A DNA stretch of 63,545 nt, filler included, from Octopus bimaculoides (taxonomy: Eukaryota), in the NCBI RefSeq assembly GCF_001194135.2. It is 7 parts of 7 records of this genome, joined end to end, with 100 filler letters (N's around TTAATTAATTAA, not from the genome) between each part and the next. Parts side by side here need not be neighbours in the genome. Positions count along the whole stretch, not along the records: positions 53,330 to 56,745 come from NC_069006.1; 6 more parts are not named here. One strand, given 5' to 3'. Shown piece after piece: positions 1 to 63,545 of the stretch; the first letter of the stretch is position 1; the number at the start of each line of letters is the position of its first letter. The notes beneath the pieces were generated by a model. It was not told the DNA's origin and ran no database searches. It saw only the letters and a program-made list of their open reading frames with translations. The position numbers and the translations under genes were made by a program.

Positions 1-118
1 ATATATATACATATATATATACATATATATATACATATATATATATACATATATATATATACATATATATATACATATATATATATATACATATATATAT
101 ACATATATATATATATAC

Positions 119-174
<56 letters not shown>

Positions 175-178
175 ATAT
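1..178. repeat. Compound (ATATATATAC)n/(TG)n microsatellite
   Basis: Read directly. It is representative of dozens of CA, TA, TACA, TAA, GTA/GCA, AAG and CT tracts in the window. Confidence 0.95.
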
Positions 179-2075
179 GATTTGGATTGAAATAATATAA
201 AAGATAATACGAAACTACCTACGAACATACAGAACACTATATAATTATTATACATTGGAATATTTATTTAATGTAGAATATTGTTGCGAGAAGAAATCTC
301 GTTTTCTCTCTTGTTTGACAGATTTTGTTAATGCCTTTAAGTAATGCTTTAATAATCTTTCAGTATATGCTCATATAATGAATGGACTCATGAAAATCGG
401 TGATAAAATATATTTGTCTCATAGAACCTAAAACATAGCTGATACTTCATTAAATTTCCATTAATTTATTTGTAAAATTATTCTATTAAAATAAAACAGA
501 TGGAAGAAAGCTATTACATAAGGTCGTGTCCAGTAGATGAGTGTATTATCTTCGTGAACCCGACGCCATCTGAAATTTTGAATATACATTGAGAACAGAT
601 TGTCAGAAGTTCCAAGCATTCACTTTCGGCCATTTGTTCAAAATATTAAGCAAAACAGAAGAATCAACACATCTTATTTCATTTTAACGCCGAATTTCAT
701 TGGTGATCCTCATTTTCTTTAGTGTCGTTTAATTCACTTTATTGTCGGCCATTTTAGATACCTTTTCTGAAAGATCACCCATGTTTTAATATCTTTACTA
801 TGTATGTAACATATTATTAATCAAATGCTCCTCTTAATAGTAATAAATATTCACCTATCACTGTTGTTCTGTCGTTAACACAGAACAAATGTTATCCAAC
901 GCACATTCGAATATTTTTCTTTCTGGTTGCTTATCGCTATTTTAGGGGAATGTAGTCAGTCAGACAACATGCGACCTGATTATACAAAGGCTCTGCTTTG
1001 ACATGTAATCATGCAGTAGTTCTTAGATATGAGTGACTAAGAATATCTCCGTTTATGGCTTGGTATTATATCCTTTTTGGGAGGGACCTTATACTAATAA
1101 TAAACAGTGTTTCTATTTCATTTCTTTTATTATCGTAAGTCACCTAGTTAATTATTTACCCTATTACCATATTAATCGATTGTTTGATCAATCGTTTCGT
1201 CACCTCATCAATGACATTCGCCCAGTTTACTCTAGCTCTGCTCCAGGCCTGTTTGCAAATTCCATATTTTATATTTATGGGGATGTGAATGACAATATAT
1301 GAGAGAGAGTGGGGATGCGTTCCTGTGTATGCCTACAGTGTGGATTCTGTGAAAGGTATGAATGCTTAGACGTTTATTTATTTATCAATTTATTCATCTG
1401 TTTATTCTATGGTTAGTATCTTTGTCTCTGCGAATGGAATGCGTGTGTGTGTAGGTGTACGTTGATGCGTGTGAGTGCGTGTATAGACATTCAAGACTAA
1501 TAACTATATTTATTTTCGGAACGGTGCGGATCATATTACAAGTTTTTTAATCTCTCTTCCTCTTTCATTCTAATAACTCAAAGGAATAATGAATTTATCT
1601 ATCAATGTGCTATACTTAACATATGCATGAGCAAAGCATATAATCACACACTTGACTGCACGCGCGCGCAAACATACACACATACACACACGAATCACAA
1701 AAATGTATGTTTACCAAGCCAATGTATATTTACTAAACTAACACACATGACGATGTATGTTTATTAACCTATAGGTCGATAATTTTTTCTTCTGGTGGTT
1801 GTGGTAGTGGGGCTAGTTTCCTTTATATATGCTGTGGTCCGCCGCAGTATCTGATTTACATTGTGTTTATCGACCAATTTGATGATATCAAGATGCAACT
1901 ACATGGTGGTCTGCAACTGTAATATACAGGATCGTACATATACGCGAATTTGTATACCACCTCGACCAATCTAATGCCAAGGTGCCTATTCTTGGTGGCA
2001 TGCATCAGCAATATAAAGGTATGCACATACATGTAAATTCATAAATGATACTATATAGTTTAATATTTTTGTAGT

Positions 2076-2170
<95 letters not shown>

Positions 2171-2270
2171 GGGGGGGCATTATATTTTATCCGTATTTTT
2201 TATTTTATTAAATGATAGTTTTTATTCACTTATCAGTGTAGATTCACGTATGTGTCGTCAAGTTACGTCA

Positions 2271-2291
2271 TAGGGTTAGGGTTAGGGTTAG
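2271..2291 (+). repeat. Short interstitial telomeric repeat (TTAGGG)~3
   Basis: TAGGGTTAGGGTTAGGGTTAG is read directly from the sequence. Confidence 0.7.
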
Positions 2292-2344
2292 AGATGATTT
2301 GTAGGTCTATGATATTCAACATGCCTTCATGTTTATCCTAAACA

Positions 2345-2990
2345 TGGTGTTAGAGTACCGACGCAGGTCTTCTATAGCCAGATTGGTTCAGAGAATGGAG
2401 GAGCGTAGGAAAGAATACAGTGATAAGAAACCTCCGACGGTATTCTTTCTGTTCCTTGCCATACTTCTGAAAAGGAGTGGTTGTCGGAGAATTTCTACAG
2501 TTTCACCAGCTCAAATTTCTAGTCTCCTTATTCCCCCGATTGTCATCCCATGGGTTGCTATGTGTGAGATATGGATGAGAAAGGCATCAACCGCTCTGCC
2601 CGCAAATCAAGGCCGACACGGTGGTCAAGATCAAAGAGGTATTCGAAGATCTTCCAAGGGTCACAATGAGGAAAGCATGCGCCAGTTTCCGGAGCCATCT
2701 TGAGTCCGTGGTAGAAGCTGAGGGCAGCCACTCTGAGCAAACTGTTATTTCCCAACCACCATTTAGTTGATATTTTTTGATTTTTTAAATTACTTTTATT
2801 TTTGGATGGGATAATGCGTTTTCTTTTCCTTTTCTGCAAACTGTCATGTTTAGTCCAAACACACCTTAAGAACTTACCACAACATATATTGAGAGAAACT
2901 GCCTCGAGTCTGGCTGAGAGAATAGCGGATCACTAGAAAGAATATAGTGATAGGAAACCTACGTCGGTACTACATCAGCATGCTAAGGAT
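2345..2990 (+). mobile_element. Two diverged GIY-YIG-like (Penelope endonuclease) remnants at about 2345-2440 and 2880-2990
   Basis: The segments are mutually similar (AGAAAGAATA.AGTGATA.GAAACCT.CG.CGGTA). They translate as RETASSLAERIADH.KEY and SIARLVQRMEERRKEY, like the GIY-YIG G.T...L..R..EH motif. Confidence 0.4.
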
Positions 2991-4339
2991 CACTAAAACA
3001 AACTTTTATTGTTCTTCTCACTACGTATATAACTTCGATTAACATTTCTTAAATTACTGCATCAAATATGCTAGTGTTACCGTTACTTTCTCTCTCTTTC
3101 TCCCCCTCTCGCTCTATATATATGTGTGTGTGCGTCTACACATGCACACACACACACACACACATATAATGTATGTATGCAAGTACGTATGTACGTATGG
3201 ATGGATGGATGGATGGATGGATGGATGGATGGATGGATGGATGGATGTGCGTATGTGTATGTATGTACGTACGTATGTATGTATACATGACTGTATGTAT
3301 ACCCGAAACCTACGTGACCACCAGGTGGTAGAGCCCTTCCCTCTCACGATTCCGCCCATCTCCACGTCCCGTTCCTCACCAAGACCACCTCCATCAAAGG
3401 ACCGAACTATGACAAAGTACACATCTTTAACTCTTTCATTCGCCCCTCCACCAACATCAGTTGCCTCACAATATAAGCGAAACGGGTCACCGTTTAGCGG
3501 ACTGACATACCGATCACTTTCGAGACATCTGTTTCCGGATACAAAACTTAGTTTCCCTTTATTTCCGCTTGTCGTACTCCACACAACACTCTACTATGTT
3601 TGACTTGGCTTTATAAACTTATCCGCAAAATCCAGACTTCGCAAAGAACTTCGATCCATCTCTTCTCTTAAGACTCATGTACCACCCGGTCTCAAATCAC
3701 CACCGATCTTCCTGTAACAACTACACGCCCACACACAGATACATACAATTACATACACATGCGCATCTAATGTAAGCTACATATACAGCCATACATACAT
3801 AGCCACGAACACATACACTTCTACGTACACGCGCACACAAACACACACACACGCTCACACACACATTGCCAGCCTCAGCCCAGCACACACACCGTCATAC
3901 ATTCGCACACATATACGTACATGCAGCACACACACACACGTATATAATTATATGCACACACTTACACACACTTACATACGGACACACCAACCAACTGCCA
4001 GGTTCAGGCCAAAGTTTCTCTCGCTCTCTCTTTGTCTTTCTCTTCCTCCCTTTTTAGTCTCATTCACTTTCTCTCTTTTCCAATGAATTTCTTCTTCTGC
4101 ATGCGTATATACATAACATAGATATTTATATTTATATTTATATTNNNNNNNNNNNNNNNNNNNNNNNNNNNNNNNNNNNNNNNNNNNNNNNNNNNNNNNN
4201 NNNNNNNNNNNNNNNNNNNNNNNNNNNNNNNNNNNNNNNNNNNNNNNNNNNNNNNGAATGCTTATAACATTGACTCACACGCAAAAATACAGAGATACAC
4301 TCACTTTTATATTAAAACCTACATGTGCTTTTAAATATA

Positions 4340-5603
4340 TCAGGTCATTAAGAATGAAATTTTCGAGTTTCATATGCACCAAGTTCGACAGTCGTTAACT
4401 CTAATGTTTTATCCTGACAATTCTTTGTTTTACAACATTGAAGAGTTACATCATCACTTTTCGAAATGCAATTCATGGTGTCTGATTATATTGTGAGTTT
4501 TTCTTGTAAATCAATTTTTGTGAACCCATGGATAGATCAAAAATTCGTGTTTATGAATATGAGTTCCGTCGTGGAATCAATGGATCCCAGACAACTCGAA
4601 ACACCATTGAGGTGTTTGGTGAAGTCGTGATGAATGAGCGCACTGTATGCCGATAGATTGAGAAGTTCCGGTCTGGTGACTTTACTCTTGACAATCAAAC
4701 CTGAGTCCAAGGTGGATAATGATGAGCTGGAAAATGTAGTGTAAGTGGATACATCTCAAACTATGCGTGAGTTAGCAGCAGGGTTTATGTTTCGATCCCA
4801 ACTGTATTGCACCATCTGATACAAATCGGCAAAGTAAAGAAGCTGGACAAGTGAGTACCCCACGAAATGAACGAGCATCAAATGACACGTCGTCTTGAAA
4901 CTTGCAGTTCTTTGCAGTCACGGCATAAAAGCGAACCATTTTTGCATCATATTGTTACGTGTGATGAAAAATGGATTCTTTTCAACAATAGCAAGCGTTT
5001 TTCACAGTGGTTGGATAAAGACGAAGTGCCAAAACACAATCCAAAAAAGAATCCAAAATAAGCTAATGGTGTCAGTTTGGTGGTCCAGCGCTAGTGTCAT
5101 CCACTACAGCTTCATTAGAACTGGTAAGTCAATTACAGCGGATGTATAAATCAACCAGTTGGATGAAATGATGAATGAACTTGCAATTAGATAACCGAGA
5201 TTGGTCAATAGAGACAGGCCAATTCTCTTTCAAGACAATGCTCCACCACATGTTGCACAAAGAACGCTACTCAAGTTACAGGAACTGAACTTGGAAGTAC
5301 TATGTCATCCATCCTATTCACCAGACTTTACACCAACTGACTATCACGTTTTCCAGGCGTTAGACAACATTTTACAAGGAAAAAACTTTAAATCTGAAGA
5401 AGATGCAAAAACAACCTTTCGTGATTACATCACCTTTTGCTTTCCAGAATTCTTCGCAACCGGCATAAATAAGCTACAGAGAAAATGGCAAAATTGTGTT
5501 GATAATCCAGATGCATACTTTGATTAACTGCATTGCATTTTGTTGAGATAAAGTAAAATAAACTTCCAGTTCAAAATCGGAGATTTCATTCTTAATGACT
5601 TGA
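4340..5603 (+). mobile_element. Full-length mariner (DD34D) transposon, 1264 bp, with a dead transposase
   Basis: TIRs are TCAGGTCATTAAGAATGAAAT and ATTTCATTCTTAATGACTTGA, with TA on both sides. Motifs IVTCDEKWI, KLMVSVWW, QDNAPPH and YSPDFTPTDY are split by frameshifts and stops. Confidence 0.95.
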
Positions 5604-5645
5604 TATTTTCGCATTGGTATAATCATATGTACATGCATGTGTTAA

Positions 5646-5701
<56 letters not shown>

Positions 5702-6187
5702 GTACACATACACACATGTACATAAACACAGACACGGCACAGTCACTGACACATACAATGCCAATCCCATTACCCTATCATTGTCCGTATAGAGAGGTAT
5801 GAGTAATGTGCGTGTGGGTATGTAGGCACCTACACACCTGTACTCACACTACTCATGCCTCCTATATTCTCACACACAATAACACACGCACACATACGCA
5901 CACACACGCACACACACACACAATGCGGCTAAACACATACACACATCTAACCTACACCACACTCTAATCACACAGACACTACTAATCTCACCAACCAATC
6001 ACTCTCTCTCACACACAAGCACACTGCCCGTACCTTCTATAATCATGCACACACGCACACTTACACATACAAGCACACTACATACATGTGTACTTTCATG
6101 CATACGCGCGTTCTCACACCTACACGTATTCATACACATACACATGCATGCCAACGGGTACTCTCTTGCCTTTAAAAACTACAATTA

Positions 6188-7448
6188 CGAGAGGTGTTCA
6201 TTAAAGATTTCCTCTGACCCACTTCCGGTTAGTGCAGGAAATGGAACTTGTACAAATATAATGATACATGTCTCTACATGTCACATTGTAAATTGCAGCT
6301 TTCCACTACTATTCATGTGTCTTTTACGGTTGCTGAAGTATACTACGGTGTTATAATGGAGTCAGTTGAACGCAGATCAGTGATCAGGTTCTTATACTTG
6401 AAAGGTCGTACACCAAAGAGACCTTCGATGAGATGAAAGAAGTTTATGGTGACGATGCACCGTCATACGACATAGTCAAGCACTGGCATCGCCAGTTCAA
6501 ATGTGGTCGGACATCGGTGGATGTCCGACATTGATGACGACACCACTCATAAAGTGGAAGCTGCCATTTTGGAGGATCGCCGCATTCAGCAACTAGCCCA
6601 AGTAGTGAAGATAAGTGTAGGGTCCGTAGAAAAAAATCCTTTACAACCATTTGCACACGCAGACGTTATCTGCACGATGTATTCCCCGGATGCTCACACC
6701 TTTTCAGAAGAAGGAACGAGTCAATTGCTCCCAGCCTTTTTTGGCAATGTGCCAAGAAAACGAAGAGGGCTTTTTCGGTAGATTTATCACACAGGATGAA
6801 GCATGAGTCCGTCATTATGATCATGAGACTAAGTCCAGTCGAAGTAATGGAAGCATGATAACTCATCACCTCCAATGAAGGTTCGTGTCCAACCCTCAGC
6901 AGGGAAGGTGATGCTCACAGGTTTTGGGGACCAGCGCGAGGTAGTGATGATGGTTTTTCTGGCAAATGGCACTACAGTTAACGGGGCATATTATGCTTCT
7001 CTGGTACAGAAATTGCGGGACGCCATCAAAGCAGAGAGTCGTGGCATGCTGACCAAAGGAGACCGCCTCCTCCAAGACAACGTTCCAGTTCACAATGCGC
7101 ACGTTGCCCAGATGAAATCACACTCCTGCGGTTATGAAATCTTTCCTCATCCCCTTTACACTCCCGACCTCGCACCATCTGACTTCCACCTCTTTCCAAC
7201 CATGAAGTCTTTTTTGAAGGGGAAGCACTTTCCAGATGATGATGAACTTATTTTCGAGTTAAAGTCATGGCTCCAGACGCAACCTACTGACTTCTACAGA
7301 CGAAGTCTTCACAGCTGTATAAAGCAATGGAAGAAGTGTGTCACCATTGGTGGTGGTTACGCAGAGAAGGGCTAATAATTATGCCAAGTTTTGTTTATCC
7401 CAGTCCTTGGGAAGTGGGTCAGGGGAAATCTTTAATGGACACCTCTCA
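6188..7448 (+). mobile_element. Full-length mariner (irritans-like) transposon, 1261 bp, disrupted
   Basis: About 39-bp TIRs (CGAGAGGTGTTCATTAAAGATTTCCTCTGACCCACTTCC and its complement) with TA flanks. Fragments read MESVERRSVIRFL, SAGKVMLT, LLQDNVPVH and YTPDLAPSDFHLF. Confidence 0.95.
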
Positions 7449-7597
7449 TATCTCTCACTTTTCCGGTTAGTCAGAAGTCAAACACGCTAAGTAACCAACG
7501 CGTGTTTTATTCCCTGCCCTCTTCTCTCTTTTCTTATCTCCTATTTTCCCTTTTATTCCTCTCTTTGTTGTCTCTCCCTGAATGTTTTCTCGTATCC

Positions 7598-7626
7598 GAC
7601 GGAGGACTACGTCCGAAACGTTATAT
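7598..7626 (+). ncRNA. Degenerate minimal hammerhead-like motif (probably inactive)
   Basis: CCGACGGA-GGAC-TAC-GTCC-GAAACGTT has a perfect stem II, GAAA and a palindromic ACGT stem III. The CUGANGA box carries a substitution and an insertion. Confidence 0.35.
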
Positions 7627-8418
7627 TTTGACGCTATAAATTTTACTCTTTCTCCTTCTTTGAACGTCAACCTAACAATTTTATTAATTGTGAACGTCCT
7701 TTCGATCTATCGCTTTTTGTATTTTATTTTCTTTATACATATACATTCAAGCGCACTTTCTCACGCACACACAGACACATGTATACACACAACACACACA
7801 AACTCATACACACGTGCGCGCGCGCACAGACACGCACATGCACACATATATATTGTATATATAAAACGCTAATACTATAAAACATCAATATCTGTGACAT
7901 ACTTGTTAACCTTTTCCTTGGTGGTTTAATCGATCAGGTGTCACTGCGTCAGCTAGTATAGGACTAGACACACAAACCACAAGAGAGCCTATTCTTTGGT
8001 GTTCGTTGCTAGACACATTGTATGATAACGGTGAACCTCAGCTGCAATATCAATCGTACTTGAGAAATGAATGGTCAGTAAAATAAATGTTGGGCGCTTG
8101 AGAATGATATATGTTGTTGATAGAAAAAGTGAACGATAGTTAAATGTGAAAGTAGAAGTACACATACACGCGCGAGCAAGTTACGGCCACCTCACGTTAC
8201 AGGATTCCGCGCTTACGGAGACTTGGATAAATTCTAAGAATTAAAAAACTGCACGCCCTTCTTAATCATAAAACCACTATTTGACGTATTATTTAAGATC
8301 AAAGCATACTTAACAATTTGAATAGTTATAATCACGATACATACATACATACATACATACATACATACATACATACATACATGCAAATATATGTGTATAT
8401 ATGTGTGTGTGTGTGAGT

Positions 8419-8551
<133 letters not shown>

Positions 8552-8574
8552 CAGCTTTATGCAGGCATAGCGTA

Positions 8575-9992
8575 GATTCGATGTTGGATGTTGACACAGT
8601 CATAAAAGAACTCGAACAGGAACAAACTTACAAGCACCTCGGAATAAATGACGGCTCTGGCATTGTTGACTTGCAATAAGATGCACCCCGCAAAGGCAGA
8701 CGAGATCGTCTTTACTTACCCAGAGCTCAAGGAGGTCGAGGCTTGATCCAATTTGCAATCTCCTACAAAACCACCACAATTGGACTGGCAAAATATCTTG
8801 AAACATCAAACGACTGGATGCTAAAGCTCGTTGAAAACCATGAAAGATGTGAGAAGCTTCATTCTGTTATGAATGAGAGCAAATACTTTTCGAGTAAGTT
8901 TATGCATATTACCCAGGTTGAATAACATGATGGAAGTGTAGCAACTTTTGTTGCAAAGGAGGTGAGATCAATAGCAAAGTAAAATGCGCTAGAACAATTG
9001 ACTGATAGGCGGGAACAAAAACATCTGCATGGCAAATATGTGGCCCGTAGCAAACAAGCTGATGTAGATCAGAAGCACGCCCATCAGAGGCTACGGAGCT
9101 CGGGGCTAAAGGCAGAGAGTGAAGGCTTTATCTTGGCTGCCCAAGATCAGAGCTTATTGACCCGGAACTATCAAGCCAATGTGATGAAAAATGGTGTAGA
9201 CCCAAAGTGCCGATACTGCAACGATGGGATAGAAACAGTCGACCACCTAATCTCTGGATGTAAGGTTTTAGCACCTGTAGAGTACAAATCAAAATATGAC
9301 AGAGCTGTCCAATATTTACACTGGATAATGTGTCAGCATTATAAAATCAAACTGCTGACAAATGATACAAGCACCACCCTGAGGCTGTAACTGAGGGATA
9401 AAATGTAACTATTCTTTGGGATTTCTCAATATGTACCGACCGGACCATCAAAGCAAATAAGCCAGATATTCTTGTGAAAGACCAAAACAATAAATTCTGT
9501 TTATTGATTGACAGAAGCATACCCTGTGACCATAGTATCTCGGCAAAAGAATTTGATAAGCTCAGAAAATATAAAGATTTGCTGATCGAAATCGAAATCG
9601 AAAAGATGTGGCATCTCAAGACTGTTACAAAGCCAGTGATTGTAGGAGCACTTAGAATTATCATAAAAGGAACTGAAAATTATTTAAGAATGATCCCTGG
9701 CTTACCATCCATGCAAGAAGTGCAAAAGATCATCTTAACTGGTACGTCACACGCATTGAGAAGAGCATTGTCGCTGTGAATTTTCTTTCCTTTTCCCCCT
9801 TTATTTTCTGTTTATTTTTTTTATTCTTTCCTTTTACTCTGTCTTTCTTCCCCCTTTTCTCTATCACATGACTTTATAAATGAGCAGTCTGGTGCGTTTA
9901 TTTTAATGGCCTACCAATGTATACAGTACGTTTCTCTGCTCTTGGTGTCAGGAAGACACTCGGCAAGACATGAAAACAAAATTGAAAGATGC
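8575..9992 (+). mobile_element. 5'-truncated R4/Dong-clade non-LTR retrotransposon (RLE type)
   Basis: Shows YKHLG, RLYLPRAQGGRGL, the CCHC knuckle CRYC...ETVDHLISGC and the RLE PDILVKD...LLID...K. It ends directly in (TAA)n, the known Dong target repeat. Confidence 0.9.
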
Positions 9993-10038
<46 letters not shown>

Positions 10039-10040
<2 letters not shown>

Positions 10041-10297
10041 TAAACGGTTGTGTCTATAATAATTGGCGCAGTGGAACTGTAAGCAAAGATATAGACAAAT
10101 GGTTGAAGGAGGTTGGAATAGAATGCCCCGTAGAGTTTGTACAGAAAGTTTGCATCTTAGAGACAGGAAAGATTATCAGGAGGATTCTAAGCACTTGAAA
10201 AACTATTGAAAGCTAGCAGATACCTAAGGTTACAGGTGATATTCCGCCACTCACATAAACCCTGCTGGGAATAAGACCGAACCTGAGTCAGATCAAT
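10039..10297 (+). mobile_element. Second Dong-like 3' fragment
   Basis: GTVSKDIDKWLKEVGI...VQKVCILETGKIIRRILST* is an RLE C-terminus. It is bounded by (TAA)n on the left and (CAA)n(TAA)n on the right. Confidence 0.75.
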
Positions 10298-12481
10298 AGC
10301 AACAACAACAACAATAATAATAGCTGTTCTGAAGCAATAACAGACAGTGGTTCTCTTGGCTTTTGATTTTAACCGATTGGCAGTGTTACTAAGTACATGC
10401 TTTGTCTTGGTGTAAAAGATGAGTCAAAGCAAATATTCTGCTCAATATAAGAAATTACTTGTCAGTTGCTTAATTTTAACCAGTTGAGCTTTAACCAGCT
10501 CAACTAGTTAAACTCTGACGATATGTGCATTTCTGATCATGAGCAGGAATAGTGGGGGAGTGGGATTCTTTGGGGTTTAAATAATTCACTTCTGGAAACA
10601 TGGTGTTTCGTTCATCATCCTTAAACAACCTTTATTCAGAGACCTTTTGAGCGGGTTGGGTTACTCGACCTGAAGAAAATTTAGACTGGGCCCCCACCTG
10701 TAAGGTCATAAGTTGTTTATCTTGATAAGAGGTCACCATGTCGCACGCATATGGTTGCGGTGCATATGCCTGGTGTACCCAAATCTCGATATTATAACCA
10801 CGTCTCACCATTTAAACACAGGAATAAAGAAAGCTCGACTTCATTAAGCAAGCTAATTTGACAGCTTAAAGATAAAAACAAAGTATAATATTAAATGGTC
10901 GATACGGGGCAGTGCACTATCTTACGATGTTGGGAAAACGAGAAGTGAACTTTGCTTAGAAGAATCATTGTTAATACTTACGTCAGAGTATAGCATCATA
11001 AATAAAAGACAAGAATTAGCGGTACGATGTAAATATATTTACAACAAAACCTTCGGATGATTTCTTCGATAATTAATCATGAGATAAAGTAGATATGACA
11101 TCCACAAATCCCCCTGGTTCAACAGATGAGGGATGATACATATTTAAATTAAATACTACTTGTCATTTTTGCTTAGTTCCTCCAATCACAGGTCACTTTT
11201 CATTTCTCTCAATTAATTTTCTTTTTTGTGACAAGTGAATACCCATCTTATATAATAATTCTGCTTGTCATTACGTTACTTAGCCCGTCGGTAACGCTTT
11301 CACATGATTAGAGAAAAAGAGGGAGAAAGAAAAGTGGGAGAGAAAAAAAGAGAGAAAGAAAAGCATCCATGATGTGAGGTAGAGGGAACGTTATTGTAAC
11401 GCTTTCAAGTGAATAGTTGAAGGTAAAGAGAGGAGAAAGAAGGAGAGAGAAAAAGAGGATAAGGGGAAGAGCGAAAGAGAAAGGACGGAGAGAGAAAAAG
11501 AGTGTCCATGACGTGTGGTGGGGGAACGTAATATTTATTACGTGGTTTAAAAAGTTTGTTGAACGCAGTGATATAGAGAAAGAGAGTTAGACATATAATT
11601 TTAGCAGAGGAGTAATGTTCTGATGCTGAGGTTAAAGAAAGGCAGAGAGAGAGGGAGAGGGAGAGGGAGCTCTAATTATTACTGATTATGAGCTCTAATT
11701 ATTACTGTTAAATGCCCTTTACTTATATGAATTCCCATTCTTAATTAGATAGATTTTGATACTTTACATCTAAAATAATTAGAAACTGCCTTCGGCTTGT
11801 ATATATCCAAACACCTTATATATCAAAAAACCTTGGGGAAGTGTTTGGATATATACGAGCTGTTAGGTGTCTAATTTCGAAGCTGCTGGGGTTCAAATTT
11901 CTATACCGGATGTTAATACTATTCACCCATCGCAAGAGAGAACATATCCAAACACTTTCCTTGGCATAGGGTCAAAATATAGTAGTGATCGCCAAAAGCC
12001 GGCCACTGACACTATATTTTTACAGTGCCACTATCTATCGCGGACACTAATACAACCAATACCAGTATAATCACCACCACTACAACACCCACCAACTCTT
12101 TAATGATCCACCACATAAATAGTATAAACAAGATAAGCAATACCATCTCAAATAAAGAAAGAAAGTAGTTACACGAGATAACATGATTCTCTAGTGTATT
12201 TTAAAAGATGATTGAAACAGTTTTGACTTTTAGTCAATGAAGTTTGATTTGAAACTAAACACCACCACCAACAGCAACAACAATATAATTAACAGGAACA
12301 AGATGGCCACCACAACAACAATGCCCCACCGTCACCGCCACTACTATTATCAAAACCAAAACCAATGCAACCAACACTGCCATAACTGCTCACCCACCAA
12401 ATTTTGAATAACCAACTGGCAGCAACTATTATAGTATCAGTATGACAGTAACGTCTGCAGCTAAATGTCAGAACACAACGA

Positions 12482-12579
<98 letters not shown>

Positions 12580-13189
12580 CGTGCGTGCCTATGTTTGTGA
12601 GTAGTGCTGAGTTTTTATGGCTCAAGTCAGTGTGCAAGAGCGACGTGCCTATAAACATGGTAATCCTTCGATTAACTCTAATCATACTGTATGTACTTCA
12701 TCTTATCTCATTCCATCACCCTTTCAACTTCTCATTTTCATTTTTACATCTACAGGAATATTACAATTATTTGCTCTCACAAAACAGTTTTTTCCAGTGC
12801 TGTTTTTTTACTACGTATTTGTTGTGAGTAGATGTTGATCTACGCTGCTGTTGAATTTATCTACAATTCAGGATGTGTGGAAAGTAGGAATCTAGTGGAA
12901 AGTAGGAATCTAGTGGAACTAAAGATAATAGCGTGTAAAGGAACTATAAATGAATTACATAGAATATTGATGTTTTAAAAAAGCAGGAGAAAAATAACCA
13001 CATTAAAGTGTGTAACATCTACAGTAGGAATAAAAGGTTACAACAGACAAAAATAAATTAAATGAAATATTCAAGGAGTTACTCCGTTAACCGCTAGGGT
13101 CATATTTTGTCATACAGATGTGATGTTTAAAATAGGACGGCTCTTGGAAGTATTGACCGAATGTCAGAGTCGACATAATGTGCCGATAT

Positions 13190-13500
13190 GCACGATGGTA
13201 ATATAGTAAAGAAAGGTCAAAGTTTTTATGACAATTTACAGAAAAGGGAAGGTGAAACTTTTTATGGAGAACCTTTTCTCGACAGTTAAGGCTAGTAAAA
13301 GATAGTTTGAAAGTTTTAAGAAGAGATTTAATTTACACGACATAGTGAAGCTGCCAGTGCTGATACAAAGTCTACCACTAATTATCCTGAGCATCCGAAA
13401 AAAAAAATGAGTGCTGGACGAAATTTCACACCAGAGCGAATATACCATGTTGGTGAAACTGCATGATTCTACAAGTTCATGCATATTAGAAGGTCTGTAA
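13190..13500 (+). mobile_element. pogo/Tigger-like transposase fragment
   Basis: Reads VKASKR*FESFKKRFNLH (CENP-B HTH, ASxGWFxxFKKR) followed by ASAD...YPE...TPERIYHVGETA (first catalytic motif, normally FNxDETG). Confidence 0.65.
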
Positions 13501-14089
13501 GTTTTAGCTCATAACAATTTTAACCGTGAACGTATCATAGGAAGTACAAGAGGTGTTTATAATGAATTCAGTTTCTTACACTGATCTGAGCAAAGGATGA
13601 TGCGCCATAAACATCTAAAAAAATTGTAGATGTTGATGATGAACTACAAGATTGATGACAGTATCCTTCACCGTCCCAAAAATATTCATTCCATCACTAC
13701 CACCACCAAGACCAACGCCACCACCAACAACACCACCACCACCACCTCTAACTACGTCAACATCCTTTGTGGCAAGAGCGTACTCTGTAGCAATATTACG
13801 GTTCATATTTATTTCCTTACATATTTCCCTTCAAATATTTTTTCTATGCGTATTGTACTGTGCAAATTGTTATTTTCATGCATAAAAGCGGTCCTGTTTC
13901 TTGTTTATTTCTTATTTTTTCTTCTTTCGAAAAACATCCGCCGGAATACATCATCAGTTTATAATATGAAGATCAATGGGAGAATTAATTTCGAGTCACG
14001 AGATTTGGTCACGCGTTATGATAAGAATTCCAGGAACTCATTACTCCGGTAATGCGGAGGATTCCTGTATTCAGAAATAAACGGAAGAA

Positions 14090-14228
14090 TGTATAATATA
14101 TATATATATAATGTATATATAGGTATATATATATGCGTGTGTGTGTGCATGTGCATGCATGTTAGTATGTATGTATGAACGTGTGTGCGTGTGTGTGTGT
14201 AAGCGTGCATGTGTGGCAAATGTGTTTT

Positions 14229-14288
<60 letters not shown>

Positions 14289-14301
14289 CGCACGCACACA
14301 C

Positions 14302-14393
<92 letters not shown>

Positions 14394-14480
14394 GTATATA
14401 TACATGTATATGTTGTATACGTATATACATGCTTACGTATATATTCAAACATATGTACATATAAATGTACACACATGCAC
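14090..14480. repeat. Large compound TG/CA/TA microsatellite block
   Basis: Read directly; it generates several spurious ORFs in the track. Confidence 0.95.
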
Positions 14481-14483
14481 ATA

Positions 14484-15240
14484 CGAAGGTCGGTTGAAAA
14501 GTTCATAGGCTGATCAAGATACTCTTATGGAATGTGACTGAATGAGGTTTACTTTTCAACATAGTCTCCTTGCGGTCTGCAAACTTCTTCCACCGTTATT
14601 GCAGTGCGGTGATCTCATTGGTCAAAAAAGTCATCTACAGCAAATATGACATCATCATCAGTACGACACTGGTTCCCAGTCAAGTGTTTTTATAAGTTGG
14701 GGGAACAGATGATAGTCAGTTGGGGCCAAGTCAGGAGACTAGGGAAGGAGATCAACCAGTTCAAAGCCACAGTTATGCACAGTAGCCATTGAAACGAAGT
14801 GTTGGATCTTTCCTGAACGTTTGGTTTTGATAATCCTCAGCAAGTTGGCATAGTATTCTACATTACGGTGAGGCCCTTTCGAAGATAGTCAATGAATACA
14901 ATTCCTTTTACATCTCAAAAGATTGTGGTTATCACCTTTCCGGCAGATGAAACGACCTTGGCCTTCTTTGGAGCAGGTGAGGAGGAGTGTTTCCTCTGTA
15001 TGTATTGTCTCTTTGTTTTGTCTCTGGTTCAAAATTATGCATTCAGCACTCATCCTGAGTTAGGAAACATTTAAGCAAACTGGCTGAAGCTGCATCAAAC
15101 AATGTCAGATTTTCCCGTTATGTGATCAACGTGGTACGATTTTGTTCAGGTGTCAGAAGATGTGGCTCTCGCCGAGCAGAAACTTTCGTCATGACAAATT
15201 CATTGGCTGAATACTCCCAACTCTTTTCTCAGATATGCTA
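14484..15240 (-). mobile_element. Mariner (irritans-like) 3' half, degraded
   Basis: TA plus terminal CGAAGGTCGGTTGAAAAGTTC. Reverse translation gives KVSAR, PKKAKVVSSAGKVITTIF and SPDLAPTDYHLFP. The left end is exact and the right end approximate. Confidence 0.85.
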
Positions 15241-15270
15241 ATTAGATTGGCTATGATTTATGTCAAACGC

Positions 15271-15336
<66 letters not shown>

Positions 15337-16324
15337 GCGTGTGTAGTGGTTTACGAAAAGTTTTTAGCTACTTGTTAAGATTCCATTTTTCTTCCTTCTA
15401 AATTTGATACGTTTTCCCTTCTTGGCAGATACATATTACAATTTAGTTGTGTTTTCAGTTTAATCATAACTTTACTTCAGTAAAATGCAACAATGCAAAC
15501 AACCATTAGAAACAAAAGATATCAATGATAATACACGAGAGCAAGTTATCGGCCGCTATCAACGTGGAAAGTTGAATCGAAAATCGTTCAACTTCACGTT
15601 TTAATCGATTAACAAGTCGTAAAACGTTTTGGCCAGGGTAATAAGGGTAGCTAAGAAGGAAAATATCAACCATCGACATGCAAATTCTCTAGCGATATAT
15701 ATCGCTATGTTGTTTAATAAAAATACTGAAAGACCTTGAGTATGAACGAAGAGTTACAAGAGTAAAACCAATGATTTTAAGAAACTAAGAATCATTAAAA
15801 ATGGTTCCACTGGCTAAAGATTTCTGCAACAAAGAAGCTGAGTTTTATTTGTCAATATCAAATTCTGCCAGTTTTGCAATTAAAAGTAAATATATGTAGC
15901 ATTGCAAAACAGAAAATGAAACTTGGGAGTTGCACTGTATGCAAAGAACAGCTAAACACGAAGGAGCTTTTGTGTTGGACTCAGTTTGAGTACAAGGCAG
16001 ATCAAACCTGATTTTTGTTGAAAAATCTTTTAAATTACCTAAAGTATTTTCAAATGCAGGCATACCTCAACTTATGTAGTTTCAAGTTACGTTTTTTTTT
16101 TCGATTTTACATGTTTTTTTTCTTTTCTTTTTTTTATGAAAGAAATTAATGGAAATAAAATAACTTCGACTTCAGTCACTTTATCAGATTTTGCATCAGT
16201 CTCAGTGATCATATTTAATGAAATAAAACTTTAAATATTATTAGTATAAAACTTAAAAAACACCTAAAAACGAATACTGAATTGGAAAATCAAATAAAAG
16301 ACATGAGAAGATATGTATAGATCC

Positions 16325-16538
16325 CTTATTGGCTTGAAATTTTGGCACAAGGCCAGCAGGTTTGAATCAGGGGGCTAAGTCGATTACATCGACCCCAGTG
16401 TTTAACTGGTACTTATCGACCCCGAAAGGATGAAAGACCAAGTCAACCTTGACGAAATTAGGACTCAGAACGTAAAGACGGATGAAATGCTGCTCCGTAT
16501 TTCGCCCGGCGTGCTAATGATTCTGCCAGCTCGTCGCC
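16325..16538 (-). mobile_element. tRNA-derived SINE with Nin/Deu-type central domain
   Basis: Head GGCGACGAGCTGGCAGAA, a B-box-like segment and core TTTCATCCTTTCGGGGTCGATAAGTACCAG; multicopy in this window. Confidence 0.85.
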
Positions 16539-16826
16539 TTGCCTAAGTCCTTATTAAAATAGATATAAGCCAATATATTGTTTCTATTTTTTTTTTGTTT
16601 TGTTTTTTGTTTTTTGTTTTTTGTTTTGTTTTTCGCATTACGTCGCATGTCTTCGAATCAATTACCAATACAAGTAAAGGTAGGCTTCTGCTTGAAAATA
16701 ATCTATTATTCATTTATTCCAATGTAGAAACTGGTAAGAAGACTCTTCTTTTTGATGGTGACTGTATCTCTTATTATGCTAGGAGGTTATAAGCTTCGAA
16801 AAGAACTCTGAAATGGGCTGCTCAAC

Positions 16827-16975
16827 TGCGACGAGCTGGCAGAATCATTAGCACGCCGGGCGAAATGCATAGCAGTAATTCATCCGTCTTTACGTTCTGA
16901 GTCCTAATTCCGTCGAGGTTGACTTGGTCTTTCATCCTTTCGGGGTCGATAAGTACCAGTTAAACACTGGGGTCG
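16827..16975 (+). mobile_element. Same SINE family, inverted relative to 16325-16538 and 3'-truncated
   Basis: 149-bp inverted match to 16390-16538 with about 8 mismatches counted by eye. Confidence 0.85.
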
Positions 16976-17356
16976 TTTGGGATCATAGGGATAGAAAGTT
17001 GAGCAAGATTGCCGAAAATTCCTTAAACCACAGAGGTGAAAGAAGTATTGGGCGAAGACTAGATAAATATGGATCTGTGTTATTTTAAAAATTGACGCGC
17101 ACAAAATACCAGGGGAAAATTTCATTCATTTCAGATAATATTTTACAAGTTTATCCATGCAAGTTTTATTACTAGTTAAATTAATGTTGCGTTTTGTTAC
17201 ATAGCTACAAAGTTATTGTAGGATACTGCATACATACATACATACATACATACATACATACATACATACATACATACATACATACACACACACATACACA
17301 CACAGACATACATACATACATACATACAAACATACACACATACATACATACATACA

Positions 17357-17388
<32 letters not shown>

Positions 17389-17559
17389 AAAAAAAAGATA
17401 CGGTGTCTAACACAAAGGACTATTCATTCTCCCGGATAATGAATACTACCCCTTATAATTTTTGCCATTAATACAAGTCTGGTAAAAGAAACGGTTACTT
17501 TCTTTGAGTAAATGCAAAGAAACAATCTTTGTTGAAAAGATCGTGGTACTAATCAAACA

Positions 17560-18300
17560 GTGAAATGAATAATACATACCAACGTGAAAATTATTATACA
17601 CACACCATGGCGACGAGCGCGGAGCTGTCAAGAAAAATTTCAGTGGACGTTCGAATTGAACTAGGACCTATACCAGTTCTACAGAAAGGCTAGGGAAGAT
17701 CCCTCAATAGGCTAATATGAAGGGACTTAAAGAGTATCAAGATTAAAAAAATACCCAGCATTCTCAAATTCGTTGCAGACATAACACAGCTGATATTGTT
17801 CTGTAGGACAGGAAACAAAAGCTATGTACTGTTGTAGAGGTCAGCTACCCAGCGGATGTGAATATTCCGGCAAAAGTCAAAAAAAAAAAAGAACCTTAAT
17901 GGTGAATTAATGCGGAACTTACTGCTCTTGTACCCTGACTATAAATTCTCATTTGTACTTATTCTCATAGACACATTAGATACCTACAAATTCACATAAA
18001 AACCTAAAAATACTAGGTGTTTCGAAGTAAGAGCAAAAGAAATTGATGCGAATTCGCAAAATCCAATCTATTAACAGCACAGTGAAAATTTGTAAGACAT
18101 TCCAAAGATTCTCCATCTGAGATTCTTTAGATAAATATATGCACACACTTGAAGGTGTGCATCAACAACTCAACCAGCACACCAACTGAACCACATATTT
18201 ATAAAAACCGAGAACTCTCTTAACTCAAAAAGCCTTGTCGCATTATTAGCGACCAGATTGAACTTTCTCAAAAAGAACTAAAGAAAACTCAAAGAAAAAC
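17560..18300 (+). mobile_element. R4-like RLE retrotransposon, second family, 3' fragment
   Basis: Reads CTVVEVSYPADVNI...ELMRNLLLLYPDYKF...VKICKTF and is homologous to 28790-29190. Confidence 0.7.
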
Positions 18301-20416
18301 ATACTACATACATACATACATACATACATACATACATGTGTGTATATATGTGTTTGTGTGTGCGCGCGCATGCGTGCGTGTGCATGTTTGTGTGCGTGTA
18401 TGATTATGTATAATACAACAAATCAGTACTCAGTCACCAATCATAAAAAAAATATTACTCGATATAATACTATATTTAGCTAGGAAAAGTATTATCATAT
18501 TTTATCTTTTACGTGAACACATAATAACCAAGTTAATCTCATATGTCAAGGTTATTAGTTCTACAACAGTTTGTAAACGTCTGTAAAAAAATTATGTCAA
18601 GTTAGCCTCTGTTCTTTATATTACTCAGTATAAGTGAAAGTCGATGTATCCATGGTATAAAAACTGCTTGCAAACAACTTCAAATTATGTTAATTTTTTA
18701 ATATAGATGGTCAATCCTTTACAGGTAAAAAATAAATTAGTTTTTATTTCTGGATTTGATTGTTTTTGATTGTTTTTTCTTTTTTTTTTTTGGTGTCAAT
18801 GGCTCCTGTTTTTTACGGGGTATTTCCATCAGTGATTCTATGTTTTATCGCATTCACTTTTATTTTCACTTTGATAACATTTTTATTGTTTTTTTTTTGT
18901 TTTGTTTTTTTTTTAGCAGAGCTTGTCCATTTGACATTCTTAAACGTTTTATTTTGTCTTAGTTTTCAGAAAAAAATGTACATATTCAAACGTCTTGTCA
19001 GTATATACAATACACCACGTGTCGCTGTATANNNNNNNNNNNNNNNTATATATATATTTGTGAGATACACTTTAGCGTTTGAAGCTGTTGAATTTTTTTC
19101 ACTTTATAAAATTAAAATTTAATTTCTAAGTCATTGACATGACCTGGAGTCGTTCTGTTTATGTTTTACTATTTGTTTCACAATGCTTAATGAGACAGTT
19201 TGAAGTTTTCTGAATTAACCAACTGCGTTTCTACTTTCTTACTGCAACAGTGTCTCTATTTAGCTGTTCTATTTGTATTTTGTATTTGAAAGTTCATTCT
19301 GCCTTCTTAATGCTTATCTAATGTCTTAATATTCATAAATTTCGATGTTTTATCATGCATCACAACATTTATAAAAAATCTCTTCATCATTATTGTAGCC
19401 CGAACAGTTCTTTTGAGGTTAGTTGCTGCTGTAGTATGGAACAATAACACTTAAGTTTGATTTAATTTTTTTCCAGAAGGACCAACAAAAATTTTTCACT
19501 CTAAATTTTCCCCCTACTTGCTGGAGTTGTTCAGTTTGTTTTTTGTATTCGGAGATTCATTCTGCTACCGTCACTGTCTCATAATGTTTTAATGTTCACA
19601 AATTCAGATGATTTGCCCGGTATCGCAACAGTCATAAGAAATTTCTATGTTAGTTTAGCGTGCAGTCTACTGCAATATGTATGGTGTACATGGTGAAATG
19701 ACCTGGTCTGGGTTAGGATTAGGAGCACTTCGAAATTACAGACTGAAAACTCAGAGGGCCAAAATTGAATGGTGCCTCTTTATGTCTATTCAAGAAATAT
19801 TGCACTTCATGAACTTCTGTGAATTTTATTTGTATAGTGTTTCGAGAGTGGTAACTATGATTTTCTTATCTTCCTGTTATTTTGGAATCTTTATTTACTT
19901 CCTCATCTATTATCAACTTTCATGGGTTAACTTTTTCAACAACAATTCCGTCATTATTGACGGCTCGAGTACTCTAGTATATTATAATCTATAATATATT
20001 CTGCTAATCATGGAGTGTTATGTGTCAAAGGGAATCAAAATTGACCTCTTTAGAGCAATCAGAAAGGGAAAATGTTTTCTTTTACATGAAAGTGAAATTA
20101 TTTTCCTTAGCATAAAATTGAAAGTTTCCTTTTGCAAAAAAAAAAAAAAAAAAATGAGCGCGTATTCTCTGGGCTGAAAAGCGAACGGTTATTTTTTTCT
20201 TAATACAAAAGATAAATGTGTGATAAATGTATCTAATCTCTTTCAATAAGTTCATCATTAGGAAAGTATATTGTCACGTAAACTAGATTACATAAAAATC
20301 TGAAAGCACTGGGAACCAATATAACGTTTATTTCTTCTTTTTGTACAATTTTGCAGCAATTCGAGATGTTACAGCATCAAGTATTACAACCGCTACTCTG
20401 CACACATATGCACGCA

Positions 20417-20497
<81 letters not shown>

Positions 20498-21109
20498 TCT
20501 CTCAAACACACACACAGTGAAGCTTTCTTTAATTCCAGCCATCTCGCTAGACTCCCACGGTCTAACTATATTACCATAAAAGGCAAAAGTCAGTTACAAA
20601 AAATTAATTGTGTCATCATAAAAGGCTCATGGTTCGATTTTAAAATTTTCCCGTTAAATAGTTCTGCCGAAGGTTCTAGAAGGTTGACTAATTGTTGTCG
20701 AGATTTTTTTTATCTGCAGTGGTAGCAAAAGCGTTGCTTTACAAATGGATTTCGCATTTTGGAACTCCAACGATAGTAACAATCGACAGAGGCTAACAAT
20801 TTGAATCTAGTTTATTTACTGAATTAACCCATTTGTTGGATATTAAGTAGATTCGTATTACGGCATGATAGCACTTTTCACTGCAAACTTAAAACATCAT
20901 TTAAAGCATATGATAACACAGACAGATAGAATGTCTGTCTATTTTATTTCTAAGAATCAGTACGTCAATTAAAGCAAACCTACGTTTTAAGCCAGCAGAA
21001 CTGTTTTATGGCATGACATTAACTCTTCCTGGATAGAGAGAATCACATAGTCATAGTTCTCTCTGTGCAGTCTTGTTTTAATGGACTTTAATCCTTGATA
21101 CAAATTATG

Positions 21110-21400
21110 AAGATGTTAATAATTTCAAGAAAAATATCCGAACTTTTATTCGAGCAGTTTCTTTTGCTTCATTTGGTGTAAAAATTTCTACACTTGAACG
21201 AAACAGTGTCTATTGTTTTAGAATTCAATGAAAAGCATAGCATTTTACTTCTATTCTTCTCGGAAAATAATCGCCCAACATATGGTCGACTTCACACTAC
21301 TGTTGCAAATGAAGTTTTATAAAACTGCATACATACTTCTCAAAATTCAGAGTGTTTGCCTGGAATAAACTATATAAAAATATGTTTGGTAGAGTTGCAA
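21110..21400 (+). mobile_element. Helitron Rep N-terminal coding remnant
   Basis: NFKKNIRTFIRAVSFASFGVKI...VYCFRIQ then RPTYGRLH...ECLP matches the RepHel N-terminal consensus NIRxYNxAxAFASxG...YCFRIxG. Confidence 0.65.
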
Positions 21401-23149
21401 GAACAAGCAAATACACTCAGAGAAAATACATTCCTGCAGAAATATGAACAGCGATTCAGGCGGTGCAATTTTTCTAAAAATGATTTGTTTCAAATTTTTA
21501 GTACATATCTAGGAATTTTCATTATTTACATTATTTACAATTGACGGATATCTGTCCTCATCTTGTTTGTTGTTAACACAACGTTTCAGCCGAAAATTTT
21601 AGAAAAATTGCACCGCCTGAATCGCTGTTACCCTTTTTAATTCTACAGTTATTGTAACACACAGGTGGTTTCATTGTCATTCGCAGATCAGTAAAGCTTT
21701 TTCAGCAATATTTACTCGAAGCATACGTTAAAATTAAATGGTGCGAGTTGCATTTCAGTTACATAAAATTATATTGATAAACATAGCAAACAAATAAATT
21801 ATGCCATTTCTGAGTTATCTTGTATGTCTGTAGAGCTAAGCTAAATGAAGAGTTCTTTTATCATTTGTGTATTTTTCCTGCAACATCAGCATTGATTTGG
21901 GAGATACATCTCTGTGGTGTGTAGTGTATGTTTTTAGTCACCTGTTTTTTTTTTCTTTTTCTTTTTTGTATATCTGGCATTGCAACAACTTCAGCAGTAT
22001 TCTTAGCAAATTCGCCACCAGAACATAGATGTTTGATTGGAGCAAAATTCCATGAGCTAAGAAACTTAACTTCAGTTGTATTGGCTTCCTTACTGAACGT
22101 TGTCAACGGTGTACATTGACTATTAGCGATCATTTAGACACAACTTGATTTCTTTTGATTACTTTAATGTAGATGAATAATCATACGAATTTTTTTTTTG
22201 TGGCGGGGGGGGGGTTATTGTCTTCATAGTGATGATTCAAAAAGTTGGTTTTAAGTGACACAAAAGTTCAGCTCCTATAACGATGAAAGCAAATTCTTCC
22301 AGTCAATCTAGCTTCTTACGAAGCTCAAATTTGTAATCTACCTTCTTACCAAGCTCAAATTTGTAATTTACACTAAGTCAAAGTATTTTTACATTTTATT
22401 TTTCTATCATTTATTTCTTTCTAGTAAATGCGTCGAAGTTATTTCACTATTTATTTACTTCTGTCTTTCTGATAAATGTTTAAAAGTTATTTCAATAGTT
22501 TTACATTTCTAGAGAGTAAGTTTGGCGACTATACGAATATAATTTTCTGAAGAATAACTTTGGTTACTATGAGTGTCTACATAAAAGATATATTGTTGTT
22601 TAACTCAAACCACCCTTGATCCAATAGACCAGTTATTAAAGGAAATCCAATCGTGACCATCCCGTGTTTTACATATCTGCTGAAAAGACAGGACCATATT
22701 ATTTAAATAGTTCTTTTCTAAGACGGTAGAGTGTGATTTGGTGGAGAAAAGATTTGACTGATATTTTTAGATCGGTCAAGAAGCGGTTCCCATCCTGGAC
22801 CGTTCTTGTTCTGTAGTTGTATGCTCTAAACAATTTGAAGCGAAAGTGTGAAAAACGGAATTGTTTATACCCACTAATTAATTATAAAAGTTGATTCCAC
22901 CCCATCCCCTTATTTCTCTTTTATAACTGTGATAGATAAAGGAACTCAAGCAACATATTTCCACGAGCTGCAACTTTAAACAGCAAAGAGCTACTTTGTA
23001 GCACGCGATTTGGTCACATCAGTAATACAACAGAAATATATCAACGCAACGCCATAGCTAGTTAGTCGATCGCTTGATACGTTAGAATTGTCGTCAAATC
23101 TCTCTCAAATCCTACCCACCAAATTTTAAAAGAATGATACAGTAGCTAC

Positions 23150-23575
23150 AATAAATACTTTTTTCGCTGCTTTTGCAGATTCCCATGACTCTTTCGCTAT
23201 CCAATTCCATTATTATGAATTTGAATTGGGAGTTTGAGTCATAGTGAACCTTTCATTAGCTGATTACACAACAATGGATGTCAGCCCTATGGATGTACTG
23301 CAATTACTCTCTTGATAGAGCTTCGTGATCTTCACCGTTGATCTTCTAGAATTCCCCCGTTCAGTATCAATGTCAGAAGCACTATTGGCTCAGTTGAGCT
23401 CTTCCGCTGCTTCTTCAAAATCTGCCATGCTGCAGTCCCATGACTTCACCACATCCCTGGCAGCATGGCTGAACGAGTGTTATGCCTTACCAAAGGGTGG
23501 CCCGTAACTATACCGGGCACGGTCGTCACTCCGTGAAGTATTTTTCAAAATACCCGCATTCCCGACTGTAAATTC
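23150..23575 (-). repeat. Unclassified dispersed repeat; diverged partner at 35450-35790 (+)
   Basis: The two copies share collinear blocks such as GTATTTTGAAAA, CCCTTTGG.AAGGCATA.CAC.CGTTCAGCC, GGTGAAGTCATG and ATTGATACTGAACGG. Confidence 0.7.
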
Positions 23576-24418
23576 TAGATATCCTCAAAAGATTCGATAG
23601 ACACATTTAGGACACATTTGGAACACATTTGATCAATGAGCTGCTCGATTAAGATTGAGCTAAGGCTAAACAAAAATAGAGTTAGGGAAATATATAAGAG
23701 ATTTTCCCGGATTATAAGACGAATTTTTCAGACCAAAATTTACGCCCCCAAAAAGATGGGTGAACTTATACACTAAAACGACTTAAGAGGAAGAAAAATT
23801 TAATGTGAAATGTATTAGGATTTGGAATGATAGTGAAGATGTTTCAATGTTTACACTACATTTTTACACTACATTTTTACACTACATGTTTACACTATAT
23901 TACTACGTCGACTTGTACGCAAGAAAATACGGTGTTGCGTCTTTTGAGGGGCTTACAACTACCTGGATTACTAGTGGTTGTTTTAATTTTGTCAACAATA
24001 TTTCTATAATTGAAATTAATTCTCATTAAATTATATGATTTGTCTTTCCATGCCTCTCTGCGATCTTTGAATTCGTTATTGTTGTTCTGATCAGTTTTTT
24101 CAATTCCAGTCCTAATTGATGTTATTCATTTATTGGTGATGTCCCTTTACATCATTAAAGCTCATTACAAACAGCCTGCAATGTTAAATTAACAAATTTT
24201 AAATTCAATTTCCGTTGCGGTAATTGATGGTGACTTTCACCATAGTGAAAGATAGTGGGATCAGCTAATTCCCCTCTAGGCCTTCCTTTAATCTGTGCGG
24301 TAAAAAAAAAACATATTTTCCAAATCCAGAGAATAAAGAAAATGTTGCAAGTGAGGATAAGTCCAAGAAAAAAAAATTCACAGGAAAAATTCACAATAAT
24401 ACTTCAATTAATGTTTTT

Positions 24419-24492
<74 letters not shown>

Positions 24493-25723
24493 TCATTAAG
24501 ATGGCAGATAATTTTAAGGCATTGAATAAAACGTGATTCTTTTTTTTTTTCACATACACGCAATCCTATTATATAGACTATGCTGTCATTGTCATTGTGT
24601 TCAAATGTATTATTTTAATAAGCGACTTCAAATATTTGTTTGATTACGTAATTATTTATGTTGTTTAAATGAAATGTGATATGTTTCTATGACATATTTT
24701 CAAAAATTATGACTTTCTCTTACATTTATTTGCCCTTTTTTGTCTTTATTTCCGTTCACCTTGACAAAACTAGCTGCTGTCTACAAAATAAAAAAAAAAC
24801 TGTTTTGGTCTCCAGTCTTATTCATGTGTACATACACTCTTTAACATCATGACTAAGACATGGAGCCTTTTACACCAACGAGATCATATTACGGAATAGC
24901 AACAATGCTATTCTCATAGGAAACTATTCGTTGTTAACTGTTGTATTATTTTAGCTAACGATAACAATATTACTCAACCACAAATAATACACGAAACGAA
25001 ATAGAATATATTATATTTTGATGTTCGTAATAATAACAGACTTAAAATATTGGTAGAAGATACGTACCCACTTACCTTCAGTATTATTAACGCACATTTG
25101 CATTGAACACCATAATCAATAAGCAAAAAATCGATTAGCTTCGTGTAAAAGTAACAGAGAAACATAGTTCGATAGCATCTGATACACATTCATTCTGTAT
25201 GGATTTTTAAATCAATACTATCTGATCTCTTGAATTTAGTAAACTTTACTTGCTAAAATGCCTATTCAAAGGCGCAAACATACGTTTGTTGGGGATGACT
25301 GGGTATTTGGATCGTTATTTTCTTTCTAAATAAATAAAAGCTTAATTTCACACATCAGCCTTCCACTTCATTGTATCAAATTTTATTGCATTTAATCTCG
25401 TCGTTTATTCCATGTTGACTATGAACAAAAACAAAGAAAACAAGCAGTTAATTGTTTATACATACGTAAAAATGACCAAATGACCATTTTTTGTAATTAG
25501 GAGGTGGGGGACAACAACAACAGCATCACTGCGAACTTCGATGTGGTCAGCCAAACTGCTAGAAAGAGAAGTAAAGGTTTCTCTCACTTCAAATCATATC
25601 GTCTAAAAAAAATTAAACGGCACATTGGATGATGTTTTAGGCAGACTGAAAGAAAAAAGGATGCTTTTGATAAAAGTCTACTCAATCTCGAGGCTGACCT
25701 GGTGCTAAACAACACCAGCAGCA

Positions 25724-26250
25724 AGAAGAAGAAGAAGAAGAAGAAGAAGAAGAAGAAGAAGAAGAAGAAGAAGAAGAAGAAGAAGAAGAAGAAGAAGAAG
25801 AAGAAGAAGAAGAANNNNNNNNNNNNNNNNNNNNNNNNNNNNNNNNNNNNNNNNNNNNNNNNNNNNNNNNNNNNNNNNNNNNNNNNNNNNNNNNNNNNNN
25901 NNNNNNNNNNNNNNNNNNNNNNNNNNNNNNNNNNNNNNNNNNNNNNNNNNNNNNNNNNNNNNNNNNNNNNNNNNNNNNNNNNNNNNNNNNNNNNNNNNNN
26001 NNNNNNNNNNNNNNNNNNNNNNNNNNNNNNNNNNNNNNNNNNNNNNNNNNNNNNNNNNNNNNNNNNNNNNNNNNNNNNNNNNNNNNNNNNNNNNNNNNNN
26101 NNNNNNNNNNNNNNNNNNNNNNNNNNNNNNNNNNNNNNNNNNNNNNNNNNNNNNNNNNNNNNNNNNNNNNNNNNNNNNNNNGGAGGAAGGGGAAGGAAGA
26201 GGGAGAGGAGGAGGAAGGGGAGAGGAGGAGGAAGAGGGAGAGGAGGAGGT
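25724..26250. repeat. (AAG)n tract, N gap and purine-rich tract
   Basis: Read directly; the gap is bounded by simple repeats. Confidence 0.9.
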
Positions 26251-26535
26251 TCTTTGCATTTACGGACCAGAAAATTCCATTCATTCTTTTAAAAACGCGT
26301 CACAATGTTACAACGGGATTACAGAATAGAGGTACACCTACACACATAAGTATATAAAAAGAAAGCCCGTACAAAAACGTTAACCAATGCATACACACAC
26401 ACAATAAAATAAGTACCAATTCAGCACTGGTAATCGACTTAACCTTTCCTTTGAAACCAGTATATATTTATAATTGATTATAATAATTTCTGTGTATGTT
26501 ATCCGATGTGTACAATACTATAAATCCATTACGGT

Positions 26536-26620
26536 CGATCTTACCAATCGGTTTCGCGCTAGAGATTCAACGGAGTGTTAAGTAACAATCTTATTATGTA
26601 AATCTGCGCTCATCAGAGGT
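26536..26620 (-). ncRNA. Type I hammerhead ribozyme motif (left arm of an inverted pair)
   Basis: Reverse strand reads CTGATGA (26616-26610), GCGC-AGA...TCT-A-GCGC (perfect stem II base), then GAAA-CC-GATT-GG-TA. Predicted cleavage is after 26542. Confidence 0.65.
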
Positions 26621-26656
26621 AGCCATTATGAAATAAAATATGGCGACTGTTATAAC

Positions 26657-26745
26657 GGCTTCCTCTGATGAGCGCAGGGATATATAATCGGATTGTTACC
26701 TAACCGTTGGATCTCTAGCACGAAACCGATTGGTAAGATCGGCCG
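26657..26745 (+). ncRNA. Type I hammerhead ribozyme motif (right arm of an inverted pair)
   Basis: CTGATGA at 26665-26671, stem II GCGC-AGGGAT...ATCTCT-A-GCAC (one mismatch), GAAA at 26722-26725 and stem III ACC-GATT-GGT. Predicted GUA cleavage is after 26735. Stem I is short (CT/AG, possibly extended by GGCT/GGCC). Confidence 0.65.
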
Positions 26746-26840
26746 TAATGGATATATAATATTGTACACTTTTTCTTGACTTATGGACTCTTAGACGACT
26801 TACGCACACGCACACATATATGTATAAGCCAAATGTATGT

Positions 26841-26877
<37 letters not shown>

Positions 26878-27631
26878 NNNNNNNNNNNNNNNNNNNNNNN
26901 NNNNNNNNNNNNNNNNNNNNNTTAATTAATTAANNNNNNNNNNNNNNNNNNNNNNNNNNNNNNNNNNNNNNNNNNNNGCACAGCGTAATTTATTATATAA
27001 ACAATATATGCGTATAAATTACGATTAAACCGGATGAAATATGTCACAGGGAATAACATTTTTATGACCGCCCAGCAGTTACTCAATTAAGCTGAATAGA
27101 CGTCAGTGATTGGTTGAAATTACAGAAATACGACAACTTTAACATGGAATAACTTGCGAATTCCTTTTTTTTGTTAAGAAAACTAAGAGTAAAAGATATT
27201 TGTATGACACATTCTACCAGTGTCCCAAGTTTCAAAGTGTTTCGTTAGTGTTTCGTTAAGAAAATACTGGCGCCCCCATTTTAAAATAGATCCGCACGCC
27301 CTGCTACCACGTAACAGCTATTTGCGATAAAAGACCCGAAATACCTGTTACGTGGTAGCAGGGCGTGCTAGAAATAGCAGCCAAATCTTTCCATTCCTGA
27401 GGGAAAGGAGCCTTTTATGAGTGATTTCGATGTCACATTCGTTGAAAGCACGCGAAATAACCCGGAAAAGATTTTGAGAAATAAAAAAACCCTCGAAGCA
27501 AAACTCCGTTGCTGGGAAACTCAGACTTTTCAGGTGTCCCAACGGGTCATAGGTAGTCTAGTTCATATATAAAATACAACTATTAGCCATCATTTTTGAC
27601 GGCACGGGATCAGCTAGTTTTATAAATAATA

Positions 27632-28589
27632 CTAGCAGAGATACCCGGCGTTGCTCGTGTTACATGCAATTGAAGAATTAGACTTTTCTGTTATATTTTC
27701 TCTAATGAACTTGAATACCTATGATTCGAATTTCATCAAAATTGCAGATGAGGATTCTTTCCCTCTTTACACACCCTAAAAAATTGTAATCATGACACAT
27801 GTATCCCATACTATTGATCTTTATGTGCAGAATCCAAAATTCCAGTCTTATGGAACCAGTTAAAAGAATTTTGCTCCTGAAAAATGGATGTCATGGAACT
27901 CTAAAATGTGGGAGTTAAGGCCTCTATTGGGGGTGGGTGTCTTAATATCAACCAGAGAAGTTGAATTGTTGAGAATCTTTTGAACTTGGATCTTATATGT
28001 ATTGTTCGAATTTCTTTGAAATAGGAAATATATGTATGTTCACTGGGTTTCTAAAAGAGAACAAAGCTACAGGAAACCAAAAGATGAATGATCACAATAA
28101 GCAGTCAGCTAGCCTATCTTAGTTGTTACTACTCCCCAATGTAGGATTCCTCACCATACAGGTGGCAGGCACAGCTGTAAGATGCATTATGGATCTATAG
28201 CAATTGGAAGGGCGTGACCCAACTCAAACATTAACAACTGTGTGATGTGAGGGGTAAGGAGAAATGAAAGTGTCACCTCTGGAGTTTGCAAATGACCACT
28301 ATACCGATAGGTAACTAGAGAGAATACATTTACAATCTATAAATGTCTTTCAATAACCAGTCACTCATCTGGAAAGGCCTTGAAATCAATGTAACCATCG
28401 GGGGACTTGTGGGCTCGAACTATGCAAGAAGTGAAAAATGTTTTGGACTAAAACACAACCGGGACCCTACGTAAGGCATGTGTAAAATTTGAATGAAATT
28501 GGTTGTGTAGTTCTCGAGTTTTAGGGATTCACAAAGACAGACAGACAGACAGACATACAGACAGACATTCTCATTTTTACAGATATAGA
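27632..28589 (-). mobile_element. Complete non-autonomous Helitron, 958 bp
   Basis: On the minus strand the ends are 5' A|TCTATATC and 3' CTAG|T, giving an AT target with no TSD. A degenerate subterminal hairpin (cccggcgttgctcgtg on the plus strand) and a (GTCT)n tract near the 5' end are present. Confidence 0.8.
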
Positions 28590-28789
28590 TATTTATTTCC
28601 TAGTTGTGACACACCTAGTGCCTCTCCTTTTCTAGAACACGTCAGCATCCTTGACAGAATTAAACTAGCCATCATGTGTGTGTGTGTGTGTGTGATACAT
28701 ACATACATACATACATACATACATCAACAGGGTATTTTTGTATGTATGTATGTATGTGGGCAGATTTGTATGCTTTGCCTTATGTATGT

Positions 28790-29190
28790 ATTCTCATGCA
28801 TATATTTTCATATCCAGACATGCTCATATATATTGAAATGATAAACTTCTGGAAAGTTTTACAGATTTTTACAGTATATATGTCAACACATTCCTTCACT
28901 CAAGCTTTCTCCTTTCTATTTTTGAGAAGCCTAATTTCTCAAGGTTGGTATTTAGGCAGTGTGTTACATATCCCAGTGCCCCAATAATTACAGGCATAAG
29001 CCTGAACTTGTAATCTGGATAGAGTAACTGTAGAGTTCTCAATAGTTCAGTGTAGGTATTCTCTTCTTCACTGATCTTCAAGCTTTATGTTAACATCCGC
29101 TGGGCAGCTAATTTCCACAACTGTGTATGGTTTCTCTTCTCTATTCCAAATCATTATATCAGATTTGCTGCGCAAACATTCCACCGAATT
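28790..29190 (-). mobile_element. R4-like RLE retrotransposon, second family, 3' fragment
   Basis: Reads KSDIMIWNREEK..VVEISCPADVNI and LQLLYPDYKFRLMPVIIGALGYV. Confidence 0.75.
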
Positions 29191-29270
29191 CAGGTAAAAA
29201 AAAAAAAAAGGCACTGGAAAAAAGTCACAGAAAAAAGTTACAAGAAAAAAGATCACAGCGGTTTTGTCCA

Positions 29271-29653
29271 GGGCGTGAGTTTGTCTTTAGGGGTTAGAGG
29301 GCAGCGGACTCGCGGTCATAGGATCGCGGTTTCGATTCCCAGACCAGGCGTTGTGAGTGTTTATTGAGCGAAAACACCTAAAGCTCCACGAGGCTCCGGC
29401 AGGGGATGGTGACGAACCCTGCTGTACTCTTTCACCACAACTTTCTCTCACTCTTACTCCGTTTTTGTTGTGCCTGTATTTCAAAGGGTCAGCCTTGTCA
29501 CATTGTGTTACGCTGAATATCCCCGAGAACTACGTTAAGGGTACACGTGTCTGTGGAGTGCTCAGCCACTTGCACGTTAATTTTACGAGCAGGCTGTTCC
29601 GTTGATCGGATCAACTGGAACCCTCGACGTCGTAAGCGACGGAGTGCCAACAA
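29271..29653 (+). mobile_element. tRNA-derived SINE (long family)
   Basis: A-box-like TTTAGGGGTTAG and B-box GTTTCGATTCC. The 3' half is shared with 38966-39250 (GAGAACTACGTTAAG..GTGGAGTGCTCAGCCACTT). Confidence 0.8.
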
Positions 29654-30129
29654 AAAATGCATGCATGCATGCATTTCGTAAAATTGCGTTTTTCCCCAGG
29701 AGAAAATCGTGTTTTTCTTAACAAAATGCATGATTACACAATCATCAAACACAGTCGACCAGAAAATCATAGCTTAAGTACAAAAATTAACATCCTGTTA
29801 TTGTTAAACTTCATCCAAACTGGAACGAAGAATCGTGCGAAGTCATGTGATATTATATCTCTTAGTAAGGACTGAACAGTCTCATGTAAAAAATCTCAAG
29901 TAAATACTAATATATTGAAATTTGCGGTGTCATACGAAGAGAAATTAAGAGAGGGGGGAAAAGGGGGCAAACGAGAACCTTGTGTTTATATGATTAGAGA
30001 ATAAAAATTAGGGAAACAAGGGAGATATAAAGAGAGAAAAAAAAACAACGCCAGACCTTGCTGCTCGGTGGAACTCGACCAATTCATTAAAATCATTATA
30101 CACATGAGGGCATGGTGTAAAGATTTCTG

Positions 30130-30210
30130 TATTGGAATTCAAAAAGTTACTGGGTGGAATGAATTCTTCAAGATCATCCATATATCGTAGACTCGGGTGA
30201 AATTCCTCTC
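30130..30210 (-). mobile_element. Penelope-like RT remnant
   Basis: SLRYMDDL...NF....EIF resembles the Penelope RT FRYIDD...F....IYP segment; short match. Confidence 0.35.
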
Positions 30211-31263
30211 TCCCATTTATTATATATACGTGCATTCGAACGTAGCAAGGAACAGCTAGCCTTTGGCTGCTGTTTGGATCACGTTGTGTCCACTACTCCG
30301 ATTGGTTGGTGTTGGTACAATTTGTCTCCTACATGGTTTTGCCAACTTGCCATAGATAACCAGTTAGAGGCTCTCAATAGGATCGCGTGAGGCAGCCTGT
30401 TTACTACTCTGTTTTAGCCTACAGCTCCATATAAAAACTCAGCTTTTCTACGTTCCGAGTCTTTGGTTCTAGACCTTTTTAGGTCTAGCCACTAACCACG
30501 AAGACAGCCAGTTCCTGCGACGACACCACTACCACAGCAGCTACATTGAAACTTACCAACTTCATCACCATGGCATTCAGCAGCATTGCGGCAACCCCCT
30601 TCTTCGTCGCTACCATCATGTCCTTCTTAACATCGTCATCACAGCTCAGCAAGCAATTCACCTAGGTTCCAACAGTTCACTGTTCGTGAATTATTTCACT
30701 ACAGATCAACAGCGAATATACAACCTGCATGAACTCTTGTACAAGTAATCTAGGAAGCAGTATCACAGCCACAACTTCACGTACATGTATCCGTAATCGG
30801 CTCAGCATCATAGCCGCGACATCTTGATACAATATTTCAACTGCCATGTACGACCGACTACGAACTGGTATTATTATCTTTCTTGTGTCTATGAACTTAC
30901 TTCTCGCTTCGATGGCTCATGGACACTTTCACTTTCTTCTTCATTGCCATGTACTTAAATGTACTTAACACACGCACACATCTATGCTTACACACACACA
31001 TATATTTTGCCCCCATGGCGGCCTGTCAATTATTCTGTATATTGACGCACACACAGACACATATTATATCAATAAATGTTCTCTTAATCATTCTTATGAG
31101 GTTGTGTCTCTTTCCATCTGGCATTTATTTGTTCTATTTTTTCTTTTCGGTCTGATACACATTAATCCGAAACCGTACAGAAACCAATGTTGTATGTAAA
31201 TTATCAAAAACTGTTGTATTAAAAAAATCCTTGGCAAAATATTTACTGTCTTTGGACAATGGT

Positions 31264-31495
31264 GGAAGCGCGTGGCTTGGTGGTTAGGGTGTTGAACTCA
31301 TGCTCGTAAGATTGTACTTCCGATTCCTGGACCGGGTGACGCGTTGTCTTCATTTCACGTTGCTCCAGTCCACTCACCTGGCAAGTATGAAGAATCTTGC
31401 GACGGACCGGCGTCCCGTCCAGATGGGGAATATGTACGCTATGGAGACCGAGAAACCGGTTCCATGAGTCTATATGACTCGGGAAAGCACTTCAC
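31264..31495 (+). mobile_element. tRNA-derived SINE with V/Meta-like central domain
   Basis: A box TGGCTTGGTGG and B box CCGATTCC, then GCTCCAGTCCACTCA..GCGACGGACCGGCGTCCCGTCCAG. Confidence 0.65.
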
Positions 31496-33902
31496 TTTGT
31501 TTTATTTACTTGGACAATGAGAAGAAATAGTCATAGCTTCGAGCCTTTTTCACATCGTCAACCATATTATATCCAACAGTGTAGTCACACTTTTTCATAT
31601 ATTTTACTTACTTAAAATTCATCCTCATCGTAGCAAGCAGCCACCATATTCCAGACTATCTTTATGCTTTTAACTCACGACTGAACTCAGTTCAAATGCT
31701 ACAGCCAACTAGATACTCCATATTTTATAACAAGTGTGTTGTTTATCAATAATGCTAATATAACAGGCCAGATATCCACTTCTTACATCAATGACAATTT
31801 CCACTAGCCAATAAGGCGGTGGTTGTGGGCTCTGTGTTAGCGCTCACTAGAAGTAACAGATAAATCTTTCTCAAACGACCTCTCCTCTACTCCCTTAATA
31901 ATGGGTGGACACAGAGGATAGTTTAGTCAGGGATATGCAGAACTGTGTTATGGGCCCTCAACTCCTGAAGGAGACATAGGTGCACCGTCATAATGTACTG
32001 CGTATCTTGGAGTCCATCCCTTTCTAGGTCTACCCACAGCAGATTTCTTAGAATAAGAGAAAGGGAGGAAGGGAAATGAGGAAGAGAGAAAGGAGAGGAG
32101 AGGATCGAACAGACTGGAAGAGAGAATGAGAAAGAATGGGAGGAACAAAGACTGAGAGAGAGTAAAGGAGAAGAATCCTGAAAGACAAAGTTCAAGAGGA
32201 CAGGAGACAAATACAGAGAATAGAGAGTCAGAAGAAATACCGCTCAGCATTCTATACGATGCTCTAACAACATTGTTAATTCACCACCCTGGATATACTA
32301 TGTCCGAAAAAAAAAAAAAAGACAGGACAGTCACAACTAGAACGCCTTCGATTATAGGTCTGCTTGATCACAGAGTTAAACAACGACGACAACAACACAA
32401 CGCACACTGCATTATACATGTGGATTATGTTAATTCGGGAACACTGAATGGATGCCGGCACATATTACTAATTCTAAATCGACTTCAGTAACTTGTATCA
32501 GTATTGTTTGTGAAATTTTTTTGAGCTATGGTCAAGAGAGTGAATCATTTTAGTGGCTATTAATGTCTGCTGGATGAGACATGTGTTTGAAACATGAACT
32601 TTCACTTTCGGACTGAAGGGGACGTTTTCAAGTGAAAGGCTTACCAATCCTTGACCACTCAGCAATTTTGCCACTTGTCCTTCGGAGTCTGTAACAGCAT
32701 ATTTCAGTGTCAATGACTTGCTGTATATTCATTGCATATTTCATTTGTAAGAGGTTATTTATTTACAAAATGACTAAACTTCATGAACATAGCAGACTGA
32801 CACATTACGAAACACTAAAAATAAATACGCATTATCACATTATTTAATTAGATAAGCAAATATTTTTACTATTAGATAATTTATAGTCCCATCCTTAAAA
32901 GCTAAAGTTTAATTCAGCCTAAAAAGGAAAAATGAAACCACATTAATTGTGAAAGTAGTTTGAGGAGAAGCAATATGAACCAAAGAGTCAAGATTTGGAC
33001 AATCTCTCTGAACTGAAGTATTATCAAAACGGGCAAAGATACGCCCGAAGAAGTAAAATACACAAAAACATCAGTGACAAAACTTAAGCCTTTTGCTAGA
33101 AATAATTCCAAATTACCCAGACAAGTTAAGCTAAGATGATAGGAATCATATGTAAAGGTTACAACTACTTTTCTAACAAGTATCGAATATCGGAAAGCTA
33201 GCATCTCTGCCCGAAAAATCGATCCCATTAATCGTTCAATCTTGGATTGAAGCTTTTCAGACGAGCTTTTGCTTGAAAAAATGGGCTCTTGCCCAAATCA
33301 AAAGAAAGCGCTCTATCCCCACTGACCTTTATGCTTCGTGTATTTTTTGTAGTACATTAAAGCAAACTATATAAAAAAGAATAGGATATAATGTGAATAA
33401 GAAAACAGAACAGGATCGCCTCTTAGAGAAAGAGGGATAGCAAGAATATATTTGTTTACGACCAACGAGCACACGAGTAATGGAATCCTTATGTTAAGGA
33501 AACGACAAAACAAGAGATGGATTCCGTAACGGTAATAACTACAATAAACTGAGAAACTAACACATTAGGTGGTCAAGTACGTTGTTTTTGTATGTCTTTA
33601 TGCCAGAGTTAAACAACAGGTTGCATCCAGGTTAATGTACTGTACTTCAGAAATTTTTTCACGAATTCTTTTAACTTGGTAAAGTTCTATCGTTCAAAAT
33701 TGTACTTTTTAAAAACTTTAGTCGAATCTATATAAACTAGGCTTTTATCTGTCGCTACGCTACCGGTAAAAATATTTATTAATCATGCACATACGTTCTT
33801 TTAATAGTAGACTGTTATAGAATGAAAATCTCGTTAGTTATTATGGAGACAACAGTCTCCCTATCTATCTGTATTTCTCTCTCTCACACACATACACACA
33901 CA

Positions 33903-33934
<32 letters not shown>

Positions 33935-35449
33935 GTATCATTTCTCTCAACAGCAACCTGTTTTTTTTCGTGAAAAAATTTTAATTCTATCTTTCACACA
34001 CACAAAAAAAAAAGACTATCTGTACAAATCTTTTTTTGTTTGTTGGTTTTGAAGCTGCGTTGTCTCTATATTAAAAAACGAAACATACAGAAACATACAA
34101 CATACATACACAAACAACAAAAAAATAACGATCTATACTGTTATATAATGGAAATCCTCTTTCAAGCTGTATTGCGTTGACTATGGTGGCAACACTACCT
34201 ACCCACTTATGTACCTACCTATCTAGCTTTCACACACACACACACACACACTCTCTCTCACTGTATTTTTTCTCCTCCCTTTCTTCTAAATATACGTTGT
34301 GACATATATTGATTCCTCCCCTTTTTCTCTCCTAATAGATGTCGTGACGAACAGACTGAGGAAACCCCGCTTCTTTTTTATAAGAGAAGGCACACACACT
34401 TTATGAAAAAAGTAATGACTATTTTTCATTGAACGAAACGCTTGCCTGGGAAAATTGGTCTCTTATTAGTAACAAAACACAACAGAAAATCTTTAATTAA
34501 AAAAAAAAACACAATCAAATGAATCGCTAAATTTGCTGTATTAAGGGTGCGTCTATTATGCTATCAATTCGTCTGTATCATTGTAAAAAGGGGAAAAAGC
34601 AACACCACTAAAAGAATGTGTCTGTGCCATGCGTGTTTTCGTCTTAAGACTTAAACCTTTTTATATATGAAATTTTAGAGACTTTTATCAATGAATATGT
34701 AGGAAAGTGGTTATACACCATTAGGTGTATACCGCTTCTGCACATTAAATTTCTTGAAGAAACAACAGAACGCAGATTCTGAACTATCAACACAACAATA
34801 TTTATTTACAGAGGAATTCGGTAGCACTTCGCCCTTTGGTTACTGAGACGCCGTCAATGATGTTGCGTGGTTATTTGTCTAGCTCCAGAGTTGGAATGTT
34901 GGAGGGAGCTGTTTGACGACGTCCAGGCCCTTCGACGGCCAGCGAAGAAAGAGAATGAAAAACCGCGCGAAGCTTGGATATCGATGACTACGCATGCGCA
35001 TAAGACACTTCCTGTATTCATACCGGAACTAGTCCCTGCGCATGCGTGGATAGAAACTCCGAAAATGTCGTCTGCTATAAAGGCGTCACTACAAATAATT
35101 TCAAATTTGAATGTGGGTGAGGTTTTGCCCGCAAGCAAGAAGCTTACTTTCTGCCGCTCCACGTGGTCGCTCGACCTTTTTCACAAATATGCAGTCTCCT
35201 ATTTTGAAAGGGAGACGCACATTAGATAATGTTGTCCCTGGGTGCTCAATGTCCAACAGAAAGATGGGGCAGTAATCGTTAGAACGCCTTTGACCATGGG
35301 TCTGTAATGGGGATTAAGAAACGACGATCGCAATAATGGCGACGATACATTTGATTCCATTCCTCGCTACCTATATATTAATAAAATGATAAACACTACT
35401 TAAACAACTCACACACACACAAAACAGTGTCTATTTAATTATCTCTCTG

Positions 35450-35790
35450 AGTATGCGAGTATTTTGAAAATAACTCACAGAGAGACGACCGTACTTTGCA
35501 TAGTTACAGACTGCCCTTTGGCAAGGCATAGCACCCGTTCAGCCGCTCCGCCAAGGATACGGTGAAGTCATGACAGCACGGCGGATTGCGAAGAGATAGC
35601 GGAAGGGCTCGACAGAGCCAACGGTGCTTCTTATATTGATACTGAACGGAGAAATCCAAGAAGATCAACGATCAGGATTAGCATAATCAACCAATGAAAG
35701 ACTCATTATGACCTAAGCTCCCAATTCACAGAATTGCATAGCGAAGAGAGTTACAAGAATCCGTGCAATCAGCGCAATCGGATATCACAC
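35450..35790 (+). repeat. Unclassified dispersed repeat; partner of 23150-23575
   Basis: Collinear with the 23 kb copy and carries an internal deletion relative to it. Confidence 0.7.
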
Positions 35791-36320
35791 ACACACACAC
35801 AAATGTCACCAAACCTATTTCAAGTAAAATAACAATAACAAATATATAATTCTCCAGAATGCACGCAATACATATTAGATACTGGGTTTTCTATATCTCC
35901 ACAACAAAGAACAAAAAACGGTCGATTTCATATCATACCTTGTTGCTCACATTTCATCCTAAGACGCAAAGCAACGGAATTTTTAATGCTCGAAATGAAA
36001 AGACCAATCGGGTTTGTGTAGGGCTCGGTTTATTATTACAGCAAACATCACCCACATAGTCCCTGACATTATATGTTTAATCCTCAATAATTCTATAACA
36101 CTTCAGAAAACTAACGCACAAAGAAAACACAAATGCAAAAGACAATTACGCACTTTTAACCTATTCCACCCATCAAGCACCTAAATAGAAATAAGGAAAT
36201 CTAAAAACTTAAAATCTTAGAGCCAGGCAAAATTACAAATACACACTAAATACACCTAGATCCTGAAGGTGATTCCTCCACACTCTAGGTGTTTGTATAT
36301 TTCTTTCGAAGGAAGTGTTA

Positions 36321-36495
36321 GGCGGTGAATTGGCAGACTCGTTACTGCACCGGACAAAAATTCTTAGAGGCATTTCTTCCTGTTCTTTACATTTTGAGTT
36401 CAAATGCCACCGAAGTTGACTTTGCTATTCATCCTTTCGGGTCGATAGAACAAGTACTAGTTGAATACTAGGGTGGATGTAATAGACTTTGAGCC
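36321..36495 (+). mobile_element. Nin/Deu-type SINE, diverged copy
   Basis: Same head and core with more substitutions. A further decayed copy lies near 57440-57620. Confidence 0.7.
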
Positions 36496-36719
36496 GTCTT
36501 AGCAGTATTATAGGCTCCTGGGTAAATCAGTACATTGGGTTACATATTTATTGACAACCACAGCATTTATAAATCAAAATTGGGTCTCTGTGTATACCTT
36601 AAGACAGCACTGAATAGACTTTCCCCTCAAAATTGCTAGTCTTCTTATGTGAAGTAATATATACAAACCCATCACTCTGTTATGCACACTCAAATATTCC
36701 AGGATGGCTAATCCTTAGC

Positions 36720-36900
36720 CTCGCTTAATCACCCATCCCCACTCTTCAGATTACAACACGGATCGCAATGTTTTCAAACCTAACACAGAAAATACAAGAT
36801 AGCTTTAGCAAAAAAACCCCTCCCATATGTACCATTCTAACTACCATCGACACCAACGAAGCTTTCGATTCCATTCTCTGAGATCTATTCATACAAAAAT
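36720..36900 (+). mobile_element. Jockey/I-like RT remnant
   Basis: FKPN followed by TILTTIDTNEAFDSI resembles the GF+P..ST and xD+xKAFD RT motifs; heavily decayed. Confidence 0.45.
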
Positions 36901-37507
36901 ATATCAGCATCATCAGAGAACAAGAACATCAAATACAACCAACCATTACACCCAACAAAATAAACATACTCCTTATATACAGAAGACAAATAATGAAAAA
37001 TTATTTGCAGCTCTTCCACAAGATTTACAACACACAAAAATAGAAAAGCAATCTCGTGTCATATATGGTCAACAGAAAGAAACAAAAATGATACATAAAA
37101 GTAATAAATTGTCAGTCTTGTCTGAATCCCGATCTCTGGTCATGTTTGCATAAAATATAATGTAGTTCCGTTCGACTGATATTTTAATTTTTCATTTCTG
37201 AAGACAGGAATTTTGGCTACGAAGCTTGATAGGAACACGCAGCTCTTAGTTTAATTTATGAACGATATTTTATAATTATTACGTCATTTTGTGCGCGCCC
37301 GCGTAAGAGTATGAATCTTTGAGCATGTATATATGTAAATAAATCTCAACTATACATTAGTCGTTTAGAAAGCGACGTTCACTAGTATTTTTAATATCTC
37401 GATTGAAAACTGGATTTTCTCAAACGGTAGAATATTCGATGCTTTTTATCTTTTATTATTTTTTTATTTTGTCTCCTTATATTTTCTATAATTACCTTTC
37501 GCGAACC

Positions 37508-38470
37508 ATGTTTTCCATCAACGCAACCTTCTCAGTGAATCCACAGATGCTTTCCGAAATAACTCCTCTGGTTATTGTACTGTCTTTTATGATCCCTACT
37601 GGAATTTTTGGCAATGTTTTCGTAATATACATTTACGCAAGCTATACTAAGAAATCAAATATCGAAAGGTTCCTTGTAGCATTGGCAGCTTTTAATTTAG
37701 TCGGTTGCACTGTTGGAATGCCACTTGGTATGATCGATCTTCGTCTAACGACTTCGTATCCATCTATACATATCTGCAAATTATACAAGCTCGTTATCAT
37801 TTATTGCTTCATGACAACTTCTTTCACCCTTCTCACCATATCAGTCGAAAGATACTACAAAAAATGTCGTTCACTGAAGAGACAACTATCAGAGTGGGAT
37901 TGCAAAGCCTTGTGTTTTTTGATAGCATTTGTATCGCTACTAACATCTCTACCGGTGATTTTTTACTCGGATGTTTTCGTTTTGCAAAGCCATACCGACA
38001 AATACATTATATGCGCGTATAATACCGGGCTCTGGTTCTGGATATACATGTTATTTATATTGGTTTTTCATATAATTCTGTTAATAATCACTACCACACT
38101 TATTACTTACGTCCACTTCTACCTGAAACGTTATCGGCTCGGAGAAATACAAATGATAAATACCACAAAAGAAATGTCCACATCCACAGTGGAACACAAA
38201 AATCAAACGAACGTGATATTCATTATGCTTTCTTTGGTGTACATTGTGAGTTTCACGCCAAATTTCGTTTTAAACGTAACATATCCCTTATTCAAAAATG
38301 TATCTTTGTTACAAAATGTAAAAAGAATACTGGAGCGTTTTTGGATCTTGAATAGTTGTTTAAACCCTGTAATTTGTGGCTTGTGTTACCGAAAGTGCAG
38401 GAAACATTTTTCCAATGCTTTTAATATCTCTGAAGAAAATTCGGTATCAAAATCAGAAGACGTACTTTAA
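37508..38470 (+). CDS. Intronless class A (rhodopsin-like) 7TM orphan GPCR, 320 aa from the ATG at 37508 (an upstream in-frame ATG exists at 37439)
   Basis: Seven hydrophobic segments. Motifs are TM1 GN, TM2 LAAFN, TM3 Cys (ICKL) and ERY, ECL2 Cys, TM6 SFTP and TM7 NSCLNPVIC. There is an N-terminal NAT sequon and the start context is gaaccATG. Family recognised by motifs; ligand unknown. Confidence 0.9.
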   Translation: MFSINATFSVNPQMLSEITPLVIVLSFMIPTGIFGNVFVIYIYASYTKKSNIERFLVALAAFNLVGCTVGMPLGMIDLRLTTSYPSIHICKLYKLVIIYCFMTTSFTLLTISVERYYKKCRSLKRQLSEWDCKALCFLIAFVSLLTSLPVIFYSDVFVLQSHTDKYIICAYNTGLWFWIYMLFILVFHIILLIITTTLITYVHFYLKRYRLGEIQMINTTKEMSTSTVEHKNQTNVIFIMLSLVYIVSFTPNFVLNVTYPLFKNVSLLQNVKRILERFWILNSCLNPVICGLCYRKCRKHFSNAFNISEENSVSKSEDVL

Positions 38471-38734
38471 AATGTGTAACAGAGTCAGCCGTATTTTTTC
38501 AAAGATATATATACGAGTCATGTCCCCCATCCTGTAAAAAAGGAGAGAAAGAAACGACTCTCCATTTTACTTTATAGATATTGAACTGTATTTTGTTTAG
38601 CTGCTTTATAATAATTATTATATATTCAATCAACACATATCGTTACCATCACATTTAGAAAATGATCTCTGGACTGTTTCAGTCAAGACGACATTGAAAC
38701 TGCTTAACAGGATTAAATATAACCTATAAGCTGG

Positions 38735-38740
38735 AATAAA
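38735..38740 (+). promoter_or_regulatory. Candidate polyadenylation signal for the GPCR
   Basis: AATAAA about 265 nt downstream of the stop codon. AT-rich DNA makes chance matches common. Confidence 0.3.
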
Positions 38741-38965
38741 GTACAGAACTTTTTGTAAAAGATATTTACGTAGAACTATGTTAATCTATGAGCTTGCAAT
38801 GCGAACACAAGCATTGCAAACTATCACGAAAATCTAAGATACCTTTTAATTCCACAACGAAGAGCAGAATTGTAGGAAAATATTCTGAAGACTTGTGAAA
38901 TAAATCAATGAAATAATTTTTTCCCATTCTTTGTCATTGTTTTTGTAAAAATTATTATTATTGTG

Positions 38966-39250
38966 AAGACGCGTAGCTTATTTAGTTAACGGTTGTGGAT
39001 TCGATTCCTGGCAGCGTATTGTGTCCTTCAGCAAGACACTTTATTTCATGCTACTCCATTTCACTCAGCTGGAGTAACGTAATTCAATTGACCAGCCTTG
39101 TCACATCGCACTGAATCTCTCTGAGAACTACGTTAAGTGTATTCGTGTTTGTGGAGTGCTCAGCCACTTACACGTTAATTTCACGATCTGACTACTCCAT
39201 TGGTCGGATCAACTGGAACATTCGTCATTGTAACCAATGGAGTAGCAGTT
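38966..39250 (+). mobile_element. tRNA-derived SINE between the GPCR and DPH1 3' ends
   Basis: B box GATTCGATTCC, CORE-like GCAAGACACTTTATTTCA, and a 3' part homologous to the 29271 copy. Confidence 0.75.
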
Positions 39251-39989
39251 ATTAGTTATTATTATTATACTCAGAAAATGTCCATGAATTTATTTATATA
39301 TTTCAAGATTTTTTTATTGTTGATTATTGCCATATATTTTGTTGTTAAGCTACCCAAGACCCAACTGGGATGATTGGTTCTTTTGCTTTTTGCTCTTTTT
39401 GGGATAAAATCTGGAAAAAAAAACCTCTGAAAATTTTTGTTCTTGGTAAACATCAGTTTAAAAGATAATGGCCATATATCACAATCAGTCGACTGGATGG
39501 GACATGGGATATGATTTTTTGAGAGGAGGAAGAAACATGCTTCTTAATAGCTCCCCTCCGTTTTGTAATTAGATGAAGACTTTCCCCATTACAGGGTCCA
39601 AATTAAAATAAGGTACACAACCACTACTGTTACTGCATTTAGTGGCAATAACAAGAAACAATATGCTAAGTGAAAAAAAAACAGCAAGAGGTGACCTCCA
39701 ATGTCTATCGTGACTCTCTGCTTGGGATGTGGAGTGCTGTAGAAGCTGATAACATTGGTTAAAAAATGGGTGGCAATAGATGGCTGTCAGAAAGGTAGAT
39801 TGCCTGGTCTAAATGATCAGTCCTATAATCTTTACAATTATTTGGCAGGCTGTCAGTGCTGTAAACTGAAGGGCTCTCAACACTGAGAATTCTCCTGTGG
39901 CACTGCTGAGATAAGAAATTAACAAAGAGGATTAATAGATATTTTTTCAGCCTATAACCCGACTGAATGCAGAGTTTCAAATCTTGACC

Positions 39990-40700
39990 ATGATATTAAC
40001 AAAAAGGTGCTTGTCAGTTTAATCAGGAAATGCAAGCATGCCCAATCCTGATCCTATACATGACACCCTCCACCTCATGCAACACATCATAGAGAGAGTG
40101 GATAAAAAACCTGATTTCAGTAAGACCTTGATCAATTTAGATCAAAGCTTTTGGTAGGGTAGACCATCATTCTCAGTGGCTGTCCTCAGGGCAACCAATC
40201 TTGGTCCTGTATGCAGATGCTGGATTGCTACATTGTACAGTGGCATCTGCTTAGTGTTCAAGTAAATGCCTACTTACTGGAACCATTTACTGTCACATGC
40301 TTGGTCCACCAAGGATGCCTTCTTTCATCTCTCCTTTATCTACTGGCTCTAGGCACTACTGCAGAAACTTCAAGTTCTGAAAAGTGTCTTGCTTGAACTG
40401 GGATGGTAAAGTTCTGCATTGGCTTATGAGGAAAATATCACTGACATAGTGTTGGACACCATAAAAATCGAGGTGCTTGGCATCGTCTTAAAGGAATACA
40501 AAGCAAAGACAGAAGCAAAAATTAACCAGACTAAGTTGGACAGTTTGGCACTTAGAGCAAGTCCTTGCTATCTATCAGAGTCATGAGATGCTTAAGAGAC
40601 AGATCAATTAAATTGCTTGGGGTCTGGTTTGGTCCAGATCTCCAGGTAAATAGTAACTTAGAAATGGACTGAGAGAAAGCTCTCTCTGAAAGGTCAGAAA
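39990..40700 (+). mobile_element. L1/Tx1-clade reverse transcriptase fragment, degraded
   Basis: Remnants read IHDTLHLM, INLDQS(KAF), WIATLYSGI, VQVNAYLLEPF and VHQGCLLSSLLY. It lies just past the DPH1 stop codon, antisense to DPH1. Confidence 0.75.
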
Positions 40701-40859
40701 GAATTAAAAGTAAAAGAATTGACAAACTTAATTTTTTTGAAGAAATTATAATAAATCTCCAGAAAAATCTAACAAAGTGGGGATGGTATCAATGTCTGAA
40801 GAAAACATTGTATATTAAAAAAAAATCTCAAATAAATATAAACAGATTTTTAATATAAA

Positions 40860-41042
40860 TTAAGAACTACATTTGCAATCTGATTGACACTGAATCTTTA
40901 TCGGGGCTCTTGGATGATTTCTCACTGGACGAATGGGCCGATGCTTCTCATTGTTGACAGTCCATGGACCAAGACTGTCATTAGCATAAAAATCCATTGG
41001 ATACCGATCCTGCCATGATATTTGCTCTAAAGCCACAGACAT
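40860..41042 (-). CDS. DPH1: DPH1 terminal coding exon ([30 protein letters not shown]...CQSDCKCSS*)
   Basis: YPMDFY...SLGPWT is the Dph1 C-terminal motif. Acceptor is tcttttctttcAG at 41044-41043, phase 0, with stop TAA at 40862-40860. Confidence 0.95.
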
Positions 41043-41389
41043 CTGAAAGAAAAGACAGAAAAGCTTTTGTAATCAGTATTGTATTGGTGTTGTTTTTGTT
41101 TAGTACTCAGTCTGACTGAATACTAAATAATTTCAGAAAATTTATTATCAAATGCATTCTAGTTATGACCATCCTATCTTATTTTCAAATATAATATGAC
41201 AAGAACTAAACTATCTCATATGGCTTTCTTTTTTAAAAATACCCAGCATAGCATGTGATTTGACACTGATTATTGCATCGATATCTATCAGGTCAAATGA
41301 CCACATTGAAATTTTGTTTTTGGTATAGCATTGTAATGTTTGTTTATGATGGTTAACATTTCTTAAATGGGAACCTGTGGAAGAGGTAG

Positions 41390-41735
41390 ACCCAGGAAGA
41401 CATGGGTCAAGAAAGTGAAACATGATCTTCAAATGTTGGGTCTCATGGAGGCAATGACAAGTGACCAAGGCCTTTGGCAATATGCTGTGCTTGAGAAGAC
41501 TTGTCAAGCCAAGTGAAATCATAGCCATGGCTGATGCCAGTGTCACATTACTGGTACCCATGCCATAAAAAGCACCCATTACACTCTTGGAGTGGTTGGC
41601 ATTAAGAAGGGCATTCAGCCATAGAAACCATGCCAAATCAGACTGGAATCTGGTGCAGCTCTCTAGCTTACCAGTTTCAGTCAAACCGTCAACCCATGCC
41701 AGCATGGAAAGCAGACGTTAAATGTTGATGATCGA
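41390..41735 (+). mobile_element. RTE 3' end (ORF2 C-terminus, 3' UTR and GAT tail)
   Basis: GRGRPRKTW...DL..LGL..AMTSD..LW precedes a 3' UTR ending ACCCATGCCAGCATGGAAAGCAGACGTTAAATGTTGATGAT. Confidence 0.8.
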
Positions 41736-42077
41736 TGTCTTCAGATTTTACATATTTTAGGATACCTATCACTTCTTCTGTTTGACTATTAATCCATACA
41801 GTCATACATACATGCATACACTCCTACACACACATTCATGTATACAGAGGTCACACAGGTGCACCATATGCTAATTGTTCCCAAATTGGGGTGCCACAAA
41901 ATGTAGTTAAGTGTATCATAAAAATAATAAAATATTTTAAAATATGTGGAAATTAGAAACTAAAATTCTAAATCTAAGTCATGATAACTATGTTGCACTT
42001 ATTGACTAAAGACTGAATTACTTATTAAATTTCTGTAGTTTACATTACTTATATTTATAAGCTAAATTCTATAAATA

Positions 42078-42760
42078 TTAGGTTGTCTGGATAGTCCTGA
42101 GCATTTTTTAATATGCAAAAAGGGATATAAATAATTGACCTTTCAATAAATTTTATTCAATGAAATAATTTCCATTATTATCAATGACCTTTGTCCAACT
42201 ATCAAGCAATTTAAATATTCCAATAGCATAAAATTTGACTGGTTTTGAAGAAAAATCGTTATCTTGATGCATTTTGACTCCATCTAAATCATTAAATGTT
42301 TTTTCTTGCAATGAGTTCTGCACAAAAAAAAAAAAAAAAGTCGGCTGGCACAATATCAGGATAATATGGTGGATGGGGTAAGAGATCCCAGCCAAGTACA
42401 TGTAACTTTGGTGAGCCAAAGACACATGTGGTTGGGCATTGTCTTGTTGGAACACTACCTCTTTCATGTTGGCAATTTCCAGCCTCAATTCTTTGAATTT
42501 TTGGCTCAAATTAGCCAGTTTACAACAGTACACATCAGAATTAATGTTCTGGTTTTGTGGGAGAAGCTCATAATAAATAATGCCTTTATGATCCCACCAA
42601 ACACAAAGCATAGATTTTTTGACATAGATATTCATCTTGGGTGCTGTTTTGGAGCATCTTTACGCAAACTCCAGGATCTTTATTGCACTACATTTTCGTA
42701 CACAACCCATTTTTCATCTCAAGTTGTTTCAAAAGCATTTCACAAATGGAAAACCAGTCC
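42078..42760 (-). mobile_element. Mariner 3' half inside the last DPH1 intron
   Basis: TA plus TTAGGTTG terminus. The ORF reads KKSMLCVWWDHKGIIYYELL...VFQQDNAQPH. Confidence 0.88.
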
Positions 42761-43247
42761 AAGTAATTCTTTCCAGACTGTCTTCTTCCAAAACCCCAGG
42801 CTGATTAAAACATTGTGAGTGAAGTTAATAGAGGGGAACTGAAAAAAGCCCATTGTATGTATGTGCATGTGTATAGTGTGTGCATGTGTGTGTGTGTATC
42901 TCTCTCTCTCTCGCTCTCTCTTTCTTTCTCTCTCTCTCTCTCTCTCTCTCTCCTTGTCTAGATATTGCATGATAGGTGCAAACAAGTGTCACCATCACAC
43001 AGGTGATGTTATTCATTTCCAATCTTTTGTGAAAACATGTTCAGTTGTGATAAGATATTTATTACCTTGTGTAGAAACAAGTGAGAGTTGGCAACAAGGA
43101 AATCTACCTGTAGAAAATTTGCTTCAACAAATTTCATTTGACCCAAGCAAACAACAAAATTAATGTTAAAATGAGAATGAAAACTCCTTTAAGACACAAG
43201 AGCATGAAAATCAAAGCCCTATCTGAGAAATATAATTCTCAACTCAC

Positions 43248-43326
43248 CTCGTATGGCGTTAAAACTGGTTTCTCAAAGGCCAAACCCCAGTCTATAGAAA
43301 GACGAGGACAAGCTATCTGCACCCAC
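43248..43326 (-). CDS. DPH1: DPH1 internal coding exon, 79 bp ([26 protein letters not shown]); absent from the ORF track
   Basis: Contains the near-invariant Dph1 motif [11 protein letters not shown], including an Fe-S-ligating Cys. Acceptor is aattacctAG and donor is GAG|GTGAGT. Confidence 0.97.
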
Positions 43327-44987
43327 CTAGGTAATTAGAAAAAATAAGAAATAAAGAATTCAAATTCTTAAAAAGAAGGTGAAGAAGAGAAAGGAAAGGA
43401 AACAAAAGGTTTCAGATAGCATTGTTGTTATTGTTTTGTTTCACTGCTTAACACTCTGAGTTCAATTCATTCCACAGTCAACTTTATTTTACAGCCAAAC
43501 AACTTGTCAGTGTTGTTTAATTCCAGGCAAACCCTGATCAAAGGCATTCTCACCAGGATCGTCCTCTCCTTTTAGCAATATGTAAGACTACATTCTCTAA
43601 TGCATCCTTCCCTTTATAAGTAGGGTGTGATTTGAGGGGAATTTCGTGCATTGAAGCTTCCACAGTTGATAAAATAAGTACCAAAAAATATTCCATAAGA
43701 ATATTGTTCCTCTTGCCTGCCACTGACCTTTTATAGAATACCAAGTATTTTAAATAAATTCATTAAATGTCCCATGTAGGCATTAGCCACTGGGTGCAGA
43801 CATGATCATTTTTGTAATCATGTTTTCTGGATTTGATTTAACTACATGGCATTTTGAGTAGGTGTCCTTTGGTATAGCTTTAAGTTACCTGAAACCTCAA
43901 GAATCAAACAGAATAGACAGAATCTATGAAAAGGTTTTTCTGGGATTGTACCTGTTCTTGAGTGTTAAACTTAATCAATTACTTGGCTTCACACCATCCC
44001 CTTACTATTGGCTGCTATTAGGCAGAACATACATGCACAGAGATACATATTTGTAAGCGATGACATGATTATTTTGTATCAGTAGAAGTTAAATTGTAAT
44101 GGCATGTTGTAAGATGTGAAAGATGAACAATGCATGAAGTTTTAAGGAAATATTTATTTTTACCCATTACATTGAATATAGCTTGCCTTGACAGGCAGGT
44201 AATAAAATCGTAAAGCATGCGAAGTAAAGATAGATATAGATTTTCCTTGCATAGTTTGTGTTCTCGTCATTGTTTAGCAGTAATTACAGAGAGAGATAGA
44301 ATGATGTTGTAAGAGAACAGAATTAGAGCTAGTGAGAGTGAGAGAGTGTGGGACATTGTCTTTCTTTTTCCCTCTGGCCATTTGTCTGCCTGCTTCTATG
44401 ATTCTAGTGGTCGGTTCACTAACTGATGTTAGCTCTCTCTCAACTCAAGAGTTGTCACCAAAGTGACTAACTGATTTTTGTTGTGGGTTCTTGCTTTTAT
44501 AACTATCCAGAAGAATAGACATATCGTTGAGAACAATAGATTTCGTTGGTGGTATTTGTTATGTTAATCCTAGCTTTTGGTGGTTTAGAAGAGGTTAGAA
44601 AGGGTCAAGTGGTGAAGACATTATTTTGGCCTAGCTAAGGCAATCTAGCAAATGTAAAACTGCTGTCACAGAAAAACTATTGTTTTACCTTGAGAAAAGT
44701 TCTGTTGAAGTGTTAATTTAAATTTGGCAATGGTGGATCGAATCCACTTCATGCTTGCAAGATTCACTACACATTCTTTTATTCTTTTACTTGTTTCAGT
44801 CATTTGACTGCGACCATGCTGGAGCACCAACTTTGGTTGAACAAATTGACCCCAGGACTTATTCTTTGTAAGCCTAGTACTTATTCTATCAGTCTCTTTT
44901 ACTGAACCGCTAAGTGATGGGGGTGTAAACATACCAACATCGGTTATCAAGCAATGGTGGGAGGACAAACACAGACACAAATAACAA

Positions 44988-45018
<31 letters not shown>

Positions 45019-45381
45019 AATATATATATATATGACAGGCTTCTTTCAGTTTCCGTCTACCAAATCCACTCACAAAGCTTTGGTCAGCCCAAGGCTATAG
45101 TAGAAGACACTTGCCCAAGGTGCCATACAGTAGGACTGAACCTGGAACCATGTGGTTGGGAAGCAAGTTTCTTACTACACAGCGACTCCTGCATGTGTTT
45201 AATTAGAAATGGAAGCATCAACATAATTGTCATCATTTTAACGTCCACTTTTCCCTGCTTACATAGGTTGGACTGTACATAATTAGAACTGAAATAATTA
45301 CAGAAAATAAAGGAAAGATGTGAAATTAAACAAAAGATATTAAAAAATAAACAGTAAAAAATAATAAACTCTCCTACTTAC

Positions 45382-45482
45382 GCATCTACATTGTGGAAGA
45401 GTTTCAGCTTGTCTGGATATATTTCAGAGAGAAGTACTGTGAAGCATTTTTTACCAGCATTCTGCAATGATTCTTCAAGAGT
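45382..45482 (-). CDS. DPH1: DPH1 internal coding exon, 101 bp (TLEESLQNAGKKCFTVLLSEIYPDKLKLFHNVD-A); absent from the ORF track
   Basis: Read manually from the reverse strand. LLSEI.P.KL is the Dph1 motif. Acceptor is ctacttacAG and donor is GC|GTAAGT. Starts in phase 0 and ends in phase 2. Confidence 0.95.
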
Positions 45483-45559
45483 CTGTAAGTAGATCAAAGA
45501 GGCTTGGAGAAGCTGTCTAAAATATTATATTGGATGGGGTGCGAAAAAGTAACTATTGC

Positions 45560-46455
45560 TGTTTCAGTCAGGTCAACCCTGAGCCCAAAATCTGTGTTGA
45601 AAAGTGTTCCAGATTTGACCATCCAGTCTCTCTCGTACACCACAACTGATGCTTCTTAGGTTCAGCTTTTCTCTCAAGATACTTACACTCTGTCGAGTAT
45701 GCACACTGACATTACACATCCATCGGAGCACACTGGCTTCATTCCTTTCGAGCTTACACATGTCCTCAGCAGTCACAGCCCATGTTTCACTGCCATGTCG
45801 CATGACTGTTCGTACACATGTGTCATACAGTCTGCCTTTTACTCGGAGTGAGAGGCCCTTTGTCACCAGCAGAGGTAAGAGCTCTCTGAACTTTGCCCAG
45901 GCTATTCTTATTCTAGCAGCTACACTTTCAGCGCACCCTCCCCTACTACTAACTTGGTCACCTAGATAGCGGAAGCTATCAACTAAGTCTAGTTTTTCTN
46001 NNNNNNNNNNNNNNNNNNNNNNNNNNNNNNNNNNNNNNNNNNNNNNNNNNNNNNNNNNNNNNNNNNNNNNNNNNNNNNNNNNNNNNNNNNNNNNNNNNNN
46101 NNNNNNNNNNNNNNNNNNNNNNNNNTAACTTCCTAGTTAAGCTTCCTTTGATATTGCTGCACCTCTTATGTGTCCATAGCTTGCACTGGGTACATCTTAT
46201 AGAGTTTCTACCTACGCCTTTTCTACAGATTGAGCAGGGCCATCTACCTGAAGGGGTTTGTGTTTTTTCTACCTTCCTACTTATTAGGACTTTGGTTTTA
46301 GTTAGGTTGACTCTAAGGCCCTTTGATTCTAGTCCTTGCTTCCACACCTGAAACTTCTCCTCTAGTTCTGATAATGACTCAGCAATTAGTGCAAGGTCAT
46401 CAGCATAGAGGAGCTCCCAGGGGCATCCTGTCTTGAATTCCTCTGTTATCGCCTG
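45560..46455 (-). mobile_element. 5'-truncated RTE-clade LINE (RT C-terminal half plus PHD-like finger) in a DPH1 intron
   Basis: Reads GCPWELLYADDLALIA, KGLRVNLTKTKV, CSIC...C..C..W.HKRC and KGRLYDTCVRTVM.HGSETW. It contains an N gap. Confidence 0.9.
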
Positions 46456-46984
46456 TGAATTCCTCTGTTATCGTCATCATCATTTAACATGCGGGAATGG
46501 GTCGGACAGTTTGATAGAAGCTGGCAAGCTGAGCCACTCCTATCACTTGGTGTTATATATATATGTTTATGAGTACCAACAATATATTGCATCATCATCA
46601 TAATTTAGCATCCGTTTTCCATGCAGGCATGGGTTGTGCAGTTTGACAGGAGTTAGCGAGCTGAGCCACTTTTATCACTTGCTACAGTTACCTCTGCTCC
46701 ATCTTTAACCATCTCCCATCACATGCTTATGAAACGTCCCCCACATCTATTCCTTCCTGCCCACTCATCCTGTCCAGTCTTCTGTACCACTCCCACTGTA
46801 CCTTGTAGGTATGTCCCCCCACATCACCGCCATCATTTATCTCTCTCTCTCTCTCTCTCTCAGATATCTCCTCTATCGTAAGACACTTATTTCTATCCCT
46901 CTGTTATACTTTAACCTCCCAACTGGCACAAAATTACCTCTCTCAACACTAGTCCCTCTCCCAGTTAGGGGTCTTTGCCTTGCA

Positions 46985-47100
46985 AGTTACTTAGTGATCC
47001 TACTGCTGCTGGTGCTATGCAAAAAGCACCCAGTACACTCTGTGAAGTGGTTGGTGTTAGGAAGGCATCAAGCCATAGAAACCATGCCACAGCAGACAAT
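46985..47100 (+). mobile_element. RTE 3' UTR fragment
   Basis: AAAAAGCACCCAGTACACTCTGTGAAGTGGTTGGTGTTAGGAAGGCATC matches the shared RTE 3' UTR. Confidence 0.6.
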
Positions 47101-47889
47101 TACATGGACCCACATATTTATGTTACATATGCATGAATACTATCAACACATTATACACAGATAAGCTAAGGAAGGAGCCTCTATGCAGTTGCTTAACCAG
47201 CTAGTAATAACAATTATTTCTCCCTCAAATCACTCCTATCTGTTTTAAAAAAAGAATGTTTACATTGGACAATGTAGACTTAGATGAAACCAGAAGGAAG
47301 ACCTGGAATTAAACGATAACAACTCATATATAACAATACACAATTATACATTCGCAGACCTCATAAGAAACAAAAATGAATGTGGAGTATATGTAGAAGA
47401 CACTGATGTATTTGACAGGGCCCTCTAGTTGTCATCATTGTCATTGCTGTCATTTAATGTCCACTTTTCCATGCTCACACAAATCAGACAGAATTTGTTG
47501 AGGCAGATTTTCTATGTCCAGATGCTCTTCCTGTTGCCAACATTCACCTGTTTCCAAGTAGGGTAATATTCCCCCATGACCTGACATTCACAAAATATTG
47601 GAAATGAAGGACACCATTTGCATGGCTCTAAAATTTGTTTACAACCACCACATAATGTTAAGGTAAAGATACATGCACATACACACAGTGGGACTGAAGA
47701 TATTTTCTAACTAAAGAAATGTTGCACATAAAATGTCAGTCTTGGACTATATTTATCACAGGATTCTAGCAAATATTTTATGCCAAAATTTTCCGGTCAA
47801 AAGGAGAGTTTAAAAGAAGCTTATCCCTCCATTCATACTTTCACATGCAGTAAAAGTGAAAAACAAAAATAAAAACAAACTGAGAGAAT

Positions 47890-48280
47890 GACTCTAAACA
47901 ACAAGGGAAACTTTTGAGCCAATGAGGAAGAGTTTCCTGAGTCAACAGAGTCTTTAGTCATTGACAGGAGTCTTCTTGGTTCAATGAAGTACTCTTTACA
48001 GTCAACATGGGAATCTCAAAAAAGAACAGGAGAGTCTCTTGAACCAAGATGTAAGTCTCTCAAGACAACAGAGAAGTCTCCCAAGCTATGAGAAACTCTC
48101 ATGATGTAATGAACCAAGAAAGGAGTCATTTAAGTCAATGTGGGAGTCTATTGAGCATATAGGAATCTAAGACAATGAGAGATTTTCTGAAGCATTAAGA
48201 TAGTTCTTGATTAAACAAGAGAGTCATTTGAATCAATTACTGAATCTTCTGAGGCAATGAGTGAGGCCTTTGAGGCATGA
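47890..48280 (+). repeat. Degenerate ~21-bp minisatellite, roughly 18 units, consensus near GAGTCTCTTGAGTCAATGAG
   Basis: AGTC..TTGA..CAA.GAG recurs at about 20-22 bp spacing. A few similar units occur at 50390-50470. Confidence 0.6.
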
Positions 48281-48399
48281 ATTTTGGTTTTCAATTTTTT
48301 CAGTGAAAATATGAAATAATTAAACAGCCAAAATTTTGTGGCATTTTCAGAAAGAAAAACATGATATTGTTTACATCAGGCAGTCACCTGTTCACCACC

Positions 48400-50050
48400 A
48401 GATGTGAAGTTACAATCTACAATTGCAGACAAATCAAAAGGATCATTCTTATGTCTCATATCCAGGAAATCTTTTTTCTAAATGAATACAATTTATGAAA
48501 ACCAACAGTAGGCATATCTACCAGTATGTTCTTTTCACATTGTTGGCTTCGCAAAATTTTAACTTTATCACTCCATGAAACATCGTCTCCTCGATACCGC
48601 TTTCTTATCCTGTTGATTTTGCCTGGCAAAATGAAATGAATCAATTGTTGTCAGGTCACTCTTTTGTAGAATTTTACATAATGTAGACAATTCTTCAGGG
48701 ATATCTCTTAAAACCTGTATAGGATGTTTCATGCAACAGTATTTGGTTACAGGAAAATTTAACTTATCTTGTTCAAAGTATATGATCAGTGGCTCATAAA
48801 GTTTTATTATTTTCTGCAAAGCAAAATATCTACATAATATCTACATAATATCTATGGCGAGCTGGCAGAAATGTTAGCACGCTGGGCGAAATGCATAGCG
48901 GTATTTCATCTGCCGTTACGTTCTGAGTTCAAATTCCGCCGAGGTCGACTTTACCTTTCATCTTTTTGGGGTCGATAAATTAAGTACCAGTTACGCACTG
49001 GGGTCGATGTAATCGACTTAATCCGTTTGTCTGTCCTTGTTTGTCCCCTCTATGTTTAGCCTCTTGTGGGCAATACAGAAATAAAAATATCTACATAATC
49101 ATCTGACTTTATTAAATGATATGAAAGCAACAACTTCGTTTCCAGAGAGCAATTTAAATATTGCATGTTTTGTTTGTAGATCAAGGAAACAACAGATTAT
49201 TCTTATCAAGTTTCAAAATCATTAACATGACTTCTAGTCATGCCTCACAAATACCCAGACCATTACAGTGTGCTGTGCAGTTTTAACAAACTAGGTGCGG
49301 AATATCCTGTTTTGATCAAGCTGGAACATTTTAAAATCAGCATACATCACCCACCAATTACTGACATTTCATCAGAAGTCAATATTACCATTTATGGAGT
49401 ATAAATTTCTACTCTTCATTAAAATGTTTGATCACTGAAACAACAGAAGCATAATACACTTGCATTTTGGTGGATTACTATTCCACCAAAAATGTTTTAT
49501 GCACAGTTTCACATTTGAATATACTAGACAGAATGTGGTATTTGTTGACATATATGTCAGTAGTTTCATCAAATGTAAGCCTGCTATTTCCTCAAACATG
49601 TTTTTTTGAATGATACAGTTGATAGTTTGCAGAAACACAAACATAATTTTTGCTTTACTATCTGTCAGTGAACTGAATAAAGTTTACCATACATAAAAAA
49701 GTTATTATAACAGCCAACAACACACTGTCAATAAGAATTTTGATCCTTTTGGAGTTTGACTGTTTTTCATTCTCAACCATCTGTACTTCTACATAACAAA
49801 GCATTCCTGAAATTACTAATAAGAAGTTTGGTTGCCTGAGCTTTTGTTTGCCATCTGAAAGTGATTTCTTAACCAAATGATACTTAGAAAAGTCAAATTT
49901 CTAAATATCATCTCATATCTTTTCTACAAACAAATTCTCCAGTAATTTTCACACCACAATACAATCAAGTAATACCAGTTTCTAAATCACACATAAATAT
50001 TTTTCACAGCTGCATATTTATGATTGCACAAGCTTTCAATGCAGTGGTGT
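48400..50050 (-). pseudogene. Degraded hAT-superfamily transposase in a DPH1 intron, split by a SINE
   Basis: Ordered remnants are KILIDS (first D region), LKQDIPHLVC*NCTAH (CxAH motif), KLYEPLIIYFE and VLRDIPEELSTLCKILQ. Many stops; bounds approximate. Confidence 0.55.
48855..49083 (+). mobile_element. Nin/Deu-type SINE with a 16-bp TSD
   Basis: Has an intact B box (GAGTTCAAATTCC). AAAATATCTACATAAT occurs at 48823-48838 and 49084-49099. Confidence 0.9.
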
Positions 50051-50732
50051 CTAGACTTTAAACAAAATTGCAGTTCTCTTATGTTTCAAGCCACTTGCTT
50101 CGTTGAAATTCAAGATAGAGAATTGAATCAGTTTTTGATAAAACTTAACAAGTTATCTACAGAATGTAAAATAGATTTTCACATATTTTATGATATGATC
50201 ACTGAAAACTATCTCATAAACATGGTTGTAGTTGTACAAACAAGAACAGGATGTTAATTAGTGTTGTATCTAAAAAAAAAAAAAATAGTGTAACAAGTTA
50301 ACAGTAATTGCTATGAAATTATCTAAGTATAACAAATATAATGAATCACTAATAATTTTAGGCAACTATCTCTTTGAATATATGTGATAAGGGAGACTCC
50401 TGAAGTCAATGAGAAAGTCTTAACCAAGAGAGTTTCTATGACCTTATAGAATTTGTAGTCAACTCATTCTAGAGCTTTTAAAAATATCACAGGATATATT
50501 TCTATGTACACTATGTCTAAATAAAAGATGGGATGGAATATTTTTGATTACAGGTTTGTTTAATCTGGATTGATCTGAGGCTAATGATAACAAGAGTATA
50601 ATATATAGTTAAAGTTTCATTATAATGGTTTGATTTCATTTTTATATCCATTTCATTATTTTATTTCTACTCCAATTTGTGCTGAATTCTATTGACACTG
50701 TCATTTTTACTGATTATATTTACATCTCTTAC

Positions 50733-50889
50733 CTGAAGAATTTTTGGAGATCCTTGCCTTCCCAATGTGCCTAATATTATACCAATCATTTGTGCTTTAC
50801 TGGCACCTTTGATAGCATCTTGCCGTACCTCTTTCATTTTGAAATGGTCATAATGTTCCTTTGAAAATACCTTACTGTAAGGATCATAC
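50733..50889 (-). CDS. DPH1: DPH1 internal coding exon, 157 bp ([15 protein letters not shown]...[17 protein letters not shown])
   Basis: Contains the hallmark Dph1 motifs RYDPYSK and [10 protein letters not shown]. Acceptor is ctattttgcAG and donor is CAG|GTAAGA. The length of 1+156 nt fits the flanking exon phases. Confidence 0.97.
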
Positions 50890-51979
50890 CTGCAAAATAG
50901 GTAAATAAAACAGATAGTAGTTTGTAACAACACCAGACACACACACACACTCCCCCCCCCCCCNNNNNNNNNNNNNNNNNNCCCCACACACAGTGCTAGA
51001 CAAAAAGTTGTTACTAGCATATACTGAATTCAAATTCTTATCAAGCAATCTGGCCATATATTATACTTGAAAAGGGAAAATTAATATCATGTTCATAATT
51101 TACTCAAAGACAATAATAATATGTATAAATTAGTTATAACTGGCTCATGATCTCTTTGTGAAGGCCCTTGGCCTAGTGGTTGGAGTATTGCACCCATAAT
51201 TACAAGATCATGCTTTGATTCCTGGACCAGGTGGTGTGCTGTGTTCTTGAGCAAAACACTTCACTTCATGTTGCACAGATTATCTTTATATTATTGTCAT
51301 GTATATATTGAAGTTTTCATCTTTATGTTTTGATCCAATATAAAATTGCAAGTAAATATTCTATTAGCATTCAGACAATGACTATTCCGTTTTTACTTTA
51401 GTATTATTTTTCTAAATAAAGATTTAGGAAGTGGTTTCCATTTTAAATTTGATTAAAAATTCATTGATGGAGCATTTGGTTGCTACTTTTAACAGGTTAG
51501 CTACTATATTCAGATGTATAAACCACAAGTTAGGTTCATAAACCACAAGTTAGGTTCCCACTCTTCTTGATCATGTGTCATCTTAATTCAAAATGAGTTG
51601 TCTGTTGACTGAGTTTTGAATGCTCAGTTAAGCAAGTCGAGGGAGTACACAGAAGTTTCCTTTCTGGATTATGTGGTCCCTTTTCTTCATGTTTGACATT
51701 TTGGTAAGGGAGATTTAGCTTTTGCATTGAGCAGGTAAAAAAAAAAAAAGAAATAAAAGTTGAACCTCCTCAAATCACACCCTATCAGGCAAGACACATG
51801 AGAAATGTAGTCTTAGAAATTTAATAAACAATGTCTAAAAAAAGATGGAAAGCCACAACCACAGTGCCTTTTATCATAAAACTACTCTATCACCGAAGGC
51901 ATTCTAGTTAATAGAATAAATCTATGATCAACACTCATACACATACAAATAGTTTATATATTAATCACACACACATATA

Positions 51980-52250
51980 TATCATCATCGTTTAACATCC
52001 GCTTTCCATGCTAGCATGGGTTAGATGATTTGACTGAGGACTGGCAAGCCAGAAGGCTGCACCAGGCTCCAATCTGATCTGGCAGAGTTTCTACAGCTGG
52101 ATGCCCTTCCTAATGCCAGCCACTCCGAGAGTGTAGTGGGTGCTTTTACGTGCCACCGACACGAGGGCCCGTTACACGGTACTGGCAACGGCCTTGCTCA
52201 AAAGGTGTTTTTTACGTGCCACCTGCATAGGAGCCAGTCCAGCGGCACTA
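51980..52250 (-). mobile_element. RTE 3' UTR copy
   Basis: Reverse complement of the 41570-41735 3' UTR with an (ATC)n tail; roughly 80-85% identity by eye. Confidence 0.8.
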
Positions 52251-52691
52251 TATTTTGCATTTTATAACATCTCTCTCTCTCTCTCTCTCACTCACACACA
52301 CACACATGTTGGCTTCAACAATAAGTATTCCCATTGTCAATTAGCTGAGCAGTCACTATTGATTCAAAGATTACTGTATCATAGTAGCTTAGTATTCGAC
52401 AGACAGCTATATACCCTTGGCATAATTCCCACATAGCATCATGTCTGATATTGCAGACATAGACGATCCACTGGACTTCAGCACAGTCTCTGTCTACTTA
52501 CTCTCATATTTCTTGAGATGACCCAAGACAATTCTTGCAGGTTCAATGGTTGAGAAGTTCAATCCCCAAACAAGATTGTAAATGAATATCTTAACCATTT
52601 GGTTATATTTTCACCCATTTAGTATTAAATTCACACACTGTAACAAAGTTCAGTACATGAGAAATGCAGTAATTTAGTAAAAGTATAGCAC

Positions 52692-52760
52692 CTGTAAGCA
52701 GTTATATGCGGATTAGCAATCATTGCAGACTCCAGATGGAACCGCCCATCACCAAGGTAA
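52692..52760 (-). CDS. DPH1: DPH1 internal coding exon, 69 bp ([23 protein letters not shown])
   Basis: The translation matches the conserved Dph1 motif [16 protein letters not shown]. Acceptor is ttttatattccAG at 52762-52761 and donor is AG|GTGCTA at 52691. The exon ends in phase 2 and joins G of the next exon to make AGG (Arg). Confidence 0.95.
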
Positions 52761-52894
52761 CTGGAATATAAAAGAAAATCAAAAATAAAGTAGACTAAGA
52801 TCAAAACACAAAAATATGATATATAATAGTGTTTTGTATTAATGTATACATATACAATCTTATATATACACATGTGAATAAACATATATCTATA

Positions 52895-53229
52895 TCATCA
52901 TCATCATCATCATCATCATCGTTTAACGTCCGCTTTCCATGCTAGCATGGGTTGGACGATTTGACTGAGGACTGGTGAAACCGGATGGCAACACCAGGCT
53001 CCAATCTAAATTTGGCAGAGTTTCTACAGCTGGATGCCCTTCCTAACGCCAACCACTCAGAGAGTGTAGTAGGTGCTTTTATGTGTCACCTGCACGAAGG
53101 CCAGTCAGGCGATACTGGCAACGGCCACGCTCGAAATGGTGTCTTTTATGTGCCACCCGCACAAGCCAGTCCAGGGGCACTGGCAACGATCTTGCTCGAA
53201 AATCCTACGGAGGCCAGTCAGGCGGTACT
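52895..53229 (-). mobile_element. RTE 3' UTR copy running into a gap
   Basis: (CAT)n tail, then GTTTAACGTCCGCTTTCCATGCTAGCATGGG; closely similar to the 51980 copy. Confidence 0.8.
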
Positions 53230-53772
53230 NNNNNNNNNNNNNNNNNNNNNNNNNNNNNNNNNNNNNNNNNNNNTTAATTAATTAANNNNNNNNNNNNNNN
53301 NNNNNNNNNNNNNNNNNNNNNNNNNNNNNATATATATACAATGCTAAGGAGAGTTCAAATAAGTTCAACAATTTATGTAAACATATATTGCGCCATGTGT
53401 CGATGTACATCAGTTTTTAATTATACAAATGTATCAATCATTAAAATATTAAAACATGGTAAAAATCTATGAATACAAAAATATATAAAAATTCAACATA
53501 CAAATACAAATAGACGAATGCGATTAAGTTATAAAATTGTAGATGTATAAAAGTATAGTTGTATTAAGATATACATATTTAGAATTGCAATCGTATTAAA
53601 AGGCGTTGTACAACAGCGTTATACAAATAGAATGGCGTTGTTGAAGATGAATAAAATAAAGTCTTATGGAAAGAGCGAATAACGAAAAATTATAGCGTTG
53701 AGATAAGATTTTTCAGAAAATATGTAATTGATCCAAGAAAATAGGTAATCCTCTTTAGATAAACTGTTGGTA

Positions 53773-53872
53773 ATAGTCTTCTTACGGCCGTTTCAGGAGC
53801 ACAGTAATCCATAGATTTTAAGGGTATTTTCACACCAAAAATTAAATACTGCCTCCTTCATCAGAGAGAGTA
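53773..53872 (-). ncRNA. Type I hammerhead ribozyme motif with long stem II
   Basis: Minus strand reads CTGATGA (53864-53858), AGGAG-GCAGTA...TACTGT-G-CTCCT (stem II), GAAA, C-GGCC-G (palindromic stem III), then TA. Predicted GUA cleavage falls between 53783 and 53782. Stem I is TCT/AGA plus a bulged extension. Confidence 0.8.
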
Positions 53873-54010
53873 TAGAATATTATTCAGGATTCATATTTCG
53901 TACTTTATTTTATTCGCCTTCTCGTAAGGGCATATTTATTTTTAAATAATATTTTGTACAACGCCGTTCTACAACGCCTTTTGATACGATTGTAATTCTA
54001 AATGTCTCTA

Positions 54011-54910
54011 CAGGGTGCGAGGTGTATTTGAGGACAGTTTTGGTATACAATAAAACAACTATATTTCAGCATAAATATCTTTGGATAAACTTTTGTGCAA
54101 TTAGTTTTGATAATGATTTTTTAAGCGAATTATTCTATGAAACCGCCTTCAGCTTCGATGACTGCTTCAATGCGGGACCGAAACCGCTAACATGCTGACA
54201 CTATATGATCCTTATTCATTACAGACATCACCTGGACAATGGCGGCCTATGGTATTATGAGGTATTAATCTCCCTTTCAACAGCGCTCTACACGTAGTAT
54301 CTATGGGGTCCAAATCTGGTGAATTTGGCGGCCACATATTGGGTGTAACATAAGCGTAAAGATTTTCAGACAACCATTCTTGGATGACTAGGGCTTTCTG
54401 GGAAGGTGCTGAGTCTTGTTGAAACACGTATGGCCTTCCATTGCATACTTCATCAATTCAGGGCTTGATAACAGTTTCTAGTATCTCAATGTATCCAGCA
54501 GCATTAATTCTAAGACCCTGTGGAAAAGAGTGGGGAGGCATCACATGACCTTCGCTACTTACCACTCCTAAAACTATCACAGTTGCTGGAAATATCATGT
54601 GCATCACTCTGAGTACTTCAGAAGAATTTGCACACAACCAGCTGTCATTTCTTCTGTTAGACTTTTTTTCGTCGGAGAAAAACCAAATCATGCCTTGTTC
54701 ATGAGGGTTTTTCACTTTGTTAAATAACCGTTTTGAACAGGATGAGACGGTTTTCCTATGTCTTTGCAGACGCCAATTGGCCTTTCCTCATTACATAGGA
54801 CTTGTATCGAATGTCCCGATGTACCACAGTTCTGATAGTACGCTCTGACTCCCGAAGTTCTTTAGCAATGGACCTCATTGAACATGCTGTATAAATTCCG
54901 GTGTCCTTTT
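54011..54910 (-). mobile_element. maT/DD37D-type Tc1-mariner, central and 3' part
   Basis: TA plus CAGGGTG terminus. Reverse translation gives DIRYKSYVMRKGQ, WFFSDEK, FQQDSAP and WPPNSPDL, typical of the maT (Bmmar1-like) group. Confidence 0.85.
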
Positions 54911-54956
54911 AGTGCCTAAGCGTTGTGAATGTATATATGTATGTATATATATATAN

Positions 54957-55788
54957 NNNNNNNNNNNNNNNNNNNNNNNNNNNNNNNNNNNNNNNNNNNN
55001 NNNNNNNNNNNNNNNNNNNNNNNNNNNNNNNNNNNNNNNNNNNNNNNNNNNNNNNNNNNNNNNNNNNNNNNNNNNNNNNNNNNNNNNNNNNNNNNNNNNN
55101 NNNNNNNNNNNNNNNNNNNNNNNNNNNNNNNNNNNNNNNNNNNNNNNNNNNNNNNNNNNNNNNNNNNNNNNNNNNNNNNNNNNNNNNNNNNNNNNNNNNN
55201 NNNNNNNNNNNNNNNNNNNNNNNNNNNNNNNNNNNNNNNNNNNNNNNNNNNNNNNNNNNNNNNNNNNNNNNNNNNNNNNNNNNNNNNNNNNNNNNNNNNN
55301 NNNNNNNNNNNNNNNNNNNNNNNNNNNNNNNNNNNNNNNNNNNNNNNNNNNNNNNNNNNNNNNNNNNNNNNNNNNNNNNNNNNNNNNNNNNNNNNNNNNN
55401 NNNNNNNNNNNNNNNNNNNNNNNNNNNNNNNNNNNNNNNNNNNNNNNNNNNNNNNNNNNNNNNNNNNNNNNNNNNNNNNNNNNNNNNNNNNNNNNNNNNN
55501 NNNNNNNNNNNNNNNNNNNNNNNNNNNNNNNNNNNNNNNNNNNNNNNNNNNNNNNNNNNNNNNNNNNNNNNNNNNNNNNNNNNNNNNNNNNNNNNNNNNN
55601 NNNNNNNNNNNNNNNNNNNNNNNNNNNNNNNNNNNNNNNNNNNNNNNNNNNNNNNNNNNNNNNNNNNNNNNNNNNNNNNNNNNNNNNNNNNNNNNNNNNN
55701 NNNNNNNNNNNNNNNNNNNNNNNNNNNNNNNNNNNNNNNNNNNNNNNNNNNNNNNNNNNNNNNNNNNNNNNNNNNNNNNNNNNNNNNC
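54957..55788. other. Largest assembly gap (N run) in the probable DPH1 upstream intron region
   Basis: The N run is read directly and could hide DPH1 exons. Confidence 0.95.
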
Positions 55789-56194
55789 AACACCACCACC
55801 ACCACTACCACCACCACTACCACCACCACCACTACCACCCACACCACCTATCCACCCACACCACCTATCCACCCGCACCCCACAAGATAAGAAGATAATA
55901 TTAACACAGATTACTCAGTGACTTTATATTAAGTGTGACTTGTTGCCTGGAAACGGTCAGAAGAGCGGCGGGGTGGGACGGAGAGAGGGAAAGGATTTGT
56001 AGGGAGCATGTGACACAATAGCTAACGTAATCCTAGATAGAGTATGTCGGAATAAAAGCCAGGGTGGTCATGACTGGAACACCTCTGATCATGGGTCTGC
56101 GGGATCGGTGCTGAGCAAGGACTAAACAACGACAAGGTCACATTAGAAAATACATTCTTCTCTATTTTCTACGTCTACGACACACTAAACGACA

Positions 56195-56527
56195 GGCGCA
56201 TGGCTCAGTGGTCAGAGCTTCAGGCGTACAATCTTGAGGTTCGGGATTCGATTCCAGGATCAGGTTATGTGCTGTGTTCTTGAGCAAGACACTTTATTTC
56301 ACGTTGCTCCAGTTCACTCAGCTGTAGAAATGAGTTGTGACGTCACTGGTGCCAAGCTGTATCGGCCCCCTTGCTTTTCCCTTGGACAACATCAATGGCG
56401 TGGAAAGAGGAGGTTGGTATGCATGGGACCCGCTGGTCTTCTATAAACAAACTTGCCAGGACTTGTGCCTGGGAAGGTAACTTTCTAGTCTAGGTGCAAT
56501 CCCATGGTCAGTCATGACCAAAGGGAG

Positions 56528-56579
<52 letters not shown>

Positions 56580-56700
56580 GTACACACACACACACACACA
56601 CACGTGTTTGTGGTCTTCTATAAACAACTTTGCCCGGACTTGTGCCATGGACGGTAACTTTCTAAGTGTAATCCCATGGTCATTCATGACCGAAGGAAGT
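56195..56700 (+). mobile_element. CORE-type tRNA SINE with its last ~110 bp tandemly duplicated
   Basis: A box TGGCTCAGTGG and B box GATTCGATTCC, then TGTGTTCTTGAGCAAGACACTT. GGTCTTCTATAAACAA...CCCATGGTCA occurs at about 56435 and 56590. A 5' fragment of the same type lies near 51160-51275. Confidence 0.75.
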
Positions 56701-56714
56701 CTCTCTCTCTCTCC

Positions 56715-56745
<31 letters not shown>

Positions 56746-57789
56746 NNNNNNNNNNNNNNNNNNNNNNNNNNNNNNNNNNNNNNNNNNNNTTAATTAATTA
56801 ANNNNNNNNNNNNNNNNNNNNNNNNNNNNNNNNNNNNNNNNNNNNTATATATATGCGAGTAAAAGTAAATACAAAATAAAGGGGTTTTGTATGATTGTGT
56901 ATAGACGAATATATTATTTTGTTTAAAAGAGTTCCAACACTGTCTGTTTTTATATATATATAGGACGACATTATTCGGTTTGTACTTACCATCTCTTAAA
57001 GACAGCATGGAGTGACTTAAGGGAGAATTGGTTGCTAATACTATCAGTGGAATAGCTACACCGAGGATTCCTTGAGATAAGATAGTTAGCTCCTCGGATA
57101 TAAAACTGAAAATGGTATGAGTTTACGATGTGTTGTCATGCAAGAAACAAATCCGACAAATACTTGCACAGAAATACAATTACTACCGATGACAACAGGA
57201 TAGATAATGCAGATGAGGATGATAAGAAACGAAAGGAAAGGGAGGAAAATGAAGGGAGTGATAGAAATCTGGGTGGAGAAGAAATTAAGGAAGAGACAGA
57301 TAAAAGAGATAGTAAAATATCAGTTGAAATGACAATGGCTATAAAAATGTTGACGGAGGCAAGGAAGGAAATGATGAGAAAAGCTGACTACGAATAAGCG
57401 AATATATTATTTAAGCCACACTCACACATATACACACGCAATCATTAGAGCGTCAGATAGAATGCCACACGGTAACCTTTATGACACTTTACAATCTGAG
57501 TTCGAATACGACCGTTTTTAACATTGTCTTTCATTAATTCAGGGTAGATAAAAAAGACAATTCAGTGTGGTAGACTCATAGAACAGAACGGAAGTCGATC
57601 CAACTTTCTGGTGGTATTAGTTTCGACTCTTTGCAGTCTGTGTTGAAATCCCTGTTAGCTTATTTTGGTAGTAAACTTAATTAGTCACCTTTGCAACTCG
57701 GATTTCTTTAGTGGAGTCAACTCTGTTGAAAGCATTGGTTCAAGCGTCATGGCTTTAAGATACCACCCTTCTTCCTTTCCACGAATCTT

Positions 57790-58477
57790 GATGGTAATGA
57801 GAGTTACCTTGCCACTTTACGAAAGATAAACTTAGTATGCATGACAACTCGAACCTCATTCGAGTTTCTGCATAAATATCCGTCGTCCCTTAGGTTTTCT
57901 CGTTGGAGAAAAAATAAAGCATTCCAGCTTATTTGTATTTCAACTTGTTCAGCAAGCGCTTTGCAAAGATCGAACAATTCTCTCGTTTCATTCGGCATAA
58001 ACTGACACTCTCCACATCACATACGACTTGAATCAGATGTCCTCATGCGCAACTGATTTGCTGGTGCATTGTGAAATCTTGAGATCAATTCTAAAGGTTT
58101 TGATAGATTTCCAGAGCTTTTATCGATTATTTGCTGGAACGTTTGTACAAAACGTTTGTGCTTTGATAGTATTCGAATCCTAGGCATGCGTTTTGCGTTC
58201 ATCTGCTGATATTGGATCCCTATCAGCAGCTTCCAGCTCCATTTAAACTTTGATAACGAAGGATCGGGCTACTTTCAGGAAGCAAGCTCTTTCTGTATCA
58301 CTATGCTGCGCATTTAAGGCTACGATTACAACGTGTCTTTCACTTGCTGAGTCAACCTGATATCTGACATTATTTATCTAAAAAATAATACGGTAAAAAC
58401 AAAAAAAGACAAATACTAATTGACATGAAAGTTAGGAATCTTGAAAGAGGTGTCCTCAAAAACCTGACGCACCCTTC
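57790..58477 (-). mobile_element. maT-type element 5' half (a separate copy)
   Basis: Terminus AGGGTGCGTCAGGTTTTTGAGGACA resembles the 54011 terminus. Translation MSDIRLTQ..RHVVIVAL..FLKVARSFV..HEDI*FKSYVM overlaps the content of the 54011-54910 copy, so these are two copies. Confidence 0.75.
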
Positions 58478-58498
58478 TATCCCTACACACACACACAC

Positions 58499-58529
<31 letters not shown>

Positions 58530-58929
58530 NNNNNNNNNNNNNNNNNNNNNNNNNNNNNNNNNNNNNNNNNNNNTTAATTAATTAANNNNNNNNNNNNNNN
58601 NNNNNNNNNNNNNNNNNNNNNNNNNNNNNTTAAAAATGAAACTATTCCACTAACTGAAACAATCACATTTCGATACTATGACAGATACTTTCACTTTAAT
58701 GGTTTCAGAGAGAGAGATAGATACGTATACATATAGATGTATATGTACACGTATATGTACACGTATATGTATAGATGTATATAGAGATATAGATCTATAT
58801 GCATACATGTATATGTATACATATGTGTAGATGTATATATAGATGTACATGTAATATTTAGACATATATACACATATATACATGCATACATATATCTATA
58901 CATATATACACTCACACACACACATACAC

Positions 58930-59070
58930 ACAAACGCACACATTAGTCATTTGTTTTTTTTTATCCAAAACTACGTAAAAAGTACTGAATGGATCTTTAT
59001 GAAATTTAGAAATTATATTCAAGGCATAACGGCCATAACCACCATGAAAATTCATATATTTTTGATGTTA
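58930..59070 (+). mobile_element. Helitron-type 5' module of another subfamily
   Basis: CAAAACTACGTAAAAAGTACTGAATGGATCTTTATGAAATTT after a CA/TA microsatellite is typical of non-autonomous Helitron heads. Recognised from memory only. Confidence 0.4.
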
Positions 59071-59516
59071 ATGAAATTTTAACCATACAGATTACACACA
59101 AATAAAGTAATATTTCTAAAATTTCTTCTTAGAAGTCACAAAGACCCCTTCATGGGGACTTCACACCCACAATTTAGTCATTTTTTCTAAGCAAAGACGA
59201 ATACAGTTGTACTATTGGAACCTATAGAGTCACCCGAACATAACAGATGAGCATTATTTGTNNNNNNNNNNNNNNNNNNNNNNNNNNNNNNNNNNNNNNN
59301 NNNNNNNNNNNNNNNNNNNNNNNNNNNNNNNNNNNNNNNNNNNNNNNNNNNNNNNNNNNNNNNNNNNNNNNNNNNNNNNNNNNNNNNNNNNNNNNNNNNN
59401 NNNNNNNNNNNNNNNNNNNNNNNNNNNNNNNNNNNNNNNNNNNNNNNTGGTGCATAGATTGTCAAGAAAATGAGACGCATCTTTGCCTCCACTTTTTATT
59501 ATCACTGGGTCAAACA

Positions 59517-60100
59517 TAGTCCCCAGGTGGTAACATTGATTTCAAGGCCTTCCCAGATGAGTGACTTGTTGTTCGAAGACATTTATTGATTGTAAATTGT
59601 TTTCTGCTGTTACCTATCGGTATAGTGGTCATTTGCAAACTCCAGAGGCGACACTTTCATTTCCCTTTACCCCAAACGTCACACGTTCTTATTTCAATTG
59701 GGTCATGTCCTTCCAGTTGCTATAGATCCGTAATGCATCTTACAGCTGTGCCTGTCACCTGTATGGTGAGGAATCCTACATTGGGGAGTAATAACGACTA
59801 CGCTCGGGTAGCCGACTGATTATCGTGATCATTCGTCTGTTGGTTTCCTGTAGCTTTACTCTCTTTTACAAATCCAGTGAACATATATATATTTCCTATT
59901 TCAAAGAAATTCAAACAATACATATTACACCCAAGTTAAAAACATTCCCAACAATTCAACTTCTCTGCTTGACATTAACACACCCACCCCCAATAAGGGC
60001 CTTAACTTCTACATTTTTCAGCTCCAAGAGCTCCATTCTTCATGAGCAAAATCCTTTTTACAGGGTCCATAACACTAGAATTTTTGAATATGCGCATAAA
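59517..60100 (+). mobile_element. Helitron internal module homologous to 27820-28407
   Basis: Long collinear reverse-complement match to the 27.6-28.6 kb element, for example GGAATCCTACATTGGGGAGTA and TATCGGTATAGTGGTCATTTGCAAACTCCAGAGG. Confidence 0.8.
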
Positions 60101-60101
60101 T

Positions 60102-60428
60102 ATCGGATATATAAAGATGATAATATGTGTCTGTGTGAATCCATAAAACTCGAGAACTACACAACCAATGTCATGCTTTACTTAGGGTCCATGTAGTGTC
60201 TTACGCCAAAACAATTTTTAACTTCTTGCATAGTTCGAGCCCACACCAATATCATATCTCCTCCACTATTTCAGTATTATGTCTCAAAAGTGAAACAATA
60301 ACATCTCTCTACTGTAATGTCAGATTCTTTCACTTTCACACTGAAACTATTCCGCTATTTCAGTATTACATTTCAAAAGTTACTGTAATTTCATATACCT
60401 TCACTTTAATACTTTCAATTTCATACTG
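60102..60428 (+). mobile_element. Helitron 5' end (module shared with 28408-28589), then a different interior, running into a gap
   Basis: Begins A|TCGGATATATAAAGATGA and shares AAAACTCGAGAACTACACAACCAAT and TTCTTGCATAGTTCGAGCCCACA with the 27.6-28.6 kb element. Confidence 0.7.
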
Positions 60429-60529
60429 NNNNNNNNNNNNNNNNNNNNNNNNNNNNNNNNNNNNNNNNNNNNTTAATTAATTAANNNNNNNNNNNNNNNN
60501 NNNNNNNNNNNNNNNNNNNNNNNNNNNNC

Positions 60530-61640
60530 AAGGTGCTGAGGATACATAGTTTATAGACTGTGAATTTGGTGGATCTCATCAGCTTGCCGTTTAACCACAC
60601 TTTTTGAGCTAGTTTAGTGAAGTCGAAGCTGCTAACCAAATTCTCCTGTTCAGCTCCTGGTGGAGTGTGAGGCCATCCGTAATTGTTGAGCCAAGGTACG
60701 TAAACTCACGGACCACATCGAGTGAGTGGTTGTCGATGGTAATAATGGGGGGGGGGGATCTGAGACGCCTTGGCCCATTACCTTGGTCTGCTGTTGGTTG
60801 ATTGTTAAGCTGAAGGCACGGCACGCCTGGTTGAAATTGTCCATCATTGTTTCCAGTTGCAGTTCTGAATGAGCTATTACAGCCGCGTCGTCGGCAAACA
60901 GCATCTAACGTTGAATTATACTGTGGCCTTCTTGTACAAATGGAAAGACTCAAGGATGCGGAGCAGTTGAGGAGGACACCCAATCTTTCCAAGAACTTGG
61001 AACATCCCATTCCGACTCACCGTGTCGAACGCCTTCGTCAAGTCAACGACTGTAATGTAGAGAAGTTGGTTCTGTTCCCTTCACTTCTCTTGTAACTAAG
61101 GGAGAAAATCATATCCATCGTGGATCGTCCGGATCTGAAACCACTTTGAGATTCTGGGTAGATCCTTTCTGCAAGTTTCTGAACTCGGTCGAAAGCCATG
61201 CGAGCAAACGCCTTCCCGATGACACTGAGCAATGATGTACTTCTATAGCTGTCACTGTGACTCCTGCTTCCTTTGTTTTTATACAACGTGAACATTTTAC
61301 TGTCTTTCATATCACTGGGTATCTCACCTTCCTCCCAGCAATGACACAGGATATGATGGAGCTGGTGTAGGATGTCTTCTTTCGAACACTTGATATCTTC
61401 AGCTGGTATCCAATCTAGTCCAGGCGCTTTACCCGGTTGGTAGTGAGTCGAGTGCATTTTCTAATTCCTCTACAGTTGGGACTATGTTCAGTTCGTCCAT
61501 GACCGGCAAACTTTCCAAGCTGTTCAGCGCCGTTTCCGAAATGGAGCTGTCCTGGGAATATATCTCGAAGTAATGTTCCACTCATCTCTCCATTTGTTTC
61601 AGCTGCTCTGTGATGGTCTCTTCAGTTTTGGTTTTCAGTG
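60530..61640 (-). mobile_element. RTE/BovB-like LINE RT fragment with an internal deletion
   Basis: GKAPGLD.IPAE, LYKNKG, LLSVIGK and PESQSGFRSGRST.DMIFSL jump almost directly to LFADD and REFTYLGS, so the middle RT motifs are missing. Confidence 0.88.
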
Positions 61641-62047
61641 ACGCTATCTTGCATTGTGGCGGTCCTATTGCTTCCTTTATCCCGTCGAATATCCTATGTT
61701 CCCTGGCATAGCTCCCAAAATATAGTAGTAATCGCCAAAAGCCTGCCACCGAAGTTGTTGAGTATAAAGTTTCTATGCTGGATGTTGATACTACTCAACT
61801 ATGGTAAGGGAGAACAATAGTGGGTTAGAAACAGGCGACCTAGTTCTGTATAAGTACCACATTGACCAAACACCCTGTTTTTTTTCTTTTCTTTTCTTCT
61901 CTTCCTTTTCTTTAACAGTTGATTCGTTGAGTCGTTCACTATATTTTCCATCGATCAATTGATCGATTGATCAAATTGAATACATCTAAAATATAAATCT
62001 AAAGCAACTGTAAGTCTATCATGTACAAATAAATATATTAAGACTAA

Positions 62048-62256
62048 GGCGGTGAGCTGGCAGAAACGTTAGCACGCTAAGCGAAATGCTTAGTGGTATT
62101 TCGTCTGTCTTTACGTTCTGAGTTCAAATTCCGCCGAGGTCGACTTTGCCCTTCATCCTTTCGGGGTCGATAAATTAAATACCAGTTGCGTACTGGGTCG
62201 ATCTAATCGACTAGCCCCCTACCCCAAAATTTCAAGCCTTGTACCTAGAGTAGAAA
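62048..62256 (+). mobile_element. Nin/Deu-type SINE, near-consensus copy
   Basis: GGCGGTGAGCTGGCAGAA...GAGTTCAAATTCCGCCGAGGTCGAC...CATCCTTTCGGGGTCGATAAA. Confidence 0.9.
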
Positions 62257-62429
62257 AGAATATATAAAAGCCCATTATTTATGTCTATTATATATATATA
62301 TATATATGTGCATACGTATAGTAGAAGACNNNNNNNNNNNNNNNNNNNNNNNNNNNNNNNNNNNNNNNNNNNNTTAATTAATTAANNNNNNNNNNNNNNN
62401 NNNNNNNNNNNNNNNNNNNNNNNNNNNNN

Positions 62430-62465
<36 letters not shown>

Positions 62466-63545
62466 GGTGAGAGAACAAAAGACAAAATGTGAGCTAGAAG
62501 TAAACTTATAAGGTTAAGCATTCCCACGGGCAGAGTCAGCACATGAATTGGTTATGGAATATAATAGAGCATACGTGTATATAGCGAAACTGATGGACAT
62601 ACAACAGAAAGACACACACCCAGAGAGAAACATATATATATATAAGCGTGTGTGTGTGTGTGTGTGTATGTGCACATACATATGTACATATATACATATA
62701 TACACACACATGTATTCATGCATTCATTCATACGTACATACCCACATACATAACACATACATAACACACATACATATGTACATGAATACGCACATCCATA
62801 CATCCATAGAAATATCGCTCGTCTTTCGGTTTTAAGCCATATTTAGCTGATGGGGATGTGAGATTACATAACCGGTTCCGTTCGTCCACATAATCCCCAC
62901 GTGGGGCATTCAGTCACATATATCAGTCTATATATTAGGAAGATTTCACACAAGTTCCGCCACTAGCGATACGTTAGAGCTTCCGGTGCCAATCTGCTAT
63001 TGTTGTTGTCAAATTGTCTTTGAGTCGGATAACAATAGTTTTACTACCTAAAGACCAACTTGAAGTTAATACCGAGAGAGAGGGAGGGGGAGGAAAAGGA
63101 AAGAAAGAAACTAACTTTTAAAGATTCGGGTACACTGTTTTTTTACGTCTGTTTTGTGGTTGTGTTTATTTCACGGTGGACGATGTTCTTACGAGATGAG
63201 GAGGAACATGGTGAGTGATGAATGGAAAAATCCGAGGATGTTTTGATGTTTTGTTTTGTTTTTGTTTTTCCGTGTTATTCGTAATTATTTTTAGACATTT
63301 ACAAAGATTTTTTTTTAGTCATTTTCTTTTTTATCTTTTTCATTTCTTGGTTAAGGTTTAATGACAAAAAGAGCATTTGATGTAAAGGATTTAAAATACT
63401 TCACCGCGGGCTTGGCTTAATATGACAAACTGAGAAGAAGACGAAAGCGGTAAGGAAATGATGAGAGAAGAGACGAAGAGGGATTAAAAAGGAAGTTAAC
63501 GAAAAACGGGGAAGGACTGACGAGCGGTGCGGGTGGGGAGGATCA

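What the first reader, a model, noticed from the sequence alone, without database searches (positions are those of the whole stretch)
53773..53872. Intact hammerhead ribozyme lying sense inside a probable DPH1 intron
Seen: the complete catalytic core on the minus strand. It has CUGAUGA, an 11-bp stem II (AGGAG-GCAGUA/UACUGU-G-CUCCU) closed by an R-Y pair, GAAA, a palindromic stem III ACGGCCGU and a GUA site. Established: minimal type I hammerheads with palindromic stem III occur in Penelope-like elements and non-LTR retrozymes and often cleave as dimers. Inference: DPH1 is on the same strand and its 5' exons must lie to the right of 52760, so the pre-mRNA probably carries a self-cleaving site about 1 kb upstream of the 69-bp exon. 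That could affect splicing or transcript levels of a translation-fidelity gene.
Basis: partly seen in the sequence, partly recalled or inferred. Interest (0 to 1): 0.75.

Follow-up and report, generated by a model that had tools for sequence, protein, structure and literature searches.

The report
Lone hammerhead motif in transposon debris
The hammerhead-ribozyme motif is really there and is too complete to be chance, but it sits as a single copy inside an old inverted-repeat-flanked repeat, so it looks like an ordinary relic of a ribozyme-carrying retroelement, not a regulator of a host gene.

Summary
The motif is on the minus strand at the stated coordinates. It has CUGAUGA (53864-53858), a 63-nt stem-loop II (53857-53795), GAAA (53794-53791), the palindrome ACGGCCGU (53791-53784) and GUA, which puts cleavage between 53783 and 53782. 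A motif this complete is expected about 0.004 times by chance in a 3-Gb genome.

It is not a canonical hammerhead:
- No Rfam hammerhead model matches it, even at E<=10.
- A model I built from four validated animal retrozyme hammerheads finds only its two halves.
- Pair 10.1-11.1 is A-U instead of the near-universal G-C.
- Helix I has only three contiguous base pairs.
- The piece holds no second copy that could supply a dimer partner.

The motif lies in the unique 239-bp centre of a 441-bp, 31% GC element (53570-54010). Inverted arms of 93 and 109 nt, 85% alike, bound this element, and it abuts a degraded Tc1-like transposon.

My best reading (confidence 0.6) is a decayed solo copy of a Penelope-like-element or retrozyme-type repeat. 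The arms would then be the PLE-typical inverted 5'-truncated partner copy.

The DPH1 intron claim cannot be tested in this piece, and nothing here supports an effect on splicing. I could not retrieve any related copies, so covariation is untested. This is an ordinary finding of low interest.

The parts
53865..53873 (-). Helix I, 5' strand (AUACUCUCU). Only the last three bases (UCU, 53867-53865) pair contiguously with the 3' strand.
   Evidence: Direct reading. Hand-built structure evaluated. Ensemble pairing probability is about 0.03.
53858..53864 (-). Catalytic core box CUGAUGA (C3-A9).
   Evidence: Direct reading. It is the only CTGATGA in the piece on either strand.
53795..53857 (-). Stem-loop II, 63 nt. 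AGGAG/CUCCU plus GCAGUA/UACUGU (one G.U wobble, bulged G at 53800) close an imperfect 37-nt hairpin. Pair 10.1-11.1 is A-U.
   Evidence: Pairing probability is 0.98-0.99 in the unconstrained ensemble.
53791..53794 (-). Core box GAAA (G12, A13, A14, A15.1).
   Evidence: Direct reading.
53784..53791 (-). Helix III: the palindrome ACGGCCGU. In a monomer it gives 2 bp plus a GGCC loop. In a dimer it gives an 8-bp intermolecular helix.
   Evidence: Direct reading. Cofolding two copies forms the 8-bp intermolecular helix: -57.3 against 2 x -23.5 kcal/mol.
53782..53783 (-). Predicted cleavage site: after A17 (53783) and before A1.1 (53782), triplet GUA.
   Evidence: Follows from hammerhead numbering applied to the sequence. 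Not tested experimentally.
53773..53782 (-). Helix I, 3' strand (AGAAGACUAU).
   Evidence: Direct reading. Structure.
53570..53662 (.). Left inverted-repeat arm (93 nt). On the PLE reading it is the 3' part of the minus-strand copy that carries the hammerhead.
   Evidence: the repeat finder pairs I1 and I4. Gapped alignment gives 78/92 identical columns, and 0 of 500 shuffles score as high.
53663..53901 (-). Unique 239-bp centre that holds the hammerhead. Its two halves are not complementary to each other.
   Evidence: Interior halves score no better than shuffles, with 346 of 500 at least as high. GC is 32%.
53902..54010 (.). Right inverted-repeat arm (109 nt). On the PLE reading it is an inverted, more severely 5'-truncated partner copy. 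It ends at the TA into which the Tc1-like element is inserted.
   Evidence: The sequence TA|CAGGGTG at 54009-54017 is a direct reading.
54011..54956 (-). Context only: a degraded Tc1-like DNA transposon. Its transposase frame is broken by frameshifts and stops, and its far end is lost in the assembly gap.
   Evidence: Weak Pfam DDE_3 hit. The composite translation has 427 homologues at E<=1e-10, Tc1-like DDE_3 proteins. The best named one is Octopus bimaculoides XP_014768517.1 at 65% identity.

Best explanation
The motif is a genuine descendant of a type I hammerhead ribozyme. It is carried by a short, AT-rich, non-coding repeat of the Penelope-like-element (PLE) or animal-retrozyme kind. The copy has been sitting in this locus long enough to decay.

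Proposed layout, read on the minus strand:
- A 332-nt 5'-truncated copy (53901 down to 53570) retains the hammerhead about 210 nt from its 3' end.
- An inverted, more truncated 109-nt copy (53902-54010) abuts its 5' end. This would produce the flanking inverted repeat.

Proposed mechanism in the parent element: hammerheads of this build have a short helix I, a long helix II and a palindromic helix III. In tandem transcripts, two ribozymes can pair through the palindrome and cut the RNA.

Here the copy is solitary, so little or no cleavage is expected, and no host function is implied.

Shown: the motif, its improbability by chance, the inverted-repeat architecture, the absence of a partner, and the neighbouring transposon debris.

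Inferred: the retroelement origin, the assignment of the arms to two copies, and low activity.
For: - All 11 invariant core bases plus A15.1-U16.1 and H17 are present.
- A motif this complete is expected 0.004 times per 3 Gb by chance.
- Three hallmarks listed for PLE minimal hammerheads are met: a larger-than-usual helix II, which in D. virilis carries a mid-stem bulge; a short helix I; and palindromic 15.2-16.2 with loop 3 (PMC4209133).
- The helix III octamer ACGGCCGU has the same form as ACGCGCGU in the validated mussel retrozyme and ACACGUGU (with a GUA site) in axolotl Ax353 (PMC7229834 supplement).
- Two copies cofold through the palindrome into an 8-bp helix III.
- The inverted arms are highly significant, and the centre is not palindromic. 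[quoted passage not shown]
- Most PLE-type hammerheads are dispersed single motifs attributed to truncated PLEs (PMC4209133; PMC7761336).
- GC is 31%, and the RNA is highly self-paired with z = -8.8. Both are described for animal retrozymes (PMC7229834).
- The neighbourhood is transposon debris.
Against: - No second copy of the element could be retrieved. Family membership, covariation and any link to an RT/EN-coding PLE are therefore untested.
- No Rfam hammerhead model hits, even at E<=10 on 151 nt.
- A model built from four validated animal hammerheads finds only the two halves, at 4-5 bits each.
- Pair 10.1-11.1 is A-U. G-C is called the most conserved pair after 15.1-16.1 (PMC3088659) and highly conserved in PLE hammerheads (PMC4209133).
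- The unpaired base between A9 and 10.1 that is typical of PLE hammerheads is missing.
- A 63-nt stem-loop II is much longer than the 6-8 bp described for PLE hammerheads.
- No RT or GIY-YIG coding remnant is in the piece.
- The symmetrical arms fit a terminal-inverted-repeat DNA element equally well.
Confidence: 0.6

Rival explanations
1. The 441-bp unit is a non-autonomous DNA transposon (MITE or foldback-like) defined by its roughly 100-nt terminal inverted repeats. The hammerhead is cargo or an accident of its unique core.
For: - The arms sit symmetrically at both ends of the unit (53570-53662 and 53902-54010, 85% identity).
- Each arm contains repeated GCGTTGTACAA-like subrepeats, including the palindrome GTTGTACAAC (D1/I5, plus direct reading). 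These resemble subterminal transposase-binding repeats.
- The size and AT-richness fit a MITE.
Against: - No target-site duplication can be seen, because the right flank is occupied by the Tc1-like insertion.
- The outermost 10 bases of the arms are the least similar part, whereas MITE termini are usually the best conserved.
- I found no hammerhead-MITE association in the literature.
- This reading does not explain a motif expected about 0.004 times per genome by chance.
Confidence: 0.15
2. It is a chance or convergent look-alike: a hairpin in AT-rich repeat DNA that happens to be flanked by CUGAUGA and GAAA and is not derived from any ribozyme.
For: - No covariance model recognises it.
- Pair 10.1-11.1 is non-canonical, and helix I has only three contiguous pairs.
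- The loose descriptor would hit hundreds of times in a large genome.
Against: - The conjunction of the full core, an 11-bp stem II directly abutting both boxes, and an 8-nt palindrome followed by H in exactly the right register is expected 6e-13 per base.
- Even allowing one long hairpin every 2 kb, my estimate stays well below one per genome.
- None of ten database matches to the bare skeleton had helices I and III.
Confidence: 0.1
3. One reading: it is an active, possibly domesticated intronic ribozyme that cuts the host (DPH1) pre-mRNA in cis and so modulates splicing or transcript level.
For: - The core is intact.
- Nearest-neighbour energetics do not exclude the active fold. It costs 6.0 kcal/mol relative to the MFE, against 7.4 for the mussel ribozyme that cleaves at about 0.1 per min (PMC7229834).
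- Conserved intronic hammerheads exist in amniotes (PMC3088659).
Against: - The gene context cannot be tested here.
- Known domesticated intronic hammerheads are canonical, stable monomers conserved across species. This one is embedded in a decaying repeat.
- It has a weak helix I (pairing probability 0.03, against 0.8-0.9 in active coral and mussel ribozymes).
- It has A10.1-U11.1, and stem II is too long for the usual loop-loop contact.
- It has no partner copy.
- Single PLE-type motifs showed no detectable cleavage in vitro (PMC4209133).
Confidence: 0.04

Closest known systems
Minimal type I hammerheads of Penelope-like elements (Cervera & de la Pena 2014, PMC4209133; Lunse et al. 2017, not held in the library)
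   Same: - Type I topology with a complete core.
- Long helix II with a bulge, and short helix I with no defined loop 1.
- Palindromic helix III that allows a dimeric active form.
- Occurs as a dispersed single motif in non-coding DNA.
- The flanking inverted repeat is compatible with the PLE layout of an inverted 5'-truncated partner copy (PMC8557442).
   Different: - A-U instead of G-C at 10.1-11.1.
- No unpaired base between A9 and 10.1.
- Stem-loop II is 63 nt rather than 6-8 bp plus a small loop.
- Helix III is a 2-bp stem with a tetraloop, not absent or 1 bp.
- No RT/EN ORF or pLTR can be shown at this locus.
Type I hammerheads of animal non-LTR retrozymes, e.g. the Mytilus galloprovincialis retrozyme (Cervera & de la Pena 2020, PMC7229834)
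   Same: - Mollusc-type helix III octamer: ACGGCCGU here, ACGCGCGU in mussel.
- Carrier of a few hundred bp with low GC that is highly self-paired.
- The GUA cleavage triplet is also seen in axolotl Ax353.
   Different: - Retrozymes are tandem arrays delimited by ribozyme sites, whereas this is one unit with one ribozyme.
- Retrozyme hammerheads have a 4-bp helix II and a 6-bp helix I.
- A covariance model built from four retrozyme hammerheads does not align the candidate as a whole.
Conserved intronic hammerheads of amniotes (HH9/HH10; RECK and C10orf118 introns; PMC3088659)
   Different: - Those are stable monomeric ribozymes conserved across orders and matched by the Rfam models.
- This one matches no Rfam family and lies inside a decaying repeat.

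Membership tests
Hammerhead ribozyme (any type) | Conserved core: C3 U4 G5 A6 N7 G8 A9, then G12 A13 A14, then the A15.1-U16.1 pair followed by H17 | tested here: met
   CUGAUGA at 53864-53858, GAAA at 53794-53791, U16.1 at 53784 and A17 at 53783.
Hammerhead ribozyme (any type) | Three helices radiating from the core in the correct register | tested here: met
   Helix II is strong (P 0.98-0.99). Helix III is 2 bp plus a tetraloop, or 8 bp in a dimer. Helix I is weak, with 3 contiguous bp and up to 8 across a bulge and a mismatch.
Hammerhead ribozyme (any type) | G10.1-C11.1 closing pair of helix II, the most conserved pair after 15.1-16.1 (PMC3088659) | tested here: not met
   The pair is A-U (53857/53795). 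It keeps a purine at 10.1. I could not quantify its effect on activity.
Hammerhead ribozyme (any type) | Match to a curated covariance model (Rfam Hammerhead_1, _3, _II, HH9, HH10) | tested here: not met
   No hammerhead family is listed at E<=10, either on the whole piece or on 151 nt around the motif. The long insertion in helix II may be the cause.
Hammerhead ribozyme (any type) | [quoted passage not shown] | not testable with these tools
   This needs in vitro transcription or end-mapping. Energetics were uninformative when calibrated on four active ribozymes.
PLE-type minimal hammerhead (PMC4209133) | Larger-than-usual helix II, short helix I (4-5 bp, or 2 bp in D. virilis), and no loop 1 / loop 2 tertiary motif | tested here: met
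   Helix II has 11 bp with one bulge. Helix I has 3 (+2) bp. Stem II is too long for loop 2 to reach helix I.
PLE-type minimal hammerhead (PMC4209133) | Palindromic positions 15.2-16.2 and loop 3, allowing a dimeric helix III | tested here: met
   ACGGCCGU is a perfect palindrome, and the cofold forms 8 intermolecular pairs.
PLE-type minimal hammerhead (PMC4209133) | Unpaired nucleotide between A9 and 10.1 | tested here: not met
   The A after A9 pairs with the U that precedes G12, so no extra base is left over.
PLE-type minimal hammerhead (PMC4209133) | Belongs to a genomic consensus family with covariation, some members lying in the pLTRs of an RT/GIY-YIG element | not testable with these tools
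   No eukaryotic genome collection was available. Pattern scans gave only chance hits, the ORF-based protein search gave nothing, and the exact-product look-up gave nothing.
Penelope-like element insertion | 5'-truncated copy with an adjacent inverted 5'-truncated copy forming flanking inverted repeats (PMC8557442) | tested here: inconclusive
   The arms and unique centre have exactly this geometry. A terminal-inverted-repeat DNA element would look the same, and no RT/EN remnant is present.
Animal non-LTR retrozyme (PMC7229834) | Head-to-tail tandem repeats of 150-450 bp, each with a type I hammerhead | tested here: not met
   The piece holds one hammerhead only, and no tandem repeat of the unit. 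A solo monomer derivative remains possible.
Animal non-LTR retrozyme (PMC7229834) | Low GC (<45-50%) and a highly self-paired RNA | tested here: met
   GC is 31%. The 451-nt RNA has an MFE of -124 kcal/mol, z = -8.8. This is weak evidence, because the whole neighbourhood is AT-rich.
MITE | Terminal inverted repeats, target-site duplication, and many near-identical copies | tested here: inconclusive
   Inverted arms are present. A TSD cannot be assessed, because the right flank is replaced by the Tc1-like element at 54011. Copy number could not be tested.

The most novel reading that the evidence does not exclude
The 441-bp unit might be a mobile element in its own right, defined by its roughly 100-nt inverted arms. 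It could be a DNA-transposon-type MITE or a hairpin-shaped retrozyme relative. In either case it carries a divergent hammerhead (A10.1-U11.1, 63-nt stem-loop II) in its apical domain. That would link hammerheads to a carrier class in which they have not been described. If the unit is also transcribed within a host intron, it would place a cleavable site in a pre-mRNA.
Probability: 0.08. Interest if true: 0.55.

Novelty: new member of a known kind. Interest (0 to 1): 0.2.

Why it matters
If the best reading holds, this is one more dispersed relic of the hammerhead-bearing PLE/retrozyme world. Thousands of such relics per genome are already documented in many animals. Its modest value is as a sample of a divergent variant (A-U at 10.1-11.1, very long helix II) that Rfam's hammerhead covariance models and a model built here both miss, apparently from a cephalopod-like genome for which I found no published hammerhead survey. 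It would matter more only if the family proved to be carried by a new kind of element, or if the site were shown to be cut in a host pre-mRNA. Nothing here supports either.

Tried and rejected
- Rfam at E<=10, on the whole piece and on 151 nt: no hammerhead family. The hits were weak miRNA and snoRNA noise.
- A covariance model (R1) built from the coral, mussel and two axolotl retrozyme hammerheads (sequences from the PMC7229834 supplement), searched with filters off. It matched only the two halves of the motif, at 4.5 and 4.1 bits. Its top hit (56340-56401, 12.9 bits) is a meaningless helix-I-only local match inside the SINE.
- A pattern scan of the metagenome and viral collections for the stem II skeleton: 10 hits, all unrelated.
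- A protein search with the three longest open frames of the element, hoping to catch gene calls on other copies: nothing.
- An exact-product look-up of a Tc1 ORF, to recover the source contig: not on record.
- Supplements of PMC4209133 and PMC8557442 are not held, and Lunse et al. 2017 is not held.
- Thermodynamic argument against monomer activity, abandoned. ViennaRNA also gives helix III a probability of about 0.001 in ribozymes known to be active. The cost of the active fold is 6.0 kcal/mol here, similar to mussel at 7.4. Only the helix I probability differs.
- The idea that the whole unit is one large palindrome centred on CGGCCG, rejected. The interior halves score no better than shuffles.
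- Inverted pair I2 (53551-53574 / 54043-54066), rejected as chance. Its right arm lies inside the Tc1-like element, and similarity beyond the arm ends is not significant, with 50 of 500 shuffles as good.
- I ran no further search on a remembered PLE endonuclease motif. The chance of reaching the right family was small, and the verdict would not change.

Full report
**Scope.** Only 53330-56745 of the window is real sequence. 54957-55787 is an assembly gap.

**The observation.** The minus strand reads 5'-...UAUACUCUCU CUGAUGA AGGAGGCAGUA [37 nt] UACUGUGCUCCU GAAA CGGCCG UA AGAAGACUAUUAC-3'. In hammerhead numbering:
- C3-A9 is 53864-53858.
- Helix II is AGGAG/CUCCU plus GCAGUA/UACUGU, with one G.U wobble and a bulged G at 53800.
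- G12-A15.1 is 53794-53791.
- ACGGCCGU (53791-53784) gives A15.1-U16.1 and C-G closing a GGCC loop.
- A17 is 53783, so cleavage would fall between 53783 and 53782.

Two additions: stem II continues into an imperfect hairpin, so stem-loop II is 63 nt. Helix I has only three contiguous pairs (UCU/AGA), extendable by 2 and then 3 pairs across an A bulge and a C.C mismatch. My descriptor scan finds this site and no other hammerhead-like core on either strand of the piece, even when N7 variation, the U3-A8 covariant and an extra base after A9 are allowed.

**Chance.**
- A loose type I descriptor (stem II >=4, stem III >=2, helix I >=3) hit 6 times in 40 Mb of Markov sequence with the piece's dinucleotide make-up. 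That is negligible for the piece but amounts to hundreds of hits in a large genome, so the loose motif alone proves nothing.
- Also requiring the observed 5+6-bp stem II and an 8-nt Watson-Crick palindrome followed by H in register gives 6e-13 per base, or about 0.004 per 3-Gb genome.
- These criteria were set after the fact, so the figure is optimistic. Even a hundred-fold correction keeps the expectation below one per genome.
- Ten database occurrences of the bare stem II skeleton all lacked helices I and III.

I conclude that the motif descends from a real hammerhead.

**What does not fit a canonical hammerhead.**
- No Rfam hammerhead family matches at E<=10, even when only 151 nt are searched.
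- I built a covariance model from four experimentally validated animal retrozyme hammerheads: coral, mussel and two from axolotl (sequences from the PMC7229834 supplement). It finds only the 5' half (53848-53871, 4.5 bits) and the helix III half (53784-53794, 4.1 bits) separately. The 63-nt stem-loop II is the likely obstacle.
- Pair 10.1-11.1 is A-U. G-C there is called the most conserved pair after 15.1-16.1 (PMC3088659) and highly conserved in PLE hammerheads (PMC4209133).
- The unpaired base between A9 and 10.1 that is typical of PLE hammerheads is absent.

[quoted passage not shown] It says most occur as dispersed single motifs attributed to truncated PLEs. The octamer ACGGCCGU has the same form as ACGCGCGU in the mussel retrozyme ribozyme and ACACGUGU (with a GUA site) in axolotl Ax353. 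Two copies of the candidate cofold through the palindrome into an 8-bp helix III, at -57.3 against 2 x -23.5 kcal/mol.

**Activity.** I first thought the 2-bp helix III ruled out monomer activity. Calibration showed that argument is worthless:
- ViennaRNA also gives helix III a probability of about 0.001 in the coral and mussel ribozymes, which cleave at about 0.8 and 0.1 per min.
- The cost of the active fold is 6.0 kcal/mol for the candidate and 7.4 for mussel (rates from PMC7229834).

What does set the candidate apart:
- Helix I pairing probability is 0.03, against 0.8-0.9 in coral and mussel.
- Pair 10.1-11.1 is A-U.
- Stem II is too long for the loop 1 / loop 2 contact.

Single PLE-type motifs showed no detectable cleavage in vitro, and dimers cleaved only weakly (PMC4209133). 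I therefore expect low activity. This is an inference, not a result.

**Surroundings.**
- The motif lies in the unique 239-bp centre (53663-53901) of a 441-bp unit bounded by inverted arms: 53570-53662 and 53902-54010. The arms share 78/92 identical columns, and 0 of 500 shuffles score as high.
- The two halves of the centre are not complementary, and similarity does not continue beyond the arm ends.
- As RNA, the unit folds into a long hairpin (z = -8.8) with stem-loop II intact.
- GC is 31%.
- The right arm ends at a TA followed by CAGGGTG. This is the terminus of a Tc1-like transposon whose transposase frame on the minus strand is broken by frameshifts and stops and runs into the gap.
- The best named homologue of that transposase is an Octopus bimaculoides protein at 65% identity. 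Together with the SINE further right, this hints at a cephalopod source, but it is no more than a hint.

On that reading, the minus-strand copy runs from 53901 to 53570 and keeps the hammerhead. The 109-nt plus-strand copy is truncated before the hammerhead. In the one PLE studied biochemically, the hammerhead sits at the pLTR-ORF junction and reverse transcription starts about 110 nt further on, so short 5'-truncated copies retain the ribozyme near their 3' end (PMC11167929).

A solo monomer of a retrozyme (self-paired, AT-rich) is a close variant of the same explanation. A terminal-inverted-repeat DNA element (MITE) fits the symmetry equally well, but it leaves the ribozyme unexplained, and the outermost bases of the arms are their least similar part. 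I could not decide between these readings, because no eukaryotic genome collection was available and every route to further copies failed.

- Whether the locus is a DPH1 intron cannot be told from this piece.
- Even if it is, hammerhead-bearing repeats in introns are common. About 44% of Xenopus retrozyme copies overlap introns (bioRxiv 10.64898/2026.07.22.740005).
- The intact core is not evidence of constraint. If the arms were identical at insertion, their 15% divergence implies about 8% change per copy, which leaves roughly a 0.3 chance that 15 core bases escaped change (my calculation).
- No partner copy for dimerisation exists within at least 450 nt on one side and 1,090 nt on the other.

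**Verdict.** This is a real but non-canonical hammerhead-type motif. It is most likely a decaying relic of a PLE/retrozyme-type repeat (confidence 0.6). It counts as a new member of a known kind and is of low interest. The most novel surviving reading is a new inverted-repeat carrier for a divergent hammerhead, at about 8% probability.

Noticed in passing
window 54011-54956 (minus strand): Degraded Tc1-like DNA transposon. Its terminus TA|CAGGGTGCGAGG is at 54009-54022. The transposase frame is broken by frameshifts and stops and ends in ...RIEAVIEAEGGFIE*. The far end is lost in the N gap. The composite translation has 427 homologues at E<=1e-10, and the best named one is Octopus bimaculoides XP_014768517.1 (65% identity).
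   Followed up: partly
window 56195-56400: tRNA-derived SINE-like head: A box TGGCTCAGTGG at 56201-56211 and B-box-like GGTTCGGGATTCGATTCC at 56238-56255. Neither ARAGORN nor Rfam called it a tRNA.
   Followed up: no
window 56434-56745: A unit of about 175 bp is duplicated in tandem at 89-91% identity (56434-56573 and 56611-56745). Each copy ends in a compound (TC)n(CA)n microsatellite. It looks like a SINE tail duplicated together with its microsatellite.
   Followed up: no
window 55788-55880: Low-complexity CCA/CAC-rich array (CACCACCACTAC units) directly after the assembly gap 54957-55787.
   Followed up: no
window 53599-53650 and 53953-53985: Both inverted arms carry two or three copies of a roughly 13-nt subrepeat (GGCGTTGTACAAC / AGCGTTATACAAA / GGCGTTGTTGAAG). 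The core GTTGTACAAC is itself a perfect palindrome. These could be protein-binding sites or just hairpin-forming sequence.
   Followed up: no
window 56340-56401 (+): The top hit of my home-made hammerhead model (12.9 bits, E about 0.01) lies here. It aligns only ACGUCACUGGUG...UGGCGU (helix I plus part of the first box) and skips everything else, so it is a false positive. It is a reminder that this small model's E-values mean little.
   Followed up: yes
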